Under the pieces are notes generated by a model, which saw only the letters and a program-made list of their open reading frames with translations, did no database searches and was not told where the DNA came from. Positions 1-64,000 of a stretch of DNA of 64,000 nt are shown here, one piece after another. Location: assembly GCA_004213955.1 (NCBI GenBank), contig SGZL01000002.1:10982-74981 (forward strand), written 5' to 3'. Origin of the DNA: Gammaproteobacteria bacterium. GTDB lineage: Bacteria > Pseudomonadota > Gammaproteobacteria > Magnimaribacterales > AG-339-G14. The first letter of the stretch is position 1. The number at the start of each line of letters is the position of its first letter. Both the position numbers and the translations under genes were made by a program.

Positions 1-94
1 ATTCAACCCATACGTGTTCAATTTAGCCGATTCTTATGTCACTATAGGTTTGTTCATGTACTTAATATTTTCTTTAAAAAAAAGCTTTAAATGA
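1..94 (+). CDS. lspA: Lipoprotein signal peptidase (signal peptidase II), 3' end only; gene begins upstream of the window
   Basis: Frame 2 reads FNPYVFNLADSYVTIGLFMYLIFSLKKSFK*. The FNLAD motif and hydrophobic tail resemble the LspA C-terminus. Stop TGA 92-94 overlaps the ispH ATG (ATGA). lspA-ispH adjacency is the common gammaproteobacterial order. Confidence 0.55.
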   Translation, partial: FNPYVFNLADSYVTIGLFMYLIFSLKKSFK

Positions 95-1026
95 AGATTA
101 TAAAACTAGCAAATCCCAGGGGCTTTTGCGCAGGTGTTGATCGTGCAATTGATATCGTTTCTAAAGCTTTGGAAATCCATGGGCCTCCGATTTATGTGAG
201 ACATGAAGTTGTGCACAATAGAAAAGTTGTTGAGGATTTAAAATCGCGTGGAGCAAAATTCGTTGACGAGCTTTCAGAAATTCCTGAGGATGGGATCACA
301 ATTTTTTCTGCTCATGGAATCTCAGATAAGGTTGAAAAAGAAGCAAAATCTAGGAATTTAAAATTTTTTGATGCAACTTGTCCTTTGGTTTCTAAAGTTC
401 ATAAAGAGGTCATTAGATTTGCTCAAACTGGAAAAGACATAATTATGATAGGGCATAAAAATCATCCTGAAGTTGAAGGAACGCTGGGTAGATTTCCTGA
501 AAATTCGAGAGGAAATATGTATTTAGTAGAGAATCTATCGCAAGCAGAAAAAATTGAAGTTAATCAACCTGAAAATCTATGTTTAGTAACCCAAACAACT
601 TTATCTGTTTCCGATACAGAAGAAATTGTGTTTAAACTTAAAGAAAGATTTCCTTTAATTTTAGAGCCAAAATCGGAAGACATTTGTTATGCGACGCAAA
701 ATAGGCAAGATGCTGTAAAGCAATTAGCTTTAGAATCAGATCTGATAATTGTTGTGGGTTCTGAAAACAGTTCCAACTCTAATAGATTGAAGGAGCTTGC
801 AGAAAATTGTGGAGTTCAATCCTTCTTGATGGATGACCCAGAAAAGATTAGCTCTCTAGACTTAGATAAAATTAACGTCATGGGTATTACTGCAGGAGCA
901 TCCGCTCCGGAAGAGTTAGTGCAGCAAATGGTCCATAAATGTAATTCATTGGGTTACAAGGTTAACGAAGAAATATCAGGACTAAAGGAAGATGTATATT
1001 TCAAATTGCCAGTAGAGTTAAGATGA
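91..1026 (+). CDS. ispH: 4-hydroxy-3-methylbut-2-enyl diphosphate reductase (IspH/LytB)
   Basis: 311 aa. NPRGFCAGVDRAI, DATCPLV and ICYATQNRQ give the three conserved Fe-S cysteines of IspH. Length is typical. Confidence 0.95.
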   Translation: MKIIKLANPRGFCAGVDRAIDIVSKALEIHGPPIYVRHEVVHNRKVVEDLKSRGAKFVDELSEIPEDGITIFSAHGISDKVEKEAKSRNLKFFDATCPLVSKVHKEVIRFAQTGKDIIMIGHKNHPEVEGTLGRFPENSRGNMYLVENLSQAEKIEVNQPENLCLVTQTTLSVSDTEEIVFKLKERFPLILEPKSEDICYATQNRQDAVKQLALESDLIIVVGSENSSNSNRLKELAENCGVQSFLMDDPEKISSLDLDKINVMGITAGASAPEELVQQMVHKCNSLGYKVNEEISGLKEDVYFKLPVELR

Positions 1027-2264
1027 CACAAAAAGTTGCAATCATAGGTGCAGGTATAGCAGGAACAACCACCGCATATTCTTTAGCTAAAAATGGTTTC
1101 GACGTGACGCTAATTGACTCAAGAAGATATCCTGCTATGGCAACCAGTTATGCCAATGGGGGACAATTGAGCGCGAGTAATTCAGAAGTTTGGAATACTC
1201 CAAAAAATATCATTAATGGTATGAAATGGATGTTTAAAAAAGATGCTCCTCTCTTATTCAATCCTTCTCCTAGTCTAGAAAAATATAAGTGGATTATAGG
1301 TTTTTTAGCTGCTTCATTTGATGGTAAACACAAAACCAAAACGCAAGAAACCATCGAGCTTGCAAAAAGAGCGCGAGAACTTTACTACAAAATATCCGAT
1401 GAAGAAGGTTTAGAGTTTGATTTATTAAAAAAAGGGATTTTGCATTTTTACGATACTCAAAAAGAACTGGATATAGCTGCAGCAAAAGCTTCTTGGCTTG
1501 ATCAAGAAGGAATGGAATGGGAAGTCCTGGATATAGACCAAGTTGAAGATTTAGAGCCAGCTTTTAAGAATTCAAATAATGAAAAAAAATTAGTTGGAGG
1601 AATTTATACAAAATCAGATGCTAGTGGAGATATTCATAAGTTTTGTAAGAATATGCACAAACTTTTAGTAGACAGGTACGAAGTGAAATCATTATTCAAT
1701 ACCGAAATCGAAAGTATTTATAAAGATAAAGACAAAGTTATTTTATCTGCGGCTACTGATTCAGAAACAACTGGCTATCATTTCGATAAGGTAGCCATTT
1801 GTGCAGGTATCGACACACAAAAATTTGCAGATATTCTTGGCGATAAAATGAGAGTCTATCCTGTTAAAGGCTATAGCGTAACCATTCACCTAGACGATGA
1901 ACGATCAAGACAATACGCTCCTCAGGTCTCTCTTCTAGACGATCCAAAAAAAATTGTATCGAGTCGACTTGGAGATCGACTTAGAGTTGCAGGCACAGCT
2001 GAACTGGCTGGAAAAAATAAAGACATTAGACAAGATAGAATTAGGCCTTTATTAAGTTGGGTTCGAGAATATTTTCCAAATGTAAGCACAGAAAATTATA
2101 CCCCTTGGGCAGGTTTGAGACCCATGACTCCAGACATGATGCCTCTAGTATTCGAAAGCAAAGCAAAAGGAATTTTTTATAACACTGGACACGGTCATCT
2201 AGGATGGACCTTAGGAGCAGCCACAGGAGATTTATTGGCTGCAAAAATTATCAATGCTGATTAA
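1023..2264 (+). CDS. dadA: FAD-dependent D-amino-acid dehydrogenase-like oxidoreductase
   Basis: 413 aa. N-terminal IIGAGIAG dinucleotide fold. Blocks KWMF, VYPVKGYS, GLRPMTPD and NTGHGHLGWT parallel E. coli DadA as I recall it. Confidence 0.8.
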   Translation: MTQKVAIIGAGIAGTTTAYSLAKNGFDVTLIDSRRYPAMATSYANGGQLSASNSEVWNTPKNIINGMKWMFKKDAPLLFNPSPSLEKYKWIIGFLAASFDGKHKTKTQETIELAKRARELYYKISDEEGLEFDLLKKGILHFYDTQKELDIAAAKASWLDQEGMEWEVLDIDQVEDLEPAFKNSNNEKKLVGGIYTKSDASGDIHKFCKNMHKLLVDRYEVKSLFNTEIESIYKDKDKVILSAATDSETTGYHFDKVAICAGIDTQKFADILGDKMRVYPVKGYSVTIHLDDERSRQYAPQVSLLDDPKKIVSSRLGDRLRVAGTAELAGKNKDIRQDRIRPLLSWVREYFPNVSTENYTPWAGLRPMTPDMMPLVFESKAKGIFYNTGHGHLGWTLGAATGDLLAAKIINAD

Positions 2265-2793
2265 TTCAGGATGGGCTGAAGAAGCTCAAAAAATATCTTC
2301 TCCAAATTTTAATGATAGACCCAAAGGTATTGGCATTAATTTAATTGTGATTCACTGCATAAGCCTGCCCCCAGGTAAATTTGGATCTAATGATGTTGAT
2401 GATTTTTTTCAAAATAATTTAGATATTAAAAAAAATGAATATTTCAAAAGTATTGCTTCATTAAAAGTTTCCTCACATTTTTTAATCCAAAGAACAGGTA
2501 ATTTAAAACAGTATGTTTCCACAGAAAAAAGGGCATGGCATGCAGGAATATCAAAATATAATAATCAAGAAAATTGTAATGATTTTTCAATAGGGATAGA
2601 ACTTGAAGGCACAGAAAACTCTGAATACGAGAACAATCAGTATTTAACTTTAATAAAATTAATTCATGCATTGATGATCGAATATCCGAGTATTACCAAA
2701 GAAAGAATTGTTGGGCATTCTGATATTGCGCCTGATAGAAAAAAAGATCCAGGAATAAAATTTGACTGGGAGTTTTTAAAATCTAAAATCTAA
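2254..2793 (+). CDS. ampD: 1,6-anhydro-N-acetylmuramyl-L-alanine amidase (AmpD)
   Basis: 179 aa. SPNFNDRP, IVIHCISLPPG, AWHAG, GIELEG and VGHSDIAPDRKKDPG are amidase_2/AmpD signature blocks. Confidence 0.85.
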   Translation: MLINSGWAEEAQKISSPNFNDRPKGIGINLIVIHCISLPPGKFGSNDVDDFFQNNLDIKKNEYFKSIASLKVSSHFLIQRTGNLKQYVSTEKRAWHAGISKYNNQENCNDFSIGIELEGTENSEYENNQYLTLIKLIHALMIEYPSITKERIVGHSDIAPDRKKDPGIKFDWEFLKSKI

Positions 2794-2795
2794 AT

Positions 2796-3278
2796 ATGCC
2801 ATCTTTCGATATTGAATCCAAAGTTGATTTTCATGAATTAACGAACGCTGTAGATCAATCAAATAGAGTTATTTCAAATAGATTTGATTTTAAAGATGCT
2901 AATGCTGTCTATGAAATAAAAGAAAATAAACTAGCTTTAATAGCTAATGAAGTTTTTCAATTGGATCAAATGATACCAATTTTGAAAGAAAATTTAGCTA
3001 AACGTTCTATAGATTTAAAAGCTTTGAAATTTGGAGAGAAAACATCTAATAATAATAAGGCTTATTTAGATGCGGAAATAGTCCAAGGGGTGGATCAGGA
3101 AATTTCAAAAAAAATTATTAGAGTTGTGAAAGATTCAAAAATAAAAGTTCAAAGTTCCATTCAAGGTGAAAGTATTAGAGTTTCAGGAAAAAAGCGAGAT
3201 CAATTACAAGAAATCATCAGTTTAATAAAGAAGCAAGAATTGGAGATCCCCCTTCAGTTTGTTAATTTTAGAGATTAA
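2796..3278 (+). CDS. yajQ: YajQ-family nucleotide-binding protein (UPF0234)
   Basis: 160 aa. MPSFDI...VD..EL.NAV.Q start and the length are typical of YajQ. Confidence 0.88.
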   Translation: MPSFDIESKVDFHELTNAVDQSNRVISNRFDFKDANAVYEIKENKLALIANEVFQLDQMIPILKENLAKRSIDLKALKFGEKTSNNNKAYLDAEIVQGVDQEISKKIIRVVKDSKIKVQSSIQGESIRVSGKKRDQLQEIISLIKKQELEIPLQFVNFRD

Positions 3279-3280
3279 TA

Positions 3281-4561
3281 ATGTCTTGGCTCTTTTCTAT
3301 CAGGAGTTACTTTCAAACCAGAATTTTACTAATATCGGCTCTAGGAGTTTTATCAGGACTGCCTTTAGGGTTATTAATTGATCCTCTTAGGTATTGGCTA
3401 TCTGAAATCGGTATAGAAAAATCTACTATAGGCTTGCTCTCTTTAGTAATGCTTTCTTACTCTTTAAAGATGTTTTGGGCTCCTTTAGTTGATCGTTTAA
3501 GGATCCCATTTTTATATAAAATTGGACAAAGAAAAAGTTGGCTTATACTTTCACAGTTATTTACTTTTTTATGTATTCTAATTGTAGGTTTTTTAGATCC
3601 TTCGCAAGAACTCAATATATTTATCTTATTTGTTTTAGCACTAAGTTTTTTTTCTGCAACTCAAGACATCTGTGTAGATGCAATTAGAATAGAATTGGTT
3701 GATAAGAAATCAATTGGTGAAGCATCTGCTGTTTACATTATTGGTTACAGACTTGGAGCTATATTTTTATCTCAAGTTATTACATTTTATATAGCCGATT
3801 CCTATGGATGGGACATTGCTTATTTTAGCATTGGCATAATTTTTATTATTTCTTCATTCATTTTAATAATGTTGCTGCCAGAGCCTCATCGAGCAGAAAA
3901 ACCATATTTGTCAATCCTAAAGAAACCAGGTTTATGGTTTAAAGATTCATTTATATTGCCATTAACTGATCTAGTCTCCAGATATAAACAGCATTTACTC
4001 CTTCTACTGTTTTTAACTTTTACATACAGACTTAGTGACATGTTCTTAGGACCAATGGCAATGCCTTTCTATCAAGAAATAGGTTTTTCAAAAATTGAAG
4101 TTGCTCAAATTACAAATTTTTATGGCATGTGGATGACAATACTAGGAGGGCTTTTTGCGGGTTTGACTCTTCATAGGTATGGACTTGTCAGAAATATGAT
4201 TGCAGGAGCAATATTTGTGCCGTTGGCAAATATCCCTTTTATTTTTCTTAATATTTTAGGTAAAGATATAAATTTTTTAATTCTGACTATTACAATCGAC
4301 AACTTCTCTCAAGGTTTTATCTCGGTTGTAGGAATAACTTTTTTATCAAATTTAGTCTCAAAAACATATACCGCAACTCAATACGCTCTACTTTTTGGCT
4401 TAGTTGTTATTCCCCCAAATATTATTTCAAGTGGATCAGGCTTTGTTGTTGAGGCATACGGATTTCAAAACTTTTTTATATTATGTGCTTTATTAGGTTT
4501 ACCGGCGATAATTTTATCGCTAATGGTTTGGAGAAAAAGATCGATTTTTGGTTTTGATTAA
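3281..4561 (+). CDS. ampG: AmpG-family muropeptide permease (MFS)
   Basis: 426 aa polytopic membrane protein. GLPLGL and FWAPLVDR motifs are characteristic of AmpG. It is clustered with ampD. Confidence 0.85.
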   Translation: MSWLFSIRSYFQTRILLISALGVLSGLPLGLLIDPLRYWLSEIGIEKSTIGLLSLVMLSYSLKMFWAPLVDRLRIPFLYKIGQRKSWLILSQLFTFLCILIVGFLDPSQELNIFILFVLALSFFSATQDICVDAIRIELVDKKSIGEASAVYIIGYRLGAIFLSQVITFYIADSYGWDIAYFSIGIIFIISSFILIMLLPEPHRAEKPYLSILKKPGLWFKDSFILPLTDLVSRYKQHLLLLLFLTFTYRLSDMFLGPMAMPFYQEIGFSKIEVAQITNFYGMWMTILGGLFAGLTLHRYGLVRNMIAGAIFVPLANIPFIFLNILGKDINFLILTITIDNFSQGFISVVGITFLSNLVSKTYTATQYALLFGLVVIPPNIISSGSGFVVEAYGFQNFFILCALLGLPAIILSLMVWRKRSIFGFD

Positions 4562-4911
4562 TGAAATATTTTTCATGGTTTTGGGGCTTTCAGTTTTTAT
4601 CGGCAACGCTTCTAGTTAGTTATGGATTATTTAGTGTTCCTTCGGAAGAATCATCCTTAAATATTCCAGATAAATCTCTTCATTTTTCAGCTTTTTTAGT
4701 TTTATCAATTACTCTTTACAAAACATTCAAAAATATATTTTTACTTTTTATTCTATTTTTCTATGCAGTAATTTCAGAGCTGATTCAATTTTATCTTCCC
4801 TACAGAGAAATGGAATTTACTGATATTTTATTTAATTTTTTAGGAATTTTTGTTTTTTTAATTGCTATTTTTTTTCGCAAAATACTTGAAAAAAAAGAAT
4901 CCAGCACATAA
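4561..4911 (+). CDS. VanZ-like small membrane protein
   Basis: 116 aa with 4 predicted TM segments. DKSLHFSAF and E-x2-Q-x6-R-x5-D-x3-N-x2-G (ELIQFYLPYREMEFTDILFNFLG) match the VanZ-like pattern. Start overlaps the ampG stop (TAATG). Confidence 0.55.
   Translation: MKYFSWFWGFQFLSATLLVSYGLFSVPSEESSLNIPDKSLHFSAFLVLSITLYKTFKNIFLLFILFFYAVISELIQFYLPYREMEFTDILFNFLGIFVFLIAIFFRKILEKKESST
4885..4910 (+). promoter_or_regulatory. Candidate sigma-32 heat-shock promoter for groES-groEL
   Basis: CTTGAA (4885-4890), a 13-nt spacer, then GCACATAA, versus the consensus CTTGAA-N13/14-CCCCATnT. It lies about 85 nt upstream of the groES ATG. The -10 is only a partial match. Confidence 0.35.
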
Positions 4912-4993
4912 ATACATTTTAGTTGTGTATTTAGCTAGTCTTAACTAGAATGCGCAATCTTAATAAAAATTTAGTTTTAGAAAGGAGAATTTA

Positions 4994-5287
4994 ATGAAAT
5001 TTAATCCACTTGGCGATAAGCTTCTTGTTAGAAGAGGCGAAGAGGAAGAGACCACTGCTGGGGGAATCGTTTTACCTGGTTCAGCAGCAGAAAAACCATC
5101 ACAAGGCGAAGTTCTTGCTATAGGTCCTGGAAGAGTTTTAGATAATGGCGATGTAAGTGAAATTCCTGTGAAGGTCGGCGACACTATTGTATTTGGTCAA
5201 TATGCTGGCAGTAATACTATTAAGGTTGATGGCGAAGAACTTTTGATACTTTCTGAAAGTGATTTGCTCGGAACAGTTTCAAAATAA
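4994..5287 (+). CDS. groES: Co-chaperonin GroES
   Basis: 97 aa. [12 protein letters not shown]...TTAGGIVLP mobile loop. SD AAAGGAG upstream. Confidence 0.97.
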
Positions 5288-5295
5288 TTAATTAA

Positions 5296-6954
<1,659 letters not shown>

Positions 6955-6968
6955 ATACTCTTTTCTTT

Positions 6969-7000
6969 AAAAAAAAGGGCTCTTCGGAGCCCTTTTTTTT
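6969..7000 (+). terminator. Rho-independent terminator after groEL (A-run/T-run flanked, potentially bidirectional)
   Basis: AAAAAAAA-GGGCTC-TTCG-GAGCCC-TTTTTTTT: perfect 6-bp GC stem, tetraloop, 8-T tail. Confidence 0.85.
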
Positions 7001-7042
7001 GATCAGTAATACAATATAATATAACCTAAAGAGGGATATATT

Positions 7043-7693
7043 ATGGAAGCTTATTTATACAATGTTTTATTCAGATGGGGTCATATAGTTGTTGGTATTG
7101 CTTGGATTGGACTACTTTATTATTTTAATTTTATTCAAACTGAATATGTTAAAAAAGCAGATCCAGAAGCAAAAAAAGATGTAATGACAAAATTGGCTCC
7201 CAATGCCTTATGGTGGTTTAGATGGGCAGCATTCTTTACGTTTCTTACAGGTTTATATCTTCTCTATGTACAAGAAATGATGATTACTACTGCTATAGCA
7301 TTAGGCACTTTGATGGGAACTATTATGATGCTAAATGTTTGGGGTATTATTTGGAGAAATCAAAAAGTTGTAATTGGTCTTAAAGAAGGAGATGCAGTTT
7401 CGGCAGGAGCAAAAGCTGCCTTAGCTTCAAGAACCAATACATTATTGTCTCTACCAATGCTTTATTTTATGGTTTCTTCAGCTCATGGTGGAAGTGCCGC
7501 TTACCCAAAATCTTATTTACTAATAGATGGATATTTAAGTACTGGATTTTGGATTGTATTTGTTGCGGTTTTATTAATTGAAATGAATGCTATCTTTGGA
7601 AAAATGTTTCCAGTAATAACTTCTGTAAGAAGCGTGATTAGCTCTAGCTTAGTTTTAACTATTATTTGTTCTGGTTTAGTTTTTTATCTTTAA
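7043..7693 (+). CDS. Integral membrane protein of unknown function (N-terminus resembles the membrane domain of PuuD/HemJ-like proteins)
   Basis: 216 aa with about 5-6 hydrophobic segments. RWGHIVVGIAWIGLLYYFNF recalls the W-x-H-x(3)-G-I-A-W-I-G start of urate hydroxylase PuuD-type membrane domains. There is no cytochrome c domain. Coding call is solid; function is weak. Confidence 0.6.
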   Translation: MEAYLYNVLFRWGHIVVGIAWIGLLYYFNFIQTEYVKKADPEAKKDVMTKLAPNALWWFRWAAFFTFLTGLYLLYVQEMMITTAIALGTLMGTIMMLNVWGIIWRNQKVVIGLKEGDAVSAGAKAALASRTNTLLSLPMLYFMVSSAHGGSAAYPKSYLLIDGYLSTGFWIVFVAVLLIEMNAIFGKMFPVITSVRSVISSSLVLTIICSGLVFYL

Positions 7694-8970
7694 TCAGAAC
7701 CATTTTCGGTTTCTTTACTAGAAATTTTTAAAATCTTTGCGAATTTAATCATATTGTCTTTGATTAAAACTGTTTCAATTACGTAATTATTTAAATTAAT
7801 AGAAATATTCGACTCAGGAATTGTTTCTATTTTTTCTAAAATTAAACCATTAAGCGTCACTGGGCCTTCCAAAGGTAAGTCCCAGGAAAGTTTTTTATTT
7901 ATTTCTCTAATAGATACACTTCCATCTATTAAAAAGCTTCCATCTTTTTGTTCTTGAAAATCTATTTTGTCAGAAGCTTGATCGGATGATAATTCTCCAA
8001 CAATTTCTTCCAAAATATCGTTGATACTAACAAGTCCTTTTACATTTCCATACTCGTCTACAACTACAGCAGAAGTTTTATTATCTTTTTGGAAATTGAA
8101 GAGTTGGTTGCTTAAAGATGTATTTTCTAAAGCAACATATACTCCATCTACAAATTCCATAAAGCTATCAAAAGATTCTCTTTCATCTATAAGAAAACTT
8201 TTAATACCATTCAAGTCTATTATTCCCTTTAAATTATCAAGATTTTGTTCGTATATTGGGATAATTTCTTTAGAATTTTCAGAAACTTTTTCCATAAGCT
8301 GCTCAAAACTGTCATCTAAATCAATCCCTACTATTTCATTTCTAGGCGTCATAATTTCATCTATCAAGATTACGTCTAGGTCAAGAATACTTATCAACAT
8401 ATCTTGATACCTTTTTGGTATCAAATCTCCCGAGTTTTCTAATACACTTTTTAATTCATCTGTTGTTATGTCCTCGTTAGAGTCATTTTTATTTACATTT
8501 AACAAACTTAGCAAAGAGTTGGAAAAAAAGTTAACAATCCAAATCAAGGGGTATAAAACCTTTTGGAGTATTTTCAAAATAGCTGATGCTGGCAAAGCTA
8601 TTGTTTCTGCGTTCTTTGCAGCAAAAGTTTTAGGAGTAACCTCGGCAAAAATTAATATTATTATCGTTAATATTATTGAACCAATGAAAACCCCACTGTT
8701 ACCGAAAAGCTCTAAACACAATATGGTTGTAAGAGCTGCAGCAAGAATATTTACAAAATTATTTCCAATTAAAATAACTCCAAGCAATCTATCTGGGCGT
8801 TGAAGAAGTTTATCTGCTCTTTTTGCCGAACGATTGTTTTGCTTAATTAAGTGTTTTAATCTGTATTTATTAAGCGCCATCATTCCTGTCTCAGCACTTG
8901 AAAAAAATGCAGACAACACGAGAAGAATTGAAATACTGGATAGAAGCAACCAGATAGGAATTTCGTTCAA
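7690..8970 (-). CDS. CNNM/CorB-type transporter (DUF21 + CBS pair + CorC_HlyC domain)
   Basis: 426 aa. N-terminal FFSSAETGMMALNKYRLKHL (DUF21), a central CBS region, and a C-terminal transporter-associated domain. Confidence 0.85.
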   Translation of the reverse strand: MNEIPIWLLLSSISILLVLSAFFSSAETGMMALNKYRLKHLIKQNNRSAKRADKLLQRPDRLLGVILIGNNFVNILAAALTTILCLELFGNSGVFIGSIILTIIILIFAEVTPKTFAAKNAETIALPASAILKILQKVLYPLIWIVNFFSNSLLSLLNVNKNDSNEDITTDELKSVLENSGDLIPKRYQDMLISILDLDVILIDEIMTPRNEIVGIDLDDSFEQLMEKVSENSKEIIPIYEQNLDNLKGIIDLNGIKSFLIDERESFDSFMEFVDGVYVALENTSLSNQLFNFQKDNKTSAVVVDEYGNVKGLVSINDILEEIVGELSSDQASDKIDFQEQKDGSFLIDGSVSIREINKKLSWDLPLEGPVTLNGLILEKIETIPESNISINLNNYVIETVLIKDNMIKFAKILKISSKETENGSD

Positions 8971-9023
8971 ATTAGATAAAGAGTTGTTTATTCATTTAAC
9001 TTCCAAATTATAGAATGTTTTAC

Positions 9024-9051
9024 TTGAATACCAAATCAATTTAAATAGAAT
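9024..9051 (+). promoter_or_regulatory. Candidate sigma-70 promoter of the rpsP operon
   Basis: TTGAAT (9024-9029), a 16-nt spacer, then TAGAAT (9046-9051), about 20 nt upstream of the rpsP ATG. Confidence 0.35.
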
Positions 9052-9072
9052 AGCCCCTTAAATAATAATTTT

Positions 9073-9648
9073 ATGGTTACTATTAGACTATCTAGATCAG
9101 GCGCAAAGAAAAAACCTTTTTTTCACATTACAGTTACTGATTCGAGAAAACCAAGAGATGGGCGCTTCATTGAAAGAGTTGGATATTTCAATCCTATTGC
9201 TAAAGGAAAAGAATTAAGACTTAAAGTAGACCATGAAAGAATAGATTATTGGCTGGGAGTCGGTGCGTCATTAAGTGACAGGGTTGCACTTTTAGTAAAA
9301 CAATCAAAATTCTCTCCTGAAGAAGAAAAAAATTATCTAAAGTCAAAAGAAGACAAAAGGTTAAAAGTTCTTGCTAAAAAGAAAGAGAAAGCTTTAAAAG
9401 ACTCAGACACTGAAGTTTCCGAATCTAGTGAATCAGACTCTAGTGAAACAACTGAAGCAGCTCCAGCAGAAGAAACTCCTGAAGCCGAAGCAGCTCCAGC
9501 AGAAGAAACTCCTGAAGCCGAAGCAGCTCCAGCAGAAGAAACTCCGGCAGAAGAAACTCCTGAAGCCGAAGCAGCTCCAGCAGAAGAAACTCCGGCAGAA
9601 GAAACTCCGGCAGAAGAAACTCCTGAAGCCGAACAAAAAAAAGATTAA
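9073..9648 (+). CDS. rpsP: 30S ribosomal protein S16 with a ~110-aa C-terminal extension
   Basis: The first ~80 aa ([25 protein letters not shown]...[12 protein letters not shown]) align with canonical 82-aa S16. The ORF then continues for 191 aa total, through a K/E-rich segment and then acidic PAEET repeats. Confidence 0.9.
9455..9633 (+). repeat. In-frame tandem repeat array inside rpsP (33-nt unit with nested 15-nt subunit)
   Basis: GAAGCAGCTCCAGCAGAAGAAACTCCTGAAGCC is repeated head-to-tail with perfect identity. The subunit GCAGAAGAAACTCC(G/T) occurs 7 times and encodes 7 PAEET pentapeptides. Confidence 0.92.
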
Positions 9649-9663
9649 TACAACCCTCATTTA

Positions 9664-10170
9664 ATGAAATCCCAAAATGACGAATACATTTTGGTTGGCA
9701 AAGTTGGTAAACCCATAGGATTGAAGGGATGGGCAAAAATTAATTCTTACACGAGACCCGAAGAAAATATTGGAAATTATGAAAGTTTCTTCCAGGGTTC
9801 TAAAAAAAAGCCAATCAGTATCGAAAGTTCAAAAAAATCAGGTAAAAATTTAATTATTAAATTTAAAAGTATCGATACAAGAGAAGATATTGAAATACTA
9901 AAAAATAATGATCTGTTTATTAAAGCTATTGATTTACCAGAATTGAAAGATAATGAATTTTATTGGAAAGATTTGATTGGCATGGAAGTTTATAACCTTA
10001 AAAAAGAATATTTTGGAAAGGTTAAAGAATTGATTGAGGCTGGCTCAGGAGATGTAATGGTAATTAAAGAAGACCGAGACAAGTCTATTTTGATTCCTTT
10101 TGAATATGGTGATTACGTAAAAGAAGTAAAAGATAATAAAATTTTTGTAGACTGGGATAGAGATGACTAA
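9664..10170 (+). CDS. rimM: 16S rRNA processing protein RimM
   Basis: 168 aa. VGKVGKPIGLKGWAKI start; position between rpsP and trmD. Confidence 0.9.
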   Translation: MKSQNDEYILVGKVGKPIGLKGWAKINSYTRPEENIGNYESFFQGSKKKPISIESSKKSGKNLIIKFKSIDTREDIEILKNNDLFIKAIDLPELKDNEFYWKDLIGMEVYNLKKEYFGKVKELIEAGSGDVMVIKEDRDKSILIPFEYGDYVKEVKDNKIFVDWDRDD

Positions 10171-10942
10171 AAAAGCGTATTTCATATCTATTTTCCCAAA
10201 AATTTTTAATGCTGTCTTAAATGAAGGCATTACAAAAAAATCTTTAAATAAGAAAATAATAGATTTTGAAGTAGTTAATCCTATTGATTTTTTAAAAGAG
10301 AAAGAAAGATTAGATGATGTTTCTTATGGCGGGGGTCCTGGGATGTTACTGAAAGCACTTCCAATTATAGAATCAATTGATTTTTGTAAATCAAAAGCAA
10401 AAAAAGATACAAAAGTTATTTATTTAAGTCCACAAGGACAGTTGTTTAACCAATCATTTGCTAAAAAGTTGGCAAAAGAAAATGAACTTATATTCGTTTG
10501 TGGAAGGTATGAAGGTATTGATAATAGAGTAATTGAGTCTAGAGTTGATTTAGAAATTAGTGTTGGAGACTATGTTCTCTCAGGAGGAGAAATAGCTGCA
10601 TTGGCAGTGCATGATTCCATTTGTAGAAATTATAAAGGGTTTCTTGGAGACGAGAATTCTCTTTGCGAAGAAAGCTTTGAGAACAATTTATTGGAATACC
10701 CTCAATTTACTAAGCCAAAGGAGCTAGAAAGTGGAAAAGTACCGGAAGTTTTGTTGAGCGGTGACCATAAAAAAATTGCTTATTGGCGCAGAAAACAAAG
10801 TCTAGGTAAAACTTTTATGAATAGAAAAGATTTATTTTCTAAATTAGATCTAAATGAAACTGACGAAAAAATTTTAGAAGAATTTCTTAGTGAACTTGGC
10901 TATGATTCTGATAGAATCTCCGAGCTATTAAAGGAAATATAA
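10163..10942 (+). CDS. trmD: tRNA (guanine37-N1)-methyltransferase TrmD
   Basis: 259 aa. [31 protein letters not shown] and [11 protein letters not shown] motifs. Confidence 0.93.
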
Positions 10943-11295
10943 TGACAAGTTCAAGAAAAGCAGTCGATATTATTGAAAAAGCTCAGTTAAAATCTGATTT
11001 ACCTATTTTTTCTCAGGGAGATACAGTTCTAGTTGAATACCTTGTGAAAGAGGGTACGAGAGAAAGATCTCAGCCTTTTGAAGGAATTGTTATAGCTATA
11101 AAAAACAGAGGTTTAAATTCCTCTTTTATAGTAAGAAAAATTTCTAATGGAATCGGAGTCGAGAGGACTTTTCAAACGCATAGCCCGTTAATAAAATCTA
11201 TTAAAGTCAAAAGGAAAGGTAAAGTTAGACAATCTAAGTTATTTTATCTTAGAGAAAGATCTGGAAGATCAGCTCGTATTAAAGAAAAGATTTGA
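10942..11295 (+). CDS. rplS: 50S ribosomal protein L19
   Basis: 117 aa. GDTV.V...V.EG.RER.Q.FEG.VIA pattern. ATGA overlap with trmD. Confidence 0.95.
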
Positions 11296-11299
11296 ATCT

Positions 11300-12199
11300 T
11301 TGATGAATGACGATGAAAGGCAAATAATTGATGCCTTTATAGACACCATTTGGATAGAAAAAGGCCTTAGTCCTAATACTTTAGATTCTTATAAATCAGA
11401 CTTGGAAAGGTATTTAACTTGGATTGAATCCAATTCGTTGATTTACAATAATGTAACTCGTTCCGATGTTCTAGAATATTTAGCTCATTTGTTTGGACAA
11501 AAATTAGAAGGTAAATCAGTTGCAAGAAATTTATCTTCGCTAAAAGCATTTCATAATTATTTAATTCTCAAAGATATAATCAAAGATAATCCTTGTGAAA
11601 AAATAGAAACCCCAAAGTTTATTAAATCTATTCCATCTTCGCTTTCCGAGGCTCAAATAGAAAAACTATTAGATGCTCCAGATGAGAATACTTTTATCGG
11701 ACTGAGAGATAAAACAATGATAGAAACATTATATTCATGCGGATTAAGAATTTCTGAATTAGTAAATTTAGAGATAATACATGTAAATTTAAGACAAGGA
11801 GTAATCAGGGTTCTTGGAAAAGGTCAGAAAGAGCGCTTGGTGCCAATGGGACAAAAATTGATTAGTTTGGTCGAAAGATACCTAGAAATATTGAGAGAAA
11901 AAAAAATGAGTGATGTTTCGAATTATATGTTTCTATCTCAAAGGGGTAAAAAAATTACTAGACAAGCTTTTTGGCATAGAATAAAGATCTATGCTTCTAA
12001 AATTGGATTAGAAGACAATAAAGTATCTCCACACGTTCTTAGACACGCATTTGCCACACATCTATTAAATAATGGAGCAGATCTCAGGGTCGTTCAACTC
12101 TTATTAGGACATAGCGATCTCAATACAACTCAAATTTATACAGAGGTTGCAAAACAGAGATTGCAAAATTTACACTCAGAACATCATCCGAGAGGTTAA
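11300..12199 (+). CDS. xerD: Site-specific tyrosine recombinase XerD
   Basis: 299 aa. LSPNTLDSYKSDL N-terminal SAM-like domain. C-terminal HVLRHAFATHLL and LLGHSDLNTTQIYT contain the catalytic His/Tyr. TTG at 11300 or ATG at 11303 is the start. Confidence 0.85.
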   Translation: MMNDDERQIIDAFIDTIWIEKGLSPNTLDSYKSDLERYLTWIESNSLIYNNVTRSDVLEYLAHLFGQKLEGKSVARNLSSLKAFHNYLILKDIIKDNPCEKIETPKFIKSIPSSLSEAQIEKLLDAPDENTFIGLRDKTMIETLYSCGLRISELVNLEIIHVNLRQGVIRVLGKGQKERLVPMGQKLISLVERYLEILREKKMSDVSNYMFLSQRGKKITRQAFWHRIKIYASKIGLEDNKVSPHVLRHAFATHLLNNGADLRVVQLLLGHSDLNTTQIYTEVAKQRLQNLHSEHHPRG

Positions 12200-12910
12200 A
12201 TGAAATATTTATTAATAATCTTTATAATTTTCATTTCTTGTAGCAATGAGAATCATGCAAGCAAAGATTTAATTTCAAAAGTAAATGAAATTATTCCTAA
12301 TGGGTTATCTGTTATATCTTTTTCTAAATCTAATATAAAAAATTTTTACGAAGTTGAACTTTCTGATGGAACTTATTTTTTTATTGATGATCTAGGAGAG
12401 CATATATTTTTAGGAGATTTATTCAGAATTGAAAATAGTAGATTAGTAAATTTATCTTACTTTCGAGAAAAAGAAAAAATATTAAATTTGTTCGATGAGA
12501 TCGATCGTAATTCCTTTATAACTTTTAATCCATCAGATAAAAAATACGAGGTTTTTGTTTTCACAGATGTTGATTGTGGATTCTGTCGAAGGTTTCATAA
12601 TAATATTCAAAGCTATCTCGATTTAGGCATTGAGGTAAATTATCTATCTTTCCCTAGAGAAGGCCTTAAAAGTCAAACGGCAAAAAAACTTTCAACTGCT
12701 TGGTGCTCTGAGGATAAAAAAAATACACTTAAAGATTTGAAGCTTGGTAAAGATTTGCCATTCAAAAATTGCGATTCAAATCCTATTGAAGACCATTATA
12801 ATCTTGCTAGAGAAGTTGGTATTTCTGGAACTCCGACTTTTATAACCGAAAACGGATTTAAAATACCAGGATTAGTTGAAGCTGATGAATTAATACAATA
12901 TTTAAAATAA
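12200..12910 (+). CDS. dsbC: Thiol:disulfide interchange protein DsbC-like
   Basis: 236 aa with an N-terminal signal/lipobox-like sequence. FTDVDCGFCRRFH CxxC thioredoxin motif. The GTPTF cis-Pro region is typical of DsbC/DsbG. Confidence 0.78.
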   Translation: MKYLLIIFIIFISCSNENHASKDLISKVNEIIPNGLSVISFSKSNIKNFYEVELSDGTYFFIDDLGEHIFLGDLFRIENSRLVNLSYFREKEKILNLFDEIDRNSFITFNPSDKKYEVFVFTDVDCGFCRRFHNNIQSYLDLGIEVNYLSFPREGLKSQTAKKLSTAWCSEDKKNTLKDLKLGKDLPFKNCDSNPIEDHYNLAREVGISGTPTFITENGFKIPGLVEADELIQYLK

Positions 12911-12913
12911 GTC

Positions 12914-14089
12914 ATGAATGAATTAGATAAAAACTTCGCATCAATAGACCGTTTACCGCCTTATATTTTTGAGCAAATAAATACTCTTAAAATGGAGGCT
13001 AGAAGAAACGGAGAAGACATAATTGACTTTAGTATGGGTAATCCTGACGGAGAAACTCCTAAATTTATAGTGGATAAGATGACAGAAACTGTCCAAAGAG
13101 GCGATACGCATAGGTATTCTCAATCAATTGGAATACCAAAATTAAGATTAGCAATAACCGATTGGTACAAGAGAAAGTTTGGAGTAACTTTGGACCATTC
13201 TACAGAGGCAATAGTAACTATTGGTTCAAAAGAAGGATTAGGGCATCTAGCAATGGCCACTGTAGACAAAGGAGATGTAATTCTGGTACCTAATCCTGCT
13301 TATCCTATTCATCCCTTTGGGTTTGTGATATCAGGAGCTGACATAAGGCATGTGCCTATAGGACCCAATATTAATTTCTTTGATAATCTTGAAGAAGCAA
13401 TTAAAACATCCTTTCCAAAGCCTAAAATGCTTTTATTAAATTTTCCAAGCAACCCTACGGCTTTATGTGTTGAAAAGGATTTTTTTGAAAAAGTAATTGA
13501 GATTGCTAAAGAAAATGGAATTTGGGTCGTTCATGATCTGGCCTATGCTGATTTATGTTTTGATGGTTACAAAGCTCCTTCTATTTTAGAAGTAGAGGGC
13601 GCCAAGGAGATTGCAGTAGAATTTTTTACTCTTTCAAAAAGCTACAATATGCCTGGTTGGCGTTTAGGATTTTGTTGTGGAAACCCAGAATTAATAAAAG
13701 CCTTGGCAAGATTAAAGTCATATTTTGATTATGGCCATTTTACTCCTGTGCAGGTTGCAGGTATTGAGGCCTTAAATAATGGTGATGATTTCGTAAAAGA
13801 AGTTTGTGAGCTATATAAGATTAGAAGAGACGTTTTATGCGATGGTTTGAATAATCTTGGCTGGGAAGTAGAAAAGCCAAAGGCTACTATGTTTGTATGG
13901 GCAAAAATTCCAAAGAAATTTAATATGAAATCTATGGAATTTTCTGAGTTGCTTCTCAAGGAAGCAAAGATTGCTGTTTCGCCGGGTTTAGGATTTGGAG
14001 TTTATGGAGACGATTTTGTTAGGTTTTCTCTTATAGAAAATGAACACAGAACTAAACAAGCATTAAAAAATCTAAAGAAGATATTTTAA
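12914..14089 (+). CDS. PLP-dependent class I/II aminotransferase (AlaC/aspartate aminotransferase-like)
   Basis: 391 aa. MGNPDG, NPSNPT-like (FPSNPTA) and SKSYNMPGWRLG, containing the PLP-lysine. Specific substrate cannot be told from sequence alone. Confidence 0.8.
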   Translation: MNELDKNFASIDRLPPYIFEQINTLKMEARRNGEDIIDFSMGNPDGETPKFIVDKMTETVQRGDTHRYSQSIGIPKLRLAITDWYKRKFGVTLDHSTEAIVTIGSKEGLGHLAMATVDKGDVILVPNPAYPIHPFGFVISGADIRHVPIGPNINFFDNLEEAIKTSFPKPKMLLLNFPSNPTALCVEKDFFEKVIEIAKENGIWVVHDLAYADLCFDGYKAPSILEVEGAKEIAVEFFTLSKSYNMPGWRLGFCCGNPELIKALARLKSYFDYGHFTPVQVAGIEALNNGDDFVKEVCELYKIRRDVLCDGLNNLGWEVEKPKATMFVWAKIPKKFNMKSMEFSELLLKEAKIAVSPGLGFGVYGDDFVRFSLIENEHRTKQALKNLKKIF

Positions 14090-14094
14090 AAAAA

Positions 14095-15363
14095 ATGAAA
14101 AAAATAAATATCGCTTTGTGTGGAACAGGAAATGTTGGCTCTTCATTTATAGATCTAGTTCTAAAGAATAAACAAAAAATGATGTCAAATTTTGATATTG
14201 ATATTAATTTAACTCTTATTGGTTCTAGAAAAGGAGAAATTGATAACACTCAATTTGAAGGAACTATAGAAAAAGATATATTAAAAGTTCCTTTAAACGC
14301 AGAGATTGACGTTGTAATTGAATTAATTGGAGGTACAGATATATCTTATGATTTAGCCAAATTAAGTCTCGAAAATGGAAAACATTTTGTTACTGCAAAC
14401 AAGGCCTTGATTGCAGAAAAAGGATCTGAATTGTTTGAGTTGGCATCAAAAAAGAATCTTCATCTAGGTTTCGAGGCTTCTGTTGGAGGAGGTATTCCAA
14501 TTATAAGAACTTTAAGAGATGGGCTGATATCTAATAGAGTGAATTGGTTCAAAGGAATTTTGAATGGAACATCTAACTATATCTTGTCAAAAATGTTTTT
14601 AGAAAATCAAACGTATGAAAGCGCCTTGAAATCTGCTCAAGAATTAGGTTTTGCTGAACCAGACCCAACCTTCGATATTGATGGTACCGATGCCTATCAA
14701 AAAACTTCAATTCTTTCTTTTCTTTCATTTAATGGTGAGATTTCACTGGATAAAATTTATCGCGAGGGAATTAACAAGATTGAGTCTTTGGATATGGAAT
14801 ACGGTAAAGAATTAGGATTCGTCATTAAACCTTTATCTCTTGGTATAAATTATGGAGAAAAATTATTTATAGGTTCATTTCCGGCATTCATTAAAGAAAA
14901 TGAAATTTTGGCTAATGTAAACTTTGAAACCAATGTGATTGAAGTAAATTCTGAGAATTTGAATTCTACTGCTTATCAAGGCCCAGGGGCCGGAGGTTAC
15001 CCAACATCAACATCCGTAATGAATGATCTCATTGATATTGGTAAAGGAAAGGTGTTTGATTATTTTAATCTTTTAAACCCTATTCAAATTGATAGCTTTG
15101 ACGAATTTAAAACTCCAAGATATCTAAGACTGATGGTTAAGGACGAGCCTGGAGTGGTAGCAGAGATTTCTAAATTAATCGCAGAAAAAAATCTTTCTAT
15201 TGATAATTTAATTCAAAAGGAGAAACAGAAATCAGATGAAATAATTCCTATTGTTATTGTACTTGGCGAATGTTCAGAAAAAGTTGTTAACTCTTTAATA
15301 AAAGAGTTAGAAAAATTGCCTAAAGTAAAAAGTCCCATTCAACAAATTAGATTCATTAATTAA
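14095..15363 (+). CDS. hom: Homoserine dehydrogenase
   Basis: 422 aa. GTGNVG NAD(P) fold, VTANKAL, EASVGGGIPII, ILNGTSNYIL and a C-terminal ACT-like domain. Sits upstream of thrC. Confidence 0.9.
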   Translation: MKKINIALCGTGNVGSSFIDLVLKNKQKMMSNFDIDINLTLIGSRKGEIDNTQFEGTIEKDILKVPLNAEIDVVIELIGGTDISYDLAKLSLENGKHFVTANKALIAEKGSELFELASKKNLHLGFEASVGGGIPIIRTLRDGLISNRVNWFKGILNGTSNYILSKMFLENQTYESALKSAQELGFAEPDPTFDIDGTDAYQKTSILSFLSFNGEISLDKIYREGINKIESLDMEYGKELGFVIKPLSLGINYGEKLFIGSFPAFIKENEILANVNFETNVIEVNSENLNSTAYQGPGAGGYPTSTSVMNDLIDIGKGKVFDYFNLLNPIQIDSFDEFKTPRYLRLMVKDEPGVVAEISKLIAEKNLSIDNLIQKEKQKSDEIIPIVIVLGECSEKVVNSLIKELEKLPKVKSPIQQIRFIN

Positions 15364-15365
15364 AC

Positions 15366-16751
15366 ATGTTGTATTCCAGTTCCAGGGGAAAATCAGAATC
15401 CGTAAAATTTTTGGAGGTGTTAACTTCTGGAGTTGCTCCAGATGGAGGTTTATACCTTCCAGAAAAAACACCTAAATTTCTCGAAGAGGAGTTATTAAGT
15501 TTTAAAAATTTTTCATACAATGAACTTGCTTTGGAGATCCTTCATCCTTTTATGGACGATTTTTTATCAAGAGAAGAGCTAGAAAAAATAATTTTGGAAT
15601 CTTATTCTTCTTTTCGAATAGAAAATGTAGTTCAAATAAATAATCAAAAACAATTTGGGAATATTTTAGAACTTTTTCATGGTCCAACTTATGCATTCAA
15701 AGACGTAGCCATGCAGCTCCTTGCCGGTCTATTAAACAAAGCTTCAGAAAAAATTGATAAAAAAATTGTCATTCTTGGGGCTACATCTGGAGATACTGGT
15801 TCCGCTGCCATTGAAGCTTGCAAACGTTATACAGACTTAGATATTTTTATCCTTTTCCCAGATAAAAAGATATCTGAAGTTCAGCAAAGACAGATGACTA
15901 CTTCCGGAGCAGACAATGTTTATTCCATTGCCTTGGACGGCGATTTCGATGACTGTCAGAAATATGTGAAAAAGCTTTTTTTAAATCAAGACAAATTTCC
16001 TAAGATAAGGTTTGTTTCTATAAATTCTATAAATTGGACAAGAATTATTTCTCAAAGTGTTTATTTTTTCTATGCAAATTATCTTCTAGATAATACGAAG
16101 TATGTCGCTTCAATCCCTTCAGGAAACTTTGGACATGCTTACGCTGGATGGCTTGCAACTAAAATGGGATTAGAGTTAGAAGGAATTCATATTGCTACTA
16201 ACAAGAACGATATCCTCGATAGGTTAATTTCAACCGGCATTTACACTAAAAATCAAACTATAAAATCATTAGCTCCAAGCATGGATATTTCAGTAGCAAG
16301 TAATTTTGAAAGGTTAATGGTAGAAGTTTTAAATAATGACAGATCCAAGTTAAACGAATTAATGCACATTTTTCCTGAAAATTCTCTAGATTTTAATCAT
16401 TATCCAGAATGGAAAAAAATATCTTCCTTTTTTTCTAGCAGCAAAACTAACGACCAAGAAATTAAAAAATGTATAGAAGAAGTTGTTTCTAATTCAAATT
16501 ATTTCATAGATCCTCACACTGCTACTGCAGTAGAAGGACTTTTAGGGTCTAAGGTTCCTGGAGAAAATATACTAACCTTCGCGACTGCGCATCCTGCAAA
16601 GTTTCCAGACGCTTTTCATGGCATTAATGGCTTTAATGATATTATTCCGCCCGAATTGATAAGTATTTTCGAAAAAGAAGAGAGTCTTATAAAATTAAAA
16701 AATAATTACGAAGAAATTTCTAATTTTATTTCTTCAAACTATATCAATTAA
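15366..16751 (+). CDS. thrC: Threonine synthase
   Basis: 461 aa. FHGPTYAFKDVA (PLP-lysine) and ATSGDTGSA motifs. Confidence 0.92.
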   Translation: MLYSSSRGKSESVKFLEVLTSGVAPDGGLYLPEKTPKFLEEELLSFKNFSYNELALEILHPFMDDFLSREELEKIILESYSSFRIENVVQINNQKQFGNILELFHGPTYAFKDVAMQLLAGLLNKASEKIDKKIVILGATSGDTGSAAIEACKRYTDLDIFILFPDKKISEVQQRQMTTSGADNVYSIALDGDFDDCQKYVKKLFLNQDKFPKIRFVSINSINWTRIISQSVYFFYANYLLDNTKYVASIPSGNFGHAYAGWLATKMGLELEGIHIATNKNDILDRLISTGIYTKNQTIKSLAPSMDISVASNFERLMVEVLNNDRSKLNELMHIFPENSLDFNHYPEWKKISSFFSSSKTNDQEIKKCIEEVVSNSNYFIDPHTATAVEGLLGSKVPGENILTFATAHPAKFPDAFHGINGFNDIIPPELISIFEKEESLIKLKNNYEEISNFISSNYIN

Positions 16752-16755
16752 TTTT

Positions 16756-17851
16756 ATGTCAGATAAATCTATACAAGAAAGATTAAAAGTTTCAAAAGAT
16801 GAGCTAAATGATCTAAGGGGGTTTCTTTGACTATGATTCAAAACTATCTAGATACAAAATCTTACTAAAAGAATTTGAAAACCCTGAGCTCTGGAAAAAC
16901 CAAGAAAAAAGTCAAACTTTAGGGAAAGAAAAATCATCTCTCGAAAAATTAATTAATTCAATAGACGATATCACGTCTTCCTTGAGTGATTTAGATGAGC
17001 TTTTTCTTCTTTTAGAAAATGAAGAAAATCAGGATGAGTTTATTTCTTTATCTAATGAACTCAATAATATTGAAACGAAGATTTCTCAACTTCAATTTCA
17101 AAGAATGTTTTCTGGTAAAAATGATGCCAATAATGCTTTTTTAGATATTCAATCAGGATCTGGTGGAACTGAAGCCCAAGACTGGGCTGAAATGTTATTA
17201 AGAATGTATTTAATGTGGGGGGAGAAAAAGAAATTTAAAACCGAGTTAATTGAGGTTTCACCAGGAGATGTTGCAGGAATCAAAAGCGCTACTATAAGAT
17301 TTGAAGGAGAGTTTAGTTTTGGGTGGCTTAGAACAGAATCGGGAGTTCATAGACTAGTTAGAAAATCCCCATTTGATTCTGGAAGTAGACGACATACCTC
17401 TTTTGCATCTATTTTTATTTCGCCAGAGATAGAAGATAATATTGAAATTAATATCGATCCTTCAGATATTAGAATTGATACTTATAGAGCTAGTGGTGCA
17501 GGCGGTCAGCATGTTAATAAAACTGATTCGGCGGTCCGTTTGACTCATGAACCAACTGGAGTTGTCGTGCAATGTCAGTCCGATAGGTCTCAACATAAAA
17601 ATAAAGATAAGGCGATGAAGCAATTAAGAGCTAAACTTTATGAGTTAGAATTAAATAAACAAGACGAAGTAATGAAAAACCTAGAAGAAACTAAAGCAGA
17701 TATTTCATGGGGAAGTCAAATCAGATCATATGTTTTAGATTCTGGGAGAATCAAGGATCTTAGAACAGGAATTGAAACTGGAAATTGTTCAGCAGTTTTA
17801 GATGGTGAGATCGATTTATTCATTGAAGAAAGCTTAAAGGCTGGAGTTTAA
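16756..17851 (+). CDS. prfB: Peptide chain release factor 2, expressed via programmed +1 frameshift
   Basis: Frame 0 from ATG 16756 encodes [24 protein letters not shown], then in-frame TGA (16828-16830). The +1 frame from GAC 16829 continues [10 protein letters not shown]... into the 289-aa ORF, which carries SPF and GGQ ([16 protein letters not shown]) motifs. Confidence 0.93.
16816..16831 (+). promoter_or_regulatory. RF2 autoregulatory +1 frameshift site (internal SD-like AGGGGG + CTT TGA C)
   Basis: AGGGGGTTTCTTTGAC closely matches the E. coli site AGGGGGTATCTTTGAC. The SD-like element lies 3 nt upstream of the slippery CUU-UGA. Confidence 0.9.
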
Positions 17852-17854
17852 AAA

Positions 17855-19309
17855 ATGTCAGATCAGCAAGATGAAAATCACTTAATAGAAGAAAGAAGAA
17901 AAAAACTAGAGAATTTGAAAGAAAAAGGAATTAATTATCCTAATTCATTTAGAAGATCTAATTTAGCAAAAGCATTAATAGATGGATACTCTCAATTTGA
18001 AAAAGATGAATTAGCAAAAAAAAGTATTTCCGTATCTATAGCCGGCAGAATAATGCTAAAAAGAGAAATGGGTAAGGCGAGTTTTTCAACCATTCAAGAT
18101 ATGACAGGAAGAATTCAGCTTTATTTGAGACAAGATGCTTTAGAAAATTATGAAATTTTCAAAGTTAGTGATCTTGGCGATATTGTTGGTGTTAAAGGGA
18201 CTTTGTTTAAGACAAATACTGGAGAGTTATCTGTGCAAGTAACTGAATTCAACATGTTAACTAAATCTCTCAGGCCATTGCCAGAAAAGCATCTTGGGCT
18301 TTCTGACATAGAAACTAAGTATAGAAAAAGATATCTTGATTTGCTTACTAATATTGAAACTCAAAAAGTATTTGAAACTAGAAGTAGGGTTATAAACGAT
18401 ATAAGGCAATTTTTAATTAATGATGATTTTATTGAAGTTGAGACTCCTATGATGCATCCGATTCCTGGAGGAGCCACAGCTAAACCCTTTGTTACTCATC
18501 ACAATGCTTTGGATATGGAATTATTTTTGCGAATAGCTCCAGAGCTATATTTAAAAAGATTAGTGATTGGAGGAATGGAAAAGGTCTTTGAAATTAATAG
18601 AAATTTTAGAAATGAAGGTTTATCAACAAAACATAATCCAGAATTCACTATGCTGGAGTTTTACACAGCATATGTAGACTACAAATTTCAAATGGACTTC
18701 GTAGAAAATATGTTGCGAAGCGTAGAGAAAACTACAAATACAGGTACTTCAATTTTTTCAGATGAATTTGATCGATTTACTATGGATGAGGCAATAGTTG
18801 ATCATAATTCTATTAGTTTAAAAGATTTAACTAATAAAAATAATCTTATAGATTTTTGTAAAAAAAATTCTATAAATTTAGATGATGCGGATGAAATAGG
18901 AAATATAAAAAATATAATTTTTGAATCCACAGTTGAGGAAAAACTTATAAAACCTACATTTATTTATAACTATCCTGTAGAAATTTCTCCTTTGGCAAGA
19001 TCCTTAGATAAGGATAATTCTACTGTTGAAAGGTTTGAGTTATTTGTTAATGGTAAGGAATTAGGAAACTCATTTTCGGAGTTAAATGATCCAGAAGAGC
19101 AAGCAAATCGTTTTGAACTTCAAGTCAAAGAAAAAGAAGCAGGTGATGAAGAAGCAATGCAATTTGATAAAGATTATATAGAAGCTCTTGAATACGGCTT
19201 AGCTCCCTGTGCAGGAGTGGGAATTGGAATAGATAGATTAATTATGTTGCTTACCAGAAAAGAGAGCATCAGAGACGTCGTACTTTTCCCTCAATTAAAA
19301 AATAAATAA
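17855..19309 (+). CDS. lysS: Lysyl-tRNA synthetase (class II)
   Basis: 484 aa. OB-fold N-domain, then class II motifs (FLEVETPMM-like FIEVETPMMH, FRNEG, GIGIDRL). prfB-lysS operon arrangement. Confidence 0.95.
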   Translation: MSDQQDENHLIEERRKKLENLKEKGINYPNSFRRSNLAKALIDGYSQFEKDELAKKSISVSIAGRIMLKREMGKASFSTIQDMTGRIQLYLRQDALENYEIFKVSDLGDIVGVKGTLFKTNTGELSVQVTEFNMLTKSLRPLPEKHLGLSDIETKYRKRYLDLLTNIETQKVFETRSRVINDIRQFLINDDFIEVETPMMHPIPGGATAKPFVTHHNALDMELFLRIAPELYLKRLVIGGMEKVFEINRNFRNEGLSTKHNPEFTMLEFYTAYVDYKFQMDFVENMLRSVEKTTNTGTSIFSDEFDRFTMDEAIVDHNSISLKDLTNKNNLIDFCKKNSINLDDADEIGNIKNIIFESTVEEKLIKPTFIYNYPVEISPLARSLDKDNSTVERFELFVNGKELGNSFSELNDPEEQANRFELQVKEKEAGDEEAMQFDKDYIEALEYGLAPCAGVGIGIDRLIMLLTRKESIRDVVLFPQLKNK

Positions 19310-19311
19310 TT

Positions 19312-20613
19312 TTATTCTAAGTTAATCCAACTACCGTGAAAGCCAAAAGGTACTCGAGAAGGAAGAACTACTCTCGCTAGAGGAGCATCAGAAAAATTCT
19401 CAGCGTCAATAATGATAAATTCACTTTTGTCCGTTTCTCGGTCATAAACAAAGCCAACAACATATCCATCATCTTCAGCAGATGAATTTAATTTAGGAAT
19501 GTAAACCGGTTCTGCTCCTTTACGGTTGTCACCTAAATGATGAACTTCACTGCTATCTTTCAAAAAATCATATTTGAAAAGATTATTTAAAGACCCATCA
19601 TTTAAGATGTAACTGAATCTATGCTCTTTGCCTTCTAATTCAGGATGAATTCTTGCAAATTCCATTGGTCTATCATCTAGTATTGTTTCAACGCAAGAAC
19701 CTTTTTCGATATCAATTTCCCATCTTGTTAGGAAAGGTTTCTTACCAAAAGGAAGGGGATTATTAAAGTCAAAAAGTTTTTCGTATCTACAAAAATCTAA
19801 AATAATTTTTCCTGATTTATCTTCATATGAATTAACCACATGAAAAAGAAAACACTTTGGAACTTCAATCCATTTTATTTGTGACGATTGTCTATTTAAA
19901 AGACCTAATTTAGGGCGATAGCTGTCATCCCAAATAACAGGATAATCTGAACCACCTTTACTATCACTTCTTCTGCCTGTACTAAAAGTAACAGGCAGAT
20001 CAAAAATGAGAACATAATTTTCAGTAATAGCGCAGTCATGAATCATTGGCTTAGAATCTAGCTTGATTGGTATGTCAGTTTTAATTTCTCCATTGCCATC
20101 GACAACACGATAATGTACTCGATTAACTTCAGATAAATATTCAGAAAAATCATAACTAATAGCATGCAATTCATTTTTAGTTGCATCAAGTTTTGGATGC
20201 GCAGTAAATCGTTTTTCTTTATTTTCTGAAAAAGGAATCTCGTCTGAAAAGTTTAAATTTGAATCAAGAATTACTGGAGAGGAGCCTCCTTCAACTAGGG
20301 CATAAATTTTGTCAGCATGTTTCAAAACGTGGGTATTTGGACCAAAACCAAAAGATGATTCCACGTATCTATTCTTGTACCAAAGTGCTTTACCATTCTC
20401 TATTTTCAAACCATGGATCATCCCATCGCCAAAAAAAGGATGATAATTTTTATGATCTATGGGTTCTTTTGGATTAGGACCATTTCTCAAAAATAAACCG
20501 TTCAGTTCCGCTGGGATTTCTCCAATAATTTCAAGATCGTCAGCATAAGATTCATCTACTGGATACCAATTTTCCTTTAAAAAAACATTATCGCTGTCCC
20601 TTAAATTTCTCAT
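19312..20613 (-). CDS. Carotenoid/apocarotenoid cleavage oxygenase (RPE65/CCD family)
   Basis: 433 aa. HPFFGDGMIHG, plus all four iron-ligand histidine contexts of the family: FTAHPK, MIHDCAITENY, FLFHVVNSYE, PFGFHGSWI. Confidence 0.85.
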   Translation of the reverse strand: MRNLRDSDNVFLKENWYPVDESYADDLEIIGEIPAELNGLFLRNGPNPKEPIDHKNYHPFFGDGMIHGLKIENGKALWYKNRYVESSFGFGPNTHVLKHADKIYALVEGGSSPVILDSNLNFSDEIPFSENKEKRFTAHPKLDATKNELHAISYDFSEYLSEVNRVHYRVVDGNGEIKTDIPIKLDSKPMIHDCAITENYVLIFDLPVTFSTGRRSDSKGGSDYPVIWDDSYRPKLGLLNRQSSQIKWIEVPKCFLFHVVNSYEDKSGKIILDFCRYEKLFDFNNPLPFGKKPFLTRWEIDIEKGSCVETILDDRPMEFARIHPELEGKEHRFSYILNDGSLNNLFKYDFLKDSSEVHHLGDNRKGAEPVYIPKLNSSAEDDGYVVGFVYDRETDKSEFIIIDAENFSDAPLARVVLPSRVPFGFHGSWINLE

Positions 20614-21605
20614 ATTAACTCCAATATTGCGTCTTTTTCTTCAAGTAATTCCTTTGTTGTAATTTCAAGTTTTTCCTTAGCATAAGAATTTATTTCCAAT
20701 CCTTGAATTATTTGAATTTTACCATCAGCATTAGTTTTTAGGGGAAACCCATAAATGATGCCTTCCGGCACATCATAGCTGCCATCACTAATTATGGCTG
20801 CACTAAAGCAATCTCCATTGCCCGTTGGCGATAAAGTTGCTTTTACAGTTTCTATAGCAGCATTTGCTGCAGAAGCCGCTGATGACGCACCCCTAGCGTC
20901 TATAATAGCTTTTCCTCGTTGTTGAACTGTTTCTAAAAATTCATTTTTAATCCAGTCATCATCATTGATTAAAGATGCAACACTTTTTCCATTTATATTT
21001 GCGTTTTCTAAATCTGGATACATCGTTGGGCTATGATTTCCCCAAATAATCATCTGATTAATTTCAGAAATTGATACTTTTAGTTTATTTGCTATTTGAG
21101 CTTTTGCTCTATTTGCATCTAAAGCGGTCATAGCCATCCATGTTTGATTATTATTATTTCCATGAATCATTCCAATCAGAGCATTAGTGTTAGCGGGATT
21201 GCCGACAACCAAGATTTTTGCATCATTTTTTCCATTTTCACCAATTGCTTTTCCTTGGTCAGTAAAAATCCCCCCATTAATTTTTAACAAGTCTCCGCGC
21301 TCCTCAATTTTCTTTCCATTAATTGTTATACCTCTAGGAATGCTTCCTACAAGTAATGCCCAATCAACATCCTTTGATGCTTCAAATATGTCTGAGAATG
21401 CCTCAACTTTTCCTAAAGTATTAAAACCGCAATCCTCTAATTCCATAATTGTTCCAGTAAGTTTTTCAATCACTTGTGGGATCTCAACAAGCCTTAAATT
21501 TACAAGAACATCATTTCCAAAAGTCTCACCACTAACTAGTCTTGGTAATAATGCATATCCAATTTGTCCCGCGGCACCAGTTACTAATACATTTATTTCT
21601 TTCAT
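20610..21605 (-). CDS. mdh: Malate dehydrogenase (NAD-dependent, long cytosolic/Thermus-type)
   Basis: 331 aa. VTGAAGQIGYAL Rossmann motif, VVGNPANTNA, IWGNHS active-site region. Confidence 0.92.
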   Translation of the reverse strand: MKEINVLVTGAAGQIGYALLPRLVSGETFGNDVLVNLRLVEIPQVIEKLTGTIMELEDCGFNTLGKVEAFSDIFEASKDVDWALLVGSIPRGITINGKKIEERGDLLKINGGIFTDQGKAIGENGKNDAKILVVGNPANTNALIGMIHGNNNNQTWMAMTALDANRAKAQIANKLKVSISEINQMIIWGNHSPTMYPDLENANINGKSVASLINDDDWIKNEFLETVQQRGKAIIDARGASSAASAANAAIETVKATLSPTGNGDCFSAAIISDGSYDVPEGIIYGFPLKTNADGKIQIIQGLEINSYAKEKLEITTKELLEEKDAILELI

Positions 21606-23147
21606 TTAAAATAATGGTTTAAAAATATTTCTTTCCGAAGCATGTTTCACTTCTCCTTTAATTCCTAACAATTCATTTTCCGTCAATTTTTTTAAAAAAC
21701 TTTGTTCACCCAAAATGTTAGCTATGAATTTAGATTTGTCCTCTAATTCACCAATCACGATACCATATTCTAAGTTTTTTCTCCCTTGAACAATTGTGTA
21801 AGAAATAACTTTACCAAGTCCGTTTGGTTTAGTATTAAAATTTTTAATTTCCCTTGAATTTATTTCACTCTGTAATTTAATAAAATCTTTTTCCCAATCA
21901 ATTTCTTGAGGAGGCTTACAAGAAAAAATATTTATCGCATGTTTTGTCAAAAACCAACTATTCGCAGTAACCATTCCATATTCATTAGGATTTGACCTTA
22001 ATTTTTTTACCATTTCTGATGAAGAAAACATAGTGTAAGCGTTTCCTGGCCCACCAAAATAAGGCAAGCCTCCAGTAACAGTTAATGGCCGATCATCATT
22101 TGAATCCAAAGAAAGCTCTTTCTGTGCAATTTGAACAGCAGAGGGAAAACAAGAGTAAATATCGAGAAAGGAAATCTCGGATAAAGATATTCCAGCTTGA
22201 GATAATACTTCTTTCCCACATTCTCTTATCGCAGGCGATTCATTCAAACTAGGGCGCTTTGAAACATTCCAAATATCGTTTAATACACAAGAGCCATGAA
22301 TATAAACTTTTTTATTTTGAGGAATCTTAAGTTCTTTTGTGAGTTTTTCAGACATCACAACTAAAGATGAAGCCATGTTAACCCTTATCATCGAATTTAA
22401 GTATTTTGTGTAAGGAAAACCTACCAATCTATTCGAGTCAGAAATTTCTTCAATTTCTTCCGGTGTTCTAAATTTTGGAAACCATGCTTTAGGGTTTAAA
22501 GATGCTACCTTTGAGAATTTACTAAATAATTCTGAACATTCCTTTAAATGTTCTTCACTTGATTGGGATTTACTTGATCTAATAGCGTTTGCAAAAATAG
22601 GATAAACATTCGAGGGAAGGTCCATATAGTGTTTCTTTTCTTCTTCAGAAAAGCCTTCATCATTTATTCCAATTATTTCAGGTTTACCTCCAGCCGAATC
22701 TTCCCAATTTAACTTTTCACCAGACTTCAATTTTGAAATCATAGTTTGAAGTACTTCGCCACCAGAAATTAGTGCACAATGAATTTCATTAGCATGGATT
22801 TTTTTTGATATTTCTTGAAGAAGAACTTGTGGAGCATTTCCTCCCATCCCTGAGTAAAGTTCAGAGATATCTTTTTTGACTCCAATTTTATTCGCTAATG
22901 ATCTGGGAAAATTACTATATCCAAATCTGGATTGATTAGTTGCTGTTGAAAAATCTACTGAGAATCTTACTACTCCAATAGCATCAAGATAATCTATGAC
23001 GTTTTTTATACCCGAATCCTGAAAAGCAAGTTCGCTTGCTTGTCCCAGTAAAGTTAGTGGGTCAGGCCCATTAACTTTTCTCTTATCAATAATATCCCCA
23101 ACACCCACGATTACTGGAGTATTGTCTGGTAAGTTGAAATTAGTCAT
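21606..23147 (-). CDS. Thiolase-fold protein (acetyl-CoA acetyltransferase-like, long form)
   Basis: 513 aa. General resemblance to thiolase-like proteins of about 500 aa (GVGD..., GGNAPQ, SGGEV, GGLPYFGGPGN). Catalytic residues were not verified by eye. Confidence 0.55.
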   Translation of the reverse strand: MTNFNLPDNTPVIVGVGDIIDKRKVNGPDPLTLLGQASELAFQDSGIKNVIDYLDAIGVVRFSVDFSTATNQSRFGYSNFPRSLANKIGVKKDISELYSGMGGNAPQVLLQEISKKIHANEIHCALISGGEVLQTMISKLKSGEKLNWEDSAGGKPEIIGINDEGFSEEEKKHYMDLPSNVYPIFANAIRSSKSQSSEEHLKECSELFSKFSKVASLNPKAWFPKFRTPEEIEEISDSNRLVGFPYTKYLNSMIRVNMASSLVVMSEKLTKELKIPQNKKVYIHGSCVLNDIWNVSKRPSLNESPAIRECGKEVLSQAGISLSEISFLDIYSCFPSAVQIAQKELSLDSNDDRPLTVTGGLPYFGGPGNAYTMFSSSEMVKKLRSNPNEYGMVTANSWFLTKHAINIFSCKPPQEIDWEKDFIKLQSEINSREIKNFNTKPNGLGKVISYTIVQGRKNLEYGIVIGELEDKSKFIANILGEQSFLKKLTENELLGIKGEVKHASERNIFKPLF

Positions 23148-23234
23148 TATTGATTTATTAAATTAAAAAATAGAAGTAATATTACTCTTTTATTTTCAAT
23201 TTAATAAAAAGATTATTTTAATTAGGAGAATACA

Positions 23235-24140
23235 ATGTCAATAAGATTTGATGGAAAAGTCGCAATAGTGACTGGTGCAGGAGGAGGCCTAGGAAGGTGT
23301 CATGCACTTGATTTAGCTTCAAGGGGAGCAAAAGTAGTTGTTAATGATTTAGGTGGAGCTGTAGACGGCACTGGTGGCTCTGTTTCGGCTGCAGAAAAAG
23401 TAGTCGAAGAAATTAAATCTGCTGGTGGCGAGGCTATAGCTAATGGAGCTAGTGTTACCGATTTAAAACAAGTAGAAGAAATGGTTAAGCAAACCATGGA
23501 TACTTGGGGCAGAGTAGATATTTTGGTTAATAATGCAGGAATCTTAAGAGATAAAAGTTTTTCAAAAGTAACTGATGAAGATTTTAGACTTGTACTAGAA
23601 GTCCATTTAATGGGAACTGTAAATTGCACTAAAGCTGTTTGGGAAATAATGAAAGAACAAAATTATGGTCGAATTTTAGTAACTTCGTCTTCTAGCGGAG
23701 TTTACGGAAACTTTGGTCAGACTAATTATGGAGCTGCAAAAATGGGAGTTTTAGGTTTGATAAACACTCTTAAACTTGAAGGTGCAAAATATAACATTAA
23801 ATGTAATGGACTAACTCCTGTTGCGGGTACAAGAATGACTGAAGACTTGATGCCACCAGAGGTTATTGAAAAATTACAACCTGAGTGCGTAAGTCCTGCA
23901 GTTACTTTTATGGTTTCGGAAGACGCGCCTACTGGAGTTGTCATGGCTGCTGGAGCTGGAGTATTTGCAAGAATAATAACTTACGAAACTATGGGCATGT
24001 ATTTTGGTACAGGAGAGGAGATGAATGCTGATAGTATCGCTGCCAATTGGGAAAAAATTTCAGACATGACTGATGCAAGACCATGCACAGAAGGCAATAG
24101 TCAGTCGATGAAAATGTTTGAACTAATAAGCAAATCTTAA
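23235..24140 (+). CDS. SDR-family dehydrogenase, MFE-2/hydroxyacyl-CoA dehydrogenase-like
   Basis: 301 aa. VTGAGGGLGR, VVVNDLGG, NNAGILRD and YGAAK catalytic Tyr-x3-Lys resemble the N-terminal dehydrogenase domain of multifunctional enzyme type 2. SD AGGAG upstream. Confidence 0.8.
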   Translation: MSIRFDGKVAIVTGAGGGLGRCHALDLASRGAKVVVNDLGGAVDGTGGSVSAAEKVVEEIKSAGGEAIANGASVTDLKQVEEMVKQTMDTWGRVDILVNNAGILRDKSFSKVTDEDFRLVLEVHLMGTVNCTKAVWEIMKEQNYGRILVTSSSSGVYGNFGQTNYGAAKMGVLGLINTLKLEGAKYNIKCNGLTPVAGTRMTEDLMPPEVIEKLQPECVSPAVTFMVSEDAPTGVVMAAGAGVFARIITYETMGMYFGTGEEMNADSIAANWEKISDMTDARPCTEGNSQSMKMFELISKS

Positions 24141-25063
24141 GGCATTCCAGCTCTAGGATAATTTACTTCTATTGAGAAGATTTCTCCTTCAGCTTTTTTT
24201 CTACAGATTTCAGGGGCAGAGCTGTTTGCAGTCAAAATGAATAAAGTTTTGCCATCACTGCCTCCAAGCATGCAAGCATAAGCATTTTTGGGTGTTTCAA
24301 TAATATCTGTAATATTTCCACCTTCTTCAAATCTGACTACTGCAGAAGAAGTAGGCGAAGCAATCCAAATTCCATTTTGATCATCTAAACAAATTCCATC
24401 GGGTACATGAAAATTTTTTGCTGTCGAACCTGATTCAGAGATTTTAATTCCAATATTTCTTAAAAATTTTATTAAAGATATCCCAAGTTGTGATGAAGTT
24501 TTGGCCCATATTTTTCTATTGGAAAGCATTCCTTCAGAGTCTATATCGAAGCAAGTAAGTCTAGCTCCTAGGGTCTCCCCAACAATTAATTTTTTGCCAT
24601 CAGACGTAATAACGGTTCCATTTGGAAAATCCAGCATTTCTGGTCCTTTCTTAAAAGAGCCATCGGGGAAAACCACCATAAGATGAGTGCTTCTAACTTT
24701 GTCTCTAGAATCGTCCATTCCGAAATTTCCTACGTAAGCAATCCCTTCTTTAGAAACCACCATATCATTGCATTGAAATGCTACTTCCTCTGATAGATCA
24801 GCATGTACAGATAAATTTCCATTTGAAAGCTTAAGAATCTTTCTATCCAACATCGAGACAATCAATAGATCTCCATTTGGCAGCCAACCTAGACCAGAGG
24901 GTTGATTCTTTACTTCACAGATAGTCTCAAGATTATTATTTTCATCTAATGTGTGTACCTTGTCTCCTTGCATATCTGAGAACCATAATTTATTTTCTTT
25001 CCACCTAGGTCCTTCCCCAAAATAAATACCTGTACATCTACTTATTAAGTCTTTCTTATTCAT
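24137..25063 (-). CDS. SMP-30/gluconolactonase/LRE-like beta-propeller protein
   Basis: 308 aa. Repeated propeller-like blocks (EGPRW, PNG..., PDGICLD). Family-level call only. Confidence 0.55.
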   Translation of the reverse strand: MNKKDLISRCTGIYFGEGPRWKENKLWFSDMQGDKVHTLDENNNLETICEVKNQPSGLGWLPNGDLLIVSMLDRKILKLSNGNLSVHADLSEEVAFQCNDMVVSKEGIAYVGNFGMDDSRDKVRSTHLMVVFPDGSFKKGPEMLDFPNGTVITSDGKKLIVGETLGARLTCFDIDSEGMLSNRKIWAKTSSQLGISLIKFLRNIGIKISESGSTAKNFHVPDGICLDDQNGIWIASPTSSAVVRFEEGGNITDIIETPKNAYACMLGGSDGKTLFILTANSSAPEICRKKAEGEIFSIEVNYPRAGMP

Positions 25064-25817
25064 CTATCTTCTCCAATATTTTTGCTAATTTTTTTGGATA
25101 ATCCGTAATGATTCCATCAACTTTAGCTTCAATCAATTTATTCATGAATCTTTTATCGTTTACTGTCCAAGTGAGAACAAACAATCTTTCATTTTTCAAT
25201 TTTTCTACTAACTTAATAGATTCTTTAGAGTCGATATGTAGACTTATCCCATCGGAGTTAGAAGTTGCTATTTCTTGCTTAATTCTATTTGCATCATAAT
25301 TGAACAAAGATGGAATTAAATTTAGGGTAGCTTTTTGGTTGGGAAAATTATTTTTAATGTTTTTAACAACGGATGGTAGGTAGCACAAAAAATGTATCTG
25401 TGTCTTTTTTAGATTTGAATTTAAAATTAGACGAGATAATTCATCTAAATTCTTAATAACTACTTTCACCTCGATAAATACCTTTTTTCCTTTAGGTATT
25501 TCACTCAGCACTTCTTCCAATTTAGGGACTCTTTCATTTTTAAATTTCTTTCCCTTCCAGGATCCTATATCTATTTCTGAGAGTGCTTTATAACTTGATT
25601 CGGATATATTTTTTTCTGAACCTGATACTCTATTAAAGTTGTTGTCGTGTGCACAAACTAAGACCCCATCTTTTGTCTTTCTTAAGTCAATTTCAATTGC
25701 GTCTGCATGGTGATTCCATGCAGTTTCGTAAGCGATAAATGTATTTTCGGGTGCCTTCGAAGAGGCACCTCTATGAGCTATTATTAATGGGTTTTTAGTC
25801 CCAGTTGAGGGCTCCAC
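25056..25817 (-). CDS. Glycerophosphodiester phosphodiesterase (GDPD family)
   Basis: 253 aa. [15 protein letters not shown] and EIDL..TKDG..V..HD motifs of GDPD. Overlaps the nrdB 3' end by 23 nt. Confidence 0.8.
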
Positions 25818-27009
25818 CAGTTTGGTACTCTATGACTCTCGTTTCGAAGAAATTCTTTTCCTTTCTTAAATCCATAATTTCAGACATCCAAGGGAATGGA
25901 TTGGAAGCATTCGGAAATGCTTCATTTAACCCAATTTGAGTAAGTCTTCGATTTGCTATGAAGTGTAAGTACTCAGCCATCATTTCCGAGTTCATGCCTA
26001 ATATTCCTTTAGGCATTGTGTCTTGAGCGTATTCTATTTCTAATTGGGTTCCCTGAAGAATCATAGTTTCTGCTTGTTTTTGCATCTCTTCATCCCATAA
26101 ATTCGGATTTTCGAGCTTTATTTGATTGATCATATCAATTCCAAAATTTACATGCATAGACTCGTCTCTAAGAATATATTGGAATTGCTCAGCAGTACCT
26201 GTCATCTTGTTTCTGTTACCCATAGAAAGAATTTGAGTAAACCCACAGTAAAAGAAAATACCTTCCAATACACAATAAAAAGCTATGAGATTTCTTAATA
26301 AAATTTTATCGTTTTCCTCAGTTCCCGTTTCAAATGTCTGATCGGATAGAGATTTTGTAAAAGGGAGGGCCCAGGCAGCTTTTTTTGCTACAGAAGGAAT
26401 TTCTTTGTACATATTGAAAATTTCTCCTTCATCCATGCCCAAGGATTCAATCACGTATTGGTAAGCATGAGTATGAATTGCTTCCTCTAAAGCTTGACGA
26501 AGTAAGTATTGGCGACACTCAGGATTTGTTATGTGTTTGTAAACAGAAAGAACAATATTATTTGCAACTAATGAATCTGCAGTAGAGAAAAACCCTAAGT
26601 TTCTCATTACAATTCTTCTTTCATCTTCAGTTAGACCATTTTTATCTTTCCAGAGAGCAACGTCTGCAGTCATATTTATTTCCTGTGGCATCCAGTGATT
26701 AGCACTGCCATCAAGATATTTTTGCCAGGCCCAGTCGTACTTGAAGGGCACTAATTGATTTACATCTGCTCTGGAATTAATCATTTTCTTTTCGCTTACG
26801 TCTACCCTTGCTGAAGCCCCTTCAAGATCTGCTAGGCCTGCTTCTATGTCAAGGGATTCAAGTCCTTGAACTTCAACAGGCGCTTTGGGTTCCGTTCTTC
26901 TTTCTTCAGATTTAACTGGAGCAGGATTTTCCTCTTTTTCAAGAACCTGAGTGGTAACAGATGGCTCTGCTATTTTTTGTTTTTCGTCGAAATCATCCCA
27001 AGATAACAT
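25795..27009 (-). CDS. nrdB: Ribonucleotide reductase class Ia beta subunit (long N-terminal form)
   Basis: Di-iron/tyrosyl radical blocks ([20 protein letters not shown]). I place the start at ATG 27009 (MLSWDDF), preceded by AAGAGG. The tracked start at 27051 would overlap nrdA by 29 nt. Confidence 0.92.
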
Positions 27010-27022
27010 ATTAATACCTCTT

Positions 27023-29830
27023 TTATTGACAAGCCTCGCAGTCTGGATCAAGAATCGAACAAGCTTCAGGAGCTTCCGACCCTTGATTTGCAGCTACAGC
27101 GTTAAGCTCTAGATTAGTTATTGTTGATTTTTCAGAAGTTGTCGCACTTCTTGAGCGTAAATAGTAAGTTGTCTTCAACCCTCTAAGCCAAGCCATTTTA
27201 TACATGACATCTAATTTTTTTCCATTTGGCTCAGATACATAAAGATTTAATGATTGACTTTGGTCTATCCATTTTTGTCTTCTTGACGCTGCTTCAATTA
27301 GCCATTTAGGCTCAACCTCAAAAGACGTAGCAAAAAGGTTTTTTAATTCTTCTGGGACTCTATTGATTCCTTCTAAACTACCGTTTAGATTTTTTAGATC
27401 GTAAACCATGACTTCATCCCACATATCTATTTCCTTCAAAGCATCTACTAAATGCATATTTATTATTGTAAATTCTCCTGACAAATTAGATTTCACAAAT
27501 AAATTTGAATAAGTTGGTTCTATTGATTGAGTGAGGCCAGTTATATTTGCGATAGTTGCTGTTGGAGCTATTGCCATTACATTTGAGTTTCTCATGCCTT
27601 GTTTTTTAACAGCTTTCCTTAAACTATCCCAATCGAGTCTCGAGGTCGTATCAACCTCAATATATTCCTCACCTCTTTCCTTTTTAAGTAATTCTATTGA
27701 GTCTAAAGGCAAAATACCTTTACTCCACAGTGAGCCTTTATAGGATGAATATGCGCCTCTTTCTGCAGCTAAATCAGACGAAGACTTGATTGCATAATAA
27801 CTGACCATTTCCATAGATTCGTCTGCAAAAGTTATTGCATCTTCAGAAGCGTATGGAACTTTTTTCATATAAAGGGCATCTTGAAAGCCCATTATTCCTA
27901 ATCCAATCGGTCTGTGTTTAAAATTTGAATTTTCCGCTTGAGGTACTGCGTAATAGTTAATGTCAATTACATTATCAAGCATCCTAATTGCAGTTGTGAT
28001 TGTGTTTTCAACTTTTTTCTCATTCAAATTTCCACTTTTGTCTAAATGGTTTGGCAGATTTATCGAACCTAGATTGCAAACTGCAATTTCATCTTGTGAG
28101 GTATTTAACGTTATTTCCGTACAGAGATTAGAAGAGTGGATTACTCCAACATGCTGTTGAGGGGATCTCAGGTTGCACGCATCTTTAAAAGTGATCCATG
28201 GGTGTCCTGTTTCAAATAGCATGGAGATAATCTTTCTCCAAAGTTCTTCTGCCTCAACTTCTTTGAAAACTTGAATTTTTCCTTCTTTTGCTCCTTTTTC
28301 GTATTCTTCATATCTAGCTTTGAAAGCTGTTCCTGTTAAGTCATGCAGATCAGGAGTTTCGTTGGGAGTAAATAAAGTCCATTTCTCACCATTCATTACT
28401 CTTTGCATAAAAAGGTCAGGAATCCAATTCGCTGTATTCATGTCATGTGTTCTTCTTCGATCGTCTCCTGTGTTTTTTCTTAACTCAACGAATTCTTCTA
28501 TATCCAAATGCCATGTTTCTAAATAAGAACATACAGCTCCTTTTCTTTTTCCTCCCTGGTTCACTGCGACCGCGGTGTCATTTACTACTTTAAGGAAGGG
28601 AACTACTCCTTGAGATTTACCGTTTGTTCCTTTTATATGAGCGCCCATTCCTCTCACTGGAGTCCAATCGTTACCTAATCCTCCAGCCCATTTAGATAAC
28701 ATTGCATTATCACCAAGGGCATCATAAATTCCTTTAAGGTCATCTGGCACCGTAGTCAAATAGCAAGAAGATAATTGAGAATGAATTGTCCCAGAGTTAA
28801 AAAGGGTAGGTGTAGAACTCATGTAATCAAATGATGACAGCAGGTTGTAAAATTCAATCGCTCTATCTTCTCTTTTTTCCTCTCCTATGGCTAAGCCCAT
28901 TGCTACCCTCATAAAAAATATTTGAGGAAGTTCGAATCTTGTCTCGTCTTTGTGGATGAAATATCTATCGTATAAAGTTTGAAGACCAAGATAAGAAAAC
29001 ATTAGATCTCTCTCTGGTTTTAAGTTTTTTCCTAGTTTTTTTAGATCCATTTTCCCAAGTTCAGGATTTATCAATTCTAGAGCTATAGCTTTATTTATGT
29101 AGGCATCTAAAGTTTTTGGATATAACTTTTCCATTTCTTCATGCGTTGCATTTGGTGCTATTTCTAAAAAGGACAGAGCTTCCGTTCTCAAGCCATCTAA
29201 TAAAATTCTAGATGTAGCATATGTATAGTTAGGTTCTGCTTCTACAAGAGATCTTGACGAGAGGATTAGCGCCTCTTTTATTTCTTCTTCGGACGCGCCC
29301 TCGTATAGATTTTTATTTGCTTCGTTTATTATTGTCTCAGGATCAGTTCCGCTTAGCCCAGCACAAGCTTCTTTTGCTATGGCGTCAGTTCTTTCAGAAG
29401 GACTTAGATTTGAGGTATGTTGAACCGTACTTGATTCTTCCTGTCTTATTTTAGTTCTTTCAGCTCTATAAAGTACATAAGCCCTTGCTACTTTTAGTTC
29501 CTCTGATCTCATGAGAGCTAACTCGACCTGATCTTGGATTTCCTCAATGTGTATCGTTCCTCCAGAAGGCATTCTCGACGAAAAAGTATCGTGAACATTA
29601 CCTGATAGGCTATTTACTTTTTGTTGAACACTTGATGAAGCAGCAGCAGCACTGGTATGAATTGCCAAAAATGCCTTGGTAATGGCAACTTCTATTTTAG
29701 ATTTATCAAAATTGACAACTGAACCATTTCTTTTAATGACCCTTAAGATGCCTGGTTCTATTGCCGATGAAGGCTGTTCTTTATCTACATTTATTGGGTT
29801 TTGGTCTGTTTTTGTCTCTGTAACATCCAT
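27023..29830 (-). CDS. nrdA: Ribonucleotide reductase class Ia alpha subunit with N-terminal ATP-cone
   Basis: 935 aa. VIKRNG..V.FD..KI ATP-cone, NLCTEI active-site Cys/Glu block, C-terminal CEAC redox pair. Confidence 0.96.
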
Positions 29831-29858
29831 ATTTTTCTTTTTTGTTACTTAGCAAGTA

Positions 29859-29905
29859 ACTCAACATATTGTGGGGTAAAAACTTAATTACACAAGATAC
29901 GGTGT
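29859..29905 (-). promoter_or_regulatory. Pair of NrdR boxes in the nrdA promoter region
   Basis: Box 1 is 29859-29874, ACTCAACATATTGTGG (reverse complement matches the acaCwAtATaTwGtgt consensus at 13/16 by my count). Box 2 is 29890-29905, ACACAAGATACGGTGT (palindromic ACAC...GTGT ends). Offset is 31 bp, the typical tandem NrdR-box spacing. Confidence 0.6.
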
Positions 29906-29943
29906 TTTTTATAAAAAAGCAATAGAATAATTTATGAAATTTG

Positions 29944-29963
29944 GGTGGATTAAGTGTGGATAA
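29944..29963. promoter_or_regulatory. Two direct DnaA boxes upstream of the nrdA promoter / immediately upstream of glpK
   Basis: TGTGGATAA at 29955-29963 is a perfect complement of TTATCCACA. GGTGGATTA at 29944-29952 is a 7/9 match, 11 bp away. The E. coli nrdAB promoter is known to carry DnaA boxes. Confidence 0.5.
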
Positions 29964-29973
29964 CTATATATAA

Positions 29974-31431
29974 ATGCAATTAATGAAAAAGTTCTTTTTA
30001 TCAATCGATCAGGGTACAACTAGTACTAGGACCGTCCTCTATGACGCAAAGTTCAAGTATATAGATCAAGAACAGATAGAAATTAAACAGTTTTATCCAA
30101 AACCTGGATATGTTGAACATGATGCAGATGAAATATGGAATAAAACCTATAAGACATTCAACAAGTTGTTAAAAAAACATGACTTAAAGCCAAGTCAAAT
30201 AGTTTCTATAGGTATTACCAACCAGCGAGAAACAATATTAGGTTGGGATAGTAAAACAGGAAAACCTCTAGGCAAGGCAATCGTATGGCAAGATAGAAGA
30301 ACAAGCGATTTTTGTGATTCTTTAAAAAAAAGAGGCCTAGAGTCCGAAATTAATGAGAAAACAGGGCTTCTGCTAGATCCTTACTTCTCTGCTTCTAAAT
30401 TAAAGTGGTTAAAAAATAAATCAAAAGAGCAGTTTCTTAAGAAAACAACCTTGTTCGGAACAATAGATAGCTTTTTACTATGGAAACTTACTGAAGGGAG
30501 AGTTTATGCAACGGATATTACTAATGCTGCAAGAACCTCATTATTAAATTTGACTACACTTGCTTGGGATCAAGACTTAATAAGAATATTTGGTTTGCAA
30601 GGAATAAAATTGCCAGAGATAAAAAATAATGCAGATAATTTTGGGACAACAAAGTTGTTTGGCGGAGAAATAAAAATTTCGGGAATGGCAGGAGATCAGC
30701 AAGCGGCCTTATTTGGCCAAGCCTGTTTTGAAACTGGACAGGTCAAAAGCACCTATGGAACCGGTTGCTTTTTGATTCTTAATACTGGAGCGCAAATATT
30801 AAGATCTAAGAACAAGCTACTAACAACTGTTGGATACAAACTTGATAATGAAACAACTTTTGCTTTAGAAGGAAGTATTTTTGTAGCTGGTTCGCTTATT
30901 CAATGGTTAAGAGACAAGATGCAATTTATTTCTTCTGCGCCTGAATCAGAAAAATTGGCTAAGCTAGGAAACAGTGATAGTGAAGTCTCTATAATTCCTT
31001 CTTTTACTGGTTTAGGTGCGCCTTATTGGAAACCTGATTTAAAAGCAGCAATTCATGGACTTTCTCTAGAGACATCGAGGGAAGATATACTTTTAGCTTC
31101 ATTCGAAGCTATTGCCTTTCAGACAAGAGATCTCCTTGAAGCACTTAAAAATGACGGAGCTGAAATAAAATCAATCAAAATTGATGGTGGTATGGCAAAT
31201 AATAATTTTTTTGGACAAATTTTATCTGACGTCTTATCAATAAACATTTTTAAGCCCAGTAATATTGAAAGTACGTCTCTTGGAGCAGCATATTTAGCGG
31301 GAATAGGATCGGCCCACGTGAAACTATCGGAGTTAGCTGATATTTGGAAGGCGGATAAAATATTTAAATCAAAGAAATCTTATGAAACTAAATATATAAG
31401 ATATCTAGAAAGACTTAATTCTTTAACTTAA
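29974..31431 (+). CDS. glpK: Glycerol kinase
   Basis: 485 aa. IDQGTTSTR, GITNQRET, GDQQAALFGQ and IDGGMANN motifs. The start may be the ATG at 29983 (MKKFFLS). Confidence 0.93.
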   Translation: MQLMKKFFLSIDQGTTSTRTVLYDAKFKYIDQEQIEIKQFYPKPGYVEHDADEIWNKTYKTFNKLLKKHDLKPSQIVSIGITNQRETILGWDSKTGKPLGKAIVWQDRRTSDFCDSLKKRGLESEINEKTGLLLDPYFSASKLKWLKNKSKEQFLKKTTLFGTIDSFLLWKLTEGRVYATDITNAARTSLLNLTTLAWDQDLIRIFGLQGIKLPEIKNNADNFGTTKLFGGEIKISGMAGDQQAALFGQACFETGQVKSTYGTGCFLILNTGAQILRSKNKLLTTVGYKLDNETTFALEGSIFVAGSLIQWLRDKMQFISSAPESEKLAKLGNSDSEVSIIPSFTGLGAPYWKPDLKAAIHGLSLETSREDILLASFEAIAFQTRDLLEALKNDGAEIKSIKIDGGMANNNFFGQILSDVLSINIFKPSNIESTSLGAAYLAGIGSAHVKLSELADIWKADKIFKSKKSYETKYIRYLERLNSLT

Positions 31432-32319
31432 TAGTAAGTTTTCCAAAAGAGCTTGTTGAACATGAAGTCTATTTTCAGCTTGGTCCCATACTTTACTTGA
31501 AACATGATCTAACATATCTATCGATACTTCTTCTCCTCTATGCGCAGGTAAGCAGTGAAGAAAAATTGCTTCTTTATGGGCCAATTCCATGCAGCTAGGG
31601 TCAACTGAGTAACCATTAAACTTTCGAGATGTTTCCGTACTTTGATTTTCCGAGTGCATTGAGGTCCACACATCTGTGGTGACAATTTTTGCTCCTTCAA
31701 GTGCATTTTCTTTGCTTTTAGATAAAAAAACGTTATTTTGTTGAGATTTCATTACTTTTGCATTAGGCTCATGACCTTTGGGACAATAGATGCTTAAATT
31801 GAAGTCAAACAATTTAGCGGCTTCTATGTATGAATTACAAACATTGTTGCTATCACCAATCCAAGCAACTTTAGAGATGTCTAAATTTCCATTAAATTCT
31901 TTATACGTCATTAAATCAGCAAGAATTTGACAAGGATGGTAAAGATCACTTAAGCCATTTATTACTGGGATTGAAGAATTTTGACTAAAAATTTCTAATA
32001 ATTCATGATTTGCAGTTCTTATCACTACTGCATTCAACATTGAAGACAAGACTTTAGCGGTATCAGAAATTGGTTCGCCTCTGGATATTTGCAAATCTGA
32101 ACTAGATAAAAAAATAGAATTTCCTCCTAATTTTTGCATACCAATCTCAAAAGATATTCTGGTTCTTGTTGATGGTTTTTCAAAAATTAATCCTAGAGAC
32201 TTGTTTTCGAGAGATTTGGGTAGTTGGTTTAAAGACTTTAATTCAAGTCCTCGATCAATAATAGAAACAAGAGTTTCTTTAGAAAATCCTTCGTAATTTA
32301 AAAAATGTTTTGGCGACAT
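31423..32319 (-). CDS. argF: Ornithine carbamoyltransferase
   Basis: 298 aa. STRTRISFE, HPCQILAD, DVWTSM and FLHCLPAHRGEEV (HCLP is diagnostic of OTCase rather than ATCase). Confidence 0.9.
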   Translation of the reverse strand: MSPKHFLNYEGFSKETLVSIIDRGLELKSLNQLPKSLENKSLGLIFEKPSTRTRISFEIGMQKLGGNSIFLSSSDLQISRGEPISDTAKVLSSMLNAVVIRTANHELLEIFSQNSSIPVINGLSDLYHPCQILADLMTYKEFNGNLDISKVAWIGDSNNVCNSYIEAAKLFDFNLSIYCPKGHEPNAKVMKSQQNNVFLSKSKENALEGAKIVTTDVWTSMHSENQSTETSRKFNGYSVDPSCMELAHKEAIFLHCLPAHRGEEVSIDMLDHVSSKVWDQAENRLHVQQALLENLLLS

Positions 32320-32361
32320 TGTAGATGCGTTATAGAATTGGTCCTTTTTGAGTTATATAAA

Positions 32362-33552
32362 ATGAATTTTAAAGTAAAAACTTATAATGCCATAGCCGAA
32401 ACCGGAATTTCATTACTAAAAGAATCAGATTTTTCTGTCTCTGAAACAGAAGATTCACCTGATGCTATGATACTAAGAAGTTATAAATTGACTGATCAAG
32501 ACATTGAAAGTTCAATTAAGGCTATTGCAAGGGCAGGAGCAGGAGTAAACAACGTGCCCGTAGACTTATGTTCAAAAAATGGAATAGTTGTCTTTAACAC
32601 TCCCGGAGCGAACGCTAACGCAGTAAAAGAGATAGTCTTGGCTGGCTTATTATTATCGTCAAGAGGAATTTATAGTGGAGCAAACTACGTCAATGAGATT
32701 GAAGGCATAGATTCTGGTGACTTGAAAGGTCACATAGAGCAAGGAAAGAAAAATTTCAAAGGAAGAGAATTAAAAGATGGCGTTTTAGGAGTCATTGGAA
32801 TGGGAGCTATAGGAGCAAAGGTAGCTGATATGGGAGTTATGCTAGGAATGGACGTTATAGGATATGATCCTGCAATATCTGTGGAAGCTGCATGGAAGCT
32901 CCCCAATATGGTTTCAAGACGTGACAATCTCGAATCTGTGTTTGCAGAATCTGATTACTTAACCTTGCATATACCCGCAATAGAAGAAACTAAAAACTTA
33001 GTCAGTAAAGATTTACTGAGTAATTCAAAACAAGGCTTAAAATTAATCAATTTCGCTAGAGACGAAATTGTCGATTCAAAAGCCGTAATTGATGCATTGG
33101 ACTCTGGGAAATTAGGTGGATATGTTACTGATTTTGCTGATCTTGGTTTGATAGAAAGAGCAAAATTAAAAGGAGATGTCATCATTTTACCTCACATAGG
33201 CGCCAGTACTAGACAAGCTGAAGAAAATTGTTCAGTTATGGCTGCTGAACAGCTTAAAGACTTTTTAGTAAATGGAAATATAATTAACTCTGTCAATTTT
33301 CCTGAGTTAGTTGAACCAAGAAAATCAAGATTTAGAATCACTCTATCAAACAATAATATTGCAGGTATGATTGGTCAAATAACGACCATTCTGGCAGATA
33401 ATAATTTAAATATTTTGAATATGGTCAATAAAAGTAAAGGAGACGTAGCTTATAACGTCATTGATACTGATGTGGAACCATCAAAATCTGTTGAGGAGGG
33501 GCTGTCTAACCTTGAAGGCGTTATTAATGTAAGGGTTATAAAAAATGACTAA
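32362..33552 (+). CDS. serA: D-3-phosphoglycerate dehydrogenase with C-terminal ACT domain
   Basis: 2-hydroxyacid dehydrogenase blocks (GVIGMGAIG NAD fold, LHIP, PHIGAST) plus an ACT-like tail. I start at ATG 32362 (MNFKVKTYN). The tracked 32305 start adds 19 unlikely residues and overlaps argF. Confidence 0.85.
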   Translation: MNFKVKTYNAIAETGISLLKESDFSVSETEDSPDAMILRSYKLTDQDIESSIKAIARAGAGVNNVPVDLCSKNGIVVFNTPGANANAVKEIVLAGLLLSSRGIYSGANYVNEIEGIDSGDLKGHIEQGKKNFKGRELKDGVLGVIGMGAIGAKVADMGVMLGMDVIGYDPAISVEAAWKLPNMVSRRDNLESVFAESDYLTLHIPAIEETKNLVSKDLLSNSKQGLKLINFARDEIVDSKAVIDALDSGKLGGYVTDFADLGLIERAKLKGDVIILPHIGASTRQAEENCSVMAAEQLKDFLVNGNIINSVNFPELVEPRKSRFRITLSNNNIAGMIGQITTILADNNLNILNMVNKSKGDVAYNVIDTDVEPSKSVEEGLSNLEGVINVRVIKND

Positions 33553-34300
33553 GCCTGTAGCTATTGTAACTGGCGCCAGCAGAGGTGTTGGGAAAGCTGT
33601 AGCTATATTACTAGCTGAAAAAGGATGGAATTTGACTCTAACCTGCTCAAGTTCGCTCGAGGAGGCTCAAAAGGTTGCAAAAGAATGTAATGATCTTGGT
33701 GCAGAAACTTTAGTCTTAACTGCCGATGTATCCGATGAATCAAAATGTCAAGAAACAGTACAAAAAACCATTGATAAATGGAAAAGATTAGATACTTTAG
33801 TTAACAACGCTGGAAGAACTGTATTCAATGCTCATGAAAATCTAGCTGGCCTTAGTTCTGAAGATTTTGTAGAGATTTATAAAACAAATACTGTTGGTCC
33901 CTACATGATGATTAAAGAAGCAGAAGAATTTTTAAGACAAAGCCCAAATGCCTCGATTGTAAACATTGCATCTATTGCAGGAGTAATTGGAGTTGGTAGT
34001 TCTATAGCTTATGTTGCCTCAAAAGGTGCATTAGTAATGATGACAAAGTCATTGGCGAAAGCTTTAGGCCCAATTCGTATTAATGCAATCTGTCCTGGAT
34101 TCATAGAAGGCGAATGGTTGAAAACAGGATTAGGCGACGAAACCTATGAGGCCACTAAAAGTTTTATTGAATCAAGCACGCCATTGAGCATGGTCTGTAA
34201 TCCAGAAAAAGTTGCCAAAGGAGTGTGGTTCTTTATTGAAGACGCTGTAGCAACAACAGGCGAGACTTTAATCTTGGACGGCGGATTCCATTTAAAATAG
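33545..34300 (+). CDS. Short-chain dehydrogenase/reductase (FabG-like)
   Basis: 251 aa. VTGASRGVGKA, NNAG and YVASKGA (Tyr-x3-Lys) motifs. Confidence 0.8.
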   Translation: MTKPVAIVTGASRGVGKAVAILLAEKGWNLTLTCSSSLEEAQKVAKECNDLGAETLVLTADVSDESKCQETVQKTIDKWKRLDTLVNNAGRTVFNAHENLAGLSSEDFVEIYKTNTVGPYMMIKEAEEFLRQSPNASIVNIASIAGVIGVGSSIAYVASKGALVMMTKSLAKALGPIRINAICPGFIEGEWLKTGLGDETYEATKSFIESSTPLSMVCNPEKVAKGVWFFIEDAVATTGETLILDGGFHLK

Positions 34301-34610
34301 TTTTAAATAGAATTAAATAACCTTTTTGCTAACTCCTAAAAAATCAACACATTTATTCTTTTTTTTAGAATAATAGTTAATAAAAAAAAATTCTTTTAGA
34401 TAAGACTTGATAAATAAAATCAAAAGTTACACACAAATAAAAGAAAAGTGTACTCCCGTTACTTAAAATCAATCTTTAGTGCACTTTTTTTGAACAAATT
34501 GTTATAGTTTACATAAACTATTGATTTAATTGACTTTTTTACATTGATTAAATTTTGATCAATTTATAAAAAACCTTTTTATATTAAGCGCTTAAGAGAA
34601 ATAAGCGTTT

Positions 34611-34645
34611 TTATCCAAAGAGTTATCCACAGTTTCTGTGGATAA
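34611..34645. promoter_or_regulatory. Cluster of three DnaA boxes (two perfect, inverted, forming a 23-bp palindrome)
   Basis: TTATCCAAA 34611-34619 (8/9), TTATCCACA 34623-34631 (9/9), TGTGGATAA 34637-34645 (9/9, opposite strand). The last two form the palindrome TTATCCACAG-TTT-CTGTGGATAA. The cluster ends 30 nt upstream of the ung ATG. Confidence 0.6.
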
Positions 34646-34675
34646 AAAAAATGAGTTTGGTAGCATTATATTTAT

Positions 34676-35344
34676 ATGATTTGTCTCCCAGAAGATTGGC
34701 AAAAATTTCTCAATAATAGGCAATTAGAAAAGCGACTGCTATCGATTAAGCGCATATTAGAAAAAGAAATTAAGGAGGGTAAAACCATATTCCCCAATTC
34801 TAGAAATATTTTTAGGTCTTTAGAATTGATTGCTCCAGAAAAGGTCAAAGTGGTCATTATTGGTCAGGATCCTTATCATAATTTTAATCAAGCTAACGGT
34901 TTAGCTTTCTCTGTATCTAAAGATCAACCTTTCCCCCCGTCTTTAAAAAATATTTTTTTAGAAATGGAAAAAGACTTGAATAAAAAAATTAGCTGCAATG
35001 GCGATTTTGAGAAAATTGCCAAACAGGGAGTTTTATTTTTGAATTCATTTCTTACTGTCGAGGCTCATAAGCCTGGATCACATAAAGATATTGGATGGGA
35101 AGTAATAACGGACTTAATAATAACTTCTTTGAGTAAACAAAAAAACATCGCATTCATTTTATGGGGAAATTTTGCAAAAAATAAAAAAATCTTAATAGAT
35201 CTCAAGCACAACTTAGTTTTAACTTCTTCACATCCATCACCATTTTCAGCGAATATAAGTTTTTTTGGCTCAAGACCTTTCAGTAAATGCAATTCTTACT
35301 TATATTCAGTTGGCAAAGATCCAATTAATTGGGCTTTAGACTAA
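34676..35344 (+). CDS. ung: Uracil-DNA glycosylase (family 1)
   Basis: 222 aa. VKVVIIGQDPYH (water-activating loop), GVLFLNSFLTV, and HPSPFSA (Leu-intercalation loop region). Confidence 0.92.
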   Translation: MICLPEDWQKFLNNRQLEKRLLSIKRILEKEIKEGKTIFPNSRNIFRSLELIAPEKVKVVIIGQDPYHNFNQANGLAFSVSKDQPFPPSLKNIFLEMEKDLNKKISCNGDFEKIAKQGVLFLNSFLTVEAHKPGSHKDIGWEVITDLIITSLSKQKNIAFILWGNFAKNKKILIDLKHNLVLTSSHPSPFSANISFFGSRPFSKCNSYLYSVGKDPINWALD

Positions 35345-36052
35345 ACTAAAGTTATCGAAATTAAATACTTCCCCATTTTTATTATATAGACCCTCTGATC
35401 TCTCTCTATTTTTGATGTAAAAAAGTCCTATTTGACCAATTTTTGAAGCAACTTTCCCCACGACTTTTTGATTATCATCAAAGATATCGTCTCCCTCACC
35501 AATATTTTTAATTGATTTCGAAGAAATAAAGAATAAACCGGATTTCAGTTTTGCCCTGTAATGCATCCTTGCAATAACTTCTTGGCCTGTATAACAACCT
35601 TTGTCGAAGCTGATAATTTTTAAATTTTGATAACCTAGATCGTGAGGTGTAAATATTTCTGTTGTTGAGCTATTAATTTCGCACAAACCATTTTTTATAC
35701 AATTTGTTTTCCAATCTTCAATTTTTATAATATTAAAGCCCTCGGGCTCATTATTGAGCAAAACCATCTCTGATTTGTAAAAAACCTTGTATTTTTTTAG
35801 TGTTTCAAAGGCTTTTTCTGCAATTGTATTTTCTAATATTAAGTCAAAACTCTCATCATCAATTTTTTTAACCCAAAGAAGGGCAATAATTCTTCCTTTT
35901 GTGCTGCAGATAACATTTTTTTGTAATTCTTCCTTTTCTATTAATTCTAAGTCATTAGAAAGTTGTCCCTGAAGGAATTCAAGAGAGTCTTTTCCCTGGA
36001 TTCTGATAATTTTGTGACTTGAAGATATTTCCATAGTCTTATATTTTATCAA
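35336..36052 (-). CDS. ygfZ: Folate-binding Fe-S cluster repair/tRNA-modification protein YgfZ
   Basis: 238 aa. The diagnostic K-G-C-Y-x-G-Q-E motif is present as DKGCYTGQEVIARMHYR. Confidence 0.85.
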   Translation of the reverse strand: MIKYKTMEISSSHKIIRIQGKDSLEFLQGQLSNDLELIEKEELQKNVICSTKGRIIALLWVKKIDDESFDLILENTIAEKAFETLKKYKVFYKSEMVLLNNEPEGFNIIKIEDWKTNCIKNGLCEINSSTTEIFTPHDLGYQNLKIISFDKGCYTGQEVIARMHYRAKLKSGLFFISSKSIKNIGEGDDIFDDNQKVVGKVASKIGQIGLFYIKNRERSEGLYNKNGEVFNFDNFSLV

Positions 36053-36070
36053 TAATAGTAAAATTAACCT

Positions 36071-36319
36071 ATGAACAGTCTTATTGAAGAAGCTAAATTT
36101 CGAAGCCGTCGAGGTTTAAATGAATTAGATTTGGTACTTGAGCCATTTGCCAAAATAAAGTTGGATTCTCTTGATCAAAGAGAATTGGAATCTTATCTTG
36201 AGTTAATGTCGTGGGAAGACAATGATTTAGCTGATGTAATTTTGTATGGAAAGACTTGCGAAAACATGGATTTACAAAAGTTAATTACGAAAATAATTGA
36301 TTTTTTTAGTGAAATTTAG
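36071..36319 (+). CDS. sdhE: FAD assembly factor SdhE (YgfY)
   Basis: 82 aa. RSRRGLNELDLVLEPF contains the conserved RGxxE motif. Divergent from ygfZ, as in E. coli. Confidence 0.85.
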   Translation: MNSLIEEAKFRSRRGLNELDLVLEPFAKIKLDSLDQRELESYLELMSWEDNDLADVILYGKTCENMDLQKLITKIIDFFSEI

Positions 36320-36321
36320 TC

Positions 36322-36348
36322 GAACTTATGCACAATGCACAAGTCAAA
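36322..36348 (+). promoter_or_regulatory. Sigma-E (RpoE/AlgU)-type autoregulatory promoter
   Basis: GAACTT (36322-36327), a 16-nt spacer, then TCAAA (36344-36348). This matches the GGAACTT-N16-TCAAA/TCTGA consensus and lies 15 nt upstream of the rpoE ATG region. The spacer contains tandem ATGCACA ATGCACA. Confidence 0.6.
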
Positions 36349-36363
36349 TGAGAAAGGACAGAG

Positions 36364-36945
36364 ATGAACTCAGAAAAAAGCCTAATAAACTTGGTCAAGA
36401 ATGGCGACAAAAAGGCCTACGAAGTACTTGTTTTGCAATATCAAGACAGGTTGGTTTACTCTGTTTACAAGTTCTTAAAAGATTATGAACTAGCACAAGA
36501 TATCGCTCAAGAGGCTTTTGTTAAAGCTTTTAAAAATATAGAAAAATTTCGTGGCGACAGCTCTTTCTATACGTGGATTTATAGAATTGCAATTAATACA
36601 GCTAAGAATTTTTTATCATCCAAAGCTAGAAGTTCAGAAGTTTATGATGATGAAATCATGGAGTTAAAACTTTCGGAGTCGGCCGTAACAACTGAAAATC
36701 CAGAAAATATACTGGAAGCAGAAGAGTTGCGCACAAAGATGATGGAAGCAATTCAAAGCCTCCCAGATGACATCAGAACGACTCTGAGCTTAAGAGAATT
36801 TGATGGTTTAAGTTATGAAGAAATTGCGAAAGTTCAAAACTGTCCTATTGGAACAGTTAGATCCCGTATACACAAAGGACGTGAGATCTTAGACAAAACT
36901 TTTTCTAAGTACAATATGTCTAATTTGGAGACTAATACAATATGA
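36364..36945 (+). CDS. rpoE: ECF sigma factor RpoE (sigma-24/AlgU)
   Basis: 193 aa. Region 2 (DIAQEAFVKAF, YRIAINTAKN) and region 4 (LSYEEIA...CPIGTVRSRI) blocks. Confidence 0.92.
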   Translation: MNSEKSLINLVKNGDKKAYEVLVLQYQDRLVYSVYKFLKDYELAQDIAQEAFVKAFKNIEKFRGDSSFYTWIYRIAINTAKNFLSSKARSSEVYDDEIMELKLSESAVTTENPENILEAEELRTKMMEAIQSLPDDIRTTLSLREFDGLSYEEIAKVQNCPIGTVRSRIHKGREILDKTFSKYNMSNLETNTI

Positions 36946-37631
36946 GTAAAACATTAGAGCAAAAACTATCTTTATTGATGGATGGAGAAATAACGCCATT
37001 TGAAACTAAGAGGCTGGTAGATGAGATCCATGCAAACCCAAATTTTAAGAGTCTTTGGCAGAGGATGAATAAACACAAGGCTGCCATGCATGGTGAATTA
37101 CTAGATCATAATCTAGATCTCTCACCAAAAATAATGTCTCAAATCAATAACTTCTCTCCTAAAAATTCAAAAAAAATAAAAATCTGGTCAAATTTTGACT
37201 TCTTTTCAATAACATATATGAAAGTGTGTTGTTATTTAATTGGCTTCTTTTTTATTTTATCTCTCCCACTTCTTAATCTTCCCTCTCTTACATCAAATAC
37301 CGCTTCTTCTAATCAAAATATTTTGCCATTAAATAATGAAGCATTGCTTGTTGATCTCGGTTCAAATTTTAATGGTAGTTTGAAAGATTTTAGAATTACA
37401 TCTTCTTCAAGTATGGAAGCAAATTACTTTGTACCTGGAGATGAAAAATCACTAAGACTAAAGGTTTTCTTTGATAATATTCCCGAAAATGAATGGCTGG
37501 GAACCATAAACAAAGGAGTCACTGTCCATACGAGGTCCGGTTCAACTCCTCTGATTTTAAACCTTTCAAGTGAAACCCTCCCCAACCAACGACTTATAAA
37601 AATCTCCAATACTTTTTTAGAAAATAAATAA
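36942..37631 (+). CDS. Anti-sigma-E factor, RseA/MucA-like
   Basis: 229 aa. N-terminal LSLLMDGEI motif of the RseA N-domain, a single central TM (VCCYLIGFFFILSLPLL), then a periplasmic tail. ATGA overlap with rpoE. Confidence 0.65.
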   Translation: MSKTLEQKLSLLMDGEITPFETKRLVDEIHANPNFKSLWQRMNKHKAAMHGELLDHNLDLSPKIMSQINNFSPKNSKKIKIWSNFDFFSITYMKVCCYLIGFFFILSLPLLNLPSLTSNTASSNQNILPLNNEALLVDLGSNFNGSLKDFRITSSSSMEANYFVPGDEKSLRLKVFFDNIPENEWLGTINKGVTVHTRSGSTPLILNLSSETLPNQRLIKISNTFLENK

Positions 37632-37633
37632 CA

Positions 37634-39046
37634 ATGATTAGAATATTCTATTTTGTTTTATTTATTTCGATAAGTTTTTTAAGTTCTGGCGATACAAAAG
37701 ATAATTTTTTACCCAATATTGCTGAGTTGGTTGAAGATACTTCCTCAGCAGTTGTAAATGTAAGCGTAATAAAAACAGTTAAATCTCAATCAAGACATAG
37801 TCCTTTTCAAGGATCTCCTAGAGGTTTTCCTTTTGATGATTTCTTTAATTTTCCTTTTGAGGAGCCTAAACAACAAAAGGAAAGAAAAATAAGCTCTGGA
37901 GGATCTGGATTTATTATCTCCGGAGATGGCTTTATTTTAACGAATCATCATGTAGTTGCTGAAGCTTCTGAAATTGTAATTAGTCTCAACGATAGAAGAG
38001 AATTTAAAGCCACGCTCATAGGTAGTGATGAAAAATCAGATGTAGCTTTACTTAAAGTTGATACAGACGAAAATCTACCATATTTGGAATTAGGAAATTC
38101 AGATGAAATAAGGGTTGGTGATTGGGTTGTGGCTATTGGATCTCCTTATAGATTAAATTTCTCAGTTACAGCAGGAATTGTCAGTGCAAAGTCTAGAAGT
38201 ATTCCAGATCAAGGAACTTCATATATTCCATTCATCCAATCTGATGTAGCAATAAATCCAGGTAACTCAGGTGGACCATTATTCAACCTTAGGGGAGAAG
38301 TCATAGGAATTAATGCCATGATTTATTCCAGTGGTGGAGGCTATATGGGAATTTCTTTTACAATTCCAATTAATTACGCTTCAGAAATAGTTGAACAATT
38401 AAAAAATGATGGAATTGTCTCTAGAGGCTGGCTAGGAGTTAGTGTCCAAGAGGTTACTAAAGATCTTGCAGATTCTTTCAAATTGGGAAATCCACGCGGA
38501 GCTTTGATAGGAAATGTTTTAAAAGGTAGTCCTGCTGAAAGAGCAGGGCTTAAGAATGGAGATGTTATTTTAAGTTTCAATAAACAAAAGATAATTTATT
38601 CAGGAGACCTTCCACTTATAGTAGGAAGAATCAAACCAGAGTCTACTGTCGATGCCTTAATTTTTAGATCAGGTATAGAGAAAAAAATCAGGGTTAAGGT
38701 AGGAATATTAGAAGAAATTAAAAAGGAAAAAGTTATACCTGTTTCTCAAGATAAAAGTGACGATCTACTGGGGCTAAAATTGAAATCAGTAGAAAATTTA
38801 CCCAAAGAGAAAATTGATCAAATTCAAGTTGAAACAGGAGTATATGTTGAGGAAGTGCTCGATGGACCGGCAAAGGAAGCAGGAATTCAAATTGGAGATG
38901 TAATTACAAATATGGCTTTTCAAGAAGTCTCTAATCTAGAAGATTACAATTCTATTCTTGCAGAATTTGACTCTGGAGCTAATCTAGCTGTGAGAATAGT
39001 TAGAAATGGAAACGGTTCTTTTATTACTATAAAACTAGAAAAATAA
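37634..39046 (+). CDS. Periplasmic serine endoprotease DegP/MucD (HtrA family, two PDZ domains)
   Basis: 470 aa with signal peptide. Catalytic blocks TNHHV, DVALLK and GNSGGPLFN, followed by two PDZ-like regions. Confidence 0.9.
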
Positions 39047-39060
39047 GCGATAATCCTTTA

Positions 39061-40857
39061 ATGAAGGATAGCTCTTTAGCAAATACTAGAAACTTTTCAA
39101 TCATAGCACACATAGATCATGGCAAGTCTACTCTTGCTGATAGAATCATAGAGTATTGTGGAGGATTGACTAATCGAGAGATGCAAAGTCAAGTTTTAGA
39201 TTCTTTGGAAATTGAAAGAGAACGAGGAATAACGGTAAAAGCTCAATCTGTAGCATTAAAATTTACCAAAGGTGAAACTGAATTTAACCTTAATTTAATA
39301 GACACTCCAGGACATGTTGATTTTGCCTATGAAGTTTCTAGGTCTTTAGCAGCTTGTGACGGCGCAATTTTACTAATTGATGCTTCCCAAGGTGTTGAGG
39401 CTCAAACCCTCTCCACTTGCTATAATGCAATAGAACAAGGATTAACAATCTTACCTGTGTTGAATAAAATTGATCTCCCTCAATCAGATCCTGACAAAGT
39501 AAAACGCGAAATTGAAGAAATAATTGGCATAGATGCAAGCAATGCGCCTTGTATCAGTGCAAAGAATGGAGACGGGGTTAAAGAGTTATTAGAAATAATT
39601 ATTAATGAGATTCCTTCACCAGAAGGAAGTTTAGACTCTCCACTAGAAGCATTAATAATAGATTCTTGGTTTGATCAGTATTTGGGAGTAGTGTCTCTAG
39701 TTAAAGTAATGAATGGGAAAATTATTCAAGGTGAAAAAATAAAACTTAATTCTTCTGGCAATATTCATCTTGCAGAAAAACTAGGGTTTTTTTCTCCCAA
39801 ACGACAAGAAAAAAAAGAATTGAGTGTTGGCGAAGTAGGTTTTATTTGTGCTGGAGTGAGAGATATTAGAGGCGCTCCAGTTGGAGATACTTTAACTCAC
39901 CAAAATCACAATGCTTCCTTGCCAGGTTTTAAACCAGTTAAACCCCAAGTGTTTGCAGCTTTGTATCCGCTTGATTCTGCAGAATTTGAATTGTTTAGAG
40001 AATCTCTAGAAAGACTTTCTTTAAATGATGCCGCTTTGAGTTATCAACCTGAACAGTCTTCAGCACTGGGTTCTGGCTTTAGATGTGGTTTTTTGGGAAC
40101 TTTACATATGGAAATTGTAATAGAGCGTTTAGAAGTTGAGCACGGCATTCAATTATTAGCCACCGCTCCAACAGTTGCATATCAGATTTTAGATGTGTCA
40201 AATAATATTTTGGAGATTGAAAATCCTAGTAAATATCCTGAACCCAATCACATAAATGAGGTTAAAGAACCTATAGCTAAAGCTACCATGCTTGTTCCTG
40301 AAAAATTTATTGGAAACGTTATATCTTTGTGTGAAGAAAAAAGAGGTGTTCAAAAATCGTTGAGATACGTTGGAGGTCAAATAGAACTTATCTATGAAAT
40401 GCCTATGAATGAAATAGTTTTAGATTTTTTTGACCGATTAAAATCATGTAGCAAAGGTTATGCTTCTTTGGATTATGATTTCTTAAGATTTGACAATAGC
40501 GACATGGTAAAAGTTGACTTATTACTCAATGGTGAAAAAGTTGATGCTTTAAATTTCATGGTTCATAGATCTAAAGCAGATCAAAAGGGAAGGGAACTTG
40601 CAAAAAATTTAAGAGAGGCTATACCCAGACAGATGTACGACATAGCAATTCAGGCTGCTATTGGAGGAAAAATATTGGCAAGAGAAACAGTCAAAGCTTT
40701 TCGAAAGGATGTCACCGCAAAATTATATGGAGGAGATGTAACAAGAAAAATGAAACTTCTCGAAAAACAAAAGAAAGGAAAAAAGAAAATGAGGCAAATA
40801 GGAAAAGTAGAAGTACCTCAGGAAGCTTTTCTGTCAATTTTAAAAGTATCTAAATGA
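39061..40857 (+). CDS. lepA: Translation elongation factor 4 (LepA)
   Basis: 598 aa. [17 protein letters not shown] and NKID GTPase motifs, plus the LepA-specific C-terminal domain. Confidence 0.97.
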
Positions 40858-41834
40858 ATTATTATCTAGTTTTGTATGGTGTAATTCTCGTATCTTTATT
40901 TTTGATTATTTTTTGGATTTATTCGGAAAGAAATTTAAACGGAAAATTCAATAAACAAATTAATTATTTTTCATTTCCTTTAGCTATCCTTGGACTATAT
41001 TGCGTTTTTAGACTCAACTTAGATTTTGGCTACATACTAGTTTCTTTGACTTTAGCATCACTTCTTTTTTGGGTCTTAGGGAAAATTCTTGACCTTAACA
41101 AATTGGTCAAAGAATCTAAATCATTCTTTTTCATTTTAGGTTTTATAACAATTTTTAGGTCATTTTTGTATGAGCCTTTTCAAATTCCATCGGAATCAAT
41201 GATTCCTGGATTAGAAGTAGGAGATTTTGTCCTTGTAAATAAATTTCAATATGGGTTTAAAAATCCTATTGGGAATAAAACTTTAATAGCTAATAAAATT
41301 CCTAAAAATGGGGATGTAGTCGTTTTTACTCCACCACATACTTCTTGTTCATCTGAAGTTACAGATTCTTATCCAAAGGGGAGTTTCAAAGCTTTTACAG
41401 ATAAACATCTCATAACTTGGAAAAATCTAAATAGAGATTGTTCAAATCTAGGTTTAAAGTATGTGAAGAGAGTAATTGCTTCACCTGGAGACACCTTAGA
41501 GATAAAAGGCAAGGAACTTTTTGTAAACAAACAAAAAATATTAAAAGAAAAAGTTGAGTCAAATTTAACTGAGTCATTTTTTTTAGAGAAATCTAATCAA
41601 AAAGAATATTTAATAAGAAATTCTAATGTTCGTGAGCTGGAGTTTTTTCAAACTTGGGTAATTCCTCAGGGTTATTATTTTGTAGTTGGCGATAATCGAG
41701 ACAACAGTCTTGATAGTCGAAGCTGGGGATTAGTTCCGATAGAAAATATAACAGGCAAAGCTCAACTGATTTGGTTGCATTGGCCTTCATATGGAAGTGT
41801 ACCCAGCTTCGCAAGAAATCAGATCATCAAATGA
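40854..41834 (+). CDS. lepB: Signal peptidase I
   Basis: 326 aa. SESMIPGL (catalytic Ser), KRVIASPGD (catalytic Lys) and [11 protein letters not shown] boxes. Confidence 0.9.
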
Positions 41835-42496
41835 ATATAAATTTTGGAAACTTAGAGAAAAAATTAGGCTATTCATTCCAAAAAAAAGAAGTTTTAGTAA
41901 AAGCGTTAACTCATGTGAGTAAATCTAAAGTAAATAATGAAGTTTTTGAATTTTTAGGCGATTCAGTTTTAAATCTCATTATTTCTCAAATACTTGTTGA
42001 AAAATTTTCAACGGATGATGAAGGAACTTTGAGTTTAATGAGATCAAAGTTAGTTAGCAGAACAACGCTTAATAGAATTGCAAAAGAGCTAGAACTGGAT
42101 AGTTTCATTATCAAGGGCGATTCATTTAGAGGTCAAAAAACTCCTGATAATATCTTGGGAAATACACTAGAAGCGCTGTTTGGAGCTATTTTTAAGGAGA
42201 GTGGTTTAGAGTTTTTAGAGAATATAATTTTGAACCTTTTTGTTCAAGACATTGATTTGCTAGGCTCTGAAAGTTTAAAAAATAGTAAGACCCTTTTGCA
42301 AGAATATTGCCAAAAAAATAGGTTTAGTTTGCCCACCTATGATCAAATTCAGAAGAAAGAATATATAAATTCCTTTGTTGTCATGTGTAAATTAGATGAA
42401 AGCAATAACTGTTTAGGGTTTGGAAAAAGTTTAAAAATTGCGGAACAGGATGCTGCGTCAAGATTACTGAAACAAATAGGCTTCAAAGATGAATAA
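41831..42496 (+). CDS. rnc: Ribonuclease III
   Basis: ERLEFLGD-type signature present as FEFLGDSVLN, with a C-terminal dsRBD. Start set at ATG 41831 ([14 protein letters not shown]), an ATGA overlap with the lepB stop. The tracked 41771 start lies inside lepB. Confidence 0.92.
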   Translation: MNINFGNLEKKLGYSFQKKEVLVKALTHVSKSKVNNEVFEFLGDSVLNLIISQILVEKFSTDDEGTLSLMRSKLVSRTTLNRIAKELELDSFIIKGDSFRGQKTPDNILGNTLEALFGAIFKESGLEFLENIILNLFVQDIDLLGSESLKNSKTLLQEYCQKNRFSLPTYDQIQKKEYINSFVVMCKLDESNNCLGFGKSLKIAEQDAASRLLKQIGFKDE

Positions 42497-43373
42497 AAAA
42501 TTTGGATTTGTTTCTTTAACCGGCAGAACAAATGTTGGCAAATCAACTTTATTAAATTCTATTTTTCAAAAGAAAATTGCTATTACTTCTCGAAAACCTC
42601 AAACCACGAGAAATCGAATTTTAGGTATATTTACAGAGTCAAACAATCAAATAGTTTTTTTAGATTCACCAGGAGTTCATTCAGGACATAGAAGAGCATT
42701 AAATAAATATATGAATAAAGTAGCTAGAACTTGTTACGAAGAAGTAGATTTAGTTATTTTTGTAATTGATAGAGGGCGATGGCAAAAAGAAGAAGAAAAT
42801 ATTTTAAAAAATTTAAAAGAATTAGATAAGCCAATAATTTTAGTAATTAATAAAATTGACAGGTTGAAAAATTCCAATGGAATTTTACCAATTATGAACG
42901 ATTTAAGTTCAAAACATAATTTCGAAGCCATTATTCCAATTTCTGCGCTAAGAAAAAATAATTTAGAAGATCTATTATCAAAAGTTGTTGATAGTATTCC
43001 TTCTGGTGAATTTCATTATCCAACAATAGACGAAAAAGAGTTCTCTCAATCTTTTTACATATCAGAAATAATAAGGGAAAAAGCTATAAATAGATTAGGA
43101 GACGAATTGCCTTATCGAATAAATGTTGAGATAGAAAAAATTCAAGATAATAAATTTATTAAGCATATTTTTTCTAATATTTATGTTGAATCATCAAGTC
43201 AAAAAGCAATCCTTTTAGGTAAGAATGGATCGATGATTAAATCCATAGGCACTTCATCAAGAAAGGAGCTGGAAAAAGAATTAGATTCCAAAATTAATTT
43301 ACAACTTAGGGTAAGAGTTAAAAAAAATTGGACTAATGATGTCAATCTTTTATCCAAATATGGATACAAATAG
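42489..43373 (+). CDS. era: GTPase Era
   Basis: 294 aa. GRTNVGKST, DSPG and NKID motifs, plus a C-terminal KH domain. Confidence 0.95.
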   Translation: MNKKFGFVSLTGRTNVGKSTLLNSIFQKKIAITSRKPQTTRNRILGIFTESNNQIVFLDSPGVHSGHRRALNKYMNKVARTCYEEVDLVIFVIDRGRWQKEEENILKNLKELDKPIILVINKIDRLKNSNGILPIMNDLSSKHNFEAIIPISALRKNNLEDLLSKVVDSIPSGEFHYPTIDEKEFSQSFYISEIIREKAINRLGDELPYRINVEIEKIQDNKFIKHIFSNIYVESSSQKAILLGKNGSMIKSIGTSSRKELEKELDSKINLQLRVRVKKNWTNDVNLLSKYGYK

Positions 43374-43423
43374 GTATTGCCTTTCTTCTAGAAATGTTCT
43401 AATATTGCACAGTAATCGTTCAT

Positions 43424-43448
43424 CTTTTGCACTATATAAATGCAAAAG
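43424..43448 (+). promoter_or_regulatory. Palindrome CTTTTGCA-N9-TGCAAAAG enclosing a TATATAAA -10-like element (candidate operator/promoter of the small-protein cassette)
   Basis: An 8-bp perfect inverted repeat flanks CTATATAAA. No convincing -35 at 17 bp, so promoter assignment is tentative. Confidence 0.3.
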
Positions 43449-43611
43449 ACGGAAGTAGGAAGATAGGAAAACCTCTTTCTTCTATAGAGGAGAAAGGTTA
43501 GCAAGTACCCAAAGTGGGAACGAGACCGAATATCTAACGAAGGAACGCGTGGAGAAGGGTGTACGTCGGGAGATGTATGTACGAAATCGAAACGAAAACT
43601 GGAGGCACGAT
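43449..43611 (+). promoter_or_regulatory. Purine-rich, GGA-dense 5' leader (possible CsrA/RsmA-binding leader or sRNA moiety)
   Basis: Nine GGA triplets between 43451 and 43603, the last inside the SD GGAGG (43601-43605). A 12-bp imperfect hairpin at 43471-43498 (ACCTCTTTCTTC-TATA-GAGGAGAAAGGT). G+C is locally higher than the surroundings. Confidence 0.4.
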
Positions 43612-43776
43612 ATGGCTACTTACTATAGAGGCGTTAAAGTGAACTCTGAAGACTCTAACTCTGAAGCTCAAACTTCAAAAGCTGGAATTTACAGAGGCAT
43701 TAAACACGACGCAATCCAAAACAATAAGTCAGCAAAAAATCCTGGGATTTATCGCGGGACCAAAACAGCTGCATAA
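43612..43776 (+). CDS. 54-aa basic microprotein with three YRG repeats (DUF4278-like by motif recollection)
   Basis: MATYYRGVKV...GIYRGIKHD...GIYRGTKTAA: [YI]YRG[VIT]K occurs three times, about 20 aa apart. Strong SD GGAGG lies 6 nt upstream of ATG 43612, and the ORF is followed by its own terminator. The tracked GTG 43549 start (75 aa) lacks an SD. Confidence 0.6.
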   Translation: MATYYRGVKVNSEDSNSEAQTSKAGIYRGIKHDAIQNNKSAKNPGIYRGTKTAA

Positions 43777-43798
43777 CTTTGTTTTAAGTTAAAAATTA

Positions 43799-43827
43799 GG
43801 GGGGCTTAACAGCCTCCCTTTTTTTTT
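43799..43827 (+). terminator. Rho-independent terminator of the microprotein cassette
   Basis: GGGGGGCT-TAAC-AGCCTCCC (one G-U pair) followed by a 9-T run. Confidence 0.8.
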
Positions 43828-43848
43828 GATAAATTACATAAAAAAATT

Positions 43849-44565
43849 TTGAAACAATCACGTTTTTCATGCAAAGCTGTATTACTGCACTCTACTAACT
43901 TTAGAGAGTCAAGTTTGATAGGAACTTTTTTCACAGATGAATACGGTTTAATTAAGTTAGTAGCCAAAGGCGCTAAATCTAAAAAAAATAAATTATCCAA
44001 CATTAAGGTTCCTGGAGCGATATTTGAAATTAATTTTGGCGGAAAAGGAGATTTAAAAAATCTTTATACTTGCGAAATTATTGATTCAATCATAATAGAA
44101 GAATCTAATTTAAAGATTTATTTGTATTTGAACGAAATAATAATAAGGACCATAGAACCTGAAGCTCCAGTTCAATCAATATTTAGAAGTCTACTTAATT
44201 TGTTAAAAGATCTTGAGATGACTGACAATCTTTTAGAGAGAGAACTTAAATTAAGAAGGTTCGAGCTAGATCTTATTTCGGAGCTAGGTTATGAAATTAG
44301 TTTAACCCTCGATAGTAGAGGAGAAAAAATTAAAGAAGACCTAATGTATGAATTTATTCCAAGTAAGGGTTTTCAAGAAGCAAAAAAAGATAGCTCAAAA
44401 GAAGCGATTCTAGGAAGTTCGATATTACAATTTGACGGAGGAGTTTTTGCAAGTGATCAATCAAAAAAATATATAAAATATATAATGAAATCTTCATTAG
44501 ATACGATATCATCAAAACCTTTAAATTCTTCAAAATTTTTTAGATTAAAAAAAGATGCAAATTAA
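43849..44565 (+). CDS. recO: DNA repair protein RecO
   Basis: 238 aa. AVLLHSTNFRESSLIGTFFTDEYGLIKLVAKGAKS parallels the E. coli RecO N-terminus (AFVLHSRPWSETS...RLVAKGARS). TTG start, with no in-frame ATG nearby. Confidence 0.85.
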   Translation: MKQSRFSCKAVLLHSTNFRESSLIGTFFTDEYGLIKLVAKGAKSKKNKLSNIKVPGAIFEINFGGKGDLKNLYTCEIIDSIIIEESNLKIYLYLNEIIIRTIEPEAPVQSIFRSLLNLLKDLEMTDNLLERELKLRRFELDLISELGYEISLTLDSRGEKIKEDLMYEFIPSKGFQEAKKDSSKEAILGSSILQFDGGVFASDQSKKYIKYIMKSSLDTISSKPLNSSKFFRLKKDAN

Positions 44566-44941
44566 AAACGGAATCGACCTTATTGAAATCGAAAGAATTA
44601 AAAAAGCATACAACGCTTTTGGGGATAGAATGCTGCAAAGACTCTATGACGATTCAGAGATTAATACTTTTTTTAACAAAAATTTAGTCGCAAAAGCTCC
44701 CTATCTTGCTAAGAATTTTGCGGCTAAAGAAGCAGTCTCGAAAGTCCTAGGTACAGGTTTCACAAATGGCATCAGGCCGAAAGATATCGTTATTCATAGA
44801 AAATATGGCGGTCCAAAAGTTGAATTGAAAGGAAAAGCCGCGATTTTTGCAAAAAAACTTGGACTCAAGCATATAAGCCTAAGTTTAACTGACACGCACC
44901 ATAATGCTGCTGCAGTTGCCACAGGTATATTTGATAAATGA
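44555..44941 (+). CDS. acpS: Holo-[acyl-carrier-protein] synthase
   Basis: 128 aa. [10 protein letters not shown] and [14 protein letters not shown] motifs. Overlaps recO by 11 nt. Confidence 0.9.
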
Positions 44942-45582
44942 AAATAATATTACTTGGTCCTCCCGGAGCTGGAAAAGGAACTCAAGCTGAAGTGATCTCA
45001 AATGAATTAAAAATTCCTCATATTTCAACTGGCGATATTTTAAGAGAGTCTATTAGAAATAAAACATCTCTTGGTGAAGAAGCAAAAAAAATTATGGATC
45101 AAGGTAAATTAGTCTCTGATGAAATAATTTTAGGAATTATTAAGGAAAGAGTTTCCAAAGACGATTGCAAATTTGGTTTTTTATTTGACGGGTTTCCTAG
45201 GACCATCGGACAAGCAGATGGATTAAAAAATTTAAATATTAATATAGATTTGGTTTTAGAAATATCCCTTTCTGATGAGGTAATTATTTCTAGAATGTCT
45301 GGTAGAAGAATTCATTTATCCTCGGGAAGAAGTTACCACATAGAGTTCAATCCACCAAAAGTTGAAGGGAAAGACGACTTATCTGGAGAAGATTTGATTC
45401 AACGAGACGATGACAAACCAGAGACTGTCCTAGCTCGATTAGAGGTTTATAAAAACCAAACCAATCCGTTAATTAATTATTATCAGCAGCTAGAAAAACA
45501 ATCAGATCTTAGGTTCGTCAAAGTTAATGGAGCCAATTCACCCAAGGAAGTGAGCAACGAAATCTTTGCAAACATTGAGTAA
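44938..45582 (+). CDS. adk: Adenylate kinase
   Basis: 214 aa. [14 protein letters not shown]-loop and [10 protein letters not shown]. The LID region is the short, non-zinc type. Confidence 0.96.
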
Positions 45583-46255
45583 TTTTAAAAATATTTTAGC
45601 AATTGAAACTTCAGGTCTTTTCTGTTCCGTAGCGCTTAGGTCAGGAGAAGAAATAAAATATAACTTTACTGAAAAAGAAAATGAGCATGGATTAGTAATC
45701 TTAGATTTCATAGATGACCTACTTAAAAGATTCAATTTAGAAAAAAATGAATTAGATTTAATCGCTGTCAGTAACGGACCTGGGTCATTTACAGGACTAA
45801 GAGTTGGTTGTTCGGTCGCCCAAGCTCTAGCTTTTGCAAACGATATTCCTCTAATACCATTATCAAGTTTGGCAGTCCTTGCACACCAAGCGCATTCTAA
45901 ATTTGATATGAAAAACATTTTTGTTATTACGAATGCACATATGAAAGAGCTGTATATTGGCTCATATCAATTTGAAAATGAGCAAATTAAAATACTAGAA
46001 AAAGAATGTTTAATAAGTCAGGAAGATTTATCAAATTATGTTGATATTAATTCAACAGAAACTCTTTATGTTGGAAACGGCATTACATTTTTAGAAAATA
46101 TTGTTGATAAAAATGCTTATAAAAATATTTTTTCTCATGCATCTAATATGTTCAAATTAATTGATTTGGCTATAGAGCAGAAAAGTTATGTTGCTGCAGA
46201 AGAGGTTTCTCCAAATTATCTATCAGGAGAAGAACAGTGGCAAAAGGCAAAATAA
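45566..46255 (+). CDS. tsaB: tRNA t6A37 biosynthesis protein TsaB (YeaZ)
   Basis: 229 aa. ILAIETSG start block and [11 protein letters not shown] motif. No ATG is available; the start is TTG at 45566 or 45575. Confidence 0.82.
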
Positions 46256-47020
46256 ATGGACTTTGTTAATATTATCTTGCTTTCTTTAATTCAAGGAATT
46301 ACTGAATTTTTGCCAATTTCAAGTTCGGCTCACTTAATTATTTTTTCAGAAATTATTAATAATTCCAATCAAGACATTACAGTTGACGTTTTTGCACATT
46401 TTGGAACTCTTTTAGCTGTTATTTGGTATTTTCGAGAAGATTTAATAAAGATTCTAAGAACTTATAAAATTAGCGAAGTTAATAATCTTGGTAATTGTTT
46501 GATTATTGGTACTTTGCCAATTTTATTTTTTGGTTTTTTCTTAAGAGACATTATAGAAGTGAATTTAAGAAATCAAAATGTCATAGTTTTTTCAATGATA
46601 TTTTTTGGAATTTTATTGTTAATTTTTGAATATTTGAGAGGCAATAGAAATTTAGAAGATCTTACTTGGAAAGACTCTATAATTCTTGGTCTTTTTCAAA
46701 CTTTTGCAATGATTCCTGGAGCCTCAAGATCTGCGTTAGTAATTATGGGAGCTTTTTACCTTGGCTTTCGTAGCATTGATGCTCTAAAAATAAGTTTTTT
46801 ATTTGCTACCCCAACTTTGGCACTAATTTTTCTTGGGGAAAATTACTTAATTAATTTTGAATATAAAATCAATATTTTGGAACTGCTATTAGTTGTTTTC
46901 TTTTCCTTTTTAACAGCATGCATCACAATTCATTTTTTCTTAAAATTAGTTAACAAAATTGGATTGTTGCCCTTTGTAATTTATCGATTTTTACTAGCTG
47001 GGATTTTAGTTTTTACTTAA
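46256..47020 (+). CDS. uppP: Undecaprenyl-diphosphate phosphatase (BacA/UppP)
   Basis: 254 aa polytopic. IQGITEFLPISSSAHL and PGASRS motifs. Confidence 0.92.
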   Translation: MDFVNIILLSLIQGITEFLPISSSAHLIIFSEIINNSNQDITVDVFAHFGTLLAVIWYFREDLIKILRTYKISEVNNLGNCLIIGTLPILFFGFFLRDIIEVNLRNQNVIVFSMIFFGILLLIFEYLRGNRNLEDLTWKDSIILGLFQTFAMIPGASRSALVIMGAFYLGFRSIDALKISFLFATPTLALIFLGENYLINFEYKINILELLLVVFFSFLTACITIHFFLKLVNKIGLLPFVIYRFLLAGILVFT

Positions 47021-47872
47021 ATATTTGTTTAAAGTTTGAGCTGTGAAAAAGAGATATATTTTATAGATTGAAGAAATTATCTTTAAGGGAGTAGGTAAGG
47101 AGGTTTCTTTTATAAAAGCCTTATTTTTTTTTAATTGGTTGTACCATTTGGATAAGTGTGGGTATTTATTTTTAAAAGTAAAACCTATTGTTTCTAGTCT
47201 TCTGAGGTAAACGAACCAGGCGATGTCTACAATTGTAAGTTCATCGGAAATAATAAATTTTTGTTTTGATAATTCATTATCGATCTCAGATAATTTTTCT
47301 TTGAATACATTTATTGAATTGTGAAGTGATGATGAACTTATGCCATCATTCTTCAAAAAGTTTTTATGAAATTCAAGCTGTATATTTTTTTGATTGTCTT
47401 CAACTCCTTCTACAAAATTTGAAGATTCTTCAAAATTTTTAATATCTTTTTCTTTTTTTTTCATAAGAAATGTTGGAGCTACAAATTTCATTGTCAGATT
47501 TCTCAAATCGAGATGAATATCGTTTTCCTCTTCTAAAAACTTCTCAATTTTATTTGCTTCATCTTCAGGCCATAGAATCTTTGAGGGAAATTTATTATCC
47601 AAATATCTAATGATGTCGTTACTTTCAATATGTACTTCTCCATTATCTACAAGAACCGGAACGACACCTCTTGGGTTTATTCCTAAAAACCAATCCGAAA
47701 AATTATCACCATTTACTAAATTTATATGATGACCTTTCCAATCAATATTTTTTTCACTTAAGAAGATTCTTAATTTTTGCGAGCAGCTAGAACCTTGAAA
47801 ATGGAGAATATTTATTCCCTGCCATTCTTTCACTTCCCTTGTTTTGATGTCTGTTTCTAAAAGTTTTACCAT
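47006..47872 (-). CDS. Glutathione S-transferase-like protein (thioredoxin-like N-domain)
   Basis: GST_N-like block SSCSQKLRIFLSEKNIDWKGHHINL...GVVPVLVDNGEVHIESNDIIRYL. I prefer ATG 47872 (MVKLLE). The tracked start at 47920 is a TTG that would overlap divergent rsmJ. Confidence 0.55.
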   Translation of the reverse strand: MVKLLETDIKTREVKEWQGINILHFQGSSCSQKLRIFLSEKNIDWKGHHINLVNGDNFSDWFLGINPRGVVPVLVDNGEVHIESNDIIRYLDNKFPSKILWPEDEANKIEKFLEEENDIHLDLRNLTMKFVAPTFLMKKKEKDIKNFEESSNFVEGVEDNQKNIQLEFHKNFLKNDGISSSSLHNSINVFKEKLSEIDNELSKQKFIISDELTIVDIAWFVYLRRLETIGFTFKNKYPHLSKWYNQLKKNKAFIKETSLPTPLKIISSIYKIYLFFTAQTLNKYLSKN

Positions 47873-47910
47873 AATAATTTTTAACGAAGGATATATTAAT
47901 ATAGGAATGC

Positions 47911-48639
47911 ATGAAATCAATTCAAAAACCTATAGTTTCTTTTCTATCGCAACCTTTGGAAAAAAAGGCTAAAACCTTTTCTAAAGATCACAGCCTATCT
48001 TTTTTATCACCGAGGGAGGTTAGAAAGTTTCATAAAGATAAACTTATAATTTGGTTGCATTCAGATGGTATTTTTTTGCAAGATTTATCTTTAAAAAATT
48101 CGAAACCTTTTAGTTTAGATTTCCAAGCTCAAAAAAAAGAAAATATGAGTAAAAACTTATTGCAAAGGTGTTTTTCTAAATTTGATACAGATTATCCAGT
48201 TTACGATCTAACTGCAGGATTCTGCTTAGATGCTTTTTTAATAACCAGATTAGGTTTTGAAGTAAATGCATTTGAGAAAGAATCTTGGCTTTTTGAATTC
48301 ACAAAAGAGAAGCTTTTAAAAAATAAGATAGAAAAAGTTAAATTATATAAAAAAAATTCATTGGAGATTCTTTCTGGGATAGACAGTAAATCAATTATTT
48401 ATTTGGACCCAATGTTTGGAATAGAAAACAAATCTTTCGCAAAAAAGGAAATGCACTTCTTAAGAAAATCACTCTTTGATCGTTCACACGAACTTATAGA
48501 AAGTTCTCTAAAGTCCAAGGCTGAATTAATTGTAATAAAACGACACAAAATCAAAAAAAAGAAAATTTCTAAGTCACCATCCTTTGAGTTAGTAGGTAAA
48601 GTTGTGACCTTTCAGATATTTGATAGAAGAAAGGGCTAA
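47911..48639 (+). CDS. rsmJ: 16S rRNA (guanine1516-N2)-methyltransferase RsmJ
   Basis: 242 aa. VYDLTAGFCLDAF and IYLDPMF...KKEM blocks parallel E. coli RsmJ (VVDATAGLGRDAF, VYLDPMF...KKEM). Confidence 0.8.
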   Translation: MKSIQKPIVSFLSQPLEKKAKTFSKDHSLSFLSPREVRKFHKDKLIIWLHSDGIFLQDLSLKNSKPFSLDFQAQKKENMSKNLLQRCFSKFDTDYPVYDLTAGFCLDAFLITRLGFEVNAFEKESWLFEFTKEKLLKNKIEKVKLYKKNSLEILSGIDSKSIIYLDPMFGIENKSFAKKEMHFLRKSLFDRSHELIESSLKSKAELIVIKRHKIKKKKISKSPSFELVGKVVTFQIFDRRKG

Positions 48640-49070
48640 AGCCAACGCCTAGTTTTTTCTGAATATTCTTTCCACTCTTCATTAAAAGTTGTATCTAATT
48701 TTTCCTCTTCATGTTTAATCCATGTGAAATTAATTATTAGGAAAAAAATAAAAGCTATCAGCAGGGCAGAAAACGATTGTAAAGAAATCGCAGCTCCCAA
48801 TAAAATAAAAAGCATTCCCAGATATATTGGATTTCTAGAAACTCGAAAGGGACCATCAATTACCAATTTATTCGGCTGTCCGTCAGGAATAAAAGTTGTC
48901 TCCATTTTTGAAAGTTTTTTTAAAGAACTGTAAACCAAAAAAATTCCAGTTAATATAATGAAAACTCCTAACAAAATGCTTAAGTTAATCAGCATTGGAA
49001 AAGTAAAATATAAAATGGTCTGAGCTATTAGAGCACTTAAAAGTATCACAGGTGGGTAAGTTATTTTCAT
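48636..49070 (-). CDS. Isoprenylcysteine carboxyl methyltransferase (ICMT/PEMT) family membrane protein
   Basis: 144 aa with 4 TM segments. GPFRVSRNPIYLG motif and a C-terminal EE..L...F..EW..Y block. Confidence 0.7.
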   Translation of the reverse strand: MKITYPPVILLSALIAQTILYFTFPMLINLSILLGVFIILTGIFLVYSSLKKLSKMETTFIPDGQPNKLVIDGPFRVSRNPIYLGMLFILLGAAISLQSFSALLIAFIFFLIINFTWIKHEEEKLDTTFNEEWKEYSEKTRRWL

Positions 49071-49093
49071 CTTTTGATTATATAAAACTTTTC

Positions 49094-51160
49094 TTAATCA
49101 GAAAGACTTTCCAGCCAAAATGAAGAAAACATTTCAGCTACATCCTTTTCTTTTTCTCTTCCCATCCAAGAAATTTCATTATCTTCATTAATCTTTAGCA
49201 GATTTAATCTATTTAAAGAAACTATAATCTCAGTAATTTTTTCTTCGGTTTGATTTATGGATATGTCCAGAAAGAAATCTTTTTTTATTTGAGGAAAAAC
49301 CTCTTTAAATTGATTTATTAAATTACTTTTATTAATTTTTTTTCTGCTTTTGTAGAAGATATAACTTTGAAGTATCAATAAATGTAAAATATTATTTTTA
49401 TAAAATTCCATGAGGTTTTTTTCAGTTTTATTCATCTTTAAGGTTTTTTCTTTTTCAGACTTATAAAATTTAAGTTTTTTAATTTTTTCTAGAATTTTTT
49501 GTGGAGAGATTTTAGGCAGCTTAATTAGTTTTGAATAATTTGAAATTTCGATTACTTTTATTAAAGTTTCAATTCGATAAGTCAGTCTTTCTTTATTAAT
49601 CTCATTATCGAGGATATCAGAAATAGCGGAAGCAAATAAACTTGAAGAAGTCACAACTGTAGCATTATTGATATTTGTCATAATTTTATTTCCTAGCAGT
49701 GGCGTGACTTCATAAAGCCATGATTTTTTTTCGGTATCTTTATTGAGATCAATGATATCTTCTTGCCAGCTGGGAGAGTGTTTATTTAAAAAAGATTTTA
49801 AGTCTATGGGTTCTCCAAATTGGAGGTAGGCGTTACCCAAGTAACCTCTAAAATCACCAATTGTAGAAAAGATTGATGTTAGATTATCTTTTTTCTTTTT
49901 TTGTCCTCTTGATTCTTTTAAATGCGATTTGCCTTCAAGTACTTTCTCATAACTAATGGAAATTGGTAAAAACTTTACGTCTCTTTCGTCCATATCCTGA
50001 AATGATTTAATAATCATTGAAATTATCCCTGGCCTTGGATTCAGTAATCTGCCAGTTCTCGTTCGGCCGCCTTCAGGAAAAAATTCAATAGAGTAGCCTC
50101 TCTGAAACAGTTTTCTTAAGTGTTCAAAAAATACTTTTGAATAAAGTTTATTAGGACCAAAGGATCTCCTCATGAAAAAAGCTCCTCCGTTTCTTAAAAT
50201 TCTTCCCAATATTGGCAGGTTCAAATTTTTACCTGCGACTATTTGAGGCAACATTAAATTATTTGTATAAAGTTCGTAAGATAAAGCTAGGTAATCTATA
50301 TGACTTCTATGTGAAGGAGTGTAAATTAAAGAATTTCCAACAGCTAAATCATTTATTTTTTCTATTCCAATTATTTCTAAACCGTCATAACGTGAATTCC
50401 AAAACCAATTTAAAGCTTTATCGTAGAGATAGATTACTGGATAAGAAATATCTGAACAGATTTCAAGAGCATATTTGAAAGCTTTTCGATTCTGATTTAT
50501 TTCTAATTTTTTTGAACCTTTGGAGGAAACCTTTATTTCTTGTTTTACGGACGAAGAATTTAAGATCGCATGTATAAGAGTTCTTTTATTTGAGATATCC
50601 GGCCCTATTTTAGCTTGCCTATTTTTCCTAAATCTTGCCCTCAAGAGTCTGTCTGTTTTTAAAACGAGATGCTCCGAAGTTTTTTGTTGACTAAATATCT
50701 CTTTAGTCTCAAGAGGTTTATGAAAAAACACACTCGTTTGCCTTCCATTAAAAATAACTTTTAAAAGGTTTCTTAGAAAAGATCCTGCTTCCCAGGAATC
50801 TCTAAAAATCAATTTAACCCAATGATCTTGCCTTTCAGGAGCTTTTCCCCAAAAAACATCTACAGGAATAATAATTTTATTTACTGCATCTGAGTCTTTT
50901 GCAAGTTCATGTAATTCTCTTGGATTCCTTCTCCTAGGTGTTTGCCATGGAAAAAGCCTTTTAGCTCCTTTCAGTTGAAAAAAGTTTTTTTTATTTTTTT
51001 TTGGCGAAGAATAATTATTTCTTTTTGTTAATTTTATTAATGCATTTAAGTCAAAAGAAGAAGTATTCGAAAGGGCGTAAATTACTTTCTTAGACTCTAT
51101 TAAGTCTTTAACATCCTCTGTCTCAAATTCTGCTTCTGGGTTTATTAGAAATTTCAGCAT
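49094..51160 (-). CDS. plsB: Glycerol-3-phosphate acyltransferase PlsB (short form)
   Basis: 688 aa. Acyltransferase H(X)4D motif in PSHRSHIDYLALSY, plus FFPEGGRTRTG and a PISISYE-type block. Confidence 0.88.
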   Translation of the reverse strand: MLKFLINPEAEFETEDVKDLIESKKVIYALSNTSSFDLNALIKLTKRNNYSSPKKNKKNFFQLKGAKRLFPWQTPRRRNPRELHELAKDSDAVNKIIIPVDVFWGKAPERQDHWVKLIFRDSWEAGSFLRNLLKVIFNGRQTSVFFHKPLETKEIFSQQKTSEHLVLKTDRLLRARFRKNRQAKIGPDISNKRTLIHAILNSSSVKQEIKVSSKGSKKLEINQNRKAFKYALEICSDISYPVIYLYDKALNWFWNSRYDGLEIIGIEKINDLAVGNSLIYTPSHRSHIDYLALSYELYTNNLMLPQIVAGKNLNLPILGRILRNGGAFFMRRSFGPNKLYSKVFFEHLRKLFQRGYSIEFFPEGGRTRTGRLLNPRPGIISMIIKSFQDMDERDVKFLPISISYEKVLEGKSHLKESRGQKKKKDNLTSIFSTIGDFRGYLGNAYLQFGEPIDLKSFLNKHSPSWQEDIIDLNKDTEKKSWLYEVTPLLGNKIMTNINNATVVTSSSLFASAISDILDNEINKERLTYRIETLIKVIEISNYSKLIKLPKISPQKILEKIKKLKFYKSEKEKTLKMNKTEKNLMEFYKNNILHLLILQSYIFYKSRKKINKSNLINQFKEVFPQIKKDFFLDISINQTEEKITEIIVSLNRLNLLKINEDNEISWMGREKEKDVAEMFSSFWLESLSD

Positions 51161-51258
51161 ATTCTTTAAATTTTCTACTTAGATGGTAATATCCAAAAAA
51201 ATTTTAGTCTATTAAATATTGAAATCCATGTACTATATGGATTTTACAATTTAATTAT

Positions 51259-51344
51259 GCCGAAGTGGCGGAATTGGTAGACGCGCTCGATTCAAAATCG
51301 AGTGCCCACAAGGCGTGAGAGTTCGAGTCTCTCCTTCGGTACCA
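51259..51344 (+). tRNA. tRNA-Leu (anticodon CAA), CCA encoded
   Basis: Cloverleaf by eye. Acceptor GCCGAAG/CTTCGGT (G1-U72), anticodon stem CTCGA/TCGAG with loop TTCAAAA, a long variable arm, and T-arm GAGAG-TTCGAGT-CTCTC. Confidence 0.93.
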
Positions 51345-51354
51345 GAGAAAAAAT

Positions 51355-51666
51355 ATGAATGAAATACAATTAATTACAGCCCAATCTTCCTCTTTTTTAG
51401 GCCCACAACTCATTTTGATAGGTGGATTTTTTCTATTTATTTATTTTCTTATCATTAGACCCCAAAATAAAAGAATGAAAGCGCAAAAAGAAATGATAGA
51501 AAATCTATCGGTAGGAGATGAGATAGTAATTTCAGGAGGAATAGTTGGAGCTATCTTAAAAATATCCGACAATTTTATTACCATAAGAGCAAACAACTCT
51601 GAATTAATAATCCAAAGAGCTTCTGTCAGCAGCGTGCTACCGAAAGGAACAATTAAATCTTTGTAG
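51355..51666 (+). CDS. yajC: Preprotein translocase subunit YajC
   Basis: 103 aa. Single TM, then RPQNKRMK and GDEIVISGGIVG motifs. Confidence 0.9.
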   Translation: MNEIQLITAQSSSFLGPQLILIGGFFLFIYFLIIRPQNKRMKAQKEMIENLSVGDEIVISGGIVGAILKISDNFITIRANNSELIIQRASVSSVLPKGTIKSL

Positions 51667-51669
51667 AAA

Positions 51670-53484
51670 GTGCGATTTCAAGCTTGGAAAATTTTTTCTG
51701 TTTTAATAGTCCTTTTAATTGGGATTATATTTTCTCTTCCTAATATCTTTCCCCCCGATCCTTCAGTTCAAATTACAACTGCTAGCGCAGGTGATGGGTT
51801 TTCAAATAAATTCTTAGATGATCTTAAAGATCTCTCAGAGAATACCGATATAAATACTCTTTCTTTTGAAAAAACTGAAAAATCTATTCTGATCAGAACT
51901 AATAGCTATCAAGATCAAATTGAATTAAAAGATTTTTTACAAAAAGAATTAAATGAAAACTTTGTTGTTGCTCTTAATTTAGCAGCAAACACACCGGATT
52001 GGCTCAAAGCTTTGAATGCAAAACCTATGAAGTTAGGCTTGGATTTGAGAGGCGGCGTTAATTTCTTAATGGAGGTAGACACAGAACTTTTAATTCAAAC
52101 AAAATTAGAATCTATTGGGTCAGTTATAAGAAATTCTTTGAGAGAGGAAAGAATTAAAACGACTTCAATTGACATTCAAAACGATAGAATTTTAGTAAGT
52201 TTAGTAGACAACCAAAAAACTGAGGCTTTCACTAGAATAGTAAACGATCTCGGTAATTTAAATCTCAATCTTGTTCAAAATCTTAATTATGAGCTTTCTT
52301 TTTCTGATCAAGAAATAGATGAAACAATTGATTATGCAGTTCTTCAAAACTTAACCACTCTAAGAAATAGAGTAAACGAGTTAGGGGTATCAGAGCCTGT
52401 AGTTCAAAGAGAGGGCAGGAAAAGAATTTCCGTACAATTGCCAGGAATTCAAGATACCGCAGAAGCAAAAAAAATAATTGGTAAAACAGCAAATCTTGAA
52501 TTTCGTTTAGAGGCCAAAGACAATTCACTTGCTTCAAGAGTTGAAGCTTTTCCTTATCGAGGTTTGAAAACTAAGTTAGAAAAAAAAGTAATCATATCAG
52601 GAGACAGGGTATCTGACGCTAGTGTGGGATTCGACGAAAATGGATTTCCACAAGTAAATATATCTTTAGATTCAGATGGAGGAGCTCAGATGCATAGAGC
52701 TACTCGAAATAATGTTGGCACAAGAATGGCAGTTTTATTTGTTGAAAAAAAATCAACTTCTAACTTTGATAATGGTATTAATTCTATAAAAAATTTTTAT
52801 GATAAAAGAATAATCAGTCTCGCAACAATACAGTCGGCTCTTGCAAATCAATTTCGAATAACAGGATTAGATTCTCCTGCTGAGGCTTCAGAGTTAGCCT
52901 TATTGTTAAGAGCAGGAGCACTTGCAGCACCAATGAATTTTGTAGAAGAAGGAACGATAGGACCTTCCTTAGGAGCAGACAATATAAGATTGGGAATCAA
53001 TTCCCTTGCTCTGGGTTTATCTCTTGTTTTGATCTTTATGATTTTTTATTACAAAGTTTTTGGATTTATAGCAAATTTAGCTGTTTTGCTTAATTTGGTT
53101 TTGATCGCATCTGTCATGTCGATTTTATCTGCGACACTAACTTTGCCTGGGATTGCCGGTATTGTTCTTACAATCGGAATGGCAGTGGATGCAAATGTTT
53201 TAATATTTTCACGAATTCGGGAAGAATTAAAACGAAACTTAAAGCCATTAGAAGCGATAACATCAGGCTATGACAGAGCATTTATAACAATAGTAGACGC
53301 TAATTTAACTACTTTAATTGTGGCTCTTATTTTATATCTAGTTGGAACAGGTCCTATCCAAGGTTTTGCGATAACACTTTCTGTAGGAATTTTAACTTCA
53401 ATGTTTACTGCTATTCTTTTTACAAGAATGTTAGTTTTCTTTATCTATGCTCGTAGGAGAAACATAGAAAATATTTGGATTTGA
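51670..53484 (+). CDS. secD: Protein translocase subunit SecD
   Basis: 604 aa, GTG start. LGLDLRGG, a periplasmic domain, and a C-terminal 6-TM bundle (GIAGIVLTIGMAVDANVLIF). Confidence 0.95.
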   Translation: MRFQAWKIFSVLIVLLIGIIFSLPNIFPPDPSVQITTASAGDGFSNKFLDDLKDLSENTDINTLSFEKTEKSILIRTNSYQDQIELKDFLQKELNENFVVALNLAANTPDWLKALNAKPMKLGLDLRGGVNFLMEVDTELLIQTKLESIGSVIRNSLREERIKTTSIDIQNDRILVSLVDNQKTEAFTRIVNDLGNLNLNLVQNLNYELSFSDQEIDETIDYAVLQNLTTLRNRVNELGVSEPVVQREGRKRISVQLPGIQDTAEAKKIIGKTANLEFRLEAKDNSLASRVEAFPYRGLKTKLEKKVIISGDRVSDASVGFDENGFPQVNISLDSDGGAQMHRATRNNVGTRMAVLFVEKKSTSNFDNGINSIKNFYDKRIISLATIQSALANQFRITGLDSPAEASELALLLRAGALAAPMNFVEEGTIGPSLGADNIRLGINSLALGLSLVLIFMIFYYKVFGFIANLAVLLNLVLIASVMSILSATLTLPGIAGIVLTIGMAVDANVLIFSRIREELKRNLKPLEAITSGYDRAFITIVDANLTTLIVALILYLVGTGPIQGFAITLSVGILTSMFTAILFTRMLVFFIYARRRNIENIWI

Positions 53485-53488
53485 GTTT

Positions 53489-54391
53489 ATGAACATTCAA
53501 TTTATGAAATTCAGAAAGTTGGCGCTGATCTTATCTTCAGTTTTGATCTCTGTGTCTATAGTTTCTCTGGTATTTAAAAATTTAGAACTTGGCTTGGATT
53601 TTACTGGCGGAGTACTTGTTGAAATAAAGTTAGAAGAGAATTTAGAGGATTTGGAAGAGATAAGAGGCTTCCTTGATATGAAAGGTATAGAAAACTTTGT
53701 TTTGAATTTTTCAGGTACGCAAAATGAAGTAAGTATAAAAATTCCTGGAGGCACAAATAATTCTAATGCCGATCTTCTCAAAACAGCTCTTGAGGAAAAT
53801 TATCAATTTGATTTAAGAAAAGAAGAATTCATTGGACCTCAAATTGGGGAAGAATTAAGAGATCAAGGTGGATTGGGACTATTGCTGGCTTTGTTAATTA
53901 TGGCTGTTTACATAATGTTTCGTTTTCAATATAAGTTTGCACTAGGAGCGATTTTTGCTTTAGCTCATGACGTGATAATTGTTGTTGGAATGTTTTCTTT
54001 GTTCGCAATAGATTTTGACTTAACAGTGTTGGCTGCTGTTTTGGCAGTAATAGGATATTCTTTAAATGACACAATTGTTGTTTCGGATAGAATTAGGGAG
54101 AATTTTAGAAAAAAAAGAAGATCTGAAACTATTCCGCTTATTGATAGGTCTTTGAATCAGATGTTAGGGAGAACACTTATTACTTCTTTAACTACATTAT
54201 TGGTGCTCTTTGCTTTACTCATATTTGGTGGCGACGCGATTCAAAACTTTTCAACTGCCTTGATAATCGGAGTGATGGTAGGAACTTATTCTTCGATCTA
54301 TATTGTTTGCAATACTTTAATTTCTTTGAATATTACCGCAGATGATTTGGCTGTAAGAAAATCTGAGAGATTTGATGACGGCATGCCTTAA
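53489..54391 (+). CDS. secF: Protein translocase subunit SecF
   Basis: 300 aa. LGLDFTGG, plus GYSLNDTIVVSDRIRE. Confidence 0.95.
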   Translation: MNIQFMKFRKLALILSSVLISVSIVSLVFKNLELGLDFTGGVLVEIKLEENLEDLEEIRGFLDMKGIENFVLNFSGTQNEVSIKIPGGTNNSNADLLKTALEENYQFDLRKEEFIGPQIGEELRDQGGLGLLLALLIMAVYIMFRFQYKFALGAIFALAHDVIIVVGMFSLFAIDFDLTVLAAVLAVIGYSLNDTIVVSDRIRENFRKKRRSETIPLIDRSLNQMLGRTLITSLTTLLVLFALLIFGGDAIQNFSTALIIGVMVGTYSSIYIVCNTLISLNITADDLAVRKSERFDDGMP

Positions 54392-54392
54392 A

Positions 54393-55190
54393 TTACTTAA
54401 AGGAGCTTTTTATATCTTTCAAAATTAATTCAACACATTTTTTGTTTCCGGCGATCATGTGATGCGAATCGTCAACAACTTCACTACCAAAAAAATTAGA
54501 TACATAGCCTCCCGCTTCTTTAACCAGTAACTCTCCAGCAGCAAAATCCCAGTGTTTCATTCCATATCCTACGAATGCATCTAATCTACCAGCTGCAACA
54601 TAAGCTAAATCAATAGCCGTAGAACCGGTTCGCCTTAAGGTTAAATTATGGCTATACAATTTTTTGATGACTTCCATTGTGTTGAGCTCAGGCTCAATCT
54701 TGCCTGAATGAAAAGAATTACATAGAAGGGAATTTTTTAGAGTTTTGATCTTTGAAACTCTCAATCTTTCCCGATTTAAATAAGCTCCTTTTCCTTTAGA
54801 AGCATAATATTCATCATCTCTAGTTATGTCGTAGACAATTCCATGAGATAAAACATCTTTTTCGTAACAAGCAATAGAAATTGAGTAGTAAGGAAATCCG
54901 TGAATAAAATTAGTAGTTCCATCGATTGGGTCTATTACCCAAACTAATTCAGAATTCTCTTTTCCTGACTTACCTGACTCTTCACAAATAAAGGCACTAT
55001 CTGGAAAAGCCTCACTAAGAGAAGAAATAATGATATTTTCTGCAATTCTGTCTACTTGGGTAACAAAATCAGTGGGGCCTTTTTCGTAGATCTTTACTTT
55101 ATCCATTCTTCGAGAAAATTTAAGAATTTCTTTCGCTGCTAGTCCGGCAGCTTTTAAGGCTATGTTTATTTTTGGTTCTTTAGATTGCAC
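54393..55190 (-). CDS. suhB: Inositol monophosphatase family protein SuhB
   Basis: 265 aa. EESG, WVIDPIDGTTNF and WDFAAG motifs. Confidence 0.88.
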   Translation of the reverse strand: MQSKEPKINIALKAAGLAAKEILKFSRRMDKVKIYEKGPTDFVTQVDRIAENIIISSLSEAFPDSAFICEESGKSGKENSELVWVIDPIDGTTNFIHGFPYYSISIACYEKDVLSHGIVYDITRDDEYYASKGKGAYLNRERLRVSKIKTLKNSLLCNSFHSGKIEPELNTMEVIKKLYSHNLTLRRTGSTAIDLAYVAAGRLDAFVGYGMKHWDFAAGELLVKEAGGYVSNFFGSEVVDDSHHMIAGNKKCVELILKDIKSSFK

Positions 55191-55226
55191 AAAACAATTG
55201 TAAACTATTGGTTAACTGAGATCAGA

Positions 55227-55958
55227 ATGAATAAAAAAAATAATATTGATATTGAATTTATTTTAGTTGAGCCTTCCCATTCAGGAAATATTGGAGCCTG
55301 TGCAAGAGCGATCAAAAATATGGGATTTGAAAAATTAGCAATCGTTAAGCCAAGAAAAACAATTACCGAAGAAGCCTTTCATAGAGCAAAAAGTGCAAAA
55401 GATATCCTAGAAAATGCAGTTATCTATGAATCTTTTGATCAAGCAATTGAAGAAAAAAATTTAATTTTAGCCACCAGTGCTAGAGAGAGAACTATCCCTT
55501 GGCCGACTTTTTATATTGATGAAATTAGTGAGGAAATAAAAGGTGAGCTTAAATCAGAAAAAACTAAAAGTGCAATTATTTTTGGAAGAGAAGATAATGG
55601 TCTTTCTAATGAAGAACTTCAAAAATGTCATATACATCTCGTAATTCCCACTAGTGACGAATACTCGTCATTAAATTTATCTCATGCACTTCAGCTAGTT
55701 GCTTTTGAAATTAGAAAGATATACTTAGATAACAATGTCCCTATATCCGAAGAAAAAGATTTAGTTTCAAACTTAGAAAATGAAAAATTATTAGAACATT
55801 TAATGGAAGTTTTAAAAAAAATAGACTTTTACGACCCAAAAAGTTCCAAGCAAGTTAAAACTAGAATAGAGAGATTAATAAAAAAAATAAGGTTAGATAA
55901 AATGGAAATGGGGATTCTTAGAGGATTTCTTTCTAAGATTATGGACTTTGAAAAATGA
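55227..55958 (+). CDS. trmJ: tRNA (cytidine/uridine32-2'-O)-methyltransferase TrmJ (SpoU class)
   Basis: ILVEPSHSGNIGACARAIKNMGF, FGREDNGLSNEEL and SLNLSHA motifs. Start set at ATG 55227 (MNKKNN); the tracked 55185 start overlaps divergent suhB. Confidence 0.85.
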   Translation: MNKKNNIDIEFILVEPSHSGNIGACARAIKNMGFEKLAIVKPRKTITEEAFHRAKSAKDILENAVIYESFDQAIEEKNLILATSARERTIPWPTFYIDEISEEIKGELKSEKTKSAIIFGREDNGLSNEELQKCHIHLVIPTSDEYSSLNLSHALQLVAFEIRKIYLDNNVPISEEKDLVSNLENEKLLEHLMEVLKKIDFYDPKSSKQVKTRIERLIKKIRLDKMEMGILRGFLSKIMDFEK

Positions 55959-55982
55959 TTGTTTCTGATACAATCATTTTTT
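55952..55982 (+). terminator. Hairpin + T-run overlapping the trmJ stop codon
   Basis: AATGATTGT-TTCTGAT-ACAATCATT followed by TTTT. AT-rich 9-bp stem. Ends 7 nt before tRNA-Glu. Confidence 0.6.
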
Positions 55983-55988
55983 CGTTGA

Positions 55989-56063
55989 GTCCCCTTCGTC
56001 TAGCGGTTAGGACACCGGGTTTTCATCTCGGCAACAGGGGTTCGATCCCCCTAGGGGACGCCA
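55989..56063 (+). tRNA. tRNA-Glu (anticodon UUC), CCA encoded
   Basis: Acceptor GTCCCCT/AGGGGAC, anticodon stem CCGGG/CTCGG with loop TTTTCAT, and T-arm AGGGG-TTCGATC-CCCCT. Confidence 0.93.
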
Positions 56064-56205
56064 AAAAATACGCTCTTTAAAAGTGCATTCTTGTCATTTA
56101 TTAACTGAAACTGTTCGATTACCTATCTTTTTTAAGGTTTTTTAAAAAAACTAGCTTGAATTAACCACCTTTTTTGTAGTTTTAAAATACAAGATATAAA
56201 TTGTT

Positions 56206-56222
56206 TGAATGCTCAGCATTCA
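56206..56222. promoter_or_regulatory. 17-bp perfect palindrome upstream of glnK (candidate operator or 5'-UTR hairpin)
   Basis: TGAATGC-TCA-GCATTCA, ending 10 nt upstream of the glnK ATG (56233). No TGGCAC-N5-TTGC sigma-54 element was found in the 175-bp upstream gap. Confidence 0.3.
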
Positions 56223-56232
56223 TCAAAGATTT

Positions 56233-56583
56233 ATGAAACTTATGTCAATTGTTGTGAAACCATCCAAAGTCGAAGCTGTCAAAAGCGCGATTTCATCAGT
56301 AGGTGTTAGCGGAGCTACTATCTTGGATGCTAGAGGATTTGGATCAACAAAGGGGCACACAGACTCTTATAGGGGAGCTCAATATCAAGTGGATACTAAT
56401 CCAAAAGCTATGTTGCAGGTCGCGTGTAAGGACGAGAGTGTTAATGACATTGTAGAAGCGGTTCGTAGTGTGGCTAATACCAACACTATTGGTGATGGAA
56501 AAATTTTTATCACAGAACTTTTAGATGTAATACGTATCAGAACCGGTGAAACTGGTGAAGGTGCGATAAACGGAGAATATTAA
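56233..56583 (+). CDS. glnK: Nitrogen regulatory protein P-II (GlnK)
   Basis: 116 aa from ATG 56233 (MKLMSIVVKP aligns with MKKIEAIIKP). T-loop GFGSTKGHTDSYRGAQY retains the uridylylatable Tyr. IGDGKIFI and IRIRTGE blocks. Overlaps amtB (TAATG). Confidence 0.9.
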   Translation: MKLMSIVVKPSKVEAVKSAISSVGVSGATILDARGFGSTKGHTDSYRGAQYQVDTNPKAMLQVACKDESVNDIVEAVRSVANTNTIGDGKIFITELLDVIRIRTGETGEGAINGEY

Positions 56584-57821
56584 TGGAAGAAATTAAATTT
56601 TCATTAGACACATTCTATGCTCTTATGTCAGGAGCACTAGTTATGTGGATGGCAGCTGGTTTCACTATGTTGGAAGCTGGCTTAGTTCAGAAGAAGGATG
56701 TCTCTGAGATTGTTACTAAGAATTTAGGATTGTATTCAATCGCATGTGTCATGTATTTGGCATGTGGATTTATTCTTATGTATCCAGGATCAGCTTTAAT
56801 AGACGGAATTCTTCCTGGAATAGGAACTTCTTGGTGGTTGTCTACTGCAGACCCAATAGAGGAAATCGGAATTCCTTACGGAATGGATTACTCACAACAA
56901 GCTGATTTCTTTTTCCAAGTAGTTTTTGTTGCGACAGCTATGTCAATTGTTTCAGGAGCAGTTGCAGGTAGAATGAAACTACTTCCTTTTTACTTATTTG
57001 CTATTATCCTTACTGCCTTCATTTACCCAATTCAAGGTTACTGGAACTGGGGTGGAGGTTTCTTAAGCTCAGGTGGTTATTCTGACTACGCTGGATCAGG
57101 TACAGTACATTTATGTGGTGCTGCTGCAGCTTTAGCTGTTGTTACAGTCCTAGGTCCAAGAAAAGGCAAATACAATGCAGATGGTTCTGTTAACCCTATG
57201 CCTGGATCAAACATTCCTTTAGCAGCTTTAGGAGCTTGGATACTTTGGTTAGGTTGGTTTGGTTTTAATGGTGGTTCAGAGCTTGTTGTAAGTTCAGAAG
57301 CCAGTGCTATTGCTGTCAGTCAAGTGTTCTTGAACACAAATATGGCTGCTGCAGGTGGAGTTATAGCTGCATTATTAACAAGTTTATTTGCAACTGGAAA
57401 AATGGACGTCACCATGGCTATAAATGGTGCAATTGCCGGTTTAGTTGCAATTACTGCTGGTCCAAGTGCTCCAACAGGTGGTGAAGCCGTATTTATAGGA
57501 GCCGCTGGTGGTGTCTTGGTCTACTTCTCAATCCTTTTCTTTGATAAAAGCATGAAAGTAGATGACCCAGTTGGCGCTATTTCTGCCCACGGAACAGTTG
57601 GTATTTTAGGTGTAATGGTCGTTCCATTTACTTCTGATGCTTCATTCCTCTGGCAGTTATATGGAGTTCTTGCTATCGGTGGATTCACTTATATAGCGAG
57701 CTTAATAGTTACATTTATTATTAATATAATTATGCCAATCAGAGCAACTGACGAAGAGCAAGACGCAGGTCTTGATTCTACAGAAGTTGGGGTAGCAGCT
57801 TACCCAGAATTCTCAGATTAA
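56583..57821 (+). CDS. amtB: Ammonium transporter AmtB
   Basis: 412 aa with about 11 TM segments. DYAGSGTVHL and GAISAHGTVGILG contain the twin-His pore residues. Confidence 0.95.
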   Translation: MEEIKFSLDTFYALMSGALVMWMAAGFTMLEAGLVQKKDVSEIVTKNLGLYSIACVMYLACGFILMYPGSALIDGILPGIGTSWWLSTADPIEEIGIPYGMDYSQQADFFFQVVFVATAMSIVSGAVAGRMKLLPFYLFAIILTAFIYPIQGYWNWGGGFLSSGGYSDYAGSGTVHLCGAAAALAVVTVLGPRKGKYNADGSVNPMPGSNIPLAALGAWILWLGWFGFNGGSELVVSSEASAIAVSQVFLNTNMAAAGGVIAALLTSLFATGKMDVTMAINGAIAGLVAITAGPSAPTGGEAVFIGAAGGVLVYFSILFFDKSMKVDDPVGAISAHGTVGILGVMVVPFTSDASFLWQLYGVLAIGGFTYIASLIVTFIINIIMPIRATDEEQDAGLDSTEVGVAAYPEFSD

Positions 57822-57833
57822 TTTCTCCCTAAT

Positions 57834-57868
57834 AAAAAGCAGGCAAGCCTCCCTTGCCTGCTTTTTTC
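57834..57868 (+). terminator. Rho-independent terminator after amtB
   Basis: AGCAGGCAAG-CCTCC-CTTGCCTGCT: perfect 10-bp stem followed by TTTTT. Confidence 0.88.
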
Positions 57869-57909
57869 GTTTTTGTTTATAACTAAACTTAAAGGATACA
57901 ATTCTCTTC

Positions 57910-59913
57910 ATGAAATACGCTTATGGGTTATTGCTATCTGTATTTTCTTTTTTTGTTTTATCTGAGCTAGAAGAAATAACCGTTATAAATTCTAAGTGGT
58001 TATTCTTGCCTTCCGTCGATCAAATTGAAGAAGAAGAAATTTACTTTTTAAACTCTCATCATTTAAAGGAGCTATTAAATTTATCGTCTGGAGTTTGGAT
58101 TAGTAGGGGATCTGGGCAAGAAAATCTCATTTCTTTAAGATCTCCAGTTTTAACTGGACCTGGCGCTTGCGGATCCTTTCAGATTACTGAAGATGGAATC
58201 CCTATACGACCGGCAGGATTTTGTAATGTAAATAATCTTTTTGAAATATCAGCTAATTTAGCCTCACAAGTTGAAGTTATTAAAGGCCCCTCAAGCGCAA
58301 TGTTTGGAGGTAACTCTTTACATGGGTTAATCAACATTAAGTCGTTGGAACCAAAGGATGCTAATGATATTTATTTTCAAATTGATAAGAATGAATCTCT
58401 TAGATCAAGAGTATTGCTTAGAAATTCTTCCAATACCCTTTTGGGTGTTGAACTAGATAGAGACAAAGGTTTTAGAAATCAAACTGGTTTCGATCAACAA
58501 AAAATGGTTATTAAAAACTATGGTAGTTTTAGAGATTGGTCTCTGCAAACCTTAATTAACTTTACAAATTTGAATCAAGAAACAGCTGGTTACATTGATT
58601 CCTATTTCCATCCCACACGAATAATTAATGTAAATCCTGAAGCTTATAGAGATGCTAAATCTTTAAGGATAAAAACAGAAATTTCAAAGAATTTAGATGC
58701 CTTAGATATCTCTTTAATACCATATATAAGATTTAGCTCTATGAATTTTATTCAGCATTATTTGCCAGGACAACCTATAGAAAAAAACGGACAAAAGAGT
58801 GCGGGACTTTTTTTTAATTTATTAGGATTTAAAGTTAACAATAATTCTTTTGGTATTGGAAGTCAGATTGAATTTGCACATGTCAATTTAGACCAATATC
58901 AACCTGACGTTCTAAACTCTTCAAATGCTTTTAATAATGCAGTAAGGCCTCAAGGTTTTCATTATGACTTTGAGGTAAAAACAAATCTTATAGCAAGTTA
59001 TATCTCCCATGAGTTTGAATCAAAAAATAGTTTGAAATTTTTTTCGAATTTTCGAGTTGAATACCTCAAATATGATTACGATAATCTAATGTCAGATGGT
59101 CGTTTAAGAGACGATGGATCGGCTTGTGAAAGAGGAGGTTGTTTTTATTCTAGACCTGCTGACTCTAAATTAAGTTTTAAAGATCTTTCTCACAGAATTG
59201 GGATTTCAAAGGAAATAGATTTAGGAAAAGTATTTGTTCAATTTAGTAAAGGTCATCGCCCACCACAGATTAATGAACTATTCAGACTTCAAAAATCTCA
59301 AACTCTGGCCGACTTAGACTCAGAAAAAATAAACTCTTTTGAAATAGCTATAGAAAATCTTGGAAAAAATTATTCTAATAAATTAGTTTTTTATTATTCA
59401 AAAAAGAAAAACTATATCTTTAAAGATGCCGATACAAACATGGTCGTTGGCGGAAAATCCAGACATAAAGGAATCGAAATAAAAGGGCTAAGAAATTTCA
59501 ACACAATATTTTCTATTAAGTACGCTTTAAATATAGCAGGTCATTATTATGATTTTACTGATATCAATAGAGGTATTATCTTAGGAAATGAAATTGATAC
59601 TGCTCCGAATGTTTTTGGCAGTATTTTTTTAAATTTCAAATTTTTAAACAAAATTATTTTAGAGATTGAACAAGAATTTATGGACGAATATTTTACCGAG
59701 CCTTCTAATATATATTCCTATAAAGGACATTACTTGACCAACCTCAGAACCTCTTATGATTTAAATAGAGACGTAAGTTTTAATTTAAGTGTTCTTAATT
59801 TATTTGACAAGGAATATGCTGAGAGAGCAGATTTTTCTTCATTTTCAGGAGAAAGATTTTTTCCTGGAATTCCTTTAAAGTGGCGCCTAGGAATCAATTA
59901 TAAATTCAATTAA
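57910..59913 (+). CDS. TonB-dependent outer-membrane receptor
   Basis: 667 aa. Signal peptide, TonB-box-like EEITVI, plug-domain blocks (VEVIKGPSSAMFGGNSLHGLINI), and a beta-barrel ending in an aromatic-rich terminal strand (LGINYKFN). Confidence 0.88.
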   Translation: MKYAYGLLLSVFSFFVLSELEEITVINSKWLFLPSVDQIEEEEIYFLNSHHLKELLNLSSGVWISRGSGQENLISLRSPVLTGPGACGSFQITEDGIPIRPAGFCNVNNLFEISANLASQVEVIKGPSSAMFGGNSLHGLINIKSLEPKDANDIYFQIDKNESLRSRVLLRNSSNTLLGVELDRDKGFRNQTGFDQQKMVIKNYGSFRDWSLQTLINFTNLNQETAGYIDSYFHPTRIINVNPEAYRDAKSLRIKTEISKNLDALDISLIPYIRFSSMNFIQHYLPGQPIEKNGQKSAGLFFNLLGFKVNNNSFGIGSQIEFAHVNLDQYQPDVLNSSNAFNNAVRPQGFHYDFEVKTNLIASYISHEFESKNSLKFFSNFRVEYLKYDYDNLMSDGRLRDDGSACERGGCFYSRPADSKLSFKDLSHRIGISKEIDLGKVFVQFSKGHRPPQINELFRLQKSQTLADLDSEKINSFEIAIENLGKNYSNKLVFYYSKKKNYIFKDADTNMVVGGKSRHKGIEIKGLRNFNTIFSIKYALNIAGHYYDFTDINRGIILGNEIDTAPNVFGSIFLNFKFLNKIILEIEQEFMDEYFTEPSNIYSYKGHYLTNLRTSYDLNRDVSFNLSVLNLFDKEYAERADFSSFSGERFFPGIPLKWRLGINYKFN

Positions 59914-59922
59914 ATATTTCAA

Positions 59923-61293
59923 GTGAGTTATTCTAAAAGTTCTCAAGAGCTATCTGAAAATATTGAAAGCGTTTCAAGTCCAGAAACTTTATCGATATGG
60001 GGATTGGCCTGGCCTTCAATTTTAGCAAATATATTATTTGCAGCTGCAGGGGTAGTTTCAATCAAAGCCGTTGGAGTGCTGGGGACTGAAGCTGTCGCAG
60101 CAGTTGGAACCGGGCAAAGAATTTTATTTGTTATTCAATCAATAATTATGGCTGTATCGACCGGAACTGCTGCGCTTGTGGCCAGGGCCTTTGGCTCAAT
60201 GAATTATAAAGAAGCTTCCCAGGTCTTACTTGATTCACTTTGGATTGGTTCTTCACTTAGTTTTTTAGCCACTTTACTAATGTGGTTTTATGGTGAATCA
60301 ATAATTTCCCTTTTTGGTTTAGATCCTGAATCTAAAAAATTAGCTGTAATTTATATCAAATATACAATGCTTTTTTCTATTACCTTCTCTTGTTCTTTTA
60401 TTTTTAGTTCAGCTTTAAGAGCTGCCGGGGATGCAAAGACGCCTTTAGTGATAATGATCTTTCAAAATGTACTGAATATATACTTATTAATTGGTTTAGT
60501 TAATGGACAATTTGGGCTCCCTCAAATGGGAGTTGTTGGAGCTTCATATGCCTGGGGAATATCATTTTCGATAGGCACTTTGATTTATTTAGTTCTTTGG
60601 TTTTCAAGGATGACTATTATTCCTATACCAAATTTTAGAGACATAATATTAAGAAGAATAAAATCAATTTTGAAAATTGCTACCCCAGCCACTATAGAGC
60701 AAGGAGTGTTTCAGTCAGGGCTTTTATTTTATTTTTGGATAATTTCTCTTTATGGGACTGCACCAAGCGCTGCTTACAACATAGGAATAAATATTCTAAT
60801 GCTTTCTTTTATGATAGGTCAGGGTTTTTCTATAGCAGGTGCTACTTTAACTGGACAATTTATAGGAGCGAACAATCCTAGAGAAGCTAAACGAAGTGGT
60901 TGGAGATCTGCAGGATTATCTATTGTTTCTATGGGAATTGTTGGCTTCTTAATTGCTTTATTTTCAAACGAAATTTCAAGATTTCTTGTTGACGATGATG
61001 AGGTTGTAAGATTAACGGTAATATTTGTGTGGTTTCTGGGCTCTATGCAACCTTTGATGGCAATAGAATTCGCAATAGGAGGGGCTTTAAGAGGAGCCGG
61101 CGACACTAAATCGCCATTAGTTATTACTCTTATCGGTTTAGTATTTTTTAGACTTTCAATAGCCTCTTTATTTTTATTATTCGAATTACCAGTTGAATAT
61201 ATTTTTGCAAGTTTAATGGTGGATTATCTGGTGAAAGCTATTTTATTTGCCTATAGATTTAATTCTGGTAGATGGATAAAAATTAATGTATAG
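59923..61293 (+). CDS. MATE-family efflux transporter
   Basis: 456 aa with 12 predicted TM segments. Duplicated halves each carry R(A/G)AGD(A/T)K(T/S)P (RAAGDAKTPL, RGAGDTKSPL). GTG start. Confidence 0.88.
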   Translation: MSYSKSSQELSENIESVSSPETLSIWGLAWPSILANILFAAAGVVSIKAVGVLGTEAVAAVGTGQRILFVIQSIIMAVSTGTAALVARAFGSMNYKEASQVLLDSLWIGSSLSFLATLLMWFYGESIISLFGLDPESKKLAVIYIKYTMLFSITFSCSFIFSSALRAAGDAKTPLVIMIFQNVLNIYLLIGLVNGQFGLPQMGVVGASYAWGISFSIGTLIYLVLWFSRMTIIPIPNFRDIILRRIKSILKIATPATIEQGVFQSGLLFYFWIISLYGTAPSAAYNIGINILMLSFMIGQGFSIAGATLTGQFIGANNPREAKRSGWRSAGLSIVSMGIVGFLIALFSNEISRFLVDDDEVVRLTVIFVWFLGSMQPLMAIEFAIGGALRGAGDTKSPLVITLIGLVFFRLSIASLFLLFELPVEYIFASLMVDYLVKAILFAYRFNSGRWIKINV

Positions 61294-61366
61294 CTAATAA
61301 TTTAAATTTTTTCTATTTTTAATGTATTATTTAACAAATTATTAATAATTATCTGGGAGAGATATT

Positions 61367-62065
61367 ATGGAATATGTTCTAGCTACTAACGACTATGTTG
61401 GTATATCTTTTTGGCTAGCCACAGCTATTATGCTTGCGTCTACTGTATTTTTCTTTATTGAAAGATCAGATGTTAAAGGTAAGTGGAAAACTTCTTTAAC
61501 TGTTGCAGGTTTAGTTACTGGTATAGCTTTTTGGCATTATTTGTACATGAGAGACGTGTGGGTAATGGTTGGTGATACACCTACTGTTTATCGATACATT
61601 GATTGGTTAATAACCGTTCCTCTTCAAATAATCGAATTTTATTTAGTTATCGCTGCTGTTACAGCTATCAGCGCAGCTATTTTCTGGAAGCTTTTAACTG
61701 CATCTATTGTGATGTTAGTTTTTGGTTACCTTGGAGAAACAGGATTAATGGATGTAACTCTTGGTTGGGTGATTGGAATGATTGCTTGGCTTTACATCAT
61801 TTATGAAATTTTCTTTGGTGAAACTGCTGCTGCAAATGCTGGAAGTGGAAACGCAGCCAGTCAACAAGCATTTACTACAATTAAATGGATTGTGACTGTA
61901 GGTTGGGCGATTTACCCATTGGGATATGCAATTGGATATTTCGGTGGCGGAGTAGATGCTAGTTCTTTGAACATCATTTATAACTTGGCTGACTTAATAA
62001 ACAAAACAGCATTTGGTTTAGCTATCTGGGCTGCTGCTAAAGCAGATTCAGAAGGCTCTTACTAA
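61367..62065 (+). CDS. Proteorhodopsin, blue-absorbing type (Gln at spectral tuning position)
   Basis: 232 aa, 7 TM. RYIDWLITVPLQIIEFYL carries the proton acceptor Asp, the tuning residue Gln (Leu in green PR) and the donor Glu. NLADLINKTAFGL carries the retinal Schiff-base Lys. SD GGGAGAG upstream. Confidence 0.95.
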   Translation: MEYVLATNDYVGISFWLATAIMLASTVFFFIERSDVKGKWKTSLTVAGLVTGIAFWHYLYMRDVWVMVGDTPTVYRYIDWLITVPLQIIEFYLVIAAVTAISAAIFWKLLTASIVMLVFGYLGETGLMDVTLGWVIGMIAWLYIIYEIFFGETAAANAGSGNAASQQAFTTIKWIVTVGWAIYPLGYAIGYFGGGVDASSLNIIYNLADLINKTAFGLAIWAAAKADSEGSY

Positions 62066-62081
62066 AGTAAGGAAAATAACC

Positions 62082-62118
62082 AAAAAAAACTCCGGCTTAA
62101 TAGCCGGAGTTTTTTTTT
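62082..62118 (+). terminator. Strong rho-independent (potentially bidirectional) terminator after proteorhodopsin
   Basis: AAAAAAAA-CTCCGGCT-TAAT-AGCCGGAG-TTTTTTTTT. Confidence 0.9.
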
Positions 62119-62121
62119 GGA

Positions 62122-62154
62122 GCTTCTTGTGAATCTCCCCCGTACACAAGAAGC
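62122..62154. other. Second, stand-alone perfect 10-bp hairpin with a C-rich 13-nt loop
   Basis: GCTTCTTGTG-AATCTCCCCCGTA-CACAAGAAGC, with no flanking T-run on either strand. Sits 4 nt after the PR terminator. Confidence 0.5.
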
Positions 62155-62243
62155 AATATAAGATATAAAAAAAATCTTTGAAGGTCAAAACTTTTATTAA
62201 CTTTTTTTATTTTAAATTTCATATTTTTTATTTAAAGTAAAGG

Positions 62244-62272
62244 TTGATTCAAATTTTCATAGTATGTAAATT
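62244..62272 (+). promoter_or_regulatory. Candidate sigma-70 promoter for tRNA-Gly
   Basis: TTGATT (62244-62249), a 17-nt spacer, then TAAATT (62267-62272), 9 nt before the mature tRNA 5' end. Confidence 0.35.
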
Positions 62273-62281
62273 ATCATCATT

Positions 62282-62357
62282 GCGATTGTAGCTCAGCTGG
62301 TAGAGCGCGACCTTGCCAAGGTCGAGGCCACGGGTTCGAACCCCGTCAATCGCTCCA
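62282..62357 (+). tRNA. tRNA-Gly (anticodon GCC), CCA encoded
   Basis: Acceptor GCGATTG/CAATCGC, anticodon stem CGACC/GGTCG with loop TTGCCAA, and T-arm ACGGG-TTCGAAC-CCCGT. Confidence 0.95.
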
Positions 62358-62377
62358 GTTTCTTTTCGGAATGTAAA

Positions 62378-63307
62378 ATGAAAAAACTTTTAATAGCTTC
62401 TCTTTTTCTTTTCAATCTCTATCTTTATTCTGATACTTGTGAGCATTCCATTTGGGGTGAAACTGACGAACTAGGAAATGCAAATTTGCTTAAACCAGAA
62501 TTGGTTATAAAGGCTTCAAAATTAATTAAATCCGGAAAAGTATATAGTTTAGGCCTAGTAGTTGATCAAAATACACCTGCTTATCCTCCACGATCGTTGA
62601 GTCTAAACGTTATTCAACCTACTCAACAGTTTGGAAAACTCGCTTTTCCCAATGCTACATATAACGATGACCTGTTTCATGGTTGGCTCGGAATAGGTTC
62701 ACAAATAGATGGTCTTGGCCATATCGGAGATCCTGATGCTATTTTTTATAACTGTCATGATGGTAAAGAGTTTTCTGAAACTACAGGTTTAACAAAACTA
62801 GGCATAGAAAAAATTCCACCAATTGTTACAAGAGGAATAGTTATTGATATTGCTAAGTATTTTAATAAAAAATATTTAGAGGTTGGAGAAACTTTTGACG
62901 TCGATGATGTCATCGGAGCTCTAAGCGCACAAAAGCTTTCCATAGATGAAGGAGACGTTGTTATCTTCCATACAGGATGGACCGAAGCTAAATATATTTC
63001 TGATCCAACGACGTGGGGCGCTGGGACGCCAGGCCCAACAGCAGAAGTTTCTGAATTTTTAGCTTCAAAAAATGTTGTTGCTGCTGGAGCAGATACTTGG
63101 TCATACGATGTGGTCCCACCAATTGACTTAGACGAACCTTATCCGGGTCATCAAATTTTACTTAAAGAAAATGGAATATATATTCTAGAAGCTATGAATA
63201 CTGGAAAACTAGTTGAAGACAAAGTTTATGAATTCTTATTTGTTCTCGGGCAAGCCAAAGTTAGGGGAGCAGTGCAAATGATAGTTAATCCGATTGCGAT
63301 AAATTAG
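62378..63307 (+). CDS. Secreted cyclase-family protein (kynurenine formamidase-like fold)
   Basis: 309 aa with signal peptide. GSQIDGLGHIG and DTWSYD blocks resemble putative-cyclase family proteins. Family-level call only. Confidence 0.5.
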   Translation: MKKLLIASLFLFNLYLYSDTCEHSIWGETDELGNANLLKPELVIKASKLIKSGKVYSLGLVVDQNTPAYPPRSLSLNVIQPTQQFGKLAFPNATYNDDLFHGWLGIGSQIDGLGHIGDPDAIFYNCHDGKEFSETTGLTKLGIEKIPPIVTRGIVIDIAKYFNKKYLEVGETFDVDDVIGALSAQKLSIDEGDVVIFHTGWTEAKYISDPTTWGAGTPGPTAEVSEFLASKNVVAAGADTWSYDVVPPIDLDEPYPGHQILLKENGIYILEAMNTGKLVEDKVYEFLFVLGQAKVRGAVQMIVNPIAIN

Positions 63308-63944
63308 AGTTATCTATCTCATCAGCAATAAAGTGATTTTTATCTCTGTGACCAGCCTCATCATTTCTGACTGCAATTACAACGTCTCTTAAAGAAGCAT
63401 CCTTTCCAAGATTCCAATAATTGATAGCAATCTCTGGTGCAGGTGTATTTTCAATTTCACCTTTATCTATTTCATTTAGATATTCGGTATAAGAAGTCAC
63501 AGCTTCTTCCTCGAAATAGCCAATCATCCTATGTGCGGTTCGATTAAAGAAAATATACAGAAAGGTGTAAAAGGTTCCAAAACCTATTTGAGCTAAGAAA
63601 ATTAGAAAACGTTCGAACGTAGATGGTTTAGCAATTTCTATGAAAGTCATCAAATGCATTCTCTCGTTTTCAGCTTCTTCTAACATTTCACGAATAAGTC
63701 CGTTGTCATTCTGCATTCTTCTGAGAGAGCGCAAATGATGGATAACTCCTGCTACCATTCCTGGGACAGCCGCTACAGTTTCTAAGACTACCGCTCTATG
63801 TCCATATCTTTTTTTGAAAAGAAAATCTGCTGAATTTCTAAGGAATTTAGTAACACCCAGCGCAAATGAATCACTTATAGAAATGGGAAGCTTGTGCCCA
63901 GCTAATTCGTTTTTCATATTTGGTGGTAATTCCTGATTTAACAT
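63285..63944 (-). CDS. Alternative oxidase (non-proton-pumping ubiquinol oxidase, AOX)
   Basis: 219 aa. All four di-iron helix motifs are present: LETVAAVPGMV, EAENERMHL, YFEEEAVTSY, RNDEAGHRDKNH. Confidence 0.9.
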   Translation of the reverse strand: MLNQELPPNMKNELAGHKLPISISDSFALGVTKFLRNSADFLFKKRYGHRAVVLETVAAVPGMVAGVIHHLRSLRRMQNDNGLIREMLEEAENERMHLMTFIEIAKPSTFERFLIFLAQIGFGTFYTFLYIFFNRTAHRMIGYFEEEAVTSYTEYLNEIDKGEIENTPAPEIAINYWNLGKDASLRDVVIAVRNDEAGHRDKNHFIADEIDNSNLSQSD

Positions 63945-64000
63945 AAGCTCATCATATATAAATCAAAGTTATATAAAATATTTTGAACCTATTAATTTGG

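Follow-up and report, generated by a model that had tools for sequence, protein, structure and literature searches.

What might explain why 375 bp of gene-free DNA in front of a uracil-DNA glycosylase gene end in three closely spaced DnaA boxes, and what would DnaA be doing there? The DNA belongs to a SAR86-cluster marine gammaproteobacterium; the Ung protein encoded in the 64-kb window (the whole stretch of DNA that was analysed) recurs exactly in TARA and other ocean metagenomes, and its closest genomic relatives are in SAR86 single-cell and metagenome assemblies. The gap (34301-34675) lies between an SDR gene (33545-34300, plus strand) and ung, and no other ORF-free gap of the window is as large, as the original prediction had it; the next largest measure 312, 250 and 230 bp, and those of 312 and 250 bp are occupied by tRNA genes. 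Its GC content is 0.22, against 0.33 for the window. The right end of the gap, 34611-34645, reads TTATCCAAA-gag-TTATCCACA-gtttc-TGTGGATAA, which bears out the earlier count of three boxes within 35 bp (8/9, 9/9 and an inverted 9/9). The perfect 23-bp palindrome claimed for this place is there too, its 10-nt arms being 100% complementary, and the boxes do end 30 nt before the ung ATG. Together with the sites recognized to their left, and with conservation followed through a set consisting of the window and five other SAR86 genomes carrying ung (79-52% amino-acid identity), the features of the gap and its downstream gene are as follows.

34301 to 34426, no strand assigned: AT-rich left part, with the SAR86-specific conserved blocks AAAAAATCAAC, TTTTTTAGAAT and TTCTTTTAGAT in the alignment.

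34427 to 34435, plus strand: distal DnaA-box-like site TTACACACA (TGTGTGTAA in the frame of the element), 7/9, 175 bp beyond box III.

34514 to 34526, minus strand: predicted IHF-consensus site AATCAATAGTTTA (WATCAANNNNTTR), 84 bp beyond box III and reading away from the core.

34546 to 34560, no strand assigned: predicted Fis-consensus palindrome GATTAAATTTTGATC (GNNYANNNNNTRNNC), 15 bp long, 50 bp beyond box III.

34611 to 34619, plus strand: DnaA box III, TTATCCAAA, 8/9, conserved in 6/6 SAR86 lineages, in the form TTATCCAGA in L012, the most distant of them.

34623 to 34631, plus strand: DnaA box II, a 9/9 match that reads TTATCCACA on the plus strand and is unchanged in all six SAR86 lineages.

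34637 to 34645, minus strand: DnaA box I, a 9/9 match that reads TTATCCACA on the minus strand and is unchanged in all six SAR86 lineages.

34658 to 34666, plus strand: putative extended -10 of ung, TGGTAGCAT, as read from the alignment.

34676 to 35344, plus strand: ung, encoding a family-1 uracil-DNA glycosylase (Pfam UDG), which travels with the element.

Boxes I and II stand head-to-head across a 5-bp spacer; box III follows 3 bp past box II and points the same way as the latter. The minus-strand sequence of the trio is TTATCCACA-gaaac-TGTGGATAA-ctc-TTTGGATAA. The DARS core is defined by opposed boxes I and II (TTATNCACA...TGTGNATAA) 5 bp apart, by a box III that is 3 bp off and oriented like box II, and by a non-coding location. 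In the SAR86 gap the opposed pair occupies 34623-45, TTATCCAAA at 34611-19 takes the place of box III, and the site is intergenic, with no skew or strand switch within 30 kb on either side. The SAR86 trio fits the sequence definition of a DARS core exactly. In E. coli, the opposed boxes I and II, 5 bp apart, are essential for ADP release through a head-to-head DnaA dimer, and DnaA on box III supports the complex (PMC6868365, Sugiyama et al.). The DARS1 core of E. coli reads TTATCCACT-attcc-TGTGGATAA-cca-TGTGTATTA, in which box II is perfect, and the DARS2 core reads TTATTCACC-ttttc-TGTGGATAG-agt-TGTGAAGAA; the identity of the latter is fixed by published deletion primers that bracket the DARS2 35-mer (PMC4585315). 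All three loci share one plan, namely box I, 5 bp, an inverted box II, 3 bp, and a box III running along box II, although the core boxes are imperfect in DARS2 and boxes I and II are perfect in SAR86.

The trio upstream of ung, the conservation of which in relatives had been proposed as a check, is present at the same position in all five SAR86 relatives, and its only changes are two bases in L012. Identity across the six lineages is 94-100% for the core and 85-100% for the IHF site, compared with 39-52% at the four-fold degenerate sites of ung, which are saturated. In L012 an extra gene has come between the SDR gene and the element, and the element remains beside ung. The Fis consensus is retained in 6/6 lineages despite substitutions, with the L012 version, GGTTAAATTTTAACC, preserving the dyad, and the IHF consensus is exact in 5/6 and 8/9 in L009. 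Only one Fis-IHF pair so spaced is present in the window, where 0.013 would be expected. The distal site is oriented like boxes II and III, and its AGTTACACACA is kept in 6/6 lineages at an identity of 92-100%. The Fis, IHF and distal sites at +50, +84 and +175 are thus common to all six. Among 89 loci compared, 75 of which are ung loci of other phyla, the palindrome is restricted to those of SAR86; a tblastn search with an approximate E. coli Fis query, confined to the window and the compared loci, gave no match to a fis gene.

Does this layout occur outside SAR86? Metagenomes were scanned with the pattern TTATCCACA-HNNNN-TGTGGATAA, which leaves out the SAR86 copy, the spacer of which begins with G on both strands. 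At 59 of the 77 usable head-to-head sites a further box (at least 6/9, nearly always with a TGTG start) lies at exactly +3 on just one flank and points the same way as its neighbouring box, and no other offset is enriched among the 77. The consensus of the resulting family is TTATCCACAaaaNcTGTGGATAActcTGTGgAt, with which the SAR86 spacers gaaac and ctc are compatible; SAR86 box III differs in having T (C in L012) where all 59 members have the G of TGTG. The 59 sites form 51 distinct sequence clusters with a locus GC of 0.36-0.73. Beyond box III, the members share three further features.

+50 to +52 beyond box III: Fis consensus, often GGTCAAAAAWTGACC, in 19/59 members against 0.35 expected.

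+84 to +87 beyond box III: exact IHF consensus, in every case pointing outward from the core, in 13/59 members against 0.025 expected.

+154 to +185 beyond box III, with the mode at 168-171: DnaA box matching at 7 or more of 9 positions and pointing the same way as boxes II and III, in 40/53 members against 6/97 control flanks.

Control flanks give the same picture for the two protein sites: 18/53 members on their box III side, and 3/97 controls, have a Fis consensus between +48 and +54, and 13 of the 53 members with enough flank, and 1/97 controls, have an exact IHF consensus between +82 and +89. The best IHF-like match within +40 to +130 sits at +84 to +87 in about 35 members. All three enrichments (Fis, IHF and distal box) are confined to the box III side, and the SAR86 offsets of +50, +84 and +175 fall inside every family peak. 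Defined by a box at +3, a Fis site at about +50, an IHF site at +84 to +87 and a TGTGnATAA-like box at about +156 to +182, the environmental module includes the SAR86 locus. A profile (nhmmer) built from the DNA of the metagenome members beyond the trio, with both SAR86 and the trio left out, has its best match in the window at 34510-34590 on the minus strand, a weak one (E = 0.07), and it also matches the homologous place in all five SAR86 relatives, again weakly (E = 0.07 to 9e-5). Recurrent neighbours of the family are hemW-like radical-SAM genes, exbB/tolQ, xseA and rpmE.

The fixed plan of trio, Fis, IHF and box seems to be an undescribed variant. It is possible, and we propose it tentatively, that trio, 50 bp, Fis, about 20 bp, IHF, about 75 bp and distal box make up an apparently undescribed canonical DARS architecture, present in many beta- and gammaproteobacterial lineages at varied genomic positions. 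If this were so, DNA-catalysed recharging of DnaA would be ancestral and widespread, and would have been kept in genome-streamlined, slow-growing ocean bacteria, and E. coli DARS1, DARS2 and perhaps datA could be viewed as derived versions of the trio-Fis-IHF-box plan. A DnaA-reactivating function for the whole family would be carried over from E. coli by architecture alone.

Of the E. coli loci, DARS2 offers the closest terms of comparison, although the two are not orthologous. E. coli DARS2 requires DnaA, IHF and Fis. Like the SAR86 element it is intergenic (rppH-mutH) and adjoins a DNA-repair gene, mutH in place of ung; it has an IHF site beyond box III in the same orientation (AATCAATAGTTTA at +84 in SAR86, IBS2 at +74 in E. 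coli) as well as a Fis site, a predicted one in SAR86, and another DnaA box whose distance from the core is nearly the same (175 bp in SAR86 and 176 bp in E. coli). The order of sites is different: in SAR86 the core is followed by Fis (+50), IHF (+84) and the box, whereas in DARS2 it is followed by IBS1/2 (+58, +74), Fis (first consensus at +110) and box V. The Fis site at +50, found in 6/6 SAR86 lineages and 19/59 family members, therefore lies between core and IHF and not beyond IHF as in E. coli, and box V (+176), unlike the SAR86 distal box, points the opposite way and overlaps Fis sites. Because of these differences in site order and box V orientation, the SAR86 and environmental layout is a variant and not an orthologue of DARS2. 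The SAR86 element does not occupy the orthologous mutH or uvrB position, its neighbour being ung, and the similarity of its flanks to those of E. coli is limited to motifs. DARS1 (bioD-uvrB) resembles it in lying upstream of a DNA-repair gene, uvrB as against ung, and two of its features are reminiscent of the SAR86 plan, an IHF-like sequence at +86 that matches weakly (7/9) and a TGGGGATAA box at +188; unlike that plan, DARS1 depends on neither IHF nor Fis, requires 42 bp of flank past box III, and has no Fis consensus at +50. DARS homologues have been described at the uvrB and mutH positions in beta- and gammaproteobacteria close to E. coli, and similar sequences in many proteobacteria. Judged by its sequence, the locus beside ung in SAR86 is a new member of the DARS type.

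We consider that the right two-thirds of the gap, 34427-34645, probably function as a DARS2-type, IHF- and Fis-assisted DnaA-reactivating locus, which also overlaps the ung promoter region; the function is inferred from the arrangement of predicted sites. ADP-DnaA would fill boxes II, I and III, the 5-bp head-to-head spacing of boxes I and II would make the AAA+ domains of DnaA meet, and ADP would be expelled as in E. coli, with the DnaA bound to box III stabilizing the trimer. Fis would sit 50 bp past box III and IHF 84 bp past it. Since the bend that IHF puts into DNA is one of about 180 degrees, a U-turn centred at about +90 would fold back the far arm and bring the DnaA of the distal box beside box III; with its own centre at about +180, the distal box would fold onto the outer edge of box III, and the fourth DnaA bound there could join the trimer. 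Apo-DnaA would then leave, take up ATP and raise the initiation potential at an oriC located elsewhere. A loop logic like this proposed fold has been suggested for datA, and DNA looping has also been described at the IHF site of oriC. The conserved plan suggests that the IHF U-turn sets a fourth DnaA next to the trio. Control of the nucleotide state of DnaA by DNA sites (DARS1, DARS2 and datA) has been studied in mechanistic detail in hardly any organism but E. coli, and the mechanism may be far more widespread than shown so far.

The likeness to datA makes a locus of opposite activity the main rival, since datA shares both the 84-bp spacing and a box beyond the bend. The original prediction had joined DARS and datA in a single proposal, of which the DARS side is strongly supported and has been sharpened by the 9-5-9-3-9 geometry and by the sites shared with 59 loci, and the datA side is kept as an alternative. 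At a datA-like locus, a DnaA-IHF loop would promote hydrolysis of DnaA-bound ATP (DDAH) and lower the initiation potential. In datA the acting boxes are 7, 2 and 3, one IHF site separates box 2 from box 3, and there is no dependence on Fis. This IHF site is 84 bp from box 3 and has the same orientation as in SAR86, box 2 lies beyond it and is oriented like the SAR86 distal box, and datA is the best, although non-significant, E. coli match of the family profile; the same loop logic, with an IHF site placed 84 bp away from one DnaA box and another box past the bend, could be read into both. However, the 9-5-9-3-9 trio is absent from datA, where boxes 4 and 3 stand head-to-head at 3 bp, and no Fis consensus was found at that locus, for which the literature describes only IHF. 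Its outcome, moreover, is ATP hydrolysis, whereas the 5-bp head-to-head pair present in SAR86 is the very element shown to drive ADP release. A datA-like role for the SAR86 element is unlikely.

The DnaA-reactivating role must also be weighed against a simpler one, in which the element is primarily a promoter operator where DnaA, with Fis and IHF, represses or times ung and the nucleotide state of DnaA is unaffected. The boxes stop 30 nt short of the start codon, and the -35 position belonging to a conserved TGnTAnnAT falls under them. In the relatives the extended -10 is TGnTAGCAT in L008-L011 and TGATAAGAT in L012; the -35 position of this putative promoter falls inside box I, and the ATG comes 9 nt after the hexamer. 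Because box I overlaps the -35 position, occupancy of the core probably modulates ung transcription as well. The element also stays with ung when the upstream gene changes, as in L012, and the earliest description of E. coli DARS1 was as a DnaA site in the regulatory region of uvrB. A DnaA regulon is made plausible by a second conserved site upstream of nrdA, which includes the third perfect box (29955-63) reported earlier; that box was confirmed, as was the intergenic position of all three.

29944 to 29963, minus strand: separate DnaA site with two boxes in tandem, GGTGGATTA-ag-TGTGGATAA, in the interval that divides nrdA from an FGGY kinase gene.

Conservation of this nrdA/FGGY-kinase site in the SAR86 relatives indicates that canonical DnaA boxes are under selection in the SAR86 lineage, and there is a hint that expression of ung and nrdAB is tied to the replication cycle in SAR86. 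Promoters regulated by DnaA, those of nrdAB and uvrB P3, are known in E. coli, and as is predicted for SAR86 their boxes overlap the promoter of a DNA-metabolism gene; these operators consist of one or two boxes and are not known to have the fixed Fis, IHF and distal-box scaffold of SAR86. Simple repression would need no such architecture with fixed spacing over about 190 bp. Elsewhere the four-site module stands beside unrelated genes, those named above as recurrent neighbours, and of the genes on the box I side 27/50 read away from it and 23/50 toward it, an inconsistency of orientation on which promoter coupling in the environmental family was rejected. Nor is there a perfect DnaA box upstream of ung in any of the 75 non-SAR86 ung loci; just one perfect box is found near an ung gene, that of L032, and it is within the coding region. 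Since the genes beside the module are unrelated and read in either direction, control of a promoter cannot be the main reason for its existence, and an element that serves primarily as an operator is improbable; of the original proposal of a DnaA-controlled ung promoter, what stands is a possible local side effect of boxes that overlap the -35 position.

Less probable still is a passive DnaA titration site, or a chance cluster without specific activity. Three high-affinity boxes would bind DnaA in any case, and single perfect boxes are no more than modestly enriched in the window (3 against 0.50 expected, with 3 reached in 2/100 shuffles). Against this, the 35-bp three-box arrangement, with up to three mismatches allowed, occurs once in the window and is expected 0.00 times (100 shuffles), and the trio stays invariant across lineages whose synonymous sites are saturated; titration, moreover, would not call for Fis, IHF and distal sites to keep set distances that recur at dozens of unrelated loci.

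There is a very slight chance that the gap is the chromosomal oriC of SAR86, a DnaA cluster with IHF and Fis sites by an AT-rich unwinding region. It offers 375 bp of non-coding DNA at 22% GC with conserved sites for DnaA, IHF and Fis, all three of which act at E. coli oriC, and it holds the sole cluster of perfect boxes in 64 kb; the oriC of E. coli-type gammaproteobacteria likewise combines DnaA boxes and IHF and Fis sites in AT-rich non-coding DNA. That oriC differs, however, in having many more boxes, low-affinity head-to-tail arrays, a 13-mer unwinding element and a polarity switch. The SAR86 site has four boxes only, not a many-box array, and no repeated unwinding element, and neither dnaA, dnaN nor mnmG is among the 30 larger ORFs scanned in the window. 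Cumulative GC skew climbs through the whole window, with no minimum and no change of gene strand at the position of about 34.5 kb where an origin would have placed them. When resolved by strand (GC3 and all-site), the skew leaves the plus strand slightly G-rich on both sides (left, about +0.02; right, about +0.01), and the plus strand carries most coding bases on both, 65% to the left of the site, groEL included, and 80% to the right. The lack of a polarity switch in strand-resolved skew and gene orientation argues that the element is not oriC, and the test is a modest one when taken alone since the skew signal is weak. Members of the family, in their 51 clusters, occupy varied contexts, and Bac_DnaA is not in the top 25 of 69 Pfam families encoded by the 98 ORFs that flank them. 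Taken together, skew and family context make an origin very unlikely, and this part of the original prediction is not supported. Its likening of GATCAATTTATAA (34557-69) to the E. coli 13-mer fares little better: that sequence and the TTCTTTT..AGAT repeats are present, and the resemblance is better read as half a Fis site. As a 13-mer unwinding element the candidate was rejected; GATCAATTTATAA is unrepeated, its GATC is not conserved (it is absent from L012), and it forms the right half of the Fis palindrome. The trio and its flanking sites, for which a DnaA-reactivating role is preferred, provide a sequence signature by which such loci can be sought in whatever genome, and one that aids the reading of non-origin DnaA-box clusters, which origin predictors may mis-call.

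Other candidates for the gap were set aside. Rfam gave no match at E up to 1 in 34250-34720, and a conserved RNA structure was rejected, the RNAalifold covariation term being positive (penalizing) and the sole strong helix being the invariant box palindrome. The gap contains just ORFs of 21-43 amino acids with low-complexity products, on which a small protein was rejected, and a search for a terminator in the gap found none. Seven metagenome contigs with an identical Ung, considered for population variation, differ by 0-1 positions in the gap; they represent the same strain and are uninformative for that reason. The left part, 34301-34426, is 64-68% identical in L008-L011 and just 31% identical in L012, so it probably lies outside the core module. 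Within this AT-rich part, a promoter-like TCAACA-16-TAGAAT is found at 34344-71 on the plus strand.

The arrangement found upstream of ung in the SAR86 window, a trio of DnaA boxes accompanied by Fis, IHF and distal DnaA sites, extends beyond the SAR86 relatives: approximately 59 diverse environmental loci, among the metagenome loci L090-L169, carry the trio together with the Fis, IHF and distal-box sites at fixed offsets. Recurrent neighbors in this environmental family are hemW-like radical-SAM genes (7-8), exbB/tolQ (6), xseA (5) and rpmE (4). The environmental loci also exhibit a minor second box peak 12-14 bp past box II, possibly representing a box III'.

How does this arrangement compare with the E. 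coli loci? Immediately upstream of mutH in E. coli MG1655 (locus L089, 1952-1986) there is a second cluster, TTATCCCAG-ctttc-TGTGGATAA-cat-GGTGTAAGA, with the exact 9-5-9-3-9 DARS geometry; its distance to the recognized DARS2 core is approximately 280 bp. An IHF-like site (8/9) is located 84 bp past its box III. E. coli datA (locus L210, 678-927) has its IHF site 84 bp from box 3, oriented as it is in the module of SAR86 and the environmental loci. On the far side of the bend, ctc-TGTTTACAA comes directly after box 2, which gives the look of a box II/III pair. This shared 84-bp IHF spacing and the likeness of box 2-ctc-TGTTTACAA to such a pair suggest that DARS and datA have either a common ancestry or a common design rule.

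L012, the most distant SAR86 relative, helps to place the left border of the module: an additional 392-aa gene (8570-9748, - strand) has been inserted there, separating the dehydrogenase gene from the element, and the conserved portion of the element begins close to the distal box. Further upstream in the window is a promoter-like sequence:

34344-71, + strand, promoter-like TCAACA-16-TAGAAT, conserved in L008-L011

A second, similar element approximately 30 bp downstream (the two together spanning 34344-34402, + strand) is kept in the same four relatives, and both face ung through the DnaA/Fis/IHF module. By analogy with a report on datA, transcription reading through the module from these elements could displace IHF. 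At the start of ung (34658-34678), a conserved, putative extended -10 hexamer is 9 nt from the ATG in the window, or 6 nt in L010 and L011, and no Shine-Dalgarno sequence is apparent, which suggests that the ung mRNA is leaderless or nearly so. Immediately 3' of ung (35336-36319) there is a ygfZ-like gene, which encodes a GCV_T domain, as well as sdhE. A 2026 paper (PMC13036160) connects E. coli YgfZ with the dynamics of IHF binding at both datA and DARS2; the proximity of the ygfZ-like gene to the module is probably a coincidence.

DnaA boxes are also present in the nrdA/FGGY-kinase intergenic region (29831-29973), which is highly conserved among SAR86 relatives:

29944-29952 and 29955-29963, tandem DnaA boxes GGTGGATTA-ag-TGTGGATAA, between nrdA and the FGGY-kinase gene

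The boxes stand 11 bp ahead of the kinase ATG and, on the other side, 125 bp upstream of nrdA. The E. coli ribonucleotide reductase is controlled by DnaA, and by analogy the tandem boxes look like DnaA control of this enzyme.

Elsewhere in the window, a 513-aa ORF (21606-23147, - strand) without a Pfam match (E up to 1e-6) sits between genes for a malate/lactate dehydrogenase and a short-chain dehydrogenase. Between era and recO there is a riboswitch match:

43415-43551, + strand, RF01739 (glutamine riboswitch), score 42.2 bits, gathering score 35

The ORF that follows directly is 54 aa long and matches DUF4278 weakly. Because the 53-position model matches 137 nt, the aptamer may be tandem or interrupted.

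Follow-up and report, generated by a model that had tools for sequence, protein, structure and literature searches.

The 475 bp that separate era from recO in the SAR86 genome analysed here very probably form an autonomous unit in which a glutamine riboswitch, presumably an ON switch, governs a 54-aa DUF4278 microprotein, which we infer to be directed at nitrogen assimilation. Confidence in these parts differs: it is high for the identification of the riboswitch and of the DUF4278 protein, moderate for the ON polarity, which is taken from characterised relatives, and low for glutamine synthetase (GS) as the target of the microprotein. Judged from primary sequence and covariance, the 5' UTR holds an aptamer of the type-1 glutamine riboswitches. 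The window, i.e. the whole 64-kb stretch of DNA analysed, contains the following genes in and around the locus and, farther away, a nitrogen-related gene pair:

42489-43373, era (Pfam MMR_HSR1 and KH_2)
43374-43848, the 475-bp spacer between era and recO, with its neighbours confirmed by Pfam
43849-44565, recO, with a TTG start (RecO_N/RecO_C)
44555, start of acpS, overlapped by the 3' end of recO (44565)
56209-57821, glnK-amtB, 12.6 kb from the cassette

The features within the spacer, all on the plus strand, are:

43377..43405, + strand, candidate sigma-70 promoter: -35 TTGCCT (43377-43382), 17-nt spacer, -10 TAATAT (43400-43405)
43415..43551, + strand, type-1 glutamine riboswitch aptamer (glnA RNA motif, RF01739), by Rfam covariance model
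43417-43421 with 43543-43547, + strand, aptamer stem P1
43424-43448, + strand, stem P2, arms CTTTTGCA (43424-43431) and TGCAAAAG (43441-43448)
43449-43458 (ACGGAAGUAG) and 43538-43548 (CGAAGGAACGC), + strand, the two strands of the invariant aptamer core
43459..43537, + strand, three-way junction (3WJ) module of 79 nt replacing the P3 loop, with covariation in 31 sequences
43461-43465 with 43531-43535, + strand, closing helix of the 3WJ
43467-43473, + strand, junction strand GAAAACC of the 3WJ
43474-43497, + strand, hairpin H1 of the 3WJ
43498-43507, + strand, junction UUAGCAAGUA of the 3WJ
43508-43518, + strand, hairpin H2 of the 3WJ
43518-43529, + strand, junction GAACGAGACCGA of the 3WJ
43548..43594, + strand, expression platform: P4, purine strand GAGAAGGG, P5, then GUACGAAAUCGA
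43548-43553 with 43587-43594, + strand, helix P4, its 5' strand beginning with the C that follows P1 immediately
43560-43579, + strand, hairpin P5 with a GGGA loop
43601..43605, + strand, Shine-Dalgarno (SD) sequence GGAGG, 6 nt 5' of the start codon, read from the sequence
43612..43776, + strand, ORF of the 54-aa basic microprotein (pI 9.8; three YRG motifs; PF14105)
43798..43827, + strand, intrinsic terminator: 9-bp stem (6 G-C pairs), 4-nt loop, T8, by terminator scan

The genes around the spacer were confirmed with Pfam as lepB, rnc, era, recO, acpS, adk, a tsaB-like gene and uppP, and the host is a member of SAR86, its Era sharing 94% identity with proteins from single-cell genomes of SAR86. 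An earlier reading of this DNA, made without database searches (the sequence-only reading), had described the spacer as a self-contained, inserted cassette of higher G+C. This is borne out by a G+C of 0.41–0.45 inside the insert vs 0.23–0.31 in the flanks, and by the arrangement in 15 more distant SAR86/gammaproteobacterial loci, where era and recO overlap or lie a few bases apart. All the physical features that it listed were found where it had placed them or 1–3 nt away, and it was also right that pdxJ is missing here: pdxJ was not found between recO and acpS at this locus, and the two genes overlap. The cassette occupies exactly the era/recO site in the six closest GTDB species (Era at least 79%), and at this site it is confined to one SAR86 sub-clade. 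When the spacer was aligned across these relatives, as had been proposed, the cassette, its GGA-bearing leader and the frame of its ORF were found to be kept in all six species. Within the clade the leader is 92–95% identical, compared with 75–89% for era DNA and 69–84% for recO DNA; by this measure the cassette is more strongly constrained than its essential neighbours.

The candidate promoter matches 8 of 12 consensus positions (read from the sequence) and is thus below the threshold of 9/12 used in the promoter scan. The TTG of its -35 and its -10 are kept in all 7 SAR86 copies, and the sequence between them drifts; the -10 reads TAATAT, or TAGAAT in one of these copies (L005). TTGAAA-N17-TAGAAT stands at the equivalent place in L029, a sister cassette on a cellular contig. 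Transcription is predicted to start at about 43411–43413, 2–4 nt 5' of the aptamer. At the opposite end, the terminator scan recovered the clean intrinsic terminator that had been noticed at 43799–43827, with a stem at 43798–43819 followed by T8; it is nearly invariant in 7/7 SAR86 copies, and the L029 copy also ends in an equivalent terminator. The insertion at era/recO in one clade, the kept promoter-like site and the near-invariant terminator together indicate that the cassette is an autonomous unit.

The sequence-only reading had suggested that the leader be scanned against the Csr/Rsm and riboswitch families of Rfam. When the region was compared with every family of Rfam, RF01739 was the sole above-threshold match (42.2 bits vs a gathering score of 35, E = 1.5e-7, model positions 1–53 of 53), and the Csr/Rsm families were far below threshold. 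Every strongly conserved position of the RF01739 consensus is matched, with CGUUCA, ACGGAAGUAG and CGAAGGAACGC unchanged. In an alignment of 31 sequences P1 is invariant, and P2 and the closing helix of P3 covary. The palindrome at 43424–43448 had also been noticed before: its arms are real, but with the enclosed TATATAAA it is stem P2 of the aptamer and no promoter element. In P3, a 79-nt insertion, bridged by the covariance model, takes the place of the 8-nt loop of the RF01739 consensus. The G in ACGGAAGUAG and C 43548, just 3' of P1, are both present and invariant; by analogy, they may be equivalent to G23 and C60, which form a ligand-induced long-range G-C pair in the solved structure as it is described in PMC6212724.

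The P3 insertion is itself a conserved structure. The leader hairpin previously placed at 43471–43498 is real. In 31 non-identical sequences, the 60–81 nt between the core strands fold as a closing helix plus hairpins H1 and H2, and the joining strands GAAAACC(U), (N)NAGC(U)AAGUA and GAAC(A)GAGACCGA are invariant. Covariation was evaluated on a MAFFT alignment of these sequences (A2) that was not fitted to the structure, the structure being specified by hand: 91.9% of cells pair, vs 40–50% when the partners are slid by 1–3 columns, both-side changes occur in 15 of the 23 pairs, and the covariation score is 0.391 vs at most 0.13, with 0 of 500 shuffles attaining 0.391. No Rfam family matches the 3WJ module or the platform taken alone. 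When metagenomes were scanned with a loose junction-motif pattern, the 15 matches listed that bear the full 3WJ signature were exactly the 15 that are flanked by both glutamine core strands, and the remaining 105 of the 120 matches listed were discarded as chance occurrences in high-G+C contigs; among the matches listed, the 3WJ occurs only inside glutamine aptamers. The 3WJ in P3 is apparently an undescribed, conserved RNA domain. It is dispensable: in L029, whose leader is otherwise homologous, a simple loop (GAGAUAAUUAUUUAUCU) caps P3 in place of the 3WJ, and the promoter, P2, the closing helix of P3, the platform, the ORF and the terminator are all retained. According to structure work as described in PMC6212724, P3 is strongly reoriented upon ligand binding, and it is plausible that the enlarged P3 amplifies this movement or reads it out. 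RNAalifold proposed a pairing of the core CGG with the CCG of GAGACCG; as all three pairs are invariant, they provide evidence neither way.

Between P1 and the SD lies a platform of about 50 nt, laid out as GAGAAGGGUGUA, a hairpin, UGUACGAAAUCGA, NNN and GAAAACUGGAGG, which is common to SAR86, L029-type and many T4-like phage copies. RNAalifold analysis of 11 diverse leaders (alignment A3) gave 2–4 compensatory changes per inner pair of P5 and two compensatory pairs for P4. The P4/P5 platform is apparently a new conserved RNA feature, without an Rfam match of its own, and presumably has a role in switching. The SD, which had been correctly recognized as containing the last GGA of the leader, 6 nt before the ATG at 43612, is invariant in 7/7 SAR86 copies; the 3' strand of P4 stops 6 nt before it and leaves it uncovered. 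No conserved anti-SD was found among the leader homologues, and three candidate pairings were dropped: 1) GAGAAGGG with the 5' strand of H1 is broken in L075 and L088, and L029 has the platform without H1; 2) in the pairing of GAGAAGGG with the 5' strand of P2, GAGAAGGG is invariant and P2 varies without compensation; 3) the CCUC of the 3WJ does not serve as a general anti-SD, L029 having no 3WJ. Single-sequence folding of the leader is undistinctive (z = -1.6), and the accessibility of the SD in thermodynamic folds is inconsistent among homologues. The terminator scan of the region gave no hit between aptamer and ORF, in keeping with control at the level of translation.

The basic 54-aa ORF had been described before as carrying a threefold YRG repeat, and the motifs are located at residues 5–7, 27–29 and 47–49. 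Compared with six orthologues it has dN/dS values of 0.22–0.44 and three indels, all multiples of 3; on these comparisons it is under purifying selection and a real, presumably translated ORF. A longer 75-aa call from GTG 43549 (database entry P0001) was rejected: the GTG is GTT in L001–L006, and the phage platforms are closed in that frame. The extended protein scores 25.0 on PF14105, just below the cut-off. The 54-aa protein passes this cut-off by a narrow margin (26.4 vs 25.3 bits; residues 1–50 on profile positions 1–55 of 57), in agreement with the sequence-only reading, which had likened the YRG repeat to DUF4278. There are 26 close homologues of the peptide, and a profile search of 1.84 billion representatives yielded 88 clusters at 50% identity, nearly all of 50–57 aa; the 88 family representatives measure 42–103 aa, none being near IF17 in length. 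Judged by these lengths, the 3xYRG microprotein is a compact, apparently new family of its own, of about 54 aa, and not a fragment of IF17, a GS inactivating factor of cyanobacteria.

The DUF4278 profile, which corresponds to the N-terminal part of IF17, spans the whole 54-aa protein with nothing beyond it, so the C-terminal IF7-like moiety is absent. In IF17 the arginines and K102 of this IF7-homologous moiety are needed for GS binding (PMC6316151); since the microprotein does not have it, homology gives no ground for assuming that GS is inhibited. The invariant arginines of the three YRG motifs are reminiscent of the three that are essential in IF7, a resemblance that we regard as a lead only. 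An AlphaFold2 model of the microprotein has a pLDDT of 56 and no secondary structure, sequence searches of the PDB and of NCBIfam gave no match, and in PHROGs only families of unknown function were matched. The low-confidence, unstructured model and the absence of a PDB relative would fit a peptide that folds on its partner, but they prove nothing.

The pairing of a glutamine riboswitch with DUF4278 and its ON behaviour have been shown experimentally in cyanobacteria, for gifB of Synechocystis and PMM1846 of Prochlorococcus, and the glnA aptamer lies upstream of a DUF4278 gene in 25 of the 28 cyanobacterial genomes that carry it (PMC6212724; PMC6316151). The SAR86 leader resembles that of gifB in Synechocystis sp. 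PCC 6803 (RF01739, IF17; Klaehn et al. 2018, PMC6212724) in aptamer family, core sequences and P1/P2/P3 layout, and in that the aptamer is part of the 5' UTR preceding a DUF4278 coding sequence, with no intervening terminator, control being likely translational. It differs from the gifB system in four respects: i) the host is a heterotrophic gammaproteobacterium and not a cyanobacterium, ii) P3 bears the 79-nt three-way junction, iii) the platform consists of the conserved P4/P5 with an uncovered SD, and iv) the protein has 54 aa and lacks the C-terminal GS-binding moiety of IF17. PMM1846 (Yfr6) of Prochlorococcus MED4 is likewise a short, basic, DUF4278-only protein (about 7 kDa) under glutamine-riboswitch control in a streamlined marine genome. 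Its aptamer, however, is of type 2 (Downstream-peptide motif, RF01704), with a pseudoknot that includes the RBS, and RF01704 had no match in the region in the all-Rfam scan; moreover, the SAR86 protein, unlike PMM1846, has a regular 3xYRG repeat layout. According to the 2018 study, glutamine riboswitches are restricted to cyanobacteria and to unassigned sequences from marine metagenomes (PMC6212724). The present system is of a known kind, a glutamine riboswitch plus a DUF4278 microprotein, in a host group so far mentioned only in passing.

In the mechanism that we propose, the promoter would give rise to a 5' UTR of about 200 nt followed by the 54-aa DUF4278 microprotein gene and its own terminator, and glutamine binding would switch translation ON, by analogy with Synechocystis gifB and Prochlorococcus PMM1846. 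Upon ligand binding, C 43548 would join the long-range G-C pair of the aptamer, so that P4 would open and the region 6 nt upstream of the SD would be rearranged. In Synechocystis, according to the published model, the C after P1 and the bases that follow pair with the RBS, and glutamine binding, by engaging this C in a long-range pair, melts that helix (PMC6212724); since here the partner in P4 is not the SD, both the ON polarity and the opening of P4 are carried over by analogy. The microprotein would thus be made when cellular glutamine is high and would act on nitrogen assimilation by protein-protein contact, its likely targets being GS, on which IF17 acts, or GlnK/AmtB, whose genes lie 12.6 kb away. 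A bolder reading, possible but rather doubtful, is that the P3 3WJ and P4/P5 define an undescribed glutamine-riboswitch subclass of SAR86 and marine phages, and that the microprotein is a glutamine-induced regulator of nitrogen assimilation acting on GS, GlnK or AmtB. The ligand-induced swing of P3 would then be read out by the added RNA domain, as a docking element or a second sensor, and phages would deploy the microprotein late in infection to manipulate the nitrogen flow of the host.

More distant homologues of the peptide revealed sister cassettes on both cellular and phage contigs. In L029 and L030 the order is tRNA-Glu, glnK, amtB and then the cassette in convergent orientation, the tRNA-Glu of L029 being 100% identical to that of the window (55989–56063); no cassette follows the glnK-amtB pair of the window itself. 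L178 has glnK, amtB and the cassette on one strand, and in L239 the cassette adjoins secDF. Related genomes therefore hold the cassette at no fewer than four chromosomal sites, two of them directly beside amtB. The phage contigs L027 and L028 encode lysozyme, a weak match to the T4 spanin, MazG, HSP20 and ribosomal protein S21, and L127 encodes terL, portal, the major head protein and a NifU-like gene. Two stretches are common to the L127 and SAR86 copies, GAAGATAGGAAAACCTC and, over 30 nt, GAAAACTGGAGGCACGATATGGCTACTTAC.

An exact-pattern scan of IMG/VR matched at least 120 viral contigs. The expanded-P3 (3WJ) form is present in 53 of the 120 contigs listed, among them a verified phage that encodes terL, portal and the major head protein, and at least 38 of these 53 listed phage copies have a 3xYRG ORF downstream; 49 of the 119 phage copies among the matches listed have the T4 late-promoter motif TATAAATA upstream. 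At the loci examined, the phage aptamers directly precede an ORF of about 50 aa, either 3xYRG or MTKYQ..NPFYP. In an isolate-phage collection, no match was obtained for the peptide, the leader DNA, the phage leader or the MTKYQ protein. Glutamine riboswitches have been reported in the OM43 myophage Melnitz, in Pelagibacter phage Mosig and in pelagimyophage MAGs (Buchholz et al. 2022, PMC9004378). L027, L028, L127 and others are broadly of this kind, with RF01739 in marine phages of streamlined heterotrophs; whereas that study assigns the phage riboswitch to tmRNA control, the ORF of about 50 aa is directly downstream at the phage loci examined here.

This distribution bears on the possibility, which we consider unlikely, that the riboswitch is genuine and the cassette a mobile 'moron' of phage origin, whose microprotein has a target unrelated to GS or nitrogen, with glutamine serving as a general nutritional cue; functions in translation, on nucleic acids or in phage defence would be examples. 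Such an origin is favoured by the 3WJ-form contigs and late-promoter motifs counted above, by the four different chromosomal sites, by the missing GS-binding part of IF17, and by a long-read study of 2025 in which RF01739 lies inside deletion variants of SAR86 populations (PMC12379486). In addition, OM43, which is infected by a phage with this riboswitch, reportedly has no glnA (PMC9004378), which also argues against GS as a universal target. However, two of the four independent cellular sites immediately adjoin amtB/glnK, the sole relatives characterised by experiment have a part in controlling GS, and the ligand, glutamine, is itself the product of GS.

The opposite polarity, with glutamine repressing translation and the microprotein made under nitrogen limitation, is quite improbable. 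The P4/P5 platform is unlike that of Synechocystis, hence polarity is not simply transferable, and the invariant CCUC of the 3WJ is predicted to pair with the SD in several of the ensembles (probability 0.3–0.76), a pairing that the ligand could stabilise rather than undo. But the two tested glutamine riboswitches, one of type 1 and one of type 2, both precede DUF4278 genes and act as ON switches, and CCUC-SD pairing cannot be the general mechanism, given that L029 has this platform and SD but lacks the 3WJ.

The sequence-only reading had also interpreted the leader as CsrA/RsmA-repressed, or as a sponge RNA of the Csr/Rsm type that also contains a small ORF, on the grounds that it has nine GGA triplets where one or two were expected. 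The count holds (nine in the 173 nt from 43440 to 43612). The window-wide rate gives 2.5, i.e. a 3.5-fold excess reached by only 0.4% of 173-nt windows, but shuffles of the region's own purine-rich composition average 5.9 (P = 0.08), so that the excess is largely compositional and insignificant on that basis. Those at 43451, 43458 and 43542 are in the invariant core ACGGAAGUAG/CGAAGGAACGC, 43458 straddling its 3' edge; three more are in the covarying P3 domain, two are in the platform and one is the SD. Only one of the nine, 43569, is in a hairpin loop (the GGGA loop of P5), 43551 is in the single-stranded GAGAAGGG stretch of the platform, and the others are in helices, in junction strands of the riboswitch or in the SD. 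CsrA-bound leaders and CsrB/RsmZ sponges are likewise purine- and GGA-rich with one GGA in the SD; in contrast to CsrB/RsmZ, the leader shows no covariance-model match and no regular repeats of GGA-in-loop hairpins, the best of the Csr/Rsm families being PrrB_RsmZ with 15.7 bits vs 44, on the terminator only. The same leader is present in phages, with the same ORF family downstream. A tblastn search with an E. coli CsrA query found nothing credible for csrA in the 64-kb window, a length uninformative for the whole genome. As the leader is an RF01739 aptamer and the GGAs are explained by its covarying structure, regulation by CsrA is extremely unlikely and this interpretation should be dropped.

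Glutamine riboswitches and the control of GS by small proteins have so far been treated as a cyanobacterial speciality. The full riboswitch-plus-microprotein module is now assigned to SAR86, which is among the most abundant heterotrophs of the surface ocean, and the same module moves between chromosomal sites beside an ammonium transporter gene and is also found in phage genomes. The L029-type leaders, without the 3WJ, and the SAR86-type leaders are a natural comparison pair for riboswitch biochemistry, and the compact 3xYRG family of about 54 aa offers a tractable peptide for binding assays on DUF4278-only proteins. If the proposed function is true, heterotrophs would possess a control resembling that by the inactivating factors, a layer of regulation hitherto thought to be unique to cyanobacteria.

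The hairpin H1 of the riboswitch leader, the first of the three-way junction in P3 (window 43474-43497), differs from that of the six sister SAR86 copies at era|recO by a block of changes around its loop, which reads CUUCUAUAGAGGAG in the window and CUUCCCAAGGGAGG in all six. Both versions fold to a 9-bp stem, and much of the 5-8% by which the leader of the window diverges from the six copies is due to this block. The ORF following the leader has a longer public gene call:

43549-43776, P0001, a 75-aa call starting at a GTG (43549) inside the riboswitch platform

Since the orthologues read GTT at this position, P0001 was judged to be an over-extension; the Pfam score of the 75-aa version is below the cut-off.

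The terminator of the inserted cassette separates recO-acpS-adk from era. Just before recO, this terminator is overlapped by a site resembling a promoter (window 43806-43835; TTAACA-18-TAAATT, with an upstream TG), and the three genes may therefore depend on this site or on terminator read-through.

A group of three genes lies 12.6 kb downstream of the cassette in the window:

55989-57821, region containing tRNA-Glu, glnK and amtB
56209-56583, glnK (P-II)
56583-57821, amtB

All three also occur in the cellular contig L029, whose tRNA-Glu is identical to that of the window; there, amtB is immediately followed by the cassette. In a second cellular contig, L178, glnK, amtB and the cassette follow each other on one strand; amtB (L178 2845-4036) is broken there into ORFs of 214 and 194 aa that overlap, through a frameshift or else a misassembly.

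In viral contigs, a second microprotein family was found downstream of glutamine aptamers, besides the 3xYRG family. Two aptamers in tandem were present in 66 of the 120 IMG/VR matches listed (L036, L037, L043-L049, L055-L057 and others), and 47 of these 66 loci have an ORF of about 50 aa (MTKYQ..RAVKK..LPxYITDNPFYP) beginning 17-26 nt after the aptamers. A few family members contain one IYRG motif; searches of NCBIfam and PHROGs gave no annotation for the family, and thus none independent of Pfam.

The phage glutamine riboswitch was assigned, in the paper on phage Melnitz, to control of a two-piece tmRNA (PMC9004378). In contrast, a small ORF lies directly 3' of the aptamer in every phage locus that we examined, so the tmRNA assignment may need re-examination.

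Of 119 phage copies among the matches listed, 49 have the T4-type late-promoter consensus TATAAATA no more than 110 nt upstream of the aptamer (e.g. L052, L053, L059, L075 and L088), often 8-12 nt ahead of P1. Its presence there suggests that T4-like marine phages express the microprotein as one of their late genes. One copy resides in a verified phage, with terL, portal, major head and NifU-like genes:

L127, 2500-2860, cassette

Identical stretches of 17 and 30 nt are common to this cassette and the SAR86 copy of the window, a match that hints at recent exchange between SAR86 and a phage infecting it.
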